DNA from: Albugo candida
Lineage: Eukaryota
Assembly: GCA_040437565.1 (NCBI GenBank)
Contig: JBDOQK010000032.1
Coordinates: 310,001 to 374,000 of the forward strand
Length of the DNA stretch: 64,000 nt
Direction of reading: 5' to 3'
Within the stretch, counting starts at the first letter, position 1, and each line of letters begins with the position of its first letter. A model generated the notes under the pieces. That model had not been told where the DNA came from. It saw only the letters and a program-made list of their open reading frames with translations, and made no database searches. The position numbers and the translations under genes were made by a program. Of the stretch, positions 1-64,000 are shown one piece after another.

Positions 1-1476
1 CGACAAATTCCATCGCCTGCAGATTGATACCTTCCTTGATGCTGCTAACGATCGCGACATCGGCCACGTTATATAAGGCGATCAGTTGTTCCAGTGGAAT
101 AGCCCGCTTGAAATATCGTATCGGGCAGTATTCAGCAGTTCCAAATTTCCCATTCACCTTCCCAACCAATTCATCGACTTGCCGACTCAAAATCTTGTAT
201 TGACATGAAGCGGTTCGACCGTAATCTCGAACAATTGCAAACAGCTGTACTTCACCGCGATATTCCGGATAATGTTGTAACAAGTAATCCATTGCTTCAA
301 GCATTTCCAGAATTCCTTTGCAAAAGTCGAGTGTATGTACACCAACCAGAATTTTCATGTTCTTTTGCTTCTGCTTCTCCAACCGAGCGACTTGGTCTTT
401 GATACTCGGCGTGATTGCATACTTTGGCGGATCAATGCCCATCGGACAGATTCCAAGCGACACCAATCGACCGTTATATTCCACTCGGCTCGGAGAAGAT
501 TCCAATCCAAGCATACGGGTGCAGGCGTTTAGGAAGTGACGAACATAGTCAAAGTGATTGAATACGACAAGATCCGCTCCAAGTACTCCTTGTAGCAGCG
601 ATTCTCTTGCTGAAAGCATTTGAAAGAACTCCGATGACGGGAATGGGCAGTGGAGGTAGAATGCGCATGTAATTTCGGGAAAACGACGTCGTAAAAGTGC
701 AGGAAGATGCATCAATTGGTAATCAGCGACAAGAACCAAATCACCATCCTTGTATACTTCCGACACTACCTATACACCACAAATTGATTAAAGAGTCGGG
801 AAAAAAGAAGATTGCACTACCTCAAGGAATTTCTGATTGGCAAGACAGTAAGCTTCATATTTCTCATGGAAGTTCTCCAGCAGCCGGTTATCGGAGCGCT
901 GGGAAAGCGAATGAAAAAGCGGCCATAAAGTCTCATTACAAAACTACATGTGAACGTATGATGTTATATCCTTTTTGAGAACATTGATTCTAGCATATTA
1001 TAACAGCATACCTGATTATAAAATAGATCCAATATATCATTGGATAAAAATACTGGATGACAATTAAACTCGGATTCCAATTTCCGTCGAACACCATCTT
1101 GACTCGACTCATCGACTACAGCACCCGGCCATGTGATCCATTCGACGGTATTGCGTTTTGCGAGGTAATCGATCGCACTTCTGAAACCCGTTTCTGATAA
1201 AATGTATTGCCACGCATCATCATCTTGCGTTTTCACCATCCGTAAGCACCGTCGCACCGAGCAAACAATAATCTTGTTTGTCTCGTGTGCCATAGGAACG
1301 GGGCCAGTATTCCGGGCACTTGCATTGTACCGCTGTGAACTCTGACGCACTTCGGCCAATCTGCGATGTAGATCTTGCAATTGATCCAATAAGTTGCTTT
1401 CACCTGATGTCCCTGAATTGCTTCCTTTACTCGCGCTACTTGCAACATTTTTATCAGCACCTTCCATTGTATGCAT
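1..1476 (-). CDS. Trehalose-6-phosphate synthase (GT20; probably TPS/TPP), 5' part; continues beyond window start
   Basis: Minus-strand exons give WITWPG, FYNQ|FCNETLWPLFH (intron ~944-1011) and IALYNVADVAIVSSIKEGINLQAMEFV, which are GT20/TPS motifs. ATG at 1476 or 1467. Confidence 0.9.
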
Positions 1477-1662
1477 GTCAAATAGCGCAGAAAAGATTGG
1501 GCGAGATCTTTTTATGTAAAAGTAGAAAAATACCTTCTCCAAGCGCTAAATAAGGTGAGCACACAATCTGCCACTTTTGTATTTCTAGAAGGCTTCGATA
1601 TTTCCTATAGTATAGTACATAGTGTGATGCCACATCATATCCTATAGTATAATCTGCTTGTC

Positions 1663-2764
1663 ATGGCAATGAAGCGTGCGCGTCCATCGAAAAATGCTAG
1701 CAAAGGCTCCGCACGAATGGCTGCAACTTCAATGAGTCAGAAAGAACAAAGTGTTGCAAAACGTCAAGAGGATAGGAAAAGGCTGCGTATACGTCAACTT
1801 GAGCGATCGTATGAGAAGCTTGAATACAGTTTGAAGCACACACCTCGGAACAAACGACTACCCGAGAAAAAGAAGCCACATGGACCGAAATTGCCTCATG
1901 AATGGAAATTGAAGGGTGCTGCGCGTAGTGCAGCTTTATTAGCACGAATTGAAGCTGGTGAACTCAATGAGTATGGGGAAGAACTGCCAAAACCCGAAGA
2001 AGTGTACGACTTATTTACAATGATGCACGAAAAAGGCTGCTTTGCGACGAATGATGATACAAAGCAACTTCTTGTGTAAGGAATTATAAAAGCTCTTCGA
2101 TGCATTCGAAATCTAACTCAAGATGATTTTCAGGGTGCTTCGAGATCTCGCTGGAGCTTGTTGGGATGCCCAGCTGACGAATCGTGCAATCCAATACTAT
2201 CAGCAATATCTAGACTTGGATCCACAGGACACATGTATGATCTCTGAAGACTATGTTTGTGCTCTGATAGATGAAGGTCGTGGTGTGGAAGCGCGTCAAG
2301 TCATCAAAACAAGAACAGAGCGAGTTGAAAATTCCGCAATTTTGGCCTACTGCCAAGTTTTACTCGAATATATATCATGGGAAGTGTTAGAAGAGGCCAA
2401 TTCATGCGAAGAACATGTTCGTGAGGCTTTACAAAACGCGTTCAAATTGAATCCGTTCATCGCAGTATTTCTTGCGGCCCACGAAACATTTTTAGACGTT
2501 GTGGAATATGTCGAAGAAATTAGAAGACCGACTAAAGCTGGTTCGATCGATGAATGCTTTGTATACGCGTCTAAAAATATTGGTGTGTGGATCGACACAG
2601 TTGGAGCCTGTGCCTGGATTGAGAAAGAATTACTTGAGCTTCCCACGCCAATCGCCACCGAAAAGGATACGAGCGACGAAATGTATTTGGGCATGTACCA
2701 ATCTGCAGTTGAAATGCACAAAGAGCGAGATGATTCTCTGACCGATGAATCAGTGAAAGCTTGA
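1663..2764 (+). CDS. Hypothetical protein, basic N-terminus plus TPR-like helical C-terminal region
   Basis: ORFs 1663-2079 and 2123-2764 join through a GT-AG intron at ~2076-2133; TPR-like AIQYYQQYLDLDPQD and ALQNAFKLNP. Confidence 0.7.
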
Positions 2765-4258
2765 ATTGGACGAAAAGCATTCGGTGCGGTGCGCTCCATC
2801 ATATGTCCTGCTTTACGCATAGATATCGCCTTGGAGCTATCTTCCAATCAAAGTAGCGCATTCTTGTATTAATAACCAATAATGTAAAAGCGTATTGAAA
2901 AAGAACTCGTCTGATTGGCTGGAAAAAAGTGAATGGAAGTAGTTCATGCCAAACAATCAAGTTATGGCTGCTTACTATCGCTCTAGTAGTTCGCCTGTTT
3001 GGCGGAGTGTTTTACGCCCTATGCAACATAACAACTACTCAACGCATGTACCAAGATGCTACCTCTATATCAACGCTGTTCGACCCGTGCAACACACACT
3101 ATCAAGCAATCGAATGGATCGATCTCGAAATACCACGACATTAAGGAATTGTTTCGACAATAAACGCGAAAGTACTCACACACCAATGATGCAGCAGTAT
3201 TTTTTACGAAAAAAGGAATATCCAGGTTTGGTTTTAGTCTAAAATGCAGCTCACATGTGCTTAATTGTTCCATTTCTTTTGGGATAGGATGCATGCTCCT
3301 CTTCCAAGTGGGTGATTTCTACGAATTTTTCGGTGAAGATGCACGCAAAGCCTCACAAGTATGTCACTAATACGTCAATAACTGAAAAAGCACTGAAAAT
3401 GAGCAAATTACCGTGTANNNNNNNNNNNNNNNNNNNNNNNNNNNNNNNNNNNNNNNNNNNNNNNNNNNNNNNNNNNNNNNNNNNNNNNNNNNNNNNNNNN
3501 NNNNNNNNNNNNNNNNNCGAAATGTATTTGGGCATGTACCAATCTGCAGTTGAAATGCACAAAGAGCGAGATGATTCTCTGACCGATGAATCAGTGAAAG
3601 CTTGAATTGGACGAAAAGCATTCGGTGCGGTGCGCTCCATCATATGTCCTGCTTTACGCATAGATATCGCCTTGGAGCTATCTTCCAATCAAAGTAGCGC
3701 ATTCTTGTATTAATAACCAATAATGTAAAAGCGTATTGAAAAAGAACTCGTCTGATTGGCTGGAAAAAAGTGAATGGAAGTAGTTCATGCCAAACAATCA
3801 AGTTATGGCTGCTTACTATCGCTCTAGTAGTTCGCCTGTTTGGCGGAGTGTTTTACGCCCTATGCAACATAACAACTACTCAACGCATGTACCAAGATGC
3901 TACCTCTATATCAACGCTGTTCGACCCGTGCAACACACACTATCAAGCAATCGAATGGATCGATCTCGAAATACCACGACATTAAGGAATTGTTTCGACA
4001 ATAAACGCGAAAGTACTCACACACCAATGATGCAGCAGTATTTTTTACGAAAAAAGGAATATCCAGGTTTGGTTTTAGTCTAAAATGCAGCTCACATGTG
4101 CTTAATTGTTCCATTTCTTTTGGGATAGGATGCATGCTCCTCTTCCAAGTGGGTGATTTCTACGAATTTTTCGGTGAAGATGCACGCAAAGCCTCACAAG
4201 TATGTCACTAATACGTCAATAACTGAAAAAGCACTGAAAATGAGCAAATTACCGTGTA
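2677..4258. repeat. Direct duplication 2677-3417 = 3518-4258 flanking a 100-N gap (assembly overlap)
   Basis: Same sequence on both sides of the N-run 3418-3517; identical ORFs appear twice in the ORF track. Confidence 0.9.
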
Positions 4259-7000
4259 AAGCTTCTGCATTTAGTCCTAACTAAGCGACAAAGTAGACAA
4301 GAACAGTGTCTCGAGATGTGCGGATTCCCTGTCAATTCATTGGATTCGTATTTGGAGAAGTTGGTCATGCATCATGGACTCAAAATCGCTATTTGTAATC
4401 AGATCAAACCGAAGACTGCAGTGATTCAAAATGAGAATAATCGGAGAGGAAAACAATCTTTCAGCAAAATGGAGCCTTCGCTTATGGATCGGCGAATAGT
4501 GAGAGTTGTGACGCCGGGCTCACTAGTAGAGGAATCGATGCTCAAGCCAGAAGAAAACAATTATATCGCTGCACTGTATACACCTCTACAGCAAGAAAAC
4601 CAGAATCAAACGTATGGCTTTGCTTGGGCTGATTTGTCCACGGGAGAATTTCGTTCGACAGTCACAACCGCTGACCAAGTGGCCAATTTGCTGACTCGAT
4701 GTTCGCCTCGGGAGATTCTGATACCAATGCTCGACGACACATCTGATCCAAAACTTGACGCGATATTGCAAGACGCACTTGCCCCGTCTTGCATGATAAC
4801 CTATCGCAGTATCTCGAGCTTTCATTCAGTAAAGTCGGAAGACAGACAGCTCCTTACGTCTATTGCAGCCCAGAAAGAGGTTGAGGCTTTCTCCGCTAAT
4901 GCAATTGTCGACTATATTCAATTCGCATACAAACAAAACTCTGGAATTTCTGCTGGGCTTCAACTACTTCGTCACGTAGACAGTATGGATCACATGATCA
5001 TTGATCACAGCGCGTGGAAATCTCTCGAGCTCAGCATATCTTTGTCGGGAGATAAATCCTCGAGTCTCTTCCATACGATCAATAAAACTGTTACGGCTGC
5101 AGGCTCTCGCTTATTAGCCTCCCATTTGGCGTCACCTCTTTTGAATATCGAGACAATCAGAGATCGTCAAGATACTGTGGAGTACTTTTGCTCTCAAGAA
5201 CTCTTGATACTGAAGCCATTCCGAAAGCAGCTAGCAAATATCTTTGATCTCGAACGAAGTTTTCAGCGTGTTACAGTCCACATGGGAACACCGAAAGATC
5301 TCCGGAATATCGCCATTTCGGTACAAAAAGCAATGGGAATCACGAGTCTTATTCTGTCTTCACGACCTCCAGATACTAATTTTCCAAATCTACTGAAGCG
5401 TTATTGCAGAGTTGGTGATGCCACACGTGGAAACTCTGATCTTCTCGATCTTGTGGAGAAGATTCGGGCTGCTATCTACGACGACTCTGCTGAATCGATG
5501 GGACGAACGTATCTCAATCTAAAGCACAATTTTGTTCGCAGTGGATACTCAAAAGAATTGGACGAATGGCGTGCGATCGCAATGATTTCCACTCAGACGC
5601 AAAATGTATCTCCAAAGGATTCAAAGTGTTTGGATCGAACGAAACACTCTCTGCAACAAAAGTACCGATCTCTGCTTTCTTCGAATCGAGCACGCGTCTT
5701 ATACCAAACTGGAAGAGGATTCTTCATTGAGCTTCCCATTGACGAATACAATCGGCTGCTTCGAGAGCGCCAAGAGAACACAAACGAGCTTCATCATCCT
5801 TTAGATCTGCTAATTCTCCAACAATCCTTAAAGACGACGATGCGTTTTCGAACAGAGGAATTATCCAAATTGAATGATGCGATTATTGAAGCGGAAGAGC
5901 GTGTGTACGACTTGGAATCCCAGATTTTCGACGAGTTGGTTGAGTGTGTGGTACAGCAGTCAAACTCAATACGAAATATTGCTGAAACAATGGCGATACT
6001 GGACGTTCTCGGTTCCCATGCTCAGGTCGCGTTGGACGGACATTATACTCGACCTCTGATCGATAATAGCCGGGAAATACACATCGAGGGCGGCCGACAT
6101 TGCGTGGTGGAAGCAGCTCATTGGCGAGGTCGTAACAATAATCTTTCACGCACTGTCTCGTCATCGTTACCTCGTGCGTTCGTCCCAAATAGTCTCCATC
6201 TCCAGCCATCCACAGAGCCCCAAGACCATGCGATTGGGTCGTGCTGCTTTTTGACGGGACCAAACATGGGCGGAAAGTCTACATATCTCCGTCAAAATGC
6301 ACAGATTGTGATCCTCGCTCAGATGGGAAGCTTTGTTCCCGCTCGATACGCACGAATCGGTCTTGTCGATCAGCTGTTCTGTCGGGTTGGCTCGGCGGAT
6401 GATCTTGCCAGTGATAAAAGCACATTCATGATCGAAATGGAGGAGACAGCGTCGATTTTGGGACACGCTACTGTTCGATCTCTTGTCGTCATGGACGAAG
6501 TTGGTCGAGGGACTTCTGTGGAAGATGGAATTGCTATTGCCGGAGCGGTTTTGGAAACGTTGTGCTTGCAGCAGATACGAACTCTTTTTGCAACTCATTA
6601 CACAGTCCTTCCGGAATTGCTATCGTACGCCAACACCAATGTCTCAGGAACGCTTCAGCTTTTTCGAATGGAAGCTGTTGGATTGGATTACAAGGAGAAA
6701 GACCTTCAGCATCCATTAGCATTCACACATCGCGTCGTGCCGGGTCTTGCGTCCAAATCATACGGACTCAATACGGCGACATTGGCAGGTTGTCCGTCTC
6801 GTGTCGTCTTTCGAGCAAATGAGCTTCTAGAGCTGTACCGCAAGCGGTACAAGCAAGAGGCACTTCGATGTGATGATAACGCGCCTAATACGTTGGACCA
6901 ACTCGAAGCGATTCGAAATATTCTCAAAGCTCCGAGAAAGCGTTCCAACGGGAATGAAGAAGCGCTGTTGAGTCAGGTGGCCGCGTTACTACCAAGCTAG
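3787..7000 (+). CDS. MSH1: MutS1/MSH1-type DNA mismatch repair ATPase, probably mitochondrial
   Basis: Exons 3787-4066, 4129-4199 and 4262-7000 give HTPMMQQY...LFQVGDFYEFFGEDA (domain I), TGPNMGGKSTYLRQ (Walker A), STFMIEM, DEVGRGTS, FATHY and SYGL. N-terminal extension is R/S-rich. Confidence 0.9.
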
Positions 7001-7102
7001 AGCTGATACAATCAATTGGACGTTGCAGGCTGGTCACTTTGATTCACTTGATTATATGGAAACTACTCGGCATACATACATACGATACACGCAGCACGGA
7101 GT

Positions 7103-7942
7103 TTACATCTGCCAGCATCCGGTTCGCATCCCTAATGACGCAAGTGAAGGCAGCTGCATCCTCTTTTCCGATGCTCCTTGCTTGCAGTACGGAGCGTATC
7201 CTGGTCGAAGAGATAAAGCCTTGAGAAAATATGTGCTTTCCGTTCGATGAAATGGACTGTCCAAGACGCAAAATTTCCGTTGGAGGTGCCCCAGCGCCTC
7301 GTGTGGATACTGTTGTCGTCCGTACGGAATTTGAAGAGGCATCAAGTTATCGACAAACGGTCGACAGGATGAATGTAATGCTGAGATCCCCGGTAGACAT
7401 GCACCCGCTTTCGTCATCGGATTCACCAAAAAGTTGATTTGCAGTTTACCACGCGATTGAGCTTTAGCAGCTTCATGATCTTCAGCACTTTGTTCGAATG
7501 CGATGATTGGCATCACAACTGAGAAATTAGAGGCGACGGAATTAGGCGATGCCACAGCGGGACGTATGGAAGGTTTCGATACAATTGCCGCAGTGGACGC
7601 GGTCAGGTTTTCCTGATCGAGCAGCTTGTAATGGAGTTTGCATCGGCCTTTGACCTGAGTGAATTTGTTACAATCCAAAACGATACATTTCCGTCCACCG
7701 CCATGTGCGATGCAAAATCCTTTGCTTTGTGCGAGCTTTGTGCATCCAGTACTTCGACATCGTCGCCCTCCTCCATGAGCGATGCAGAGTCCGCGTGTCT
7801 GTGCTAGCTTCCCACACGCTTCATGACGACATCGAGAGCCTCCACCATGAGCTTTACATAGTCCTTTCGATTGAGCGAATTTCTCACAAGGCACTTTACA
7901 ACATCGCGCGCGTGTCTTTTGCGAACGGGTTGCTGTCGTCAT
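7103..7942 (-). CDS. Cys/His-rich HGGG-repeat protein (WRKY19-like zinc-binding repeats)
   Basis: Three tandem C-x4-C-x-K-x-AQ-x2-G-x-C-x-AHGGG repeats plus a degenerate fourth. Confidence 0.85.
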   Translation of the reverse strand: MTTATRSQKTRARCCKVPCEKFAQSKGLCKAHGGGSRCRHEACGKLAQTRGLCIAHGGGRRCRSTGCTKLAQSKGFCIAHGGGRKCIVLDCNKFTQVKGRCKLHYKLLDQENLTASTAAIVSKPSIRPAVASPNSVASNFSVVMPIIAFEQSAEDHEAAKAQSRGKLQINFLVNPMTKAGACLPGISALHSSCRPFVDNLMPLQIPYGRQQYPHEALGHLQRKFCVLDSPFHRTESTYFLKALSLRPGYAPYCKQGASEKRMQLPSLASLGMRTGCWQM

Positions 7943-7959
7943 TGAATGCTGATGCCTTT

Positions 7960-7975
7960 GAATTCGTAAATGAGG
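7960..7975 (-). promoter_or_regulatory. Oomycete Inr/FPR core promoter element
   Basis: Minus strand reads CCTCATTTACGAATTC, matching the TCATTY-N3-WTTY consensus, ~18-33 nt upstream of the ATG at 7942. Confidence 0.6.
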
Positions 7976-8291
7976 TTCACATTGCGCATCTCTGTGTACG
8001 CTGTGCGACTCGCTGCTATTTTGGGCATTGGTAATGGGAGAGAGACTTGTCAGGACCGAGTTGCTGCTTTATTACTATCCTGCAAGAAATCAAGCCAGAC
8101 GATGGTGGACAGATGGCGGAGGTACTGGAGCTGCGCTAAGCACCAAAGTTTTATCGAGACAACACCAAGGTATAGGAATCGACTTTTGACGGGCTTTACG
8201 CTCGTCTCTTCCATTCGATGCTTGAGGGTGTGTAGACAATTGTCATGAATCACATCAACTCATCCAGGTTGTTGAGGCATTCGCTGAATGC

Positions 8292-9623
8292 TCAGCTATC
8301 ACATTCAGACGAGAAGGAATCCCAATCCGAGCTAGAGTCTGAGAAATCGCCTCGTGGGATTTGAGGAACACGCGAGTGTGCAAAGTGAATACTGATGAGC
8401 TCGTTTTCGACTCGATTACAGTGACCGCATTTTCCATTGCTTTCAAGTAGGCCAAGTCCCCACCCATTGCATCCTGCGCACTGTTGACGCATTTTTGCTC
8501 GGGCTGCAATTGAATCAACTTGGAGGCGATGACAGTGCGCACAAAGCCCATTTTCATGTACTAAATGTAAGCCAACACCGCGACAGTGATCACAACGGTC
8601 GAGTTTGACTGATGTAATGCTTTGATACGCTAACGCGTTGGATGGCCAAGTGACTGACATTGGAAATGCTGCGATCGGCATGGCTGGATACATTCCGTAT
8701 GGATGATAGATTGGAACGGGTGGTGGGAATGCATTCCACGTTGTCATCTTATGGTGAGGATAGGATGCATTTGGTTGTGGCATTGATGCTGGTTGATCTG
8801 GAGATGTGTCGGTAGCGTTGATGTGCTGATGGCTATATGCTGGAGGTTCCTGATGTATTTCTCTCTTGTCTAAATTTCCAGTGGCACTTTCCGGCTTTAC
8901 TCCGTTAGCAAGCGATACGAAGGCTTTCGACTGCCCATTTCTGTCTGATAAAGTGGGTCGCATTGTGATTGCTTTTTCTTGGAAAGCCATTGTAGCAACA
9001 CCAACTTCCGCTCTTCCTCTTGCAATATTTCTATCGACAGCTTCAGAAAGCAATAGAGCTCCCCGCTTGGGCGACTTTCTTCGATCCGGAAAAGATGTTT
9101 TTGTGGTTGTGCTTCCACTTGTCAAAGGGCTTGCAACCTCTTTCGTATCTGTCTCAATAGTGAGAGCTCGAGGATCTGTTTTAGCTCTCTCTTTTATATG
9201 CGTTGCTGACGCCATTTTGGGTTTCAGTACGCTTTCCATCCCACTTGTACCATTTCTCGTGTCCAATTGTGATGGTGGCAAAGTCTCTTTGACGATTCTG
9301 TTGCTTGAAGGACTCTTTTTCTGTATGTTTTCATTCACTTCCGCTAAGAACGCATCGGCTTCCAATTTCGCATTCGCTTGCTTTTGTAACCTCTTTCTTC
9401 GGTATCTCAGTCTTTCAGCAGCGGTCATAGTTGACATTTCATCCATTTCCTTCGGTGTGAAGTCATCGGAAGTGGATATTTGGCCCGTCACACTTTGAAT
9501 CTTTGGAACGCTTTCCATAGCGTTATTTGGCTTCCAGGAAGCATTTAAAGATGCTTGGAGCTTCAGAAACGTTTCGTTGACTTTCTTTTCGCATTTGGCA
9601 CTACTACTTTTGTTTTCTTTCAT
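8292..9623 (-). CDS. Hypothetical protein with two C-terminal CxxCxGxG...NGxCxHC repeats
   Basis: 443-aa ORF, low-complexity body, then CDHCRGVGLHLVHENGLCAHC and CAGCNGWGLGLLESNGKCGHC. Confidence 0.75.
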   Translation of the reverse strand: MKENKSSSAKCEKKVNETFLKLQASLNASWKPNNAMESVPKIQSVTGQISTSDDFTPKEMDEMSTMTAAERLRYRRKRLQKQANAKLEADAFLAEVNENIQKKSPSSNRIVKETLPPSQLDTRNGTSGMESVLKPKMASATHIKERAKTDPRALTIETDTKEVASPLTSGSTTTKTSFPDRRKSPKRGALLLSEAVDRNIARGRAEVGVATMAFQEKAITMRPTLSDRNGQSKAFVSLANGVKPESATGNLDKREIHQEPPAYSHQHINATDTSPDQPASMPQPNASYPHHKMTTWNAFPPPVPIYHPYGMYPAMPIAAFPMSVTWPSNALAYQSITSVKLDRCDHCRGVGLHLVHENGLCAHCHRLQVDSIAARAKMRQQCAGCNGWGLGLLESNGKCGHCNRVENELISIHFAHSRVPQIPRGDFSDSSSDWDSFSSECDS

Positions 9624-10171
9624 TCCGATTTGAAAGTTATAATCGCTTCCGCTTACAGTGAGTTTATCGACGCATTTCGATAGGAAATGGATAATTTATG
9701 TGCGTTTGTGTGTCACATCGGACATTCATCCAATCAGATGTATCTTCCAGTATATGCGTTTAGAGATGCAAAGTCCTCCATNNNNNNNNNNNNNNNNNNN
9801 NNNNNNNNNNNNNNNNNNNNNNNNNNNNNNNNNNNNNNNNNNNNNNNNNNNNNNNNNNNNNNNNNNNNNNNNNNNNNNNNNATATGCGTTTAGAGATGCA
9901 AAGTCCTCCATCCAGACGAGAATTGTAGCAGTCGTTACGCTAGCACAATGCTTAAATGTCAAATTGCTTTTCTGAAATATACCTTGCACCCGTTTCGGGG
10001 CGGAGCAGTGAAATCAGTAGAGTTGTCGTAGCATAGATTGCAGGTCATATATCATTTCTATACGCTTTGTGAGATGTCTTATTCGCAATCGATGTCAGAA
10101 TCATTACATCTCGTCAGAGTGTCCTCTCATATTTGTGGAGCCCATTTGATGGTACGTATATGTTCGTACCT

Positions 10172-10634
10172 TTCACTTTATCGTCACCCATCATGTCCGT
10201 GTGGAGGGATTGGCAGTATTCGTTGATGGCCTGGAGAGCGATGTGCGAGCTGTTGATTGCATTGCAAACTTTTCATCGTCTTTGTACTATCATTGGGAAA
10301 GAATCTTGCTGTCTCATTGGAAGAGCTCTTCGGGACAGCTGCTACCACGACAATATGACTGGGAGCCACTGCATGTACCGACATCCTCGTATGTAGTATA
10401 CCTCGTGTGAATACACGTACGTCGATTTCGAACACAATTGGTAGCTCTCCTCGGTACAACAACTCAGATCGGTATGTGTAAGCAGCGCAATACGAATTCT
10501 GAGATGATGGAGTACTTGCAAATTTGTCTGTTCCAAATAACCGATTTAATCACCATCTCGCATAGCGCTCTGCAGGCCATCAACGAATAATGCCAATCCC
10601 TCCACACGGACATGATGGGTGACGATAGAGTGAT
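10172..10634 (+). ncRNA. Long inverted repeat; candidate structured non-coding or hairpin RNA
   Basis: 10172-10258 is the near-perfect reverse complement of 10548-10634. Extra stem 10262-10281/10502-10521 and internal hairpins; wobble pairs are G:U on the + strand. Confidence 0.5.
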
Positions 10635-10953
10635 AAAGTCTCCAGAGCAAATGCACAGTTGTCGACAAACGAATGATAGATGAACAAGAAGCACGCTAAA
10701 TGAAGATAGCTGTCCGAGCTGTACTCCGACTACAGTGACTATTCTTTTCGTCATGGAATATGTCAATCGTTCCGCGTTATCTCTGATTGATTGCACTCGG
10801 CCAACGCGCCTTCTTACGTCACATTTCATCACTTTTGTATACTTTTGTTTTACGCGCGTGTATACCGTCTTCTAATATAAATATTACGATACTCTCAAAA
10901 TAGGAAGCCTTAAGAAACACCACCCGATACATTCGATCGGATAGCGCCTTATC

Positions 10954-12978
10954 ATGACGTACACCGGCGACTACGTCTTCACAAAGACGCTCACAGAACA
11001 AGAGAAACTTCAAATACAAGAAAAGGCCATCACGAAACTCACCGAAATCATCGGCGTCGAAGTGGATAATGTCATGGCGGTACGTAATCGATCCTCTTTT
11101 GCACCATACAAAGTGAGAATGCAATCCACCAAACGCGAAGAGAATGAGAAAAGGAAACACACAACGCCTCAAATCGGTCTCAATATCAATTTTCAACTTA
11201 TACAAATGCATTTATTATATCAAAAAGTCTGTAGGAGTGTGAGATTTGAAAATGTTGGCTGAATGTCGTGTCTGCCTCTCATCAAGAAACGTCCAGCAGC
11301 AAGCCAAGTCGCTAAATATGACGAGAATGGACATCAATCGCTCCTTTCGGCCCACAAATGGATAGACACTGGTCATACACTGATATACAAAGTGGTTGGC
11401 CGATAAAGTGAGATCTCTTTGGGCCGGAGGGGCTTTATGTCTGAGCAGTCAAACACCGCCTTTGATTTGGTTTCTTGGGCTTGCTGCTGGATGGAGTATT
11501 CTCCGTGCTTTTTTGGTTCTTTGCTATTGCTTTGATTGTATATTGACCCGTAGCACTCTACACATATCTTACCCGTTTCTTTATTTTATATTGCCTTATG
11601 AAACTATTCACAACGGCTGCCTTCAGGAATACGTGCTGGTTATGGTCGCGAACAAGAAGAGCATGACACAAATCGCCCACGATCTGATCGATTTTATCGG
11701 TGATGAAGCTGCAAATGAGTTTGTCACTTGGCTCAGTACAGCACTCCCCACGTTCGAAACACCAACGGGTAGCAGTGAGAAGAGTAAAGTATCGGCCGAA
11801 TCGTCCACAAAGCCAATTAACGAAACCAAACGCGAGAGCAGTCATGAGAAGAAAGTAAAGACGTCTCATACAAAAACAAGCAAAGCGACAAAGAAGAGAA
11901 ATGTCAAAGACGAATCAAATCACATGTCGTCGACAAAAAGCTCCACGAAAACGACAATCAAACTGAGCAGATCAAAGGATCAGGATATAAAGCAAGTGCT
12001 GGCGAAACGATCGCAACGATTTGGAATCACGAAAGAAAACACCGAAGACACACGTCATGAGGAAGGAACGAACAAGAGAAAATCATCAAAAATGGATTCA
12101 AATTCTCAGAAAAAAGCCTCTCGAGTGACTGAATTATTGGGACCTCCCGTCAACGTCGACCAAGCACAACTCGATGCTCGTGATGGTAGAAAACATAGAA
12201 GAACTCGTTCTCGATCGCCGACACGCAATACAAGCGACCGAACTCTTACTGGAACACCACAACGCTCACAAAGAGATTCAAATACCGCAGAAGCAAATAC
12301 CCGTCAACGCCGGACGGGGGAATGGGCTTCCACCGGTAAAGATAAAAGCATGCAATCGTCCTCCCCATCACACGAGAAAATGCACAAGAAGCGGTATGAA
12401 CAGCACGCCTATGGCTATCCGGTACCTCGAGGATTCAACGGCTACCCGCCAATGGTTTGTACACATCAAGTAAACAATCTGAATTCGCTATATGACTCAC
12501 AATTTTTCGTACTTTGTAGCCTTATGGTCCACCTGGCGCTGGAATGTTTTTCGGAGGTCCCGGGCCGTGTCCGCCTCCAATGCCTTATGGTATGGGCTTC
12601 CCATCTCCAGGCTATCCCACTCATCCGAATGCCGCGAAACGCTTCAATGAGCCCATATCTGGTCCTGTTCCAATGTCGGCGCCAAGTGGAATGACGAGAC
12701 GAAATCCGGGCAGAATATTTCCACGAGGTCGTCCATTTCTCAATAAGAGTTGGGTGAATCCTGAGACGGCAAAAAAGACTGAGAGCAATGAGCAGCCTTT
12801 GGGAAATGAAGATGGAGCTGTCACAATCACGTACAATCCTCCACAGAACTCGAAATTCACATCGCATGTAACACGTCCACGCTTCCAGAATAAAACTTGG
12901 GTCCGCACCGAAACCCAAAACGAAAGCGATTTATCGGAATCCTTACCAGTGACACCGCCTCAAGAATCAAAAGAGTAG
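10954..12978 (+). CDS. ZC3H14/Nab2-type PWI-like domain protein lacking CCCH fingers
   Basis: Exons 10954-11079, 11627-12454 and 12520-12978. The splice gives VDNVMA|EYVLVMVANKKSMTQIAHDLIDFIG...FVTWL, closely resembling the ZC3H14 N-terminal PWI-like domain. Pro/Gly-rich tail with two NK(S/T)WV motifs. Confidence 0.8.
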
Positions 12979-13045
12979 AAAATGGAATCGATTTGGCAAT
13001 GAAACAGATGCTGGAAAGGAACGATCTGAAAGCTGATTAGAAGTG

Positions 13046-16000
13046 GCTTGGGTCGGTAGATCGTTCTCAGGCTTGTAATGCCCGCTCTTTCTTTTCTGTA
13101 AGCTCAATGGAGACATCTTTGATCCAAGTACGCGTACCTCTTCCTCTATGCTCAGATCCATGGCGTCCATCCCTCGTACATCTCACACAGATTATCGACA
13201 CTTGTCGCTTCGTCAATGAGCCATTGAGCCTGTTCGGGCACGGACAATGGCGCGGAAAGTGTTCCTTGCGGGTAGCTTTGCACCCGACCGTTCAATTTGG
13301 AATGAATTCTTTCCATCACTTGGATACCAAATCGATTATGCTTTCCAGACGACTCCGTGTCGGCAGATTCTTCCGATTTGGCGAATGGATCGCTTTCGTT
13401 CGATTGCATGGCCGCTGATATCTCATACACACTTTGTGTGACACGAAAGAACAGTTCCAAGCATTTCTGAACCGTTTGTACGAATCGTTCCATCTCGCGT
13501 ATCGTTTTTGGATCCTCCAGCGCCAGACACAAAGTCAGTAGCGGGCGTAGATGTTGTCCGGCAGACTCGAGTTGTATCGACTCGCTGTCATTGAGAAATT
13601 GCTCCATGGACTCCTTCCATTCCGTAAGCTTCGACTCATTCAACTGGACGCATTTCCGCTCATGTGCTTCCAAAAGCAGTCTCAATGGCTCGAGACTGTC
13701 TCCTTTCAACGCTTGCACACTTTTCAACAAAATATTTCCTAGTCGCTCATTCTCTGTGAAGAAAGCCCCAAGCTTCTCTGAAGCCTCTGCGTCGGTACGT
13801 TTCGCGTCCTTCGTCTTGAGCGCACTCGCTTGCTTATAAAGCCCTTGTAGCAGAGATACAAAGTCGTGGATGGTGTCCCGTGCACCATTCGCGTGCTCGA
13901 TGAGCTCTTTGGATGTCGCTGCAATTGTCAAATGCATACGCTCAAGACATTCTTCCTTACCGAGTTGGACGCTTTCCAAAGACGCATTCGCATCATCGCA
14001 TAGACGCTTGAGTTCCTGGACACTCTCCTCGGTCTCCAATATGCGCTCACGCTCATCGACGAGCNNNNNNNNNNNNNNNNNNNNNNNNNNNNNNNNNNNN
14101 NNNNNNNNNNNNNNNNNNNNNNNNNNNNNNNNNNNNNNNNNNNNNNNNNNNNNNNNNNNNNNNNGCTTGGGTCGGTAGATCGTTCTCAGGCTTGTAATGC
14201 CCGCTCTTTCTTTTCTGTAAGCTCAATGGAGACATCTTTGATCCAAGTACGCGTACCTCTTCCTCTATGCTCAGATCCATGGCGTCCATCCCTCGTACAT
14301 CTCACACAGATTATCGACACTTGTCGCTTCGTCAATGAGCCATTGAGCCTGTTCGGGCACGGACAATGGCGCGGAAAGTGTTCCTTGCGGGTAGCTTTGC
14401 ACCCGACCGTTCAATTTGGAATGAATTCTTTCCATCACTTGGATACCAAATCGATTATGCTTTCCAGACGACTCCGTGTCGGCAGATTCTTCCGATTTGG
14501 CGAATGGATCGCTTTCGTTCGATTGCATGGCCGCTGATATCTCATACACACTTTGTGTGACACGAAAGAACAGTTCCAAGCATTTCTGAACCGTTTGTAC
14601 GAATCGTTCCATCTCGCGTATCGTTTTTGGATCCTCCAGCGCCAGACACAAAGTCAGTAGCGGGCGTAGATGTTGTCCGGCAGACTCGAGTTGTATCGAC
14701 TCGCTGTCATTGAGAAATTGCTCCATGGACTCCTTCCATTCCGTAAGCTTCGACTCATTCAACTGGACGCATTTCCGCTCATGTGCTTCCAAAAGCAGTC
14801 TCAATGGCTCGAGACTGTCTCCTTTCAACGCTTGCACACTTTTCAACAAAATATTTCCTAGTCGCTCATTCTCTGTGAAGAAAGCCCCAAGCTTCTCTGA
14901 AGCCTCTGCGTCGGTACGTTTCGCGTCCTTCGTCTTGAGCGCACTCGCTTGCTTATAAAGCCCTTGTAGCAGAGATACAAAGTCGTGGATGGTGTCCCGT
15001 GCACCATTCGCGTGCTCGATGAGCTCTTTGGATGTCGCTGCAATTGTCAAATGCATACGCTCAAGACATTCTTCCTTACCGAGTTGGACGCTTTCCAAAG
15101 ACGCATTCGCATCATCGCATAGACGCTTGAGTTCCTGGACACTCTCCTCGGTCTCCAATATGCGCTCACGCTCATCGACGAGCGATATCTGCTCGTCGAT
15201 CAATTCGTTTAGCAAACTCACTCCAACGCGGTCAACGTGTCGGGGCTTCGCGTTCGAATTACTCGCAGCTTCCCTTCGCGAGGATTCAATGAGAAGGATC
15301 CCGCGCATCACATCGCCAAATTCACGAATGTGCCCGAGCACACGTTTATATCGTCCGATATCCGCCGCCTCCTCTTCACGCCTCTCTTCTGCGTCGTGTA
15401 CGATCTTCTCCATCACATTTACTTGCTTCAATAAAGCGTCTAATTCCGCGGTATGAGATTCCAAGACAGAAATCAATTGCGGTCGGGTAGCGATTCTATC
15501 GGCGATGATTGGAAGGCATTGATCACATGTCCATAGGAGATATCGACGTCGACATTCGACTTTGTTTTGTTGCGTACGGATCATCGCTGCTCGTGCGGTG
15601 ACAAGCTGCGTTCTGCGTTGGGTGCACGAAGCCTTCTCCACTGATTCTTTGACTCGATTGAGAGCCGATTCGACCGTATGGAACCATTCATTGCCGACAT
15701 CACTGCTCCACGTCGATGGTAAAATATCTTCCAACTGATNNNNNNNNNNNNNNNNNNNNNNNNNNNNNNNNNNNNNNNNNNNNNNNNNNNNNNNNNNNNN
15801 NNNNNNNNNNNNNNNNNNNNNNNNNNNNNNNNNNNNNNNCATCGACGAGCGATATCTGCTCGTCGATCAATTCGTTTAGCAAACTCACTCCAACGCGGTC
15901 AACGTGTCGGGGCTTCGCGTTCGAATTACTCGCAGCTTCCCTTCGCGAGGATTCAATGAGAAGGATCCCGCGCATCACATCGCCAAATTCACGAATGTGC

Positions 16001-16406
16001 CCGAGCACACGTTTATATCGTCCGATATCCGCCGCCTCCTCTTCACGCCTCTCTTCTGCGTCGTGTACGATCTTCTCCATCACATTTACTTGCTTCAATA
16101 AAGCGTCTAATTCCGCGGTATGAGATTCCAAGACAGAAATCAATTGCGGTCGGGTAGCGATTCTATCGGCGATGATTGGAAGGCATTGATCACATGTCCA
16201 TAGGAGATATCGACGTCGACATTCGACTTTGTTTTGTTGCGTACGGATCATCGCTGCTCGTGCGGTGACAAGCTGCGTTCTGCGTTGGGTGCACGAAGCC
16301 TTCTCCACTGATTCTTTGACTCGATTGAGAGCCGATTCGACCGTATGGAACCATTCATTGCCGACATCACTGCTCCACGTCGATGGTAAAATATCTTCCA
16401 ACTGAT
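13046..16406. repeat. Two gap-flanking duplications in the SMG1 3' region (13046-14064 = 14165-15183; 15173-15739 = 15840-16406)
   Basis: Identical sequence either side of N-runs 14065-14164 and 15740-15839. Confidence 0.9.
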
Positions 16407-19400
16407 TGCTTAAGAACGCTTCCCAATCGGCGATCGTCTCGAGCCACCTCTGCTCGTTCCGTACAGCTTGTTCGAGTGCGTTTTGTAGAGGGAGTAACAT
16501 GTGTTTCGATACGAAAGATATCATCTCTTCTTCAATGAGTTTGTCGGCTTGTAAGCCTCTCGAGTCGCGAATGGCTCGTGAGACGCGGAGACAGAGATGT
16601 TGGAAGTCCGTTTGTGCTTCAGATCGATCTTTGAGAGCATATATCTGGGCAAAGGAGTCCAATGATTCATTCCATTTCTCTATTTCGCGTCTGCGTGGCG
16701 TCTCGACTTTGCTGGGATTCTGCATGAGCTCAAGAGCAGTCATCAAAATTCCCAAATAGAGCTCTTCTGTCGATGAGACAACGCCAATAATTTCATTCAT
16801 TGCGTCCGCTACGGAATCGTTCAAAAGATCAGACGCATTCAGTCGACGTAACGAGCTTTTCGACAGATTCGAGAGCTTCATGGCAGCTCCAAGTGAGCAC
16901 GTAAGACTTCTCGCTGTCCAAAGTGAGTTTGGAATGCGATTTCCAATCGTACGGATCCATTGAGAGCACACGAGCTTCAGGAAGCGATGATGTTGCGCAT
17001 TTGATAATTTGATTTGTCCGACAGAGTCTTTCAAATTGTTCAAATCGATTTCCAATGCACAAAGTGCGATTTCGTGTGCGCTGTTCTCTCCTTTGACATC
17101 CATTTCGTATCCAATTCGATCGATTTCCACGAGGAATTGCTCACTTTGTTGGAGGCTTCGCGCGGTGCTTTGATTCCAAAGACTTTTATCGATTGCATTT
17201 TGGAATTCTTTCAATTCGATCGATTGCATACAATCGAATCGATAAAGCAGTTTTTCGCATCGTTTCCACCACTCAAAGTACACGTCTTCTTTCAGCAGCT
17301 CATAGCCATTTGCATCGCGATGCAACTCTGCATACTCGGCGACATAGCTCCCACACGACGACATAATGTCACGAAATCGATGGACGAAATGGCGAAACGA
17401 TTGATGGAGCAGAGTCTTCCCGGAAAGCTCGAGCGCATCGACGTCATCGCGCGTGGAATTGCCGTCGTATTCGGTCACCTGGAGCTTCCAGCCGACGATC
17501 TGTTCGTGTCGGGCTTTGCATTCCTCCATGAACGCCTCCACTCGCTCGCGTACATTTTGAATCTTACTCGAATTCGATTGTATGAATACCGCAGCTTTCG
17601 CTTCGAATGCTTTGAGCTGTTGTCTGATCTCATTCTCACGTCGAAGAAGCGTTTGAAACGATTGATATTCCTTCATTAGCGCTCGGAAATGGTTGGGAAG
17701 TGGTTGTGATACTCGTGTCCAGGCTTTCTCGAGTGCAGAAGCCAACTCATTCGCTTGCTGTCTTCGCTCCTCGGCACGCGAAAGGAACAGCGACATATTG
17801 ATACAAAGCTCCATACGACTTTTCTCTTGATTCTGTGCATCCATTCCATCTGTCCATTCCACCAGCGGATCGTACGCAAACGCCTCCATAAGCGTCAGAA
17901 TGCTTTCACGATTCTCTGCATCGCGGACTTTGCGTAATGTGTCTTCAAGCACACATCGAAAGCTTCCCTGTGTTCCCATCAATCCGTAGACGTCCTTCAT
18001 CATTGGTGTCAGACGGAAGGGAACGCGCTCGGGCACTTTGAGTAATCTCCCGCGATCGAAACACACATTGAAATCGATATGAAGCGCTTCTCCGGTTTCC
18101 TGACACAATAAAATGTTGTCTAAATGACGATCGCCGACGCCGAGGACGTAGCCGAGCACCGACATGATCGCCATGGAGCGCTGAAGTCGTTCCACATTCA
18201 TCGATGCGTGCGCGATATCATCAGCTTGACTCATAATCTCATGCTTGAGAACATCGCGTGGCATCTGACCCGCAAGCTCATTGTAAATGCTCTTGAGCGT
18301 CTCATGCGGTCGACTTGCGGCAATTTGAGAGATACCGTGCTCCTTGAGCTTTGCGTAAAACGCGGCTGTAGGAACAGCAGATTCCAAGCGATCGTCAATG
18401 AATTTCCACGTCGAGTAAATGTGATAAAATGACGTCACATTCGGAACCATTTGGATGAGTCCGGCGGTCTCCGACAGCGGGACGACATGATACAATCGAA
18501 CGGAGCGTTTGGGGCCTAACGACTGATTCATTGCCTGTAGTAATTGCATGACGCGATCATCGAGACGTAAGTCTTCGCGGGCTTTGAGCAGATAGTGAAA
18601 GCTTTGGCCGTTGGATGCGATGAAATGGAGTTGTTTTGGCTTTGTTTTCGTCTTGAGAATCGTTACATTCGGATCAATTCGCGTGATACAAAGCGGTTCT
18701 TTGACGATACTTCCCGGCAGAGGCACAGGCTGTGTGGCGCTTGCGGCTAAAATGGGAGAGATCTCATCGAGAGGAAGGATGTCTTGTGTCGTTGCTATCA
18801 GCGTTTCCAGTAGAGATGCAAATGGAGCCCACGTATCAGCTACAATCGGCACATCCTCCGTGTCGGAGAGAGCACATTGCTGCTTGAGATGATCGATCGC
18901 CGAGTCGATAGAGACGCTGTAGAGTGAGAGAAAGCGATTCTCATGAGGCGTTCGAGCTCTTGCGCTTCCAATTGTTTCATTCCAAACATCGTCAAGCGTT
19001 TTAAGAATCGGACGCATCAACGCTTTGTATTTGCGATGCCCCAACGCTTTCTTCTCCGATAAAGAGAGCGTCATGTTCTTGGCGACACGTGCGTTTTCTT
19101 TGGTGAGTGTGGAAGCACGTCGCGAGACATCTGCTTCCAATTTCGTGAGCGTCATGATCCAGGCTTCTTCCCACAACACAGAGATTCGTTGGAGCTCATG
19201 AACGACACTGGAGACCCGCAAGACGTGTTCTAAAGATTGGGTGCGAAGTAGTGTCATAATACGATCAATCGCGACGGAAGGATTCGGTTTGAGAGCTTCC
19301 ACGACGATAATGTACGTAATACTTTGCGGGTAACGTGTTGCCATACGACAGAGAAGCGCTGTCAGTTCCGATACAATCAAACCGCACGGATGTGTGAGTC

Positions 19401-22400
19401 GAGCGACAAGTTGAGACGCCATTTTCAGCCATAAAGAAAGCGAGCACGTTGTGAAATACGCTGATATTTTCGGTAAGAGATTTGGCATCCATTCGCATTG
19501 CATAAGCAGTCGGAGAAATCGCACACATAATTTGATGGAAAGTGCTTCTCCGCAGAGAGTTGCGTATCTGTTGTACCCGTCCATCGCCATCGCAAACGCT
19601 GCAGTCGGATCCGCGTCGACTACATTTTCTGACAATTGAAAAAGCGGTTGGATTGGGTTTTGGGTCTCCGCGGACTTCCGTGCGTTCCCGTACGCATAAC
19701 ACCAGTCGGCGTATGCGAGCCACACGCTCGAGCAAGTGGGCGCCAGGTGCACCGCTGCATTCAATCGTTTCCAATCCCGTGGACCTTGGAGGATTCGGTC
19801 CAATTGAGCGTCGACTTGAAACGATTTGACTTCACCGATCGCAATCAAACTCAATGCGACTGCTTCCTTGACGCTCGGTAGCGCTTCCTCGACACTTTCA
19901 AGCTCACAAAGAAGAAAACTGACCAATTCCTCCGTGTCGGTGATCGCGTCATAAGTCGAACGTGTCGATGTGTGCGTGAGAATACGTTCCGAAAACTCAT
20001 AATTTCGCTGTTTCCGTGCGAGTTGAGCGATGTGAATTGCAAATTCCTCGCGAATTGGCGACGGATTTGCGTAAAAGAGCGGAAATGACCACAAACACGC
20101 GTCCAAAAGGGATGGGTCGCGGTACAGAGAAAAGACTTTCATTTGTTGCTCCACGTGAGTGACGTTGAGACTGCCGAGAAAAAGCAGCTGAGGAGCTTCC
20201 AAAGTCGGTTCCTGAAGGATCCTTTCCGTGACACGATTCACGTCAATGGAATTGGCAGCCGGAGCGTGGACGTAGAGATCCCATTCTGCGAGCTCATCGA
20301 TCTCGAAAGTGGTCCACGGCGTCTTGGAGTCATTGATAAGGCCGTTGTCGGACAGCTGCATTATGGACGCATACCGTTGAATTGTGTTGCATTTTGGTGC
20401 GTCTTCAAAGGCGTTTAGCTTTTGTACAAAGTCGTTGAGCTGTGTCCATCGACGGAGACGAGAACACACGATCACGTAGTCTCTGATACATCCGAAGAAT
20501 GTCGTCGGGGACACATACACTTCACAAAGATCGTTTGAGTTTGTGTATCGCATTAGCGGCTCAAAGAATGCGTCCAAATGCGTCAGAGTGTCTTCATACC
20601 GCAATTCCGCGAGCTGTTGGACGCTACGGAACCATCGGAATAGTGGGAGATTGCTGAACGCCAAAGTGATTTGCTGCAGTCCAAAGAGATCGTCAACGCG
20701 CTCGAGTGTGGCCAGTGGTCGAGCTGCGAGATACAACGCGCTGTCCAGTGCGATAAGTGACGTTCGGAGATCGGAATTGCCTTCCAAAGGAGTGTGTTGA
20801 GTCTGAGCAAAGTGATATCGATGTTCCGCTTGCTGGAACGCTCCGGTGAGACTTCCAATCGCCAGGAAAGACAGCTTACGCGCCATGAACTCTCCCTTTT
20901 GGTCGTAGCAAAGACGAATGAGCTTTGGACGTATTCGATCAAACCAATCGATGCAAACGCGAGCGTTCACGCGGAAGAAAGAGACGACTTTACTTGCATC
21001 CATTTCGTCCAATTCTCCGAGCAAATCGGCTTTTTCCGATGTCACGCGAGCGACACAAATCTCTAAATGACCGATAAACTCTAAAAAGAGATTCTTTGTG
21101 GTTGAAAATGCAATCGGATCGATCGGTTGGAATGCGAGAAATCGGTCTAAAACGGCTTCCAAGTGCGCCAACGTCTGCGTCGGGCCTCCAAAACACGTTC
21201 GGAGGCGGTGGAGGACACAATACGCCGCAGTATCCCGCACGAGATCCATGGCGTTCCGGCTTGGAATCGCATTTTCACGGCGTGCGTACACAGACATAAC
21301 GCGTTCCAGGCTCCGCCATTGCTCCATAGAGACCTCCGAGGCGCTCCATACGCTTAAAACGCCCTCACAGACTTTGGATGGGAGCAATGATTGACGGCGA
21401 TGCGATGGATTTCGACTGCCGTACAGTATCGCTACTGCCCAAATTTTACTGAGAATCGCCTCAGCGATATATAATCGCATTTTGTTGTCGTGACAGACGC
21501 CAAGTGCGATCGCTACGTTGAATAATGGCACTGCTACTTCCTCATTGTCGTTGTGAGCGTCCGCGATATTCGCCAGCACGTTGAGACACATTTGACGCGT
21601 ATTTCGACAGAGTTCCCCATCAGAGAGTTTCCAATGAATCCAATCGATAAATTGGTGCGTCCATAGGCGACAGCGTATGTTTTTGGAAGCGTTCACAAGC
21701 ACTTTGAGAGCTATTGGCCAGAGACTCTGATACAAAAGTGAGCATACACGCTGCATGAAGTCGTCTGAAGGCTCAGGAATGTTCAATTCGTGTCGATGGA
21801 TGAATGCATACAGCTGTAAAAGCATACAAAGTACCAAACGCCCTGCGGATGTCGCCTCCAGCTGTAGAGTCTTTGTGATCGAGGAAAAGATCGTTTGTGT
21901 ATCGCCGTCCATGAGGCTTTCTGAGCCGCCTGCGAGCGTCACACAAAAGCACGTCGCGTAGAATGTGGCGTCCTCTTCTTTCTCATCGCTAACCAATCGG
22001 AAAATCTCTTCACATAAGCTCTAACAGGTGAATATGAGAACTCGAGCATCCTAATTTGGAAAGAGGCTTACAAGTAAGAATACGTGACGCCCTTGCCTGG
22101 CACACACGACTGCGATTCGGAGGAGCATGGTGAGGGTGTCGGGAAACCGTAAAGGAAGCAGTTGGAGGAGGTATTTGCTCTGTATAATACCAACAGCGAT
22201 GCCAGCGGAAGCTGCTGGAAATGTGTGTAGAGATTCCATGCAAAAGACTCCATGCGATTTCTGTAAAAGCTGATAAAGATCCTGCAGATCGACGCGTTTG
22301 GAGACGAGGAAAGACGTTTGGCAAAGCAGAAATCGACCAGAGAGTAGCTGAGTGAAAGCTGTTGGTTGGATGTCGTTGAGGATGAGAATAAGGCAATCAA

Positions 22401-23832
22401 AGCACTTTAGCGGATCGTTTGTGTTGTGGAAAAGGGAATACTCGACACGAGAGATGACCTCCAGCACGCGTTGTAAGAGTACGGATATGGTCGTATGCGT
22501 GATAGAGGACTTTGACATGCAGGCTGCGATGATGAGATAGCATACAATCAACGTACTCAATCGACTATTGGGGCTTTTGGACTTGCATAAAGCCTCGATA
22601 TCCTGTGAGAAATAAGAGGTATGAGAGCGGATAACGCTTGTGAGGAAGGGCGACGTACAGTGCAAAAGGATGTGAGTAATTGGAGACTAAATTCCGAGTG
22701 TTGGGACCATAAGTCTTGCCACGTTTCCAGAATTTTGATGACATACAACCTGTAGGAGAGAGATGAGTTGGAGTGTTACATTCCGGCGATCGTCTACCTG
22801 AGCGTATCGCTGCAGGTTGTGTTCATTGCCCATCCAACGCACACGTCGGCGATATCGATAAAATGAGGCTTTAAATGCTTCATCACAGCGTGTTGAAGCT
22901 GTTTTCGATCGCTGTGTAGCAGTGTTTCTTGGTGCTTCACGATTTGTCTAACGATCATTTCGTCTTCTGTTGAGTTGAGCACAGATTTCCAGACTTGCAT
23001 GATGCGAATCAGTGCAGTTTCCCACTCTAAATACTCTACTGTTCGCTCATTCCACTTGTGTTGGGATGATAGAGCGCTTTTTTTGCTCTTCACTTCGATA
23101 TATTGCACGTCCGCGNNNNNNNNNNNNNNNNNNNNNNNNNNNNNNNNNNNNNNNNNNNNNNNNNNNNNNNNNNNNNNNNNNNNNNNNNNNNNNNNNNNNN
23201 NNNNNNNNNNNNNNNTTCCACTTGTGTTGGGATGATAGAGCGCTTTTTTTGCTCTTCACTTCGATATATTGCACGTCCGCGAAAGCTTTTGTGGCTCCAT
23301 TTGACTGTATAAGAGGTATCCTTTCTGTCGCCCGCATAAGAATGCCAAACGCCCACTCAATGTACCAGTGTTCTCGATCCAAAAGGATAAATTTACTGAT
23401 CCATTCCAAGCATTTTCTCGGACAAAGTCCTCCAAGTATGGAGAGAATTTCCAGCACGTTATCTTTGAGCTGCTGGTGTTGTGATTGATACATAACGGAC
23501 TTTGTCAAAGGCGCTATGAGGATGTCCAAAAGCACGTTAAAGAACGGCTCCATTGCGTTGTAAATGGACAATAATGTCGACGCATTGGCGGAATATAACG
23601 CGTTTTTGTGCGTTTCCAATTGCGTTTGTAGGTACCTTTTGATGCTTAAGAGCGTTTTGTTGCGTTGTTTGAGAGAAATGGCGTCTCCATCGGCGTTTGT
23701 GGCTGTTATTAGCCGGCGAATTGCTTTTTGGAGCTCCTCGATGGAGTGAATTATTTGCGTATTGACTGACGCTGGAGATGGCGGGAAGGTTTTGCCATAA
23801 AATGTCTTATTTGTGGGTGCTGTATTCACCAT
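14271..23832 (-). CDS. SMG1: SMG1 PIKK-family serine/threonine kinase (nonsense-mediated decay)
   Basis: LRTCFGGPTQTL (SMG1 domain), FRB-like LWEEAW, KTKTKPKQL, YLLKAREDLRLD, GDRHLDN, HIDFN and FATC end DNLCEMYEGWTPWI. Several 5' introns; split by gaps; 3' end duplicated at 13152-14064. Roughly 2,850 aa after collapsing overlaps. Confidence 0.92.
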
Positions 23833-24767
23833 AGTATTGAAAGTTAGCTGTGAAATAAAAGTGTAGCGAGTGAATCAAAAGTGCATTCTTGACAGCTCCT
23901 TTTGGTTCCGGTTTTGTGCGACACGACTTAAGACCCGAACATAGCAAATCAGCTCAAGCGTACTTAGTAGATTGCATATTTAGACTGAATGATAGCTGAA
24001 ATTGGAATGCTGTATTCACATTTACTAAATTGGACTAGGGTGTTAAAAATGTTACATAAACGGCTTTGTGGCTCATTATGATTTGAATAATGATCATTGA
24101 AAATGAACTTCTTGCAAGTAATGGATTGATAGATAAATACAGTATTGTACTATCGTAGTGCATGGCAATATAGAAGATGGCCTTACTGCCGTAATCGCAT
24201 CAGTAAATAGTAACGCACTAACAACTGATTCAAATTCCCCTTGGACACTAGAAAGTCTTTGCACTCCTTAGATAATCGAAACAAAACAGCTGTGACGTAA
24301 AATAAAAGAGCGCAACAAGCACACACAAAGGGCAATATGATCTGATATCACTCATCTTCTGTCAAGCATATATGCCATCAGGTAAAGGACTAGCGTTCTG
24401 AATCAAAGCATGAAAAGCGCGAGGTAAAGTGCCAAAACCTCGCCTTTACTAAACGTCAGACAATGATTGCACCAACATATTCTCTGTCTCAGCTGGTCGA
24501 CACATCTGAGAAGGAAGAGTTCTTCACCTGACTTTATTCTCTCTAATGATCCCATTAGTGCCTTAGGCGCGCAGTTTACTGAAAGACAAAATGAATGCTT
24601 TGTAATGCAACACGTCTTTACGACCAATCACATTACTCTCTCTTCTGTATATTCGTTATAGAGCACATAAGGCACAAGAAAGACAAATGTGTTTACTATA
24701 TTCGCATTTTAGCTATTGCTCTTTGTCTGTTCACCGACAAAGAAAGCACGAATCTGTTCTAGATTAG

Positions 24768-25703
24768 ATGGACGACAACTTACGGCGTACGCTGCAAGTC
24801 TCGGTCAGCTCCGAACAGACTACATCCACTCCTAAAGTCAAAGAAAATGAGGCCGCACAAACGTCGGAGCAAAACCAAAATCTCCCGGTTATTTTAGGCG
24901 CTGCCGGAGCAGTGCTTATCATCCTCGCAGCTTTACTGTATATATTTTGGATGAAGCGCAAACGGGATGCTCCGGGAAGTCAAGAGAACAATTTCAAGCA
25001 CAAAGATTTGGCCACCAAAATGACAACCACTCCACATGACGTCATTCCCACATTGAGTGCGACTGCGACATCGTATCGAGATATAAACGAGAACAAAAAA
25101 TGGAATGGGCAAAAGTCGACTGCATCAACAGCTCAAGAAATGCAAAGTTCACTTGTTCACGTTCAGTCAGGAGCAGGAAGGACTTTAGACACGAAATATG
25201 GGCACCCGCAGCGTTTTAGAGATGCTAAGGAAATTCCTGTCGCTGCAAAACCTTCTTGGATTGCTGACTTTACATCTCACCAACCAAGCGCACTATCTCC
25301 ACGTGTTTCCTCGGTGTCTTCAATGAATGCTACTCCCAACTATCTGGGAGCTACTCAAATTGCGATGGCGGCAGCTATCAATGCTGGAGTGCATGTTGGA
25401 GGTGAGGAATTCAAGCTCCATTTGGATCACGATGTGGACGATCAAGGTCTATCGGATGATGACGAGTATTTTTTTGATCGCCCTGGATCAATTGCTTCGG
25501 ACCGCTTCAGTTCCATTAAGCTAGATCAAGACCGTATGAGCGAGAGAGATTCTTCAGTGTATCACCATTCCACATCCTTTTGCTCGGATGTATTTTCCGT
25601 TCGATCCTCAGTAACCAACGATGACGCTGATATTTATGAAGGAAGTCTCTCGTTTTCCGTAACGGAAGGAAGACCGAGCACCCGTCTATCAACTGAATTC
25701 TAA
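24768..25703 (+). CDS. Hypothetical single-pass membrane protein with Ser/Asp-rich cytoplasmic tail
   Basis: 311-aa ORF; hydrophobic LPVILGAAGAVLIILAALLYIFW followed by MKRKR. Upstream exons are possible. Confidence 0.7.
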   Translation: MDDNLRRTLQVSVSSEQTTSTPKVKENEAAQTSEQNQNLPVILGAAGAVLIILAALLYIFWMKRKRDAPGSQENNFKHKDLATKMTTTPHDVIPTLSATATSYRDINENKKWNGQKSTASTAQEMQSSLVHVQSGAGRTLDTKYGHPQRFRDAKEIPVAAKPSWIADFTSHQPSALSPRVSSVSSMNATPNYLGATQIAMAAAINAGVHVGGEEFKLHLDHDVDDQGLSDDDEYFFDRPGSIASDRFSSIKLDQDRMSERDSSVYHHSTSFCSDVFSVRSSVTNDDADIYEGSLSFSVTEGRPSTRLSTEF

Positions 25704-26077
25704 CCAATCCGGAGTGATATTATCTGTATATCGTGTGTAGTGTTTGATGAAACGATATCATTCAACCAATCAAAGGTGTGCAATTGGTGTATACTCCATG
25801 TGTAGTAGCTGCTTGGAACCGAATCGAATCGTTCCCCGTGGATTTTTTATTAAGCGAATGCTGACATTTTCCATGTATGATTACTCAGTATTTTTTTCAT
25901 TGGTTGTTCCTTCTATTCTATGCTTATAATACCTGAACAAATTCATACAATCCATACTTCACTATACAAATGAACTGTCGCCCTACTGAATCAACTTCGT
26001 TTCTTGTCTTATTACAGCCTAGTCAATCCGTTGAGCTCGATATTGAAAAAAAGAGCACATGAGAGAGAAGTAATTAC

Positions 26078-27610
26078 TTATTTAACCTTGCTGAACTCTG
26101 CTTGGATTTCATCGATTGTCTTCCCCGAAGTCTCAGGAAGAGTGTAATAGATAAAGACCCCGAAAAAGCCCAAAGTTCCAACAAAAGGAACGAATCCATA
26201 GTCTTTCAAAGCAGCAGCAATGAACGGATACGCGATACCAACGCAGAGATTGCATGCCCAATTGACAACGAGACATATGGATTGAGCATTGGCACGAACG
26301 TGGTCTGGGAAAACCTCGGCTGTGATTCCCCAAACAAGCGGACCTAGACTGCAGGAAAACGCCGTCACGTAGAGCGCCGTGAAAACAATTGTGAGCATAC
26401 TGACGTTGATGAGCAAAGCTACCGTCATTCCGATGGCACTCAAAAACATGCAGAATATCCCACACAAGAGTAGAACACGCTTCTTGAACTTGCTCAATAA
26501 GTATCCGGTCATGAATGTCGGAAGTGCGTTGACCGTGTCAACAATTAAGTTTCCTACCCGAACATCTTTCAATCCAGCTCTTTTGAAAATATCGGAAGAG
26601 TAGAAGAAAACAGCGTTGATTCCTGATAATTGCTGTGCTGCTGAGCATCCTAAGGCCACGATCAGCTGAGGCCAGTAAAATCGGAACACGTCAATGAGGG
26701 ACATTTCGACTTTGGTTGTGTCATACGGACGAGTTGATTTACACGATCGTCGTGTGATCTGCCCGTTCTCGTCGTATTGAACCAGGTCATTGTCGGATTC
26801 CAAATCCTGATCCTTCTTTTCGATCCATTTCAGTGCAGTTTTGATATTTTCACGTCCAAAAAGTCGACCCAGTTCATTATGTGCTTTTTCTACATGTCCA
26901 TTCGCTAATAGCCAGCTCGGTGACTCCACCATGTAAATCGGCGCCACTAAGAAATTCAGTGCACCAATAATTGTCGGAATTCCCGCATTGATTCGCCATC
27001 CAAGCTCCGTTCCAGCAAAGTAAAACGTGCAAGAGACGATAAAGATACCAGTAACAATGGATACTTGAATGCACGAGGATAACGCCCCACGTAGATGAGG
27101 AGGAGAAATTTCGCTCAAATAACTTCCCAGTACCGCTGTACCAGCACCAGACGCGATTCCGGCGATGAAACGACCAGCAGCGAAAAGCCATACATTCTGG
27201 GCTATTGCTTGAAGCACCGATCCAATCATCATAACGACAGCATTCATCTGCAACATTCTTCGTCGTCCCAACTTATCTGCCGGATAGCTGGACCCTAGAC
27301 TTCCAAACATTCCTCCCAATACCCAAGCATTCACCATCAATGTCCAATGCAATTGTGTGTGCCCTGGAAACAAGACACATGTTCCAGGAACAACGGGTTT
27401 GGCGGCACAAGTGGCTTCGTCATGATATGGAGTGTAGTTGATTTGAGACACAGACCATCCATACTGGAAACCTTGCATCAAGGAGATGATGGTACTAAAG
27501 TATAAAATCAAACGAGGTTTGAGCTCTTGCTTTGCGGAATCTTTCTCTTTGATGTGGGGCGTGTGGCTGTGGTCGTAGTGAGCGCTCGCACCTGTTGAAT
27601 GAGGAGCCAT
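26078..27610 (-). CDS. MFS sugar porter (GLUT-like hexose transporter)
   Basis: DKLGRR, SEISPPHLRG, ESPSWL, QQLSGINAVFFYS and PETSGKT; about 12 TM helices. Confidence 0.95.
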   Translation of the reverse strand: MAPHSTGASAHYDHSHTPHIKEKDSAKQELKPRLILYFSTIISLMQGFQYGWSVSQINYTPYHDEATCAAKPVVPGTCVLFPGHTQLHWTLMVNAWVLGGMFGSLGSSYPADKLGRRRMLQMNAVVMMIGSVLQAIAQNVWLFAAGRFIAGIASGAGTAVLGSYLSEISPPHLRGALSSCIQVSIVTGIFIVSCTFYFAGTELGWRINAGIPTIIGALNFLVAPIYMVESPSWLLANGHVEKAHNELGRLFGRENIKTALKWIEKKDQDLESDNDLVQYDENGQITRRSCKSTRPYDTTKVEMSLIDVFRFYWPQLIVALGCSAAQQLSGINAVFFYSSDIFKRAGLKDVRVGNLIVDTVNALPTFMTGYLLSKFKKRVLLLCGIFCMFLSAIGMTVALLINVSMLTIVFTALYVTAFSCSLGPLVWGITAEVFPDHVRANAQSICLVVNWACNLCVGIAYPFIAAALKDYGFVPFVGTLGFFGVFIYYTLPETSGKTIDEIQAEFSKVK

Positions 27611-28291
27611 TTTTTTTGTCCTCTGTCCTTGTGATTTTTATTGAGTGTGCCGGATGAGGAAAGATCAGAAATGATTGTCAAAATTTAAAAGATTTGGTCC
27701 AAATAATGTCCCAATGTCCCACTTTCACTTCTCAACATCAACGTGGATTTTCGCTTGATTATTACCTTTCCTCACGTGGTTCATTTTCCGTGAGAAATAC
27801 TTCAATGAGAGAGTAGTGCTTTTGTTCCCAAGTTGCATTCCGAGAATGATGGAATGTTGGTATAGCCCGTTATTATGGATATCCTGTGTAAGCCGATGTT
27901 TGCACAGCGAAGTGAGTACTNNNNNNNNNNNNNNNNNNNNNNNNNNNNNNNNNNNNNNNNNNNNNNNNNNNNNNNNNNNNNNNNNNNNNNNNNNNNNNNN
28001 NNNNNNNNNNNNNNNNNNNNGTAAGCCGATGTTTGCACAGCGAAGTGAGTACTATTAAAACTTGTTTTTATTGATACATTATCATAACTAATGGGATAGC
28101 TTGTAGTTGGACTTGACTTGTTCAACCCCTTCCACATCATCATTTAATAGAACTGAAAGGCGCACGTATCGGCAAAGTTGTTACGATAGCTCCGTACATT
28201 TTGGCTTACAATGATTTCAGTAACTATATTTATTGCAGACGCTTTGATGCAATTTAGACGCTTCGAAAACGATACGAATTCTGTTCACTAA

Positions 28292-29656
28292 TTACTTGGC
28301 ATTCTCTCCTTTCAAAAGCGTGAGTTCTTCTTCCACGTATCGCGCAAAATCGTGTGGATCCACACCAACACTCTCATCAATGGATATATCCCAATGCAAT
28401 TCGTCTCCAACAGTGAGAACTAAGACACCAAGATTCAGATTTGGTGGCGGTGGAACAAACGCATGCAATTCGACCATTTTGTGCTTTGCAAACGAGCACG
28501 ACAATGCGCCTGCATTCACATTAGAAATCGCAAGCGTGAGTTTCGATCCAGCATAGTACGTCATTGGTTTCAATATAGTTTCGGGTAAGTACGAGAACGC
28601 CTGAAGCGAGCAATAGAGGAAATACTTTGCCCAAGAATGTTTCATATCACTCATTTTATGTTTGATACATAAAAGTCGGTCAATTGGATTGGAAATTCCC
28701 ACTGGAAAGTCGATAATAAACGAAGAGAATTTGTTGCAAGTTTCTTGGATCTCTTCTGTGCTTGAGCGTATGTTGACGGGAATGGCAGCCCGGAGAACCA
28801 GTTTATCTGATACGGATCCCTTTAACAAAAGTGCTTTTCGTATTGCACCTGCCACACAACTCAAAGTGGTATCATTGATCGTTGCGTTATGCCGCTTTGC
28901 AACTGCTTTAATGTCCATTACTTTGAAGTTCTTTGTGGATGAAAGTCTCCTCATTCCGGTTCCAGGACGATTAAATATCGTTTGAGGCTCTGACCGGAAG
29001 CACAATGCCAATAAAAAATGCAGAACAAGCCGGAAGGTTCTGGATAGGTACACCAGAAGATGGAAGATGCGTCCGACAGCGACACGAATGTTCATGCTTT
29101 TCTTCGAAGATCGCTGTAGGCGTTCAAGCTTGGCCAAATTCGCTTCAATAGCTTCCCGTTGATCACTCAGTTTTGCAAGCATCAGCATCGAGGACATTCC
29201 GTCGCCCAGACAGTGATGAGCTTTCATGCACAATACCGAATGACTTGGTCGTTCTGTCGACTCTTTTCGGTCTTGCAACAAATGAAATTCCCATAAAGGT
29301 TTCGACTCATCTAACGGCTGATTCCGTGCGGCTTCGACTGCTTCAAGCACCGATTCTGACTCGAGATGATGTGAAAAGATATGTTTGGAAACATCAAAAT
29401 CTGGAATTTCCACGTAAGATCTGGCATCACGAACCACCACGGATCGAAATCGAATGAGAAATGGATCTTGAATGACTTTTTCAACGATTTCTATTGCCTC
29501 TTTTCGCGTCAATATACTTTAACATAGAGTTTGATTATTGGAGCACTTGCGGTATAAAAGAAGCGCGTCGTACCCTTCTAAAACCATATAAGTCACAGGA
29601 ACGGACGGATTCGATTTCGTCTCTGTGATCAGAGTAGTCAATCCGATATTGCTCAT
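28292..29656 (-). CDS. Wax ester synthase/diacylglycerol acyltransferase (WS/DGAT)
   Basis: HHCLGDG catalytic motif, PLDESKPLWEFH, ATINDT and ISNV; short exon 1 (MSNIGLTT...) then an intron at ~29520-29573. Confidence 0.88.
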
Positions 29657-29935
29657 TTTTCGAGAGGCTAAAATGGTTCGAAATGTTACACAGAAATATC
29701 TGCCAAATTCAGCCCGTACCTCTCGCATTCGATCTTCCCTCACTATTTAAGAGAATAGTGATTTTGCGGCGATTCTCAAGATACGTATAGAGCGCCCATC
29801 CGACAAGTACAGCAAGCGGTGTGAAGAAAAGAAATTGATAGTTATTTTCGTATATCAAAATCGAAGCATTCGTCATTGTGCGATCCCCTCGATTGACTTT
29901 ACTGAATTGCGACGGTACTTATATCCAAAGTCAAA

Positions 29936-32040
29936 ATGGAAAATGAGGTATCCACTGCGATAAGTTTTCACGATATCAAGTACATTGTTACTGTTGCAGT
30001 GCATCAACAACAATTATCCGTACAAGTAGAATATGAAGATTCACATAATACTCTTTCTTCATCGTCTAACTCGTATCCTAATGCGTTATCGACTCCATGC
30101 TGGATCGGGCATTTTTCGAGCAACTGTAAGAATTGCTACACCTCTATGTCGTTATGTTATAAAGTAATATCGATTATAGATATTCAGGATCTCACGCGCA
30201 AAACTGGAAACTTTAAGCGCTTTGGAGTTTTCGCAAATATGCTCATTTCAGCGGTACAGCGGCGAAGCGAAGCAGTTTTTATCGATCTCTTTACGACGGC
30301 TGATCTGGTACATCCATTATTTTTCCCTGATAGTCAATTCTCTAGACCGAAATCCGTGTTATAGGAGCGCTTTCGTTTGCAAAAGCTCGGTAACCGATCA
30401 ATACCGATTCCTTCATGGCCGACGGATCTCTCTGCACGCGAGAATTCGGATTCTAAACGATACTTGATCCTCACATATGCTGTAGAATTCGATCGGGTGC
30501 ACTATCCACTGCCGCTGTGCCACGTTGAAGCTCCCGATACCGAGATTTTGGAGCGAATTGTTAGAAGATTGAGGAGACAACTACACGACATTACAACCGA
30601 AGAGACCACGACTTTGAGGAGAAAGATTGCTGTTTTGGAAGACGAGAACCGCAGCTTCAAAGCGTTAGCAGAAAAATCGTCAGAGAAGAATACACAAGGG
30701 GCTCCGGATCCTCCACAGAAAGAAAACTTTCAGCTGAAAGAACTCGAATTGGAGCTGCAAACGATGAAAGAGGAGAATCACGAGTTGATGGAAGCACATA
30801 CACAATTGCAAAGACGCTCTCAGGAAGATCTTTTACAACTCAAAAGAGAATTACAGTAAGAAAATCGTGGAAGCAGTAGAGCCCTTGACCGCTCTATACG
30901 CACAGGTTGCTTCAAACTCAACGACAGACAGATCGAATGGAATCGGAGCGTCCAAAGGCGGCCACCATGGAGAATGATGATACAAAGACACTTGTAAGAG
31001 TAGTTTTTCAGGATGCAGATGGACTTTATTGTTATGTCAAATAGGAATTCCTGAGCTTAACGCTAGAAGAAACACGATCCGAGCTCAAGCAAACGCGGCA
31101 TCAGATGCTTGAAATCGATCAACTGAACCGAGAACTAAAACGTCAGCTCGCAATAGCGCATACCAAACTCACACAATCCAAATCTGGAGGAACTGCTGCT
31201 TTGAGACCTCAGAAAACACAATTGCGATCAAGACGTTTCATAGACCCGGAAGACAGCGATGAAAGTGAATCATGCAAGACTCCTGGTCTATCTTCAGCCA
31301 GATCCAAACCTTCATTTCGTCGCTTTGATCCGACTGCGTATCATCGCGAAAGACAACAACGAATGGAAGCGAGACGACAACTGACACCTGGAATCCCCAC
31401 ACGCTCCACTTCCCATCTCAGAACCGGATACTCTTCCGGCCATTCGCATCACGGTTCTGAATATACTTCAGCTTCCTCGCAAGACTCGGACAGTTGTATC
31501 CGATCCAGCCGCTCACGTCGACGATCCACTCGTTCACAACTCATCGCACGTCAACGAGAATCCGTCGAACGACTCTCTTCACCCAAAATAAAAGCTTGTT
31601 TGCCTCCACGATCCAGCTCAGTCGATCGTAAGCGAGTAATTGCAGGAAGACGACCACCATTTGGATCGCGTGCATGCAGTCAGTCGAGTCTGGATTCAGA
31701 TACGGCAAGTGCATCGGAAATGAAGATAAGAGGAACCACCACATCTCATCGGCGTGCAAATACCAAACGGCTGACGGAAGCTCGTCCTGCTCCTGTTTTA
31801 AAAGCGGCTCAAGATGCAATCTGGACGAAAAAACCATCCACTCGCGCTGTGGTGAAAGAATCGTCAGACTCTGTTCAGCTCGCAGATACGTCTGTGGACT
31901 CGTTTAGCGATATTGATGAGCGACTGAAAGCACTGCAGAACTTTCTTCGTCAGGCAAAAGAACGAGGGAGGCCTTCAACAAGCGAAGCCTCAACTGCGAG
32001 CACAAATGCTATGGAGAACATGCCTCCATGTGGAGCTTGA
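29936..32040 (+). CDS. CCDC61: CCDC61/VFL3 centriolar coiled-coil protein
   Basis: Multi-exon; DLTRKTGNFKRF, KRYLILTYAVEFDRVHYPLPL, FRRFDPTAY and IDERLKALQNF. Confidence 0.88.
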
Positions 32041-32069
32041 GCACAGTTTATCACATTGTCGTCAATAAG

Positions 32070-33912
32070 TTAATCGCTGTCGACTTGTTCTTTGAGAATG
32101 TGCCAGGTGGTAACCTGTGAAAAGGAAGAGCACGTGTCATCATACTGTGAGTTCCATTGAATAGACGAATTGTCTCGAGCGCATTCCATCCAGATTGCTT
32201 CTCCGGAATGAGTCATGCTCGACGCAACAAAGCTTTTCGGACACTTGGTAGCTTCTCTGGGCGTCGAAGTCTCCCAGTAGAACGATTCATTCAAAAGCAT
32301 CGGAATTCCCCTCTCGACTGAGGATGATTGCCGACGTTTTGGGGAAGGGCACAAAAGACATTCAATCACGTCGTCTCTCATTGCAGCTTGTTCTGCATCG
32401 AGAAGCATTACATCAAGCCCTGTCGATTCACAGGTATCAGATTCCATATTCACCTGGTGGAATGGATAATGAAACTCAAAAGCCCGAGTATTCAACTGAC
32501 AAGACGACTCATCTTGCACTCTGTCGTCTTTGAAAGCAGCAGAGAAGGCCATTTTCTGTGCCGCTCGTTGCTGCTTTTGAAGATATTTTTGTGCGTGCGT
32601 TCGGATCTGCACGAGCGTTCGAGTGGAGACGAGCTTTGAGATCTTTTTCCAAGACTTTCCATACAATTTGAGACCGTGAAGGAAAAGCTCATGTTCACGC
32701 TTACTCCATCGACCGATGTGCGTATTAGCGGTTACATTATTGGGTGTGGTTGGAATTGAGCGAGCGCTTTGCTTTGAAACCAGATGGGAAGCGTTCGAGA
32801 TTGACTCGGAAGGAAACCGATGCGCTTCATCCAGAATGCATGTTGATCCCGGTCCGGTTACTTGCTGGCTCGTGTCGAGAACTGAACCGTGCAGTTGGTC
32901 TTCCAATTGTGTATCGAGATCGAGATCGATGGGAATGCTGCATAGATCTGTTGGAAGATAAGAGCTATCAAATGGGTATCCATCAACCTCAGTGAGGAAT
33001 GGAAGCTTCCAGCTTGGTGGTTGTCGGCTTGTAGCCCATTGAGCTGTTGCGAATTCACTGTTCAGTATCCGCTTTTGTTCGTCCGTCATGCAGCATTCAA
33101 TACTGAAGAACAGTGCGTCAAGTAAGGAAGCACNNNNNNNNNNNNNNNNNNNNNNNNNNNNNNNNNNNNNNNNNNNNNNNNNNNNNNNNNNNNNNNNNNN
33201 NNNNNNNNNNNNNNNNNNNNNNNNNNNNNNNNNCATCAAGCCCTGTCGATTCACAGGTATCAGATTCCATATTCACCTGGTGGAATGGATAATGAAACTC
33301 AAAAGCCCGAGTATTCAACTGACAAGACGACTCATCTTGCACTCTGTCGTCTTTGAAAGCAGCAGAGAAGGCCATTTTCTGTGCCGCTCGTTGCTGCTTT
33401 TGAAGATATTTTTGTGCGTGCGTTCGGATCTGCACGAGCGTTCGAGTGGAGACGAGCTTTGAGATCTTTTTCCAAGACTTTCCATACAATTTGAGACCGT
33501 GAAGGAAAAGCTCATGTTCACGCTTACTCCATCGACCGATGTGCGTATTAGCGGTTACATTATTGGGTGTGGTTGGAATTGAGCGAGCGCTTTGCTTTGA
33601 AACCAGATGGGAAGCGTTCGAGATTGACTCGGAAGGAAACCGATGCGCTTCATCCAGAATGCATGTTGATCCCGGTCCGGTTACTTGCTGGCTCGTGTCG
33701 AGAACTGAACCGTGCAGTTGGTCTTCCAATTGTGTATCGAGATCGAGATCGATGGGAATGCTGCATAGATCTGTTGGAAGATAAGAGCTATCAAATGGGT
33801 ATCCATCAACCTCAGTGAGGAATGGAAGCTTCCAGCTTGGTGGTTGTCGGCTTGTAGCCCATTGAGCTGTTGCGAATTCACTGTTCAGTATCCGCTTTTG
33901 TTCGTCCGTCAT
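32070..33912 (-). CDS. Myb-like (SHAQKY-class) transcription factor; middle duplicated across a gap
   Basis: GRWSKREHELFLHGLKLYGKSWKKISKLVSTRTLVQIRTHAQKY; 32411-33133 is duplicated at 33234-33956, so this is one gene. Confidence 0.88.
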
Positions 33913-34499
33913 GCAGCATTCAATACTGAAGAACAGTGCGTCAAGTAAGGAAGCACCAAGTGCTTGGCTTTTGTTATGAAATGACAGTGCGGTGCATTTT
34001 TGGCAATGACGTCGCTGGAAATAGAAACAGACAAAGATAGAGACAGATGCGATGTATACTTATTTTCAGAATTGTACTCGGTATTCCCGTACTTTGTTAA
34101 GTACGACCTCATGCAATGAGAATTTATCAAAATATAGCGAACGTCTATTTGAAGCGATGAATCTGCGCATATATCGTTATAGCTCAATAAATCGTGTCAT
34201 AATCCCTCCTGTAACAGCAGTAGTTCTGCATCAGTTCCTTTCCCCTCCACGTAGTAGTAAATAGTGTTTCAATTAATATCAGTACGCCATTGCATAATTC
34301 AACGCTTAAGACGCTTTTCAGACACGCTAATTGCACATAGTCGATCGCCTATTTCCCATAGCTACATAGAGCGTACGATCGAGAATGAGTGCAAGGCGGC
34401 AAGCGATCGTAATGCAACTCAATGTTACAATCTTTTTAATCCAGTAAAATCGACCGTTCCTATTTTTATCCAATGTATCAATGGAACGAAATGAAGATA

Positions 34500-35396
34500 A
34501 TGGATCCAGCTAAAAATGCTTCGTCCATCGCGTACACAAAACCGCTCTATCCGCCTCGATTGATGGTCGACTTTACAAAGATCGGTGTACGTTCATAAAG
34601 CCTTTGCATTCCTCCACTGATCCTTTCTTCCACACAGAGAGAAACATTAGAAAAGTATGCGCATATGTACCATTTGGATCTGTCCATTTACGAGTCGTAC
34701 GGCAAAGAGGAGCTGGCAGCATTAGTAGCGCGTCATTTTGACAGTTCATTGAATGTCGATGAGGAAGACTCCATTATTTCTTTCATTCAGCGCGTTCGGA
34801 ATGGCGAGAAATGTAATGGAATTCGATTGAATGAGAAAAAAGAAAAAAAGAGCTCAAGCCGAAAACGTCAGCGAGAAGACTCGATCACGGAATACCCCTC
34901 CAGTTACCCAATTTTGGCAAAAAGTCTGGGTGGAATCGGAAGCGGATTATCGAGTTTGGGCGGTGTGATCGCCGCCGATGGAGCCTACGGTGAGGAATTC
35001 GCGCCAAGGGGCCGCGAAATAAGCGATTCGATCCCTTCTCGTGCATCCTTTCCACACTCAAATAAGCAGATTGAATATTCCGGTGGCGTTTTGACCAATC
35101 TGTCAAAAAAAGGGGATAAAAAATCCGGTCGAAGTGTTTTATCCGCTGCAGAGGAAGACAACGATCTTTATTGCATTTGCAGTCGTCCAAGTTATGGAAA
35201 TATGATCGCTTGCGATGGAAAGAAGTGTCCGAATCCGTCACAATGGTACCATTTGGAATGTGTCGGCCTCGGTGATGGACGTCACCCCAACACGTGGTTC
35301 TGCCCCGAATGCGATCCAAAAGGGTTTACAGCCATGATGAACAAGAAAAAGAAGAGTAAAGCATCACGTTCGAAATCACCCGGCGCTATGAAATAG
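34500..35396 (+). CDS. SAP30 Sin3-binding-like domain fused to an ING-type PHD finger
   Basis: Exon 34500-34586, intron 34587-34637. VDFTKIG|RETLEKY...KEELAALVARHF...VDEEDSIISFI, then YCICSRPSYGNMIACD..C...WYHLECVGL...WFCPEC. Confidence 0.8.
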
Positions 35397-35472
35397 GTCG
35401 TTTTGCTAGAACTATAGGAAATATGCACAATATATATTCATGGTCACCGTTTTCTCAAATATGCGAACTCTA

Positions 35473-37824
35473 TCAGAAGGTCCAAAGCTTGACGCAATGA
35501 TCGGCACCACTTGTGACAAATGACGGCATGTGAGAATTCCACTGAACCTGAAGGACTTTTCCAGTATGTTGACGGAACGACGCAACAGGAGTCAGTAGAG
35601 GTGTCGTCTTAGAAGTGCTGAATAAGCAGACAGTCTCATCGAAAGAGCCGCTAACCAGCCAATTTCCATCCAGGCTCCAGGAAATACATCGACATTCGTC
35701 TCGGTGGTGTAAAACACTCTGAAGCGCTCGACGTGCCATCCGGAGATCCCACAGACAGATGGACCCGTCTTGATGAGCAGAAGCGAGTATCTGGCTTGCT
35801 TGAGGGTTGGATGAAAGTGCATATGCAACCGATCGAGTTGAGGCTACAAGTTGAGTGCATTTAGAAGTTCGAAAGTCCCAATTTCGAATTGTTTTGTCCA
35901 TTGACGCAGTCAGAAAATGAGTCGATATAGCACTTTGACTGCAAGTACTCTGACGATTGGGAGATGGGAATTGCATCGCGACAATCTCTCCAACGTGACC
36001 ATCAAATCGCTGGAAGCAAGCTTGAGGCTTACACTCAAAATTCCAGCATCGAATGACAAAGTCTCGAGAAGCTGTACTGCACAAAAGATGTGGCCGGGCA
36101 AATGCGAGACAACGCACTTTCCCTTGATGTCCGCTGATTTGTATGTCATCTTGTTTTTGGAGATTCACGAGTCGAATGGGAGAATCCACTGACCCTGAAG
36201 CGATCCACAAGTCGCTTGCGAAATGATTATACGCTACGGAGTAAATTGGCAAACTGTGATGTCGGTACTTTTCGAGAATGACGGGAAGTAATGGGAGAAC
36301 TTTTTTCTCTTCATAATCACCAAAACGAGATAATGGGATTGTTGCGAGGTCAAATATGCGCAGAGTTCGAGCATTCGTACCGATCATAGCTTCAGCACGC
36401 GCTGTACTAATATCCATAGCCCGGACAGCATGAGCTTCTTTAACTTGGGCGACTACGTGAGCTTGTACAATCTCATCGATACCCAGCCGATCGTACGTCA
36501 AAGTGAGCGGCTCTTGATCTCGTATGGGGTTCGTAGCAGTCTCGGCTTTATTTGGCGATTGTGAGCAGGTATTTGACTCATCATGTTGCGTGTTCCCTTC
36601 TATCAATGCGGCATTAAAGTCACACTGTGTAGCGATGTTGTTGTATCCTGAGTAAGAATTTCGTGGGCTCATCTGTGTTGCGGTTTCGTACGTCGCAATT
36701 GTCACGTCGACTGGATGCTCGTCTACCCAGCTCGTTTGCATGCTTTCGTCGCAGGTGTCGATCACAGGCTCGAGATCGGTTTGTAAGATCACATCTGATG
36801 AGAAATTCTCAGTTTGACAGGTAGCAGTATGCACTTTCACCATCGACGTTTGTATCGCCGCGTCAACGCTTTCCAAACTCCATGGCACCGTCTGAATTGA
36901 CGTATCAGCTGTTCCAACCATCGGTACGTCGTCGATGTTCTCATTCATTGTGTCCACGTCGTCCCATCGGCTATCAAATTGTATCGACATGACGAGTGGA
37001 TGATGCTTTAAGGGTTTTGCGAAAGAATTCCAAGCCTGTGAATGTGTCAGTGACGTAGAGGTCGAATGTGGCTGACGAGGATCCAACACGTTCGTGTAAG
37101 GTGGTTCCTGTGTGGCCTTCATCGCCAATGATAAGGAATTTATAGGAGCAATTCGAAGCGATTTCGAGGCTGCGACGCGTGATGCTTTGTCATTGCTTCC
37201 ACGATGCTCAAGCGCTTCATCCACTAAACAGGCTAATTCAAGCTTCGACATCATTTTATAGACATACTCAGCATCAGAAGGAGTGATTTCAGGTCGGAAC
37301 AGCGCCACTAAACGTTCATAGCAGCTAAGTCGTCTTTTATAAGGCGAGTACGCCGAGGAGTAACGAGCATTTGCATATGAATTCTGTGTCGAGTATTCAT
37401 CTATTGGACCAGCGCATTCCACGTATTGCAGTGGCCCTTCATCGTTAAGTCCTTCCCGAGCGCGAAGCACGTCGAAGCTTTTCCTCTCACACATCGGTTG
37501 GTCCTCTTCAAAATCCTTTGTTGCATTCAGTGCGTGGATGTATTCCATGCGCTTTTCATTGTCCACCATTCTGCTTGCAAATTCGATTTCTTGTCCTGAT
37601 AGACTTCCTCTCAGACACTGTACGAATTCCAAAGCGACGTCGTATTTTCCAGCCAAGACAGAGTCCCGAAGCATGGTCATCTCATGGGAGACTCCACACA
37701 TCCAGAAGGGATCAACGCCCGATTCTTCCATCAATACAGAAGCAGATCTAGAAAATCCATACGCACGCAGGAAATTAATAATGTAGAATAGAATTTCATC
37801 AGTATCAAAATTATAAATGCACAT
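35473..37824 (-). CDS. WDR47-like LisH/CTLH plus C-terminal WD40 protein
   Basis: LisH (YIINFLRAYGFSRSASVLMEESGV), CTLH (LRDSVLAGKYD) and about 7 WD40 repeats at the C-terminus. Confidence 0.8.
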   Translation of the reverse strand: MCIYNFDTDEILFYIINFLRAYGFSRSASVLMEESGVDPFWMCGVSHEMTMLRDSVLAGKYDVALEFVQCLRGSLSGQEIEFASRMVDNEKRMEYIHALNATKDFEEDQPMCERKSFDVLRAREGLNDEGPLQYVECAGPIDEYSTQNSYANARYSSAYSPYKRRLSCYERLVALFRPEITPSDAEYVYKMMSKLELACLVDEALEHRGSNDKASRVAASKSLRIAPINSLSLAMKATQEPPYTNVLDPRQPHSTSTSLTHSQAWNSFAKPLKHHPLVMSIQFDSRWDDVDTMNENIDDVPMVGTADTSIQTVPWSLESVDAAIQTSMVKVHTATCQTENFSSDVILQTDLEPVIDTCDESMQTSWVDEHPVDVTIATYETATQMSPRNSYSGYNNIATQCDFNAALIEGNTQHDESNTCSQSPNKAETATNPIRDQEPLTLTYDRLGIDEIVQAHVVAQVKEAHAVRAMDISTARAEAMIGTNARTLRIFDLATIPLSRFGDYEEKKVLPLLPVILEKYRHHSLPIYSVAYNHFASDLWIASGSVDSPIRLVNLQKQDDIQISGHQGKVRCLAFARPHLLCSTASRDFVIRCWNFECKPQACFQRFDGHVGEIVAMQFPSPNRQSTCSQSAISTHFLTASMDKTIRNWDFRTSKCTQLVASTRSVAYALSSNPQASQILASAHQDGSICLWDLRMARRALQSVLHHRDECRCISWSLDGNWLVSGSFDETVCLFSTSKTTPLLTPVASFRQHTGKVLQVQWNSHMPSFVTSGADHCVKLWTF

Positions 37825-37894
37825 GAGTTGGGTCTCATCGAGAATAAAATTCGATTAAAATAGCTTTTTTTATGGCAATATACCACACACTCTA

Positions 37895-39559
37895 TCAACA
37901 TTCGTATACTTTGATGGTTGCCGTAACAACACTCCTGCAAATTGGACACTCGGGATGGTTCGACGTAAGCATTATATCCAAGCATTCCATACAAGCTGCA
38001 ATGTGTCCACAAGGGATACAAGCGGCAGTCTTTTTGGCGGCCATACAAATCACACACTCCTTCATAGAGCGGCTAGAAGTCGGACTCGAACGATAAAAAG
38101 TCGGTTTCGATACTTCATCGAATTTCTCATCGCATTCCAATGCAGGGGCTGATGGTTGTGCCGAGGCCTCACACCACTCTTGGTCCCACAAACGCATCCA
38201 CAAATCGCGCTCCTCTGATGACGTAGCTGCGAAAATCAATTCAAGGCGGGAAAGCGGACGATACTTGTGCCTTGAAAACTCGCTGTTGATGGGTTGTATC
38301 TCTACAGGATATATCGATTGAAACATATACTGCTTATCCATAAAAGTAGTTGCCATTGTATTCATAAAAACAGCTCCTCGCGAAAGACTTCNNNNNNNNN
38401 NNNNNNNNNNNNNNNNNNNNNNNNNNNNNNNNNNNNNNNNNNNNNNNNNNNNNNNNNNNNNNNNNNNNNNNNNNNNNNNNNNNNNNNNNNNACGATAAAA
38501 AGTCGGTTTCGATACTTCATCGAATTTCTCATCGCATTCCAATGCAGGGGCTGATGGTTGTGCCGAGGCCTCACACCACTCTTGGTCCCACAAACGCATC
38601 CACAAATCGCGCTCCTCTGATGACGTAGCTGCGAAAATCAATTCAAGGCGGGAAAGCGGACGATACTTGTGCCTTGAAAACTCGCTGTTGATGGGTTGTA
38701 TCTCTACAGGATATATCGATTGAAACATATACTGCTTATCCATAAAAGTAGTTGCCATTGTATTCATAAAAACAGCTCCTCGCGAAAGACTTCCGTTTTC
38801 GTCGAAAATGCGTTCAGGGACAGTGATCGATGAGTAACAATACGTGACAGAACGAAGACCGCGACGTATTATCGAGTTGGCAATAGGAGACGAATCCTTT
38901 GGAGACCGGTAGAATGCCATTTCAAACTCGTGGTCGGATGTATCGCAAGCTATTGCCACACACCATCGTTTTCGCCATATTGAATGCAGTTTTCTCGATT
39001 TGACATACATCCAGCCCGAATGTAAGCAAAGCTTCACAGTCAAATACTGAGCGACAGCCTCACGTCGATGAAGTCGAGCAATGTCGATTGGTAAATGTCC
39101 ATCCCGATTGAGTGCAAACAAATTTCCATTGGCTTTACAGAGCAACTCGATGCACGCAATACTGTCGGCGTCAGCTGCATAATGCATTGCTGTATTTCCT
39201 TGAAAGAAGCCATCCACAAGATTTACATCCGCGCCAAACTCGATCAATACTCGCACGGCCTCTGAATCTCCCAATTTACAGGCATGCATAAGCAAGGTCA
39301 TTTTTCTCCGGCCATGATGACGGTTTAAAAGCTGTGGGACGGATGCAAACATCGCTCGTACGGAACAAAATAAGTCCATGATAGGGATACAATTGGAGCC
39401 GGATTCAACCATTTTCCCACTGCGGTATGCGTGCAAGTGCTCACGTAATTTCTCAGTCTGACATTGTTTGACGCTCTTCCATAAAGATCTTTCCAGACGT
39501 GACAAGTTAGTGAACATCGCTAAGAGAATTGGATTGTGAGTGTACGATGGTAATGGCAA
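37895..39559 (-). CDS. Ankyrin repeat - PH - RING E3 ligase-like protein
   Basis: Ankyrin GNTAMHYAA and GHLPIDIA; PH SGWMYVK...WRKRW; RING CVICM...PCGHIAACMEC...CPICR. 38090-38391 is duplicated at 38492-38793 across a gap. Start codon uncertain. Confidence 0.85.
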   Translation of the reverse strand: MPLPSYTHNPILLAMFTNLSRLERSLWKSVKQCQTEKLREHLHAYRSGKMVESGSNCIPIMDLFCSVRAMFASVPQLLNRHHGRRKMTLLMHACKLGDSEAVRVLIEFGADVNLVDGFFQGNTAMHYAADADSIACIELLCKANGNLFALNRDGHLPIDIARLHRREAVAQYLTVKLCLHSGWMYVKSRKLHSIWRKRWCVAIACDTSDHEFEMAFYRSPKDSSPIANSIIRRGLRSVTYCYSSITVPERIFDENGSLSRGAVFMNTMATTFMDKQYMFQSIYPVEIQPINSEFSRHKYRPLSRLELIFAATSSEERDLWMRLWDQEWCEASAQPSAPALECDEKFDEVSKPTFYRXXXXXXXXXXXXXXXXXXXXXXXXXXXXXXXXXXSLSRGAVFMNTMATTFMDKQYMFQSIYPVEIQPINSEFSRHKYRPLSRLELIFAATSSEERDLWMRLWDQEWCEASAQPSAPALECDEKFDEVSKPTFYRSSPTSSRSMKECVICMAAKKTAACIPCGHIAACMECLDIMLTSNHPECPICRSVVTATIKVYEC

Positions 39560-39702
39560 CAGGAACAGTTCATTTGGAGATGGATTGATGCGATATGACC
39601 TGACACTTTTTGACAGGGGCGTTTAGGCAGTCCATCGCTTTGTAGTCAATGATCCTCTTCAACCCAAAGCTTGGACTTTGAGATAGAGCTTGGTACCATC
39701 TC

Positions 39703-41493
39703 TCAAGTTTTGGTATCTGAACTCCAATCAGTTGCGAATTGCAATCGTGGTAGGGCTTTCATGCAGGAGGTATCTAATCCACTTACATCTCCACGTTTCT
39801 GAATAAAAGAAGTCACAATCGCGTCACGACAAGGGGCTTCTTCCACTGAACATATGCTCTCTCCACAACAATGTGCTCCATAATCGAATTCAATAAGTGC
39901 ACGTCCACGACCACCTCTCAATTTCTTTTCGTAGAGATACTTAGCAAAATAAAACGGAGTTTGGAAGTCTAATTGGCCACCCAATAGTAGTGCGCTGGTC
40001 GTATCGGGTAGAATGATATCCTTGTGGAAATAAACGTCGAGTGGATAGGAGAATGACGGAGGAGGCTTAAATGTTGTAAAGTTCTTCAGCTGATCTCTGA
40101 TTCGAGGATCTTCACAAACTTTGTCTTGCGCGCCGGTAAAGATACAAAAGTTGATCAGATCATATTCGAATGGAGCGGAGAACGGTCCATCCCGATACGA
40201 TTGAAGAAGTTCCTGATACGATGGAGACGGACGGTCCCATCTTTCGGAAGTCACAATGACACTATACAGCAGTGTATTATCGTCTCGTATTTGATCAACA
40301 GTTGAATTCTCATTTGGTGAACGCCAAAGGTTCAGGTAGTGCTGGAATTCGTTCAACTCGTTGACGTCACAGTCTGTTTGCAGCAGGTACTTTAGGACCA
40401 GTGGAATATGCTTCCGATACGATGGATGAGCGACCTTATCGAACACGAATTGTCGTATGGATTCTGAGGCTTTTTCGTTGTTGTAATATTGCATCAGCTT
40501 CGTCAAACAAGAACTTCGGGAGCCAGCATCCTTGTCCACATAATGATACATGCGTAGCAATTCTTGTACAGCTGTTTTTGTAGAGCCAATCTTCAATGGA
40601 CATGTACTGTCTTCTACACAATCTTGTAAAAATCGACGTGTGGGTTCTTGAATGGCGCTGTTCCAATTCGAATCGGCGCTGTTGATGGGATCGTAGCGAT
40701 CGGTCGGTACATCGATTCCCTCTAAAATATATCCGGTCACGTACTTGGGTTCAAGTTGAATTAGACGCTGTATCAGAAATGTACCGTAGCTGTAGCCGTA
40801 CACAAACACATTGACATGAAACGGAGCATCAAGTTCTACAGTGTGTTCTAAAATGACTTTAAGATCCATCGCCGCGTTCGTCACACTGAATATCTCCGCA
40901 TGATGCTGATACTGGTAGTTTAGATCTTTGAGACAGTCGCCCATGTCTTCAAATAATATACTGTTTCCGCCAGAACTACCTTTCTGCAGCGCTTGTGCGG
41001 CCCTACATGTTAGATAATGGCTTTTTCCAGTTCCTCGATGGTCCAATGTGTAAACAGTGACGAATTTCTTCAGCATTTGAGACATACTGACCATTCTTCT
41101 TTCTACTATGATTGAACAAAAGTTGGTCTCAACACGTAATTAGACAGTTCTGGGTGGATTACATGTTGCAGAAGATAGCCCGGGTCCCCCTTGCACGAGC
41201 CATAATAAAGTGCTCGTATTTGAACTGTTTCTCTTCGCACGAATACGTTTGACAAATATCTCGATACTTTGCTTTTCCACCGTGCCACCATGGCCACACA
41301 ATCCTTCGTGACATAACGGCACAGCTACTTTTGCGCACTCAAAGTGAGTCGATACGCTTTGTGCATGTGCTCTTCCATTGGATGTGCTACTGGTACGTTC
41401 ACATGGATACCATTCATTCATTCTCAATGCGCGTGGAGACACGCAGAAAACGCTACAGACGAGAGCATTCAACAGCGTTCGAAAAGCCATCAT
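39703..41493 (-). CDS. Secreted alpha/beta hydrolase (serine peptidase family S33-like)
   Basis: Signal-peptide-like N-terminus, QGGPG, DHRGTGKS, GYSYG nucleophile, GQLDFQTP and GAH; intron ~41106-41162. Confidence 0.88.
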
Positions 41494-41568
41494 TCGTGCG
41501 CTCGGATCTTTCACGGTCAGCCGCATTTAGCTTAAGTACACACCTAGCCCATAGGTACGCTTTTCATC

Positions 41569-43616
41569 ATGGGTAAATGCTTCGGAGATGGACTCGCGGC
41601 TCTCTTTGATGAAATGGGGTACACAGACGATATTGAATGCACCAGTATAAGCGGTGAAGACTTGGATATACTGTATGGGCTTCCATCGATACGAATTCAA
41701 GCTTTTTTGGACTGGTTTCAGTCCTGTCTATCTCCATCCCATTCCTTGCGGCGTGCGTTGAGTGCGGCTGATTACAAATTTTATAAAAGGCAAATGAAAG
41801 AGCATGGAGAGACATGGATAATTGATGGAGAGGAATTGATGCGCGAGGAAATGATTTGTGCTCATGAGGACCGTGAGGATCAAGGTTTAGCGCTTGAAGC
41901 ATTCAATTCGAAGAATAACATGTTAGAAAAACAGATATCGGCATTGGAGACCAAGATAAGTACCGTGCTAGCTCGGAATACAAGACTAGAGCGCTGTGTT
42001 GAGAATGAAAGCAACTTAATCGCAAATTTACAGTCGCATCACGAAAACATAACGCAGCAGTCTCTCTCAGTTACGTCAACAGATGGAAGTCTCCAAGCCC
42101 AACAACTTTGTGGCATTATCGAGGATCAAATTGAGCAATATGTAACCATGCTGCGCCCCTCACCACCTTCTGAGGATCACAAATCATATGAATCACCCAT
42201 CAACCCTCAAGAACAGCCACAATCGATAAATAAAGCTTCCATACAAACTGAATATATCCCTTCGCTCATCCATCAACTTCCTTTGCAGAAACTCCTGTCT
42301 CTAGAAGCTATCAAAATGGAAAGCCTAATGAGACAGCTTCGATCTATGCAGGTAACATCGCGAAATGCCTCCGATCAAACTCAACAAACATCGCCGATGG
42401 ACACTGAAAAGTTTCCGAAATGGCTTCTGGAAGTAGATCCGGCAGAGTTGTTCGAACAAGAACATCATGTGGCAGTATACAACCAGTGAGCGACACTCTT
42501 TCTCTTTTACTATCAATCTCGCTGAAATTGGGCATGTTAGATGTAGCATCGAGTTGGCTCGACTAGAAACCGCTATGGCAGTCAGCAAAGAAGACCAATT
42601 TCGAGCGCAGATCGAGTTACTTACGAATAAAGCGTACCTAGAGGAACTAAGCACACACTCTTATCGCAAAATGCAACTGAAGCTGTTGGATCCTCAGAAA
42701 GTCAAGTAAGAAAGGTCGATTTCTATCGAGTTGGTCAGCTTATATTTGCATCTGTAGCCATCGAATTCAGAGCGCAGAAGCTCACGTACAAGATGCTCGA
42801 GACAAAATAGCCCAACTCATCACAGAATTGATCCCAAAGCGCTGTAGAGAAGTCTCCACACTCAAATGCTCTTCTGTTGTTTTGGAAACGTACCGACATC
42901 GCATGCACCGACAACAAAACCGTCTCCAAGAATTTGATTCTATCTTATCCTCTTACGAAAAGCAACACGATCGACTCGACTTGCTTCAATGTGTGCTCAC
43001 AGCCGAAAACAACGATTTACAAGCATTCCATACGTCTTTAAAGGAGATTTTCGTCGAGTTGGATCATTGCTGTCAATGCATTCAGGATCGACTTACGGTC
43101 GCTTCAATTACACAGACACCAGACGAGCAGATGCCCAGCAATTCTGAGCATGCCCCATTCCTACAGAATTTTCGACAGGTCCTTGAAGGTAATGTGTATG
43201 GCTTCGAAGAAAACTCATCTCAGCAAATCGAACGAAGCAAATCATTCATGGTGGAAGAGCTCTTCCGTTTGAGTAAAATACAACAGACGAATGCAACGAG
43301 TCTGGCTCAGAGTTGGACACGCACGCTCGACGAATGGCAGCGCCTCACAACCATAAAACAAGATATCTATCAAATGTTGCGCACGGAAATGTATGGCGAT
43401 TCTCATTCCTGGACTCCACAATTGCTAGCACATCATACTCACAATGCATTACAACGCGCTACGGAGGCAATCGAAGTTTTGGAGAAAACACTTTCCAATG
43501 TCACCCGACACTATGAATCTGAAAAACGTAAAAAAGAGTGTCGGAACGGGGAAGATCACGACAAATTGATAAAGCTTCAGGGCCAACTAGAGCTCCTTGA
43601 CTCCAGAAAGGAATGA
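41569..43616 (+). CDS. HAUS3: HAUS augmin complex subunit 3-like
   Basis: N-terminus EMGY...SGEDLDILY...FLDWF resembles the HAUS3 N-terminal domain; coiled coils follow; introns at ~42486-42540 and ~42706-42778. Confidence 0.65.
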
Positions 43617-44203
43617 GTGTAGTACATTCACACTACATCCACTCAGTTGTGCCATTGCATTATTGCTTCAATATATGGGCATCACCGGTATCGCCGCCAA
43701 CACTGTTCCTATCCGAACGTGACGACGGCTATCACACCTCTGCTGCACCGGTGACGACATCTATCCCACTTACAGCCCCCCCACTCTCCGTTACGGTGTA
43801 AAGTACTATCTCGTTGGGTTCCCTCCAAATGACAAAGCGCACCACCAAAGTTTTTGGTTCCAAAGCCGACATTTACGTGTTATGCATCTTCTTTGAGCTT
43901 TCATCGAGACCTTAATTTCATTCACAAATACAAATGCTCACCGCCATGACGTCTCGCTTCTCAACATACCAAAAACAAGCTAAGCTCAGTACTGCAAATC
44001 CCTATAAAATGAGAAAGAATGACCTGCTTTTTCTTATACAGCGGATCCTTTGACACCCGACGATGCAACGAAAGCGATATAGAAGATGACAAGCGACGCA
44101 GCGTAGTAACATCGACAGAACATTCTGACAAGCCTCAATTAATAAGACAACGTCACGCATAACAAAAAAAACCTCGCTCCTAAACCAGCGGCTCGCACGT
44201 CCA

Positions 44204-46750
44204 TTATGTCTGCGCAATCTTTAAATCAATGGACATCAAAGAAGCTACAAAAGTGGAGATCATTTTCGGCTTGACCTCCACGATATCTTCATACGTCAAA
44301 AAAACCGTCGCACCAACTTTCTGCGCACAGCTAATTGCATATTTCGCATTATTGATTTTTTCATCGTCCGACTCGCCGCTAGTCACTTGATCCCAATTCA
44401 CTGCACGTGACTCAACTGCGTGTACCAGATCCAATAAATATATTCCATTGGAGAGCACACCGTCCCGGAAGGCAGACATTTGTGCTTTTGATCGTCCTGA
44501 CTGCTGCACTTTGGCATTCGCCCACTCGATAATGTCCTTGTCAGTAATTGGATGGCCACCATTCCGAGCCAAACTTGTCAAGATCTTCAGTTGCTGGTGT
44601 CGCATACTCTGCCACATAATGGATAAGATGAGCTTCTTATTGCCGTCAAAGATATCCGCACCGCCAATGTTGACCAGCGAGAATTGAAATGGAGCATCCT
44701 TTCCGATATCCACACAGTAATTACAATTTTCCACCTTTTGATACGTATTCGGTGCGTTCATATGAACTTTGGACCATTGAACTACTCCTTTTTCAATTCG
44801 GTCAAATACTTTGAGTAACGCGATGCCATCACGCACGTCGGAGAACAGATGATTGATGTGTAGCCCATCGATTCCCATTGAATTGATCCACATGCGGAAG
44901 ACACGTTCTTCTCGAGTATCTCCGACATCATCGTACAGAATCTCATTCAATTTCTTCATGTCTGCCTCCACAACATCAAGAGATGGACAAGTATTGAATA
45001 ATTGAGCCACAAACGACATATTGAGTTTGGGGTTCCCATTGGTGATATCGTGAGGTTTGATGAACGTTTCCACTTGCAGGTGTCGAGCGTTTTGGATGAC
45101 GTGTGCGGCGCGTCCTTGTCCGGTTTGTTCGTTGCATAAGTCACATTGATTCGGTGCAATGTGATGAAGCAAAACGCTGTACGCATGCGCATCCTTTACA
45201 TCGCTGCTGAAATTACTAATTCGGTGTGGATGTCCGGCACCCTGCAAGTGATAATTCATCCATCGAAGTAAGATTTGGTCAGGTGGGAGACGCATAAACT
45301 CTTCCAAGGATTCACCATCGAGTAATAATCGAACTAATTCGGGATGATTCTTCAAATTGATGGTAGACGTCAGCTGGATTTTGATGATTTGCCACACAAG
45401 CCCAAGCACTAGAATCGGTTTGCCTTCAATCAAATCCACCGGTCCAATATTAACGACACTGCAGCCGATGCTTTTGGCGGCGTTGATGCAGAGATTGAGA
45501 TTTTCGGTCATTTCGTACACATTAAGAGCTTTTGTTGTGGTGTTGTTGATGGCACGGGAATCAATAGTTTCTGGAACAGCCTCATTCAAAAGCTTACACA
45601 GTAAAACTCCATCTGCCACCGACAAAAAAAGACCGTCATCGTCGGTGGAAATTGGAAGCAAATGAGATAACTGTGAATCACGACCCAAGCAATTATTAAT
45701 ATGTTCCGTGAATGCAGTTTTCTCGGCTTCAGAGTATGAATGGACACCACCTGCACTTCCTCGGACTTCATGTATGACACTGGAGGTATGAGGTCGTGAT
45801 CCCGTTTTAGAAACGCTGTATAGAGGCTGACTTGGATTGCTTACTTTCCGTTCCGATGGCCATGAGAATTTTCTACTACGTTCACCCATTTTGATTATGT
45901 TCGAGTCATCCGATGCTACGGGTGTTGAAGGAGCCTTCAACGATTGTTTTGATGTTTCACTGCTATTTGGTGCTGGCCACTGAGATTGAGAAAAAACACT
46001 GGATGTCGATGATCCGTGAGCTGGGGATGGAATGTTGCTCGACGGTGGCCATTGAGGCTTTGTGCCAGAAGACTCTTGTGATGAGTGAGCTCGTTGGGAT
46101 CGCATCGGGGTGCTTGATGGAGGCCAGGGAGCTTTCTTCACGCCAGGTTGACCACTTTTTGGTGGCCATTGAGGTTTACCCGACATTGTATTGCTACCAG
46201 AAATGCTAGAATCTTGAGAAGATTGGGGAGGCCATTTTGCTTTCTGGATGGGGCTTACGGTCACCGGCGGGCCAGTCTCATGGGCGACGAGTTTGCTGCT
46301 CTCTTGGGTCGATTTAGGTGGCCATTGCGGTTTATTCGCCCACGGTAAGTTGGACGATAGTTTCGGAGCAGTGTTTTCTTGCTGCTGCGGTGGAGGTACC
46401 ACTTGTTTACTCACTTCGCCTGTGGTCTGCAAAGTGGTTTCTACTGGTTTTTGAGTCCCAAGAGCACCGAAAACAAGCGTTCCATTGCGGAGATCTCGAA
46501 CGACATTCATAAACTCTACAAATGTAATTTTTCCATGAATTTCCCATTCTCTTGTAGATTTCACGATCTGAAGGTCATTCGACGTAATTTCGTCATGATG
46601 TTCACCACATTCGAGCAACACCGGACCAATCATTGGAAACGAGATCGTGGCTGCCGAATCGAGGTCATGCTGCTTGAAGCTGGCTTTGAAATTGTGTATC
46701 TCTTTTGGAGAGAAAATCTGCAAGAAGCTGGATGGAAGTTGATAGCTCAT
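44204..46750 (-). CDS. Fimbrin/plastin (EF-hand plus four CH domains) with an inserted Pro/Ser-rich repeat linker
   Basis: EF-hands, HSYSEAEKTAFTEHIN, DGVLLCKL, LVLGLVWQII, REERVFRMWINS and NAKYAISCA. Confidence 0.95.
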   Translation of the reverse strand: MSYQLPSSFLQIFSPKEIHNFKASFKQHDLDSAATISFPMIGPVLLECGEHHDEITSNDLQIVKSTREWEIHGKITFVEFMNVVRDLRNGTLVFGALGTQKPVETTLQTTGEVSKQVVPPPQQQENTAPKLSSNLPWANKPQWPPKSTQESSKLVAHETGPPVTVSPIQKAKWPPQSSQDSSISGSNTMSGKPQWPPKSGQPGVKKAPWPPSSTPMRSQRAHSSQESSGTKPQWPPSSNIPSPAHGSSTSSVFSQSQWPAPNSSETSKQSLKAPSTPVASDDSNIIKMGERSRKFSWPSERKVSNPSQPLYSVSKTGSRPHTSSVIHEVRGSAGGVHSYSEAEKTAFTEHINNCLGRDSQLSHLLPISTDDDGLFLSVADGVLLCKLLNEAVPETIDSRAINNTTTKALNVYEMTENLNLCINAAKSIGCSVVNIGPVDLIEGKPILVLGLVWQIIKIQLTSTINLKNHPELVRLLLDGESLEEFMRLPPDQILLRWMNYHLQGAGHPHRISNFSSDVKDAHAYSVLLHHIAPNQCDLCNEQTGQGRAAHVIQNARHLQVETFIKPHDITNGNPKLNMSFVAQLFNTCPSLDVVEADMKKLNEILYDDVGDTREERVFRMWINSMGIDGLHINHLFSDVRDGIALLKVFDRIEKGVVQWSKVHMNAPNTYQKVENCNYCVDIGKDAPFQFSLVNIGGADIFDGNKKLILSIMWQSMRHQQLKILTSLARNGGHPITDKDIIEWANAKVQQSGRSKAQMSAFRDGVLSNGIYLLDLVHAVESRAVNWDQVTSGESDDEKINNAKYAISCAQKVGATVFLTYEDIVEVKPKMISTFVASLMSIDLKIAQT

Positions 46751-47007
46751 CCGCTTTCCTTCTGTTCGTTCAAAGAAGTAATGTGTTCGTAAAGGAATAC
46801 TGAACAGGCAAATAAAATGTGAGAAAGTCTGTAGGCTTCGTATCGAGTAGAAGGGGGTATCAATGTTCACAGNNNNNNNNNNNNNNNNNNNNNNNNNNNN
46901 NNNNNNNNNNNNNNNNNNNNNNNNNNNNNNNNNNNNNNNNNNNNNNNNNNNNNNNNNNNNNNNNNNNNNNNNATCCCACGCAAGAGGCTTTCACCATATA
47001 TTAATAC

Positions 47008-48903
47008 CTAAAAGACATCAATATTGAGAATTTTAATCTCTTCGCAAGGTCGATCGTACTTGTCCGTACGCGTTTGTTCAATCGAAGACACTGTGTCCTT
47101 CCCATGCTCCACACGACCAAACACAGTGTGTTTATTATCGAGCCATGGCGTCGGTACAGTTGTGATAAAAAACTGAGAGCCGTTTGTATTGGGACCCGAA
47201 TTTGCCATCGACACAGTGAAGGCTCGATCATGTCGTAAGTTCCGATTTAGTTCGTCCTCAAACTCCCCACCCCAAATCGATTCGCCACCGGTTCCATCGC
47301 CAAGTGGATCGCCCGTTTGTACCATGAAATTCTTGATCACACGATGGAAAATCACATTGTCGTAGTATCCATTGCGTGCGTGTGTGCAGAAATTCTCTAC
47401 CGTGCGAGGACATTCTTTTGGAAATAGTTTCACAGTTATATCGCCAATAGTTGTATGGATAATGATAGTGTCACCCATAACCTTCGAACTCGACTCGGAG
47501 GCCACTTGCAATTCTTCCATTGTTGGCTTCTCGTTAAACACATCTCTTCCAATGCTTGTATCGTCTTCGTCCTCTTCCGCTGGCTCACGTGTTGAGAAAA
47601 GATAGAATCGATTTTTCTTGTATGAAGTACAGAATAAAGTCGGATCGACTGGATCCGATCGATCGGAATCGGTCATAACCATGGAATCTTGCTTCAGCTT
47701 GGAGCTGGACGCATTACGAATTTGCTTTTCCATCTGAGTATTTACTTTAAGCTTCTCTTGAAATAACGCGACACGCAGAAATCGATCCGTATTTTCGACT
47801 TTACCCAGAATACGAACGAACTTGTTGGTTTCGATATTGAGCACCTTGATTCCCAATAATGTTGGATAGAGGAGGAAATGACCACTTTCATCAAATGTGC
47901 AATTGGAAACAACTTCAGAAGCTGCAAGCTCTTTTTCCACTGCAGAACGTCGACCAAAATCTAACGCATCTAACGGAAGACTTTTATCCGCAAATGCATC
48001 CTGAAAAATAACCAAACTTTCATCGTACTTCCGTCTCAATTTCCCAGTTAGGAATCGAAATACGCGAATTTGAGCGTCTTTGGCAGTCAATGCAAAGTTC
48101 TCCCCTTGCGAGTCAATTGCAATTGACATTGGAATTGTCTTATGTTTTGCAAGTTCATACAAATCTGTCTCGCCTTTATACTTGAACGCCAACGAGTCTT
48201 CGGGGAAATTGAATGTTTCTGCGTTCCAGTATTCGATATGACCTTTTGCATCACAGCTTATGGTACAATCATAAACAGCATTATAGCCTAACAGAAGCAC
48301 TGGTGCCGTGTGAAGCTTGTCTATTGTATGAATGGGCTCGTGGGTCGCTTGATCAGCTTGATAAATTCTAATCCAGCTGCCTGTTTTATCGGAGATCGCT
48401 ATTTTTGGGAGAATCGCATTTTTTTGGTGAATCCAGCAGCACTCATTAGGGATGTATCCCACTTTGATCATGTTGACCATATCAAATCCGATCACATCAT
48501 AGAATTTGATGTTCTGGTCACTCGATGTGCTGCAAAGCCGAAGACCATCGGAAGACACCGCCAAGGCGAAAATCTCGTTCATATGCGCTTTGTAATGCTT
48601 CACAAACTCAATACCATGCAGCATCTTCTTCCAGAATTTTACATGTCCATCTTTACTCGCCGTTATGATGAATTGTGTCTCTGGAGCGACGACCACATGC
48701 GTCACAATATCTCGATGCATGTAGCTTTTCTCGTACATTTCAGCGGATGGTATATTGGTAAGATATGATTCCTCAAATAAAAGTTTGGGTTTCTTTGTTT
48801 TTCGCTTGGGTGGCATTGGCATTGGCATCGTATCAGCGTCATTTTCTTCGTCGGTAAATGTGTCGGAAGATGGGCGCTTTGCGATCGCCATGACGTCTTT
48901 CAT
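47008..48903 (-). CDS. PPWD1: WD40 plus cyclophilin peptidyl-prolyl isomerase
   Basis: [40 protein letters not shown] and [12 protein letters not shown]. Confidence 0.95.
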
Positions 48904-49437
48904 CCAATCAACATCATCATTATGATAACGTATCTTTACTGTGTAGCTACCCGTTAACGTGATATCTTTGCAGCTGTTCAGACTCAGACACAAGTCTGTG
49001 CTTAGTTAATAAAAAATGATTTTGCAGGTTCACAAGATCAGCATTTTCTAACACGAGTTATCTATAACGACATGCAAACTTTGTAGCTCCCTTGAATAAA
49101 AACGCTTTCAATCACAATATGAGCAGTTAGGAACATGTCAGAACAAAGCGTATTTTCAACGTTTCATACCTTTTAGTTTTTCTATAGGACTGACTCTATC
49201 CTGATAGAAATGACTTGTTATAGAAAAACTTGTTTTTTTTCGAGGTAAAAGTAGGATCAGAATGCTTGAAGAAGCCTTCATCAGCATTCAAACACCCTTT
49301 TTGTATCTGTTTTGACTCCACTGCCTACTCCATCAAACTCAGTCACAGAAAAGCGCCAATTCGTCGAATTCCATGTTTACTCGCGTGCCTATTAATCGCA
49401 ATAATCCATCAGAGTTGCTCAGGCGCAAGTGTAAAAA

Positions 49438-50365
49438 ATGCTACAAGTTGCTCCGAATTTCGCATCAAGTATTGAGACTACGCAATCTGTGCGTGCTTTT
49501 GACGAACCACACTCTAAGCGAATGAGAGGAGTATTTCACCATATTTCTCATGCGAGACGAAAGCTTGGGCTTTTAAGGCATAGGACGGACTCGCATCGGT
49601 CGCCTCCTTCCCCACAAGCAAGGACGCAACGCACGTCGAGGCTAACAAGGCAGAGTACTAGTCGGATGAGTCGAATTGGAATCACATTTGGTAAAAACAA
49701 GAGCAAGAAATGTGTTCATTTTGATTTCTCACACGAAGAAATCGAACGTTCAATGACTACAGAGGAAGAAAAAGAATCATATCATTATTCACGGAAAGAA
49801 CTGGATTACGTGATGGCTCGTGCCAGAGAGGATGGTGCCTGTACAATGATGGGTTCAACGCTCTTTCAGCCAGCTGGAACGATTTTACAGCAAGGCACAT
49901 TGACATTCCCTTCTGGCCGACCATTCCTCAAGCATTCGGCCTTCCTGACTCGAAAAACATTTTATTGCTTACTGCTGTCCAAGTACGTGTCCATACGATC
50001 TGAGTAGTGTTTTCTTTTCTGACTCATTACCACGCAGTTGTGAATTTCTACTTTTTCGCTCGGCGGCCGATGCGGCACAACGAGTGGAGTGTTCTGCTCG
50101 CTTTGAAATGCATTCACTAAAGGAATGCAGTGCGATGAGTACAACACAAAAACTTGCTCTTTCGGATTACGAATTACCAATCGCTTCACCAACTGCATTT
50201 TTTCTCGATCTTGTGCAATTGCATCCAACAAACGAAGGAAAAACGTCACAAAGAGTACTTATCGTGACAAAAGATCAGCTCACAGCGCGTAATTGGATAC
50301 TAGCCTTAACCAAAGCCCAGCAGATATATTCGGCAACCATTGGAAGGGGTAGTGCTAAGAACTGA
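49438..50365 (+). CDS. Hypothetical PH-domain protein
   Basis: Two exons joined by intron 49983-50037; ILQQGTL...RKTFYCLL...ARNWILALTKA gives a PH-like pattern. Confidence 0.6.
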
Positions 50366-50569
50366 TACTAATTGGAATAGATGAGATTTTTATTGCAATT
50401 CACTTTTAGTCAAAAGGTCGGATATGTCTGGCAAAGTAAAAATCCAAATCGTAGANNNNNNNNNNNNNNNNNNNNNNNNNNNNNNNNNNNNNNNNNNNNN
50501 NNNNNNNNNNNNNNNNNNNNNNNNNNNNNNNNNNNNNNNNNNNNNNNNNNNNNNNTCAAAAGGTCGGAT

Positions 50570-51311
<742 letters not shown>

Positions 51312-51350
51312 ACATCGATACAAGTAGCCAATTACATTGCACTTAAGATC

Positions 51351-52607
51351 CTAATGATGCGGCGAATTCTGTCCGCATTTCAAATCAGAAGCACAATTTC
51401 GAGGATATCGTTTACTAGCTTTCTCAACTTGTATTGTGGTATGTGTAATCCCCATCGATAGCAAGTAGTCTTGAGCTTCATGTAATGCGTTATCTGGATC
51501 GTCCGAAATCAAATGCACACTGAGTGACGGAAGCCCTGCGCTTAATGACCAAATATGTAGATCGTGGAGACCGTATACAGACGCACATGCCCGCAACCCG
51601 ACTTCGATCTCTTTATGATCAATTCCTTCGGGCGTTCCCTCCATCAATACGTGCAAACTGCTAGTGACAATGCCGAACGTAGTTCCGAGTACAACGATCG
51701 AAAAGATAAAGGTCGCAATTGGATCGGCAATTTGCCAGGATGGGTTATACCAAATCAATCCTCCCGCAATGCATACACCGATACTTTGTATAAAATCGCC
51801 CAAAGCGTGGATATAAGCCGCTTCAATGTTGAGATTTTCGAGCGTGATGAGTCGTCTCTTGTTTTTCGCATCTGCCAAATTCTTGTCTGATTGAATCACA
51901 TGATGCTCTCCGTTTCCGTTATGAGGCGTATGCTGGTCTTTTTCATGTTTATGCTCTTGATGCTGGCCATGCCCACCATGACTATGTCCATGACTGTGGC
52001 TGTGTCCATGACTGTGCCCACCATGGCTATGACCATGATTATGACCGTGTCCGAGGATCCGCATAAGGATCAAATTGACTCCAAGTCCGATGCACGCCAC
52101 AATAAACATAAGTTTGCCATTTACATGTTCTGTCGGATGTGGCTGTAAACAATCCATGAGACGTTCAATCGCGGCATAGACTAGCACTCCTGTAAGCACC
52201 CAAATGACAAGGACACTTGTAATAGCACCAATCACTTCTGCACGCAAAAATCCAAAACTCAACTTTGCTGAAGCAGGCAGAGTACTCACCCAAATTGCGA
52301 ATAGCGAGATACAAAATCCAGCCACATCTGATAATAGGTGGGCTGCATCCGTCATAATGGCAAGACTCCCTGCTAAAGTCCCTCCGAATACTTCAGCAAG
52401 CATGAAAAGAATCGAAAACATACACGCCAACTGCAGTTTTCGTTTTGCTCGTAATGAGCTCTCATCCAGTGCAATTCGACGCATGGAAGGAGAATCAGCC
52501 ACTAGAGGATTAGGTCTAGAATCTTGGGAGCCGTAATTTTGTACAGATAGCTCTTTTGACACTAGTAAACTTTTTTGTGCCTCAATATCTTGATGCAAAT
52601 TGCTCAT
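51351..52607 (-). CDS. CDF zinc transporter (ZnT/MTP1-like)
   Basis: SLAIMTDAAHLLSD, His-rich loop, AYIHALGD and HDLHIWSL. Confidence 0.95.
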   Translation of the reverse strand: MSNLHQDIEAQKSLLVSKELSVQNYGSQDSRPNPLVADSPSMRRIALDESSLRAKRKLQLACMFSILFMLAEVFGGTLAGSLAIMTDAAHLLSDVAGFCISLFAIWVSTLPASAKLSFGFLRAEVIGAITSVLVIWVLTGVLVYAAIERLMDCLQPHPTEHVNGKLMFIVACIGLGVNLILMRILGHGHNHGHSHGGHSHGHSHSHGHSHGGHGQHQEHKHEKDQHTPHNGNGEHHVIQSDKNLADAKNKRRLITLENLNIEAAYIHALGDFIQSIGVCIAGGLIWYNPSWQIADPIATFIFSIVVLGTTFGIVTSSLHVLMEGTPEGIDHKEIEVGLRACASVYGLHDLHIWSLSAGLPSLSVHLISDDPDNALHEAQDYLLSMGITHTTIQVEKASKRYPRNCASDLKCGQNSPHH

Positions 52608-52879
52608 TTCGTTTTAGTAACTGCGCACCAATGAAAAGACGTCGGCGTTGACAGTTATATATTATATTATAGAGGTTCACGATATTCACGCTATGAGGAC
52701 ACATAAAGCGCGCTGACACTCTTTTTCTGTAATGAGGCGGACTAGCTTTCCCCAGCATCAACGTGTAGATGCCACACATTCCTTGCATGATGAGAAACGT
52801 GTTGTTCCGCCGCCGGATAACACCCGAATAGAAGCCTCATTTGAGTCCCCACTTCGAAAACGCATCATACATTTGTTTT

Positions 52880-54898
52880 TCAAATTTGCAAAATGAGGTC
52901 TGGGTCGGTTTCAATGCCGCTTTCTCGAATCGACTCACTTAATCGAGCCAGTGTCGAGTTTCTGTTAAACACGATTGGACCGTCTTCCGGCTCATTGCAG
53001 CCATAGTCGATATTTACAGTCGCAATTGATTCTTCATCGTCTTCCCGATGTGTCAGATTGGTCCCAATGCCTTTATAAAGATACCCACGCTTTGGACCAG
53101 CTACGGTGGAGGCTAACGATATCCTATGGTGGTCAACCATGAATTCAGAAAGCGCTTTTTCATCTTCGTCGCCTTGTACTGTCGATCTCAACGACATAAA
53201 CGTATTTGTGATTTCATGGATCGACGAATTTGTCAAATTGGGCTCAAGACCAAGAGGCACATGAGAGTTCTTCAAATCCTCCAATTCTAGCAAAGGGTTT
53301 CTTCTTTTAGTGACTTGCATAGCGCGCTGCACATCATGCTCTTCATCCACGCCATAACTCATCTGGAGGTCCCACTCATCATCCGCCTCGGGTAAGGTCT
53401 CATTTTGGAATCGACTGGCGGGGTTTTGAAGTTTGACTCGGGAAACTAGATCTGTGAGTAAGTCTCGCTCTTCCTTTTGAAGCGTTTCTTCGTGATGCCT
53501 TAGCGCATATGATGTCAATGTGGCGCCATGAACGAGCGATTTCCTTGATTTTATACGAGACCTCGACTTTTCCTCACTATCTTGAGCACACGATGAAGCG
53601 CGATGAAGCTGATCCTTCCTTTCCGTTCGAATTGGATTCGAATACGCATCGGTTCCCGGGAAAGCGATCTCACCTATTGCGGATTGAATCACCCTTGGAT
53701 CTTCCGGTCTAGTACTAGGTTGGAGATACGCAGAAGCTCCACGTTGCATTGGATGCCACAATTTCGAGTTTGTTTTCAACTTGGAAGTCTGTTTTTCATC
53801 CATCACCGAGTATGCCGAAGCGGTGATGCTACTTGCCAACGCTCGGTGATCCGTCTCGTTCGTGCAAACCAGGCATATACGAAGCTTTACAAGCTTACAA
53901 TGTTTTTCACTACGATTGGTAGAGCCCAAATCTCCCCCATGAGCAAACGTAAATGATTGACTACAAGCTGAGCACACAACTTCGCCACAAGCTCTACAGC
54001 GCGTTTTTCTGAGAAAGAAGTGAAAGCGGACTTGACATATATCGCATTGTGATCGTTCATTTTTCGCCACAAGATCCAAATCGCTAAGAAGGTGTAATTG
54101 ACTCAGTCTTTTTTGCTGTAGAAACTTGGTAAAACTTGCTACCATTAGCACGCGGCGACGACATGCAAGAAAATAAATGGGTCGAGGAAGTCGCAAGTTC
54201 CCTTTTAGACTCACTTGGACGCAATGAACGAGATCCAAATATCCCTTCTGCTCGGACTCCATGAACACATATCCTGTGTTATACATACTTCCCCGTATGT
54301 ATCCTAATTTATGTCTTAAATCAGGACAAGAGTCTAATTGGATCGAGTGGATAGACCGAACCCAGCCTCTGTGACCTTTTTGATCCTGGAATACATCTTG
54401 ACATTCTAACGTGCAAAAGTCTCGATTGCGGATAAATGGTGAGGGTATTTCAATAGCTGTCCATTTAACTGTCACTTGATGCATTTGATTCTCTGCCGTC
54501 GGTCTTACTAATGTGTGTAGTACAACCGAGTCCAATATATCTTCATTGTACAGGTGTGCAAAAGTGCGCATTTTACTTGTCGTCGACGTATCGAAAAATC
54601 GTGCAATTTCTTCTTGTGTAGCCTTTACCCTTGTAGCTCCACACACATATTGGACCTCATGATGCTTGTCATGAGTTTCCAATATGGAAAGGCGCTCTCG
54701 TTCTCGCCCACGAAACAACTGAATGTTGCGATGAGAGCCTGCCGGGATCCATTCGATAGGTCCGGACGCACTTTGTAAGGTTTCAACCAGCGAGCGCGCC
54801 GAATTTTTTGCTTTTGTGATCAAAAAGTCTCGTTCTTGATCAGAAAGCGGCGGACACTGAAAGTAATTCTCGGGAAGATTAAAACGTTTCCGGGACAT
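52880..54898 (-). CDS. START-like plus FYVE-like zinc finger protein (oomycete-expanded family)
   Basis: RNRDFCTLECQD in the START-like region; CDIC...RKTRCRACGEVVCSAC...RICLVC FYVE-like finger. Confidence 0.85.
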   Translation of the reverse strand: MSRKRFNLPENYFQCPPLSDQERDFLITKAKNSARSLVETLQSASGPIEWIPAGSHRNIQLFRGRERERLSILETHDKHHEVQYVCGATRVKATQEEIARFFDTSTTSKMRTFAHLYNEDILDSVVLHTLVRPTAENQMHQVTVKWTAIEIPSPFIRNRDFCTLECQDVFQDQKGHRGWVRSIHSIQLDSCPDLRHKLGYIRGSMYNTGYVFMESEQKGYLDLVHCVQVSLKGNLRLPRPIYFLACRRRVLMVASFTKFLQQKRLSQLHLLSDLDLVAKNERSQCDICQVRFHFFLRKTRCRACGEVVCSACSQSFTFAHGGDLGSTNRSEKHCKLVKLRICLVCTNETDHRALASSITASAYSVMDEKQTSKLKTNSKLWHPMQRGASAYLQPSTRPEDPRVIQSAIGEIAFPGTDAYSNPIRTERKDQLHRASSCAQDSEEKSRSRIKSRKSLVHGATLTSYALRHHEETLQKEERDLLTDLVSRVKLQNPASRFQNETLPEADDEWDLQMSYGVDEEHDVQRAMQVTKRRNPLLELEDLKNSHVPLGLEPNLTNSSIHEITNTFMSLRSTVQGDEDEKALSEFMVDHHRISLASTVAGPKRGYLYKGIGTNLTHREDDEESIATVNIDYGCNEPEDGPIVFNRNSTLARLSESIRESGIETDPDLILQI

Positions 54899-56117
54899 CG
54901 TGGACTGTGATGAAGCTCTAATGCAAAAGTGTATCGTTTATTCATGCGTCCCGGAAAATACACAAGAGGGTATGTATAGGTGCAAAGAGACTTGAGTGAG
55001 ATGGGTCATGCAGTCCGATTTATTCAGTTTTATGAAGGGTGGTAGTCAGAGAATAATTGGTGGAAAATCCATATAGATACAAAAATAATAGCTAAACGAG
55101 CTTAAGGCAGTCAGAATTTTGAATGCTAAGAAACTGCTCTCAATCGTATAAACTATGGGATTCGATGCGAGGGACACAGATGCAGCATTTTCTCCATACC
55201 ATAAGCGTAGAAGTAGTACCGCTACGTGTAGATCAGGTTCCAGTAGGGGTCCAAATTCATACCACTGGCTCTGAACTGGATGTTTGTCTACATCGAATCT
55301 GCGATTTAAGATTCGGATATTCTATCGCTGACTATAAAGTGCCAAATAGTATTGCTAAACTTCACGAATTTGCTTTCTGGGCTGATATAATGGATAGACA
55401 CGATTGGCTCGCCGCATAGAGCGCAAGAAACAGTGCCTTTGATGTGGCAATATACAGTTCGCAAAGCGCCAGTCGATAATTACATAGAGGAAATTGGATA
55501 CTGCACGGCAAGTACCTGGCGGGCGAATCACTGCGGTGGATAAAATACGTTTGCGAGAAGTATAGCATACTTTCTGAGTCACGTCGACCCCCTGTAGCAT
55601 TATAGCAAGCGATCTGTGCTAACAAGCGCAACAGAATAGTGAATGCATCTTTCGGTAAGGCCCTGACCGAGTGGCTAATTGCTCTTATTGCCCGCGTGTT
55701 TGTACAAGTAGTCGTGTAAAGAAACGCATTTTTTTCATGACTTTACGCTAATAGCTTTTATTTGCGTGAAAACCCCAGCTCTCTGTGCTGTGTAAAAGCG
55801 CCTGTCAGCCTATTTTGCCGCATAAGGTGTAGATAGATCACAGCACATGTCGCGCGTGGACATTTTCTATAGTACTTATCTATTATCTGTGTGATTCAGA
55901 ATTGTCGAAATATGGTGCGAGAGGATATCAGCAATCGACGGAAGCCTTATATCCGGTGAGTGCGATATTCTATTGCCAAGTGGGTATTGCCCGAAAGAAT
56001 GGACATCTATCAAACCACAAGACGTCATTATGCTCTCGTGCGGCATCCGATTCTCAAAAAGCCAGATACGACCGAAAAACATCACAGAACGAGCACTACA
56101 TTCGTACGACATCGAGA

Positions 56118-57020
56118 ATGAGTTCGCGTACGTTGCGAGTAGTTTACAAAAAGGAGAAATACACAGTATCTTTTGACGCACTGGCGGAAGCGGAAAGCCT
56201 AGTACTTTTAAAGAAAGAGATTGAAAAAGAAAGCGGTGTCTCATGGATGCATCAAAAACTGATTCATCGCGGTAAAGTCATCTTGAAAGTGTCACAAATC
56301 CCTGTGAATAACTCGATGGTGATGATGATATTGAACGAAAAATTCTATGCAAGTAAAGGTGAAGCGAAGAAAGCATCGATTCCGAAAATTACTGAGATAG
56401 AAGAGATAAAAGCGATTCAAGTAACAAGCAGTCGAATGCCTGCAGTCGATCCTGGCTCGATTCCCCCCGGTCAAGTGCTTATTCACGTTACACAAGGCAA
56501 AAAAACGCATCAATTTCTTCTTCCAGTCGGCGATAATGTACTGCAGATCAAAAAGAGTCTAAGTGCGATTTGCGGGCACGACCATCATATGATACGTCTA
56601 ATTATCAACGGAAAACGTCCCAAGAATGAAATTGTACTTAGTACGTTGCTTGTAGATCCCAAAGGGAGTTGTACTTTGAGATGTATGATGTTGTTTACGG
56701 AAAACTTTCACATTCAAGCTGAAAAGGAAGAATTATTGTGCAAGCTCTTGGATGAAGCCGTCGATGTCCAGTGTCAAAAAGTGGAATTAATGCGCAAATT
56801 ATCGAAAAACGTTTTTGATTCGTACGAGCGAGTCTTCGAGCTGACAAGTCTACGGGACCAGAAAATAGCACCTCTTCTAGAGAATTTGAAGCAAATCCTG
56901 GAATCTATTGAGCGGAGTCATATGCTACTGGATCAAATTCCTGTTATTCAAAAAGCTTTGGAAGAATTAAAACAATCGGAAAGCGAAATCAGATTGCAAT
57001 TAGATGGTGTGCTAAAATAG
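56118..57020 (+). CDS. Tandem ubiquitin-like domain protein with helical (BAG-like?) C-terminus
   Basis: LKKEIEKESGV..HQKLIHRGKVI and IKKSLSAICG...IRLIINGKR UBL patterns. The ORF opens at 55902, but the likely ATG is 56118. Confidence 0.7.
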   Translation: MSSRTLRVVYKKEKYTVSFDALAEAESLVLLKKEIEKESGVSWMHQKLIHRGKVILKVSQIPVNNSMVMMILNEKFYASKGEAKKASIPKITEIEEIKAIQVTSSRMPAVDPGSIPPGQVLIHVTQGKKTHQFLLPVGDNVLQIKKSLSAICGHDHHMIRLIINGKRPKNEIVLSTLLVDPKGSCTLRCMMLFTENFHIQAEKEELLCKLLDEAVDVQCQKVELMRKLSKNVFDSYERVFELTSLRDQKIAPLLENLKQILESIERSHMLLDQIPVIQKALEELKQSESEIRLQLDGVLK

Positions 57021-57048
57021 TGTAGTGAACGCTAATTGTGATAAAAGA

Positions 57049-57540
57049 ATGGAGCAAGTTCGCATTTGCCATGGCCGCCAAGTGATCACGCCTCCGAGAG
57101 AGAATATTGCGGCATTTCAGGAAGATGAGCGAATGCGTGCAAAGCTTCGAGAGACAGTAGCTCACCATCGCTTTGTATATAACGCCACTTGTGCGAGTGA
57201 AATACTTTTAGAGAGAGAATATAAGGCGGAACAACGTAACGAAAAGACCAGTCTAAAAGGCGAGGCGTATCAGCGTTTGTTAAAGGACCTCCGAGAAAAG
57301 AATGATGAGCTGAAGATGCAAAACTGTGAAATCCGTAACAGAACTGATCTGTACGAAAAAAACGAGGCTGAAGAACTCCGACGGTATGATTTAATTCAAA
57401 ATAGACTTTTTATTGACACCAGCGTATATAGATACAGAGATCTATTGCAAAAGTCCACAAATTCCAAAGAATTCGACCTCGAGGCTGCCAAAGAGTTACT
57501 TCTGAACAAGAGGGCGCTTTATTTAAGTAGTATAAGATAA
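57049..57540 (+). CDS. Small coiled-coil hypothetical protein
   Basis: ATG 57049; probable in-frame 48-nt intron 57384-57431 (GTATGA...ATAG); E/K/R-rich heptads. Confidence 0.55.
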   Translation: MEQVRICHGRQVITPPRENIAAFQEDERMRAKLRETVAHHRFVYNATCASEILLEREYKAEQRNEKTSLKGEAYQRLLKDLREKNDELKMQNCEIRNRTDLYEKNEAEELRRYDLIQNRLFIDTSVYRYRDLLQKSTNSKEFDLEAAKELLLNKRALYLSSIR

Positions 57541-57553
57541 GTAAGATAGCGAA

Positions 57554-58606
57554 ATGGATGACGCAATGCAACGTAAGATATTAGAGCCATACGAATACAT
57601 TCGCGAGCTGCCGGGGAAAAATGTACGCGGTAAACTTGTCGACGCGTTCCAACTGTGGCTGAATGTGGTGCCCGACACTTCCAAGGCGATCAAAACCATT
57701 GTGAACGGTCTTCACGATGCTAGTCTTTTGTAGGGCAAATTGCTCGACTTGTTCACCATCAAACTAGGTTAAACAATACTCTGTAGAATCGACGACATTG
57801 AAGATAATTCTGATCTTCGACGCGGACGACCTGTAGCACATCACATCTATGGAATTCCTGCGACAATTAATTGCGCGAACTACGTATACTTTCTATCGCT
57901 GCAGCGTTGTCAGGAGCTGCAGAATACTCGGGCGATGAGCACGTATGTGACTGAAATGCTTCGGCTTCATCAAGGACAGGGCCTCGACATATACTGGAGA
58001 GATCAATGCGCGTGTCCAAGCATCGAGGACTACTTGGAGATGGTCAAAAACAGTATGAAATGCTTTTGTTTGTGATAACTGCATACGTTTAGTGCATCCG
58101 ATATCGTAGAAACGGGCGGCCTCTTTCGACTTGCTGTCGGCATGCTGCAAGCTTTCAGTGATTGCCAAACAGACTTCACACCTTTACTCGACTTGCTGAG
58201 CATTTATTTTCAAATCCGAGACGATTATGTCAATTTGTTCAATGAAGCCTACATGGAGAACAAATCGTTTGGTGAGGATTTGAGTGAAGGAAAGTTTTCA
58301 TACCCTTTGATAGTCGCCATTCAAGCGAATCCGAATGACACAAGGCTTTTGAATATTATGAAGCAACGCACCAAGGACGTCGAGGTAAAAAAATATGCAA
58401 TCCAGTACCTTGAAAAACAAGGTGCTGCTGCTCAAACCAAAGCAAAGCTTGACGATTTGCATGGAAATATCAAATCCCAATTGGATGGTATCGGTATGAT
58501 TCACTGTGCGATAATCGAAAGTTATTTCTCATCTATTGCTGTCGCTGTAGGAGGCAATCCCATCCTGGAAAAAATCATGGATTCTTTGCATTCTTCTATC
58601 GGTTAA
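57554..58606 (+). CDS. GGPS1: Geranylgeranyl pyrophosphate synthase (type III)
   Basis: EPYEYIRELPGKNVR, LL|IDDIEDNSDLRRG, LHQGQG, FQIRDDY and EDLSEGKFSYP; three short introns. Confidence 0.92.
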
Positions 58607-58843
58607 AAATGACGCTAAGGAAAAGTATTTGAGAGTTGTACATTCAGTTAACCGTTGCGCGACTACCTGTACTACATTCAGAAACAAGAACCGCTTCATT
58701 TGTGCACTTGATGGTAGTTGCTTATTCGACCCCGCAAACAATATATCGTCAACCGTAAGAATAGCGGAGGCCTTCCACGTACATCATTAAGTACGACAGC
58801 GTACAATAAACTTAACCTTACGTTTGCGCGATTCCCGCGTAAA

Positions 58844-61417
58844 ATGAGTGAAATTGTTGAGAATCAATCCACCGCGTCTGATGACATTGACGACTGTAAT
58901 CTTGCTCACATTCAACATAACCAATACTATATTCACAATCTAATAGAGAACGGGAATGATCAATTACTTTGTCGATTATTATCACCAAAACAAAATGATA
59001 AGGAAGATGCTTCTTTCCAAGGTCTCCAGGTAAAAATGGCCGCGGAAGCGTTTCTTCTCGAGAAAGACGAGACAGGATGCCTACCGATTCACATTGGAAT
59101 CATCCATCAGCGCGTCGAGTGCGTCGAATACCTTATTCAGTATTCCATTCCACTCACATGCTCTATGATTCGTCAACAATGCGGAGACTTGGAGACTCCT
59201 TTTTTTCATTTGTTGATGCGAGTTGGAGCTCTGAATGCTGAATTTGCGACCCGAATTGTCCGATATGTAACGACTGTTCTCGTATCGGATACCGTCGGTA
59301 GATGGATCGAAAACTTGACAGATGATCATAAAAAAGAATTAGAATTGGTGCTTTGGGAGACGTTGAATCAGAAAGACGATGAAGGCAACACAGTATTTCA
59401 TTTGTGTGCTCGAAACGACTTGATAGATTGCTTCAAGATGTTCGTATCGTTCTACATGAAGCACTCTGTATTGCACGAAAAAGACGGGAATGATTGGACG
59501 ATATCAACTGTTCTTGAACGACATAATCGTGTTGGGTATCGTCCACTGCATGTGGCGATGAAATATCAGAGCATTCTTGTGGCTAAAGGGCTACTTGAAG
59601 ACCATCATGTTTGTGTATCGGCCGCAACGTCCAACACCAAGCAGAATCCAGCGCATATTGCAGCGAGTGTAGGCTTTACCCAAGGCCTCAAATTGTTGCG
59701 GCAGATGGATCATTCGATCTTTTCCCAGGAAGATTTCTGTGGGAACACACCAATACAGATCGCAAAGAATTGTGGGTTTCTACATGCGTCTCAAGTGCTG
59801 ACTCTTGATCAAACGCAATCAAAGTCGGACCAAGAAATCGATACAATGCTAAATTCTTCGACGGTATTTTTACATCACGATGATTGCTTCCAGCACCTTC
59901 CAACGGCGTACTATCGTCGGGGTGAGCAGGAACCACCACCTGAATGTCCTGAGCGTCTCGAGACTTTATTAAATTCGACATATGGAATTTTGCGGAGTAA
60001 AGAATTTCTCGAGCATCATGTCGTCCACGACACCAACATTCCCCACGCCGACATTGCCGATATCTTACGGGTGCACGAATACCACTACGTCAATAAGATA
60101 CAGCAATGCTGTCAACGGCTGAAGGACGATGCAAGCAGCACTGCTTCGTTGGACTCGGATACAGCGCTTTCCTCTAATTCATACAAAGCCGCCACTCGAG
60201 CTGCCGGAGCTGTATGTAGAGCTGTGGATTTGTTGATGCAGTCAAAACACACCAATGCTTTCTGTCTTGTGCGTCCCCCAGGACACCATGCGGGACCGGT
60301 GGGTAAAGTTGTCAGCATAAACGATCCCGAAGGCTCGAATGGATTTTGTCTCTTCAACAATGTCGCTATTGGTGCAGCGTATGCGCGATCCATTTACAAG
60401 CATGCGGGATTGGAGAATATTGCGATTCTTGATTTCGATGTCCACCATGGAAACGGTACAGAAGAAATTGTACGCCATCTCATACCACGGAAAAAGATTG
60501 TTCCCTTCGAGACTGCATATGGGGAAGGGTCTCATTCTGTGCATCAGTACAAGCCGTGGCGAAGTACTGATGATACTGATCATGTATTCTTTTGCTCTGT
60601 TCACGGTTATGGGGTGAAAATGGAAGACAGAGAAGACACCGATGATGACGAGTATGTTGACGATGACGATGATGATGAGAAAGCAAAGCCTCGAGGTTGG
60701 TTTTACCCTGCGTCAGGAGCAACAAACGAAACAAAACCGTCTTCAGCTCCTTACATTTGGAACGTCGGACTTGATCATCCGCCATGTGACTACCGAGAAA
60801 AGTCTTCAGGGCTAATGAAGAAATACAAAGCTTCACGAAACGCAATTTCTCGTCTTCGATGGCGACAAGTGTTCCGAGAAGAGATACTCCCAGCTCTTTT
60901 GAGATTCAAACCCGACATTATCTTTCTCTCATCCGGTTTCGATGCACATACAAAGGAGTATGTCAATTGGGGATACGTCTCCTTATTGGAACAAGATTAT
61001 GAATGGCTAACGGATCAAATCAAGCTTGTCGCAGAAACGTGCTGCCAAGGACGCATCGTATCAGTGCTGGAAGGTGGTTACAATTTCCATGGACGCATGA
61101 TCTCTCCATTCGCGCGAAGTGTTGCTGCTCATGCGCGCTCGTTGATTCGACCATCAAAAGCTGTATGGTCTTTCGATAGCGCCGAAGCGGAGAAGCAGCT
61201 TGAGGAACGTTTATTACGTCAGCATCAAGAACACCTCTCGATCACTGAGCAAAAAATCCAAAGCTCCACGCTTCTAGTTGGCAAACCTATGCATCCAGAA
61301 TTGTTGCAAGATCAGACCGAAGTTGAGTCTTTGGAAGGAAGAGGTAAACGGAAGAGAAAAGCCGTCGATTACGTTGCATTGGCGGAGCAGCTCGCACAAG
61401 AGGATGGGTGTGCATGA
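58844..61417 (+). CDS. Ankyrin-repeat histone deacetylase (class II-like)
   Basis: N-terminal ankyrin repeats (GNTVFHLCA, GYRPLHVA); PECPERL, RPPGHH, GFCLFNN, DFDVHHGNGT, SSGFDAH and LEGGY. Confidence 0.92.
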   Translation: MSEIVENQSTASDDIDDCNLAHIQHNQYYIHNLIENGNDQLLCRLLSPKQNDKEDASFQGLQVKMAAEAFLLEKDETGCLPIHIGIIHQRVECVEYLIQYSIPLTCSMIRQQCGDLETPFFHLLMRVGALNAEFATRIVRYVTTVLVSDTVGRWIENLTDDHKKELELVLWETLNQKDDEGNTVFHLCARNDLIDCFKMFVSFYMKHSVLHEKDGNDWTISTVLERHNRVGYRPLHVAMKYQSILVAKGLLEDHHVCVSAATSNTKQNPAHIAASVGFTQGLKLLRQMDHSIFSQEDFCGNTPIQIAKNCGFLHASQVLTLDQTQSKSDQEIDTMLNSSTVFLHHDDCFQHLPTAYYRRGEQEPPPECPERLETLLNSTYGILRSKEFLEHHVVHDTNIPHADIADILRVHEYHYVNKIQQCCQRLKDDASSTASLDSDTALSSNSYKAATRAAGAVCRAVDLLMQSKHTNAFCLVRPPGHHAGPVGKVVSINDPEGSNGFCLFNNVAIGAAYARSIYKHAGLENIAILDFDVHHGNGTEEIVRHLIPRKKIVPFETAYGEGSHSVHQYKPWRSTDDTDHVFFCSVHGYGVKMEDREDTDDDEYVDDDDDDEKAKPRGWFYPASGATNETKPSSAPYIWNVGLDHPPCDYREKSSGLMKKYKASRNAISRLRWRQVFREEILPALLRFKPDIIFLSSGFDAHTKEYVNWGYVSLLEQDYEWLTDQIKLVAETCCQGRIVSVLEGGYNFHGRMISPFARSVAAHARSLIRPSKAVWSFDSAEAEKQLEERLLRQHQEHLSITEQKIQSSTLLVGKPMHPELLQDQTEVESLEGRGKRKRKAVDYVALAEQLAQEDGCA

Positions 61418-64000
61418 TTGCTTTTGGTGCGTCTCTTACGTCACAGATGCAAGAGCGGGGCTGTCAGAATATGGAAACGCTTCGAATTTGAAAGAAAAAT
61501 ATATCTGCCAATCATAGCCACGTAGCTTGAATGCACATGTTACATTAAAAATTCAATGTGCAAGAATTGCATTCAGTGAGACTACCTTTTCGAAGTTACT
61601 CCGAGACGAGCGTGGGACATTTGTATATCATAGATGATGATCCACACGTTTCCTGCACAAAAAGTTGCGTTTTTTTATGTGTTGAACAATTTGATTCCAG
61701 GTAGATACTTACTTCTCGATAATGACAATAGAATCATCCCCCACATCATCTCTATCCAACGCCATTTAACAAACCACATATGGTGTTGGAAACAAGCAAA
61801 GTACATTATTTTACTCAAGCATGACGTGATCTGCAGCACTCGGTGATCCGAAAGATGATCAGTAATAGTAAGATGTTACAGCTCTTGCTTGATCGCGTCT
61901 TGATGTTAGCGAGAGAACGCTTCACGACGCTTTTGTCCGCAAAAGTCGAATGTGAAGGCTTTAGCCATCTTAGATACATCGCTCGAGTGATAATGCTCAT
62001 CGCGACGATCTCGTCATCCTTACAGCATAGAGAATCGGATGTCTTCCACATCTTAATGATTGACTACGACGGAATAGTATCGAGGTTTGATAGCTCAGAT
62101 AAGAGCTCCGTCTTCCAATTTCTGTTTTATATAGCCGAATTATGTTGATGGCTCGATAGTCCGCTTTCTTTCACTTGACGCACCTCTGAGTGACCTTATC
62201 CATATACACGTACTTTTCTGTCTGAAAGGCGTGTTCACGCACGACCAAGCTTTGGTTGCCGTGGCAACATGCTGCGGGCATATTATTTCTAGAGTCGGTG
62301 CTTTGTAGAAATAATGCTGGTGTTGCTTACAGTCTACGACTTGATCGGATGCATATGTGCTACTGTTCGAGGCTACTTGCAGTGAGCGTTAGCATACTTC
62401 AAAAGCTTCATACCAATGACCAAGACAAGACCGACGAATTGAAGCAGTAGTGGGATGACGGATAGGCGATTACAGGTATATCCTATTCCAAGTCACAAAG
62501 GAATTGTCACTTCAGTTCTAATGCTAGTGAAAACCAAAGGTGCAATGCCCGAGAAAAACTTTGTGGGCAAGGTGCCCCCGAACCACCTTGTATTTTTGTA
62601 AATGGCAGCCAGTCTGTAAATATTGGTCCAGTATTGCATGCTAGTAAGGTCGAATAGCCTTCGATAGAAGAACGCTTGCATAACTCCCCTACCGAGTCGA
62701 TAAGCTTACAAAGTAGGTGAAGGAGTATCCGTCGTAGGATTATGATATGAGAGGCAGGACGGTCCACCGTACATCACTACACCCATGTAGTATCCTACTC
62801 TGAAAGCAGACTTGCTAATTAACCGAGTATGAAGTCGCGATAGTGGGTTGAAGACGTCCGTTGCGGGTTGTGGTCCTGAAAGCGGTCCATCTTGAGGAAT
62901 ATAAGCTATCGTCCCCCACCGAGAAGTAGAAGTAAAAATAACATCTAGTCAGCGACCAGTACGTAATGTTTGATTTTTTCCATATACTTGGACGAGTCTC
63001 GATAGTCTCTGAGAAGACGGAGGGAATGATCTGCAAAGGTCAAAAAATGTGATGTGTCGAGGAGTTGTAACGGATTTTAAGCTGTCCTATCGAGACGCAG
63101 AGATAAGCCAAAAATGGTTCCAAGAAAGCACAATAAGCGAATATGAAAGGGGGTCACCTTGGTGAGCTACGCTGTCAGATCAAAAATAAATATAGCGCGA
63201 CCATTAAGCTATACGGTTATCGCAATACAATCTAGCTTGTAGACCATTACACACTGTCCGAAGCTTGCACGAAGCTCAATGTAAGATCATGTCAGCATCG
63301 AGAACTCCAACTGGCAGAGGTGATATACATATATATTTAAATCGGACTAATAAATGTCGAGTCAATCTACTCTGAACTATGCCTATGCCTCTGTGATCGG
63401 TATCAATGTGCTTCCGTAGGACTTTGCGCAGGCGATAAGCAAGAATTTGAGAGCAAGCTTTGCCACATGATTAATTGAGTGTTAAAGTAGGCTTGTAGTT
63501 GCTGAGTTCTGTCTTCACCTTCCATTCAAAGAAAAGCAACGGTATCCCGCGTTATTTGTTGACCAGTATTCCTTGTTAAGTTGTGCTGAACATAAACTCT
63601 TTGCAAAGTTGAGATGAAGAGCTGAAATACTTTACTACAAATTCCATCGTAGCTGGGAGCTTTATAAAGGTGTGAAGACTTTATTGCCCATTAATAGTCT
63701 TTTTCTGTAAAGGAAGCATCGCTTCAGGCATTGTCATGTGCCCGGCCGAGAGGCACATTGTGGCATTTCGAAGTAGGGATCTGAGCTCTACCGGATCCTA
63801 GCTGAGGTAATGAACACGAGCAAAATACTTTGTTGAAGGAGATCAAAGCATTCAAGCCCGATATTACGAAAGATCTGGTAGCCATTTCATCAAGCTCGGT
63901 ACTGTGAAATTCACTAAGGCGTTGCGTCGAAAATGATGCAAACTTCTCGTATGGTCGATTTCGCTTGACAAAGGAACGTCTAAGTAGTTTTTTCCCTGTA

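What the first reader, a model, noticed from the sequence alone, without database searches (positions are those of the whole stretch)
10172..10634. Long, strand-biased RNA fold-back in an unannotated intergenic region: candidate hairpin, miRNA-like or new ncRNA
Seen in sequence: arm 10172-10258 (TCACTTTATCGTCACCCATCATGTCCGTGTGGAGGGATTGGCAGTATTCGTTGATGGCC...) pairs with 10548-10634 over ~87 nt with few mismatches, and a further stem joins 10262-10281 with 10502-10521. The ~220-nt loop is itself structured (GCTGTCTC/GGGACAGC, palindrome GAAGAGCTCTTC, GTACCGA/TCGGTAC, GGGAGCCACTG/TGGTAGCTCTC). The transition differences I checked between arms give G:U pairs on the + strand (they would be A:C on the - strand). 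Inference: this pattern suggests selection on a + strand RNA structure rather than a plain DNA inverted duplication. It lies in an unusually long (~1.3 kb) gap between divergent genes with no credible CDS, and I could not match it by eye to a known RNA family. Very few miRNA or hairpin loci are known in oomycetes.
Basis: partly seen in the sequence, partly recalled or inferred. Interest (0 to 1): 0.75.

Follow-up and report, generated by a model that had tools for sequence, protein, structure and literature searches.

The report
Lone fold-back repeat in white rust
A short stretch of DNA between two genes of the white-rust pathogen has been copied back-to-front next to itself, so any RNA made from it would fold into a long hairpin, but it differs between strains as freely as its surroundings and is probably an ordinary local duplication.

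Summary
The fold-back is real: arms 10173-10258 and 10548-10633 pair at 81 of 86 positions (79 Watson-Crick, 2 G:U), fold z -15.9, single copy in an Albugo candida genome. No Rfam match, no MIR8788 sequence, no target-site duplication. In a diverged strain the arms carry 5 substitutions (3 listed, 2 inferred) and a deletion, all one-sided, at no less than the intergenic rate. Two gap-free fold-backs as long occur in 800 kb sampled. Best reading: young local inverted duplication, perhaps an incidental source of 21-nt siRNA like Phytophthora pin-IR2758. Small-RNA data would decide. A conserved intron hairpin 700 nt away looks more constrained.

The parts
10173..10258 (.). left arm of the inverted repeat (outer 61 bp: 2 differences from the right arm; inner 25 bp: 5)
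10548..10633 (.). right arm of the inverted repeat
10188..10215 (.). 28-bp core, perfectly paired with 10591-10618 in the window and in strain X19; chance of no change at background rate 0.39
   Evidence: (table 8)
10262..10281 (+). inner degenerate stem, 5' side (14 of 20 Watson-Crick); possibly an older part of the duplication
10502..10521 (+). inner degenerate stem, 3' side, set off from the right arm by 26 unpaired-register bases
10282..10501 (.). spacer; folding not above shuffles; no Rfam match
9888..10861 (.). stretch covered by three unspliced contigs (9888-10152, 10186-10620, 10591-10861) of run X8, which holds spliced RNA; strand unknown, DNA carry-over not excluded
   Evidence: tables 5 and 8
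8292..9623 (-). left neighbour: 443-aa ORF, only homologues found are Albugo proteins (A. laibachii AlNc14C78G5182, 53%)
10954..12978 (+). right neighbour: PWI-like protein gene, introns 11080-11626 and 12455-12519; 98% identical to an A. candida protein over the exon searched

Best explanation
A young, single-copy local inverted duplication in the spacer between two divergent A. candida genes. Shown: the repeat, its single copy, and that its arms change between strains one side at a time. Inferred: it arose by a fold-back or template-switch event, its outer part was copied or re-homogenised more recently than its inner part, and it now drifts. Inferred: low-level read-through from the flanking promoters crosses it, the RNA folds into an 86-bp stem, and a Dicer-like enzyme may cut it into mixed ~21-nt siRNAs as at Phytophthora inverted-repeat loci, as a by-product with no selected target.
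For: 5 of 7 arm differences pair on neither strand. Strain X19: 3 listed arm substitutions in 172 nt (1.7%) against 15 in 899 nt of non-arm intergenic DNA (1.7%); with 2 more inferred from contig ends 5 in 172 (2.9%), plus a 1-nt deletion; 4 of 5 switch between a pair and a mismatch, 1 gives G:U, 0 are two-sided. Spacer not structured beyond chance. Older mismatches sit inward (1 of 61 outer, 4 of 25 inner, p=0.024), as from recent homogenisation (mechanism: PMC8604942, abstract). Comparable gap-free fold-backs in 2 of 80 sampled 10-kb stretches, one of them single-copy with its own one-strand skew (0 G:U, 3 A:C). No source or near-perfect target elsewhere in the genome.
Against: Strand asymmetry of folding (-21.4 kcal/mol) is matched by only 5 of 170 neutral simulations, and by 2 of 168 with real arms and shuffled spacer; 10262-10521 folds at z -2.4 on + and 0.0 on - (bounds chosen after seeing the stem). 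A 28-bp core is intact in both strains. The strain comparison has low power: even zero arm changes would have had P=0.057. No outgroup, so 'ancestral pair kept' cannot be told from 'pair restored' at 2 positions.
Confidence: 0.57

Rival explanations
1. A functional + strand hairpin RNA or young miRNA gene: a transcript folds into the long stem, is diced, and the product (probably from the invariant 28-bp core) guides Argonaute to targets in the pathogen or host.
For: Strand asymmetry; only 1x1 mismatches and no bulge in 86 bp; invariant core; cover in an RNA-bearing run; tandem RNase III gene and 4 Piwi-domain matches in the genome; Phytophthora inverted repeats of similar span give 21-nt RNAs (PMC3804510, passages and Table C).
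Against: Arms not conserved between strains, unlike MIR8788 arms across species (PMC3804510 passage); two pair-breaking changes in X19 lie in the outer stem; no MIR8788 sequence; no target found by DNA search (a search that scores only best candidates); 461-nt span against about 140 nt for MIR8788.
Confidence: 0.25
2. The lone relic of a terminal-inverted-repeat transposon (MITE-like), with the arms as its ends and the spacer as its inside.
For: Size (461 nt) and arm-spacer-arm layout fit; arms are richer in G+C (51%) than flanks (42%); MITEs are a major source of young hairpin genes in a plant (10.1101/2024.07.25.605110, abstract).
Against: One locus only in G000 (the tool warns that no match does not prove rarity); only one 3-nt flank match among all boundary pairs tried, out of register; no transposase-like frame; identity falls inward into a degenerate inner stem.
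Confidence: 0.12
3. A new structured non-coding RNA whose functional part is the spacer, closed by the long stem.
For: The + MFE has a multi-branched interior; spacer 10259-10547 z -1.85 on + against +0.44 on -.
Confidence: 0.05
4. Assembly artefact.
For: The scaffold has 11 N gaps in the window, some flanked by duplicated sequence.
Against: No N within the repeat; arms differ at 7 places; contigs of X19 and X13 (two studies) hold both arms, X13 in one contig from 10029 to 10596.
Confidence: 0.01

Closest known systems
Phytophthora inverted-repeat siRNA loci (pin-IR2758 and others; PMC3804510)
   Same: Oomycete, intergenic-type inverted repeat of a few hundred bases (IR2758 714 nt; this 461 nt) that can fold into a long hairpin; Dicer-like and Argonaute genes present.
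   Different: No small RNA shown here; no sequence comparison with those loci was made; no Albugo locus of this kind turned up in searches.
MIR8788 (Phytophthora miRNA family)
   Same: Fold-back in an oomycete.
   Different: No sequence match; three times longer; arms not conserved even between strains, whereas MIR8788 arms are conserved across three species.
Inverted repeats homogenised by template switching (PMC8604942)
   Same: Arms more alike in one part than another; no adaptive explanation needed.
   Different: Those are short repeats in yeast coding DNA; here 86-bp arms in a spacer, and no switch event was caught.
MITEs
   Same: Size and layout.
   Different: Single copy, no target-site duplication found.

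Membership tests
miRNA gene | fold-back precursor | tested here: met
miRNA gene | precise guide/star duplex with 2-nt 3' overhangs, at least 95% of reads from one strand (criteria in PMC3804510) | not testable with these tools
   only contigs were offered
miRNA gene | arms more conserved than surroundings | tested here: inconclusive
   3-5 changes in 172 nt against 15 in 899; not lower, low power; 28-bp core unchanged, P=0.39
MIR8788 | conserved first 15 nt of the guide | tested here: not met
   no match within 2 mismatches at this locus; genome-wide 52 matches against 66 for the control pattern, all listed with 2 mismatches
inverted-repeat (hairpin) siRNA locus | long near-perfect stem | tested here: met
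   81 of 86 paired
inverted-repeat (hairpin) siRNA locus | transcribed across both arms | tested here: inconclusive
   X8 contig 10186-10620 in a run with 2 GT..AG joints; DNA carry-over not excluded, strand unknown
inverted-repeat (hairpin) siRNA locus | heterogeneous ~21-nt RNAs from the arms | not testable with these tools
   no small-RNA reads available
MITE | many dispersed copies | tested here: not met
   one locus; search scores best candidates only
MITE | target-site duplication | tested here: not met
   repeats of 3-11 nt tested over 20 x 22 boundary pairs: one 3-mer, out of register; 2-nt duplications were not printed
any Rfam family | covariance-model match | tested here: not met
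   0 matches at E<=10

The most novel reading that the evidence does not exclude
A newly born, Albugo-specific miRNA-like gene: a + strand transcript whose invariant 28-bp core is diced into a defined small RNA that regulates pathogen genes or is sent into the host. It would be the first small-RNA gene located in white rusts as far as searches show, and a snapshot of an oomycete miRNA arising from an inverted duplication.
Probability: 0.12. Interest if true: 0.6.

Novelty: new member of a known kind. Interest (0 to 1): 0.2.

Why it matters
If neutral, it is one of roughly a hundred such fold-backs in this genome and matters little. If it yields a defined small RNA, it gives a first handle on Albugo small-RNA biology and tests the suggestion in PMC3804510 that oomycete hairpins form a continuum from imprecise siRNA sources to true miRNAs. 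One small-RNA library settles it.

Tried and rejected
Rfam: nothing. Coding origin of the arms: four stop-bounded frames gave no Pfam match better than E 0.1; two frames found only this locus in G000; one frame against 1.84 billion proteins gave 3 hits, all tandem-repeat proteins from single-member clusters whose scores sum weak repeats, rejected. Not all six frames were searched. Viral origin: 0 exact matches for one 18-mer. Orthologous loci: metagenome scans gave none or 66 distant MutS loci whose identities (27-56%) rule out a near relative; I did not open them; no relative genomes are held, so cross-species covariation was not tested. No RNA holder listed on record. Run X16 covers only 9882-10572; its blank over the right gene proves nothing. 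Contig depths in X8 (13.8 over the hairpin, 6.4 and 9.7 beside it, 104-266 in the gene) cannot rank expression and are not used as such. No silent control stretch was laid. L038 (262-bp repeat) was dropped from the background count because two N gaps lie in its span, as was one L076 row. Promoter motifs (recalled consensus) match at both arm ends, but a 7-mer of that kind occurs 12 times in 2.1 kb: ignored. rRNA is almost absent from the assembly, so a guide target for the intron hairpin could not be tested. Earlier findings were not available. bioRxiv supplements were not seen; PMC3804510 File S1 was seen only as Table C part 29.

Full report
Observation. The repeat is there. Arms 10173-10258 and 10548-10633 are 86 nt, 92% complementary, 289 nt apart, and dwarf every other inverted repeat listed for the window. 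In register they give 79 Watson-Crick pairs, 2 G:U and 5 one-by-one mismatches, all five transversions. The region folds at -230.7 kcal/mol on + (z -15.9) and -212.6 on - (z -13.5). The inner stem is in the + fold but has 14 Watson-Crick, 3 G:U, 2 A:C and 1 U:U of 20. The spacer inside it is not more stable than shuffles (18 of 100 as good). Rfam gives nothing at E<=10.

Setting. The right neighbour is 98% identical to an Albugo candida protein, with Phytophthora and Pythium homologues; one homologue passes the Pfam PWI cut-off narrowly. The left neighbour has Albugo homologues only, the A. laibachii one at 53%. The N gap at 9782-9881 is probably a 30-base contig overlap. The repeat occurs once in the 36.6-Mb assembly (the search scores best candidates only). 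No target-site duplication of 3 or more bases fits the ends. No coding origin was found.

Strand bias, for and against. Transitions between arms are G:U on + in 2 of 2 (arms) and 5 of 7 (with inner stem), p=0.23. This is modest support, weakened because the locus was picked partly for this bias and because shuffling removes the inner stem, which a duplication could also leave.

Strain variation (4 of 24 listed runs laid on 9882-12760). X19 shows 34 listed substitutions, in line with about 1% between races (PMC4384639, abstract and passages). In the arms 3 are listed: 10222 breaks a G:C pair, 10553 fills a mismatch, 10561 gives G:U. Two more are inferred from contig geometry: a double-depth 34-nt contig at 10188-10221 requires that 10590 pairs with 10216 in X19, and its left end with one unlisted difference in the next contig places a pair-breaking change at 10619. 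One base is missing at 10548. X13 (another study, depth about 5) shares 10553, 10561 and the deletion. No change is two-sided. The rate is 3 or 5 in 172 against 15 in 899 for non-arm intergenic DNA (p=0.35 with 5); 3 unlisted differences in one flank contig were not counted in that background. So the arms are not conserved, but power is low: 2.9 changes were expected, and none would have had P=0.057. A 28-bp core is unchanged and perfect in both (P=0.39 by chance). Mismatches shared by both strains lie inward (1 of 61 against 4 of 25, p=0.024). At the intergenic rate the arms are about five strain-divergences apart, the outer 61 bp about two: young (inference).

Transcription. Run X8 has two GT..AG joints in the right gene, so it holds RNA, and three unspliced contigs cover most of 9888-10861, including one across the spacer and into both arms. 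Contigs give no strand, ends or level, and DNA carry-over was not controlled. The genome has an ORF with two RNase III domains and four Piwi-domain matches, so processing is possible.

How ordinary. In 80 stretches of 10 kb from 10 contigs (800,000 bases, 16,300 N; not a random sample) a self-BLAST found 25 inverted repeats of at least 40 bits within 1 kb, against 2 in shuffles of 40 of them. Gap-free repeats with at least 79 matched bases lie in 2 stretches (L043, L056), with at least 57 in 5. L043 is single-copy and has its own skew, 0 G:U to 3 A:C. Roughly a hundred such loci genome-wide is a crude extrapolation.

Mechanism. Most likely (0.57) a local inverted duplication, partly re-homogenised as template switching does (PMC8604942, abstract only), now drifting; RNA read through it would fold and may be diced as a by-product. 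A selected hairpin RNA or young miRNA gets 0.25, a lone transposon relic 0.12, a new spacer RNA 0.05.

Comparison. PMC3804510 (passages; supplement Table C, part 29) reports that Phytophthora inverted repeats yield ~21-nt RNAs from heterogeneous (pin-IR2758, 714 nt) to precise (MIR8788, about 140 nt, arms conserved across species). This locus may work like IR2758; membership is untested for want of small-RNA reads. It is not MIR8788. PMC4791657, PMC10080066 and PMC7297541 were seen as passages; the last reports no gain of resistance to A. laibachii in an Arabidopsis ago1 mutant, which does not favour a cross-kingdom role. 10.1101/2024.07.25.605110 was seen as abstract. Searches listed no paper on Albugo hairpin or small-RNA loci; subscription journals are mostly missing from that library.

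Verdict. A real, single-copy, unconserved fold-back; a new member of a known kind, interest 0.2. The neighbouring intron hairpin (11291-11494) shows better signs of constraint and deserves its own look.

Noticed in passing
window 11291-11494 (+), inside intron 11080-11626: A second, rod-like hairpin of about 200 nt in the long first intron of the PWI-like gene: z -6.4 on +, -4.0 on -, single copy, no real Rfam match. No listed change in X19 or X13 over 11222-11555 (P about 0.004 at the intergenic rate, bounds chosen afterwards; 0.03 for the hairpin alone; intron 3 of 547 against intergenic 20 of 1071, p=0.04). Run X8 has both a spliced joint and a contig through the whole intron. It holds box C-like (11318) and box D-like (11380, 11441) words by recalled consensus. 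Candidates: intronic snoRNA with an outer stem, or a regulated retained intron in an RNA-binding protein gene.
   Followed up: partly
L043 6810-7067 (G000:C10:56810-57067): Single-copy near-perfect hairpin with about 122-bp arms (97%) and a 14-nt loop, just downstream of a minus-strand ORF ending at 7084; a cleaner Dicer substrate than the locus given.
   Followed up: partly
window 9752-9911: The 100-N gap is flanked by an exact 30-nt direct repeat; probably a contig overlap, not missing DNA.
   Followed up: partly
window 13107-15842: The end of the 2070-aa kinase-like ORF appears twice across N gaps (13152-13937 repeated at 14271 onward), likely an assembly duplication.
   Followed up: no
L056 2356-7876 (G000:C5:130001-140000): Cluster of at least ten overlapping inverted repeats of 79-89% identity, probably nested repeats.
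   Followed up: no
L006 4467-5281 and L021 3855-4077: Shorter inverted repeats whose arms contain CCAAT-box-like words facing each other (motif recalled), possibly duplicated promoter pieces.
   Followed up: no
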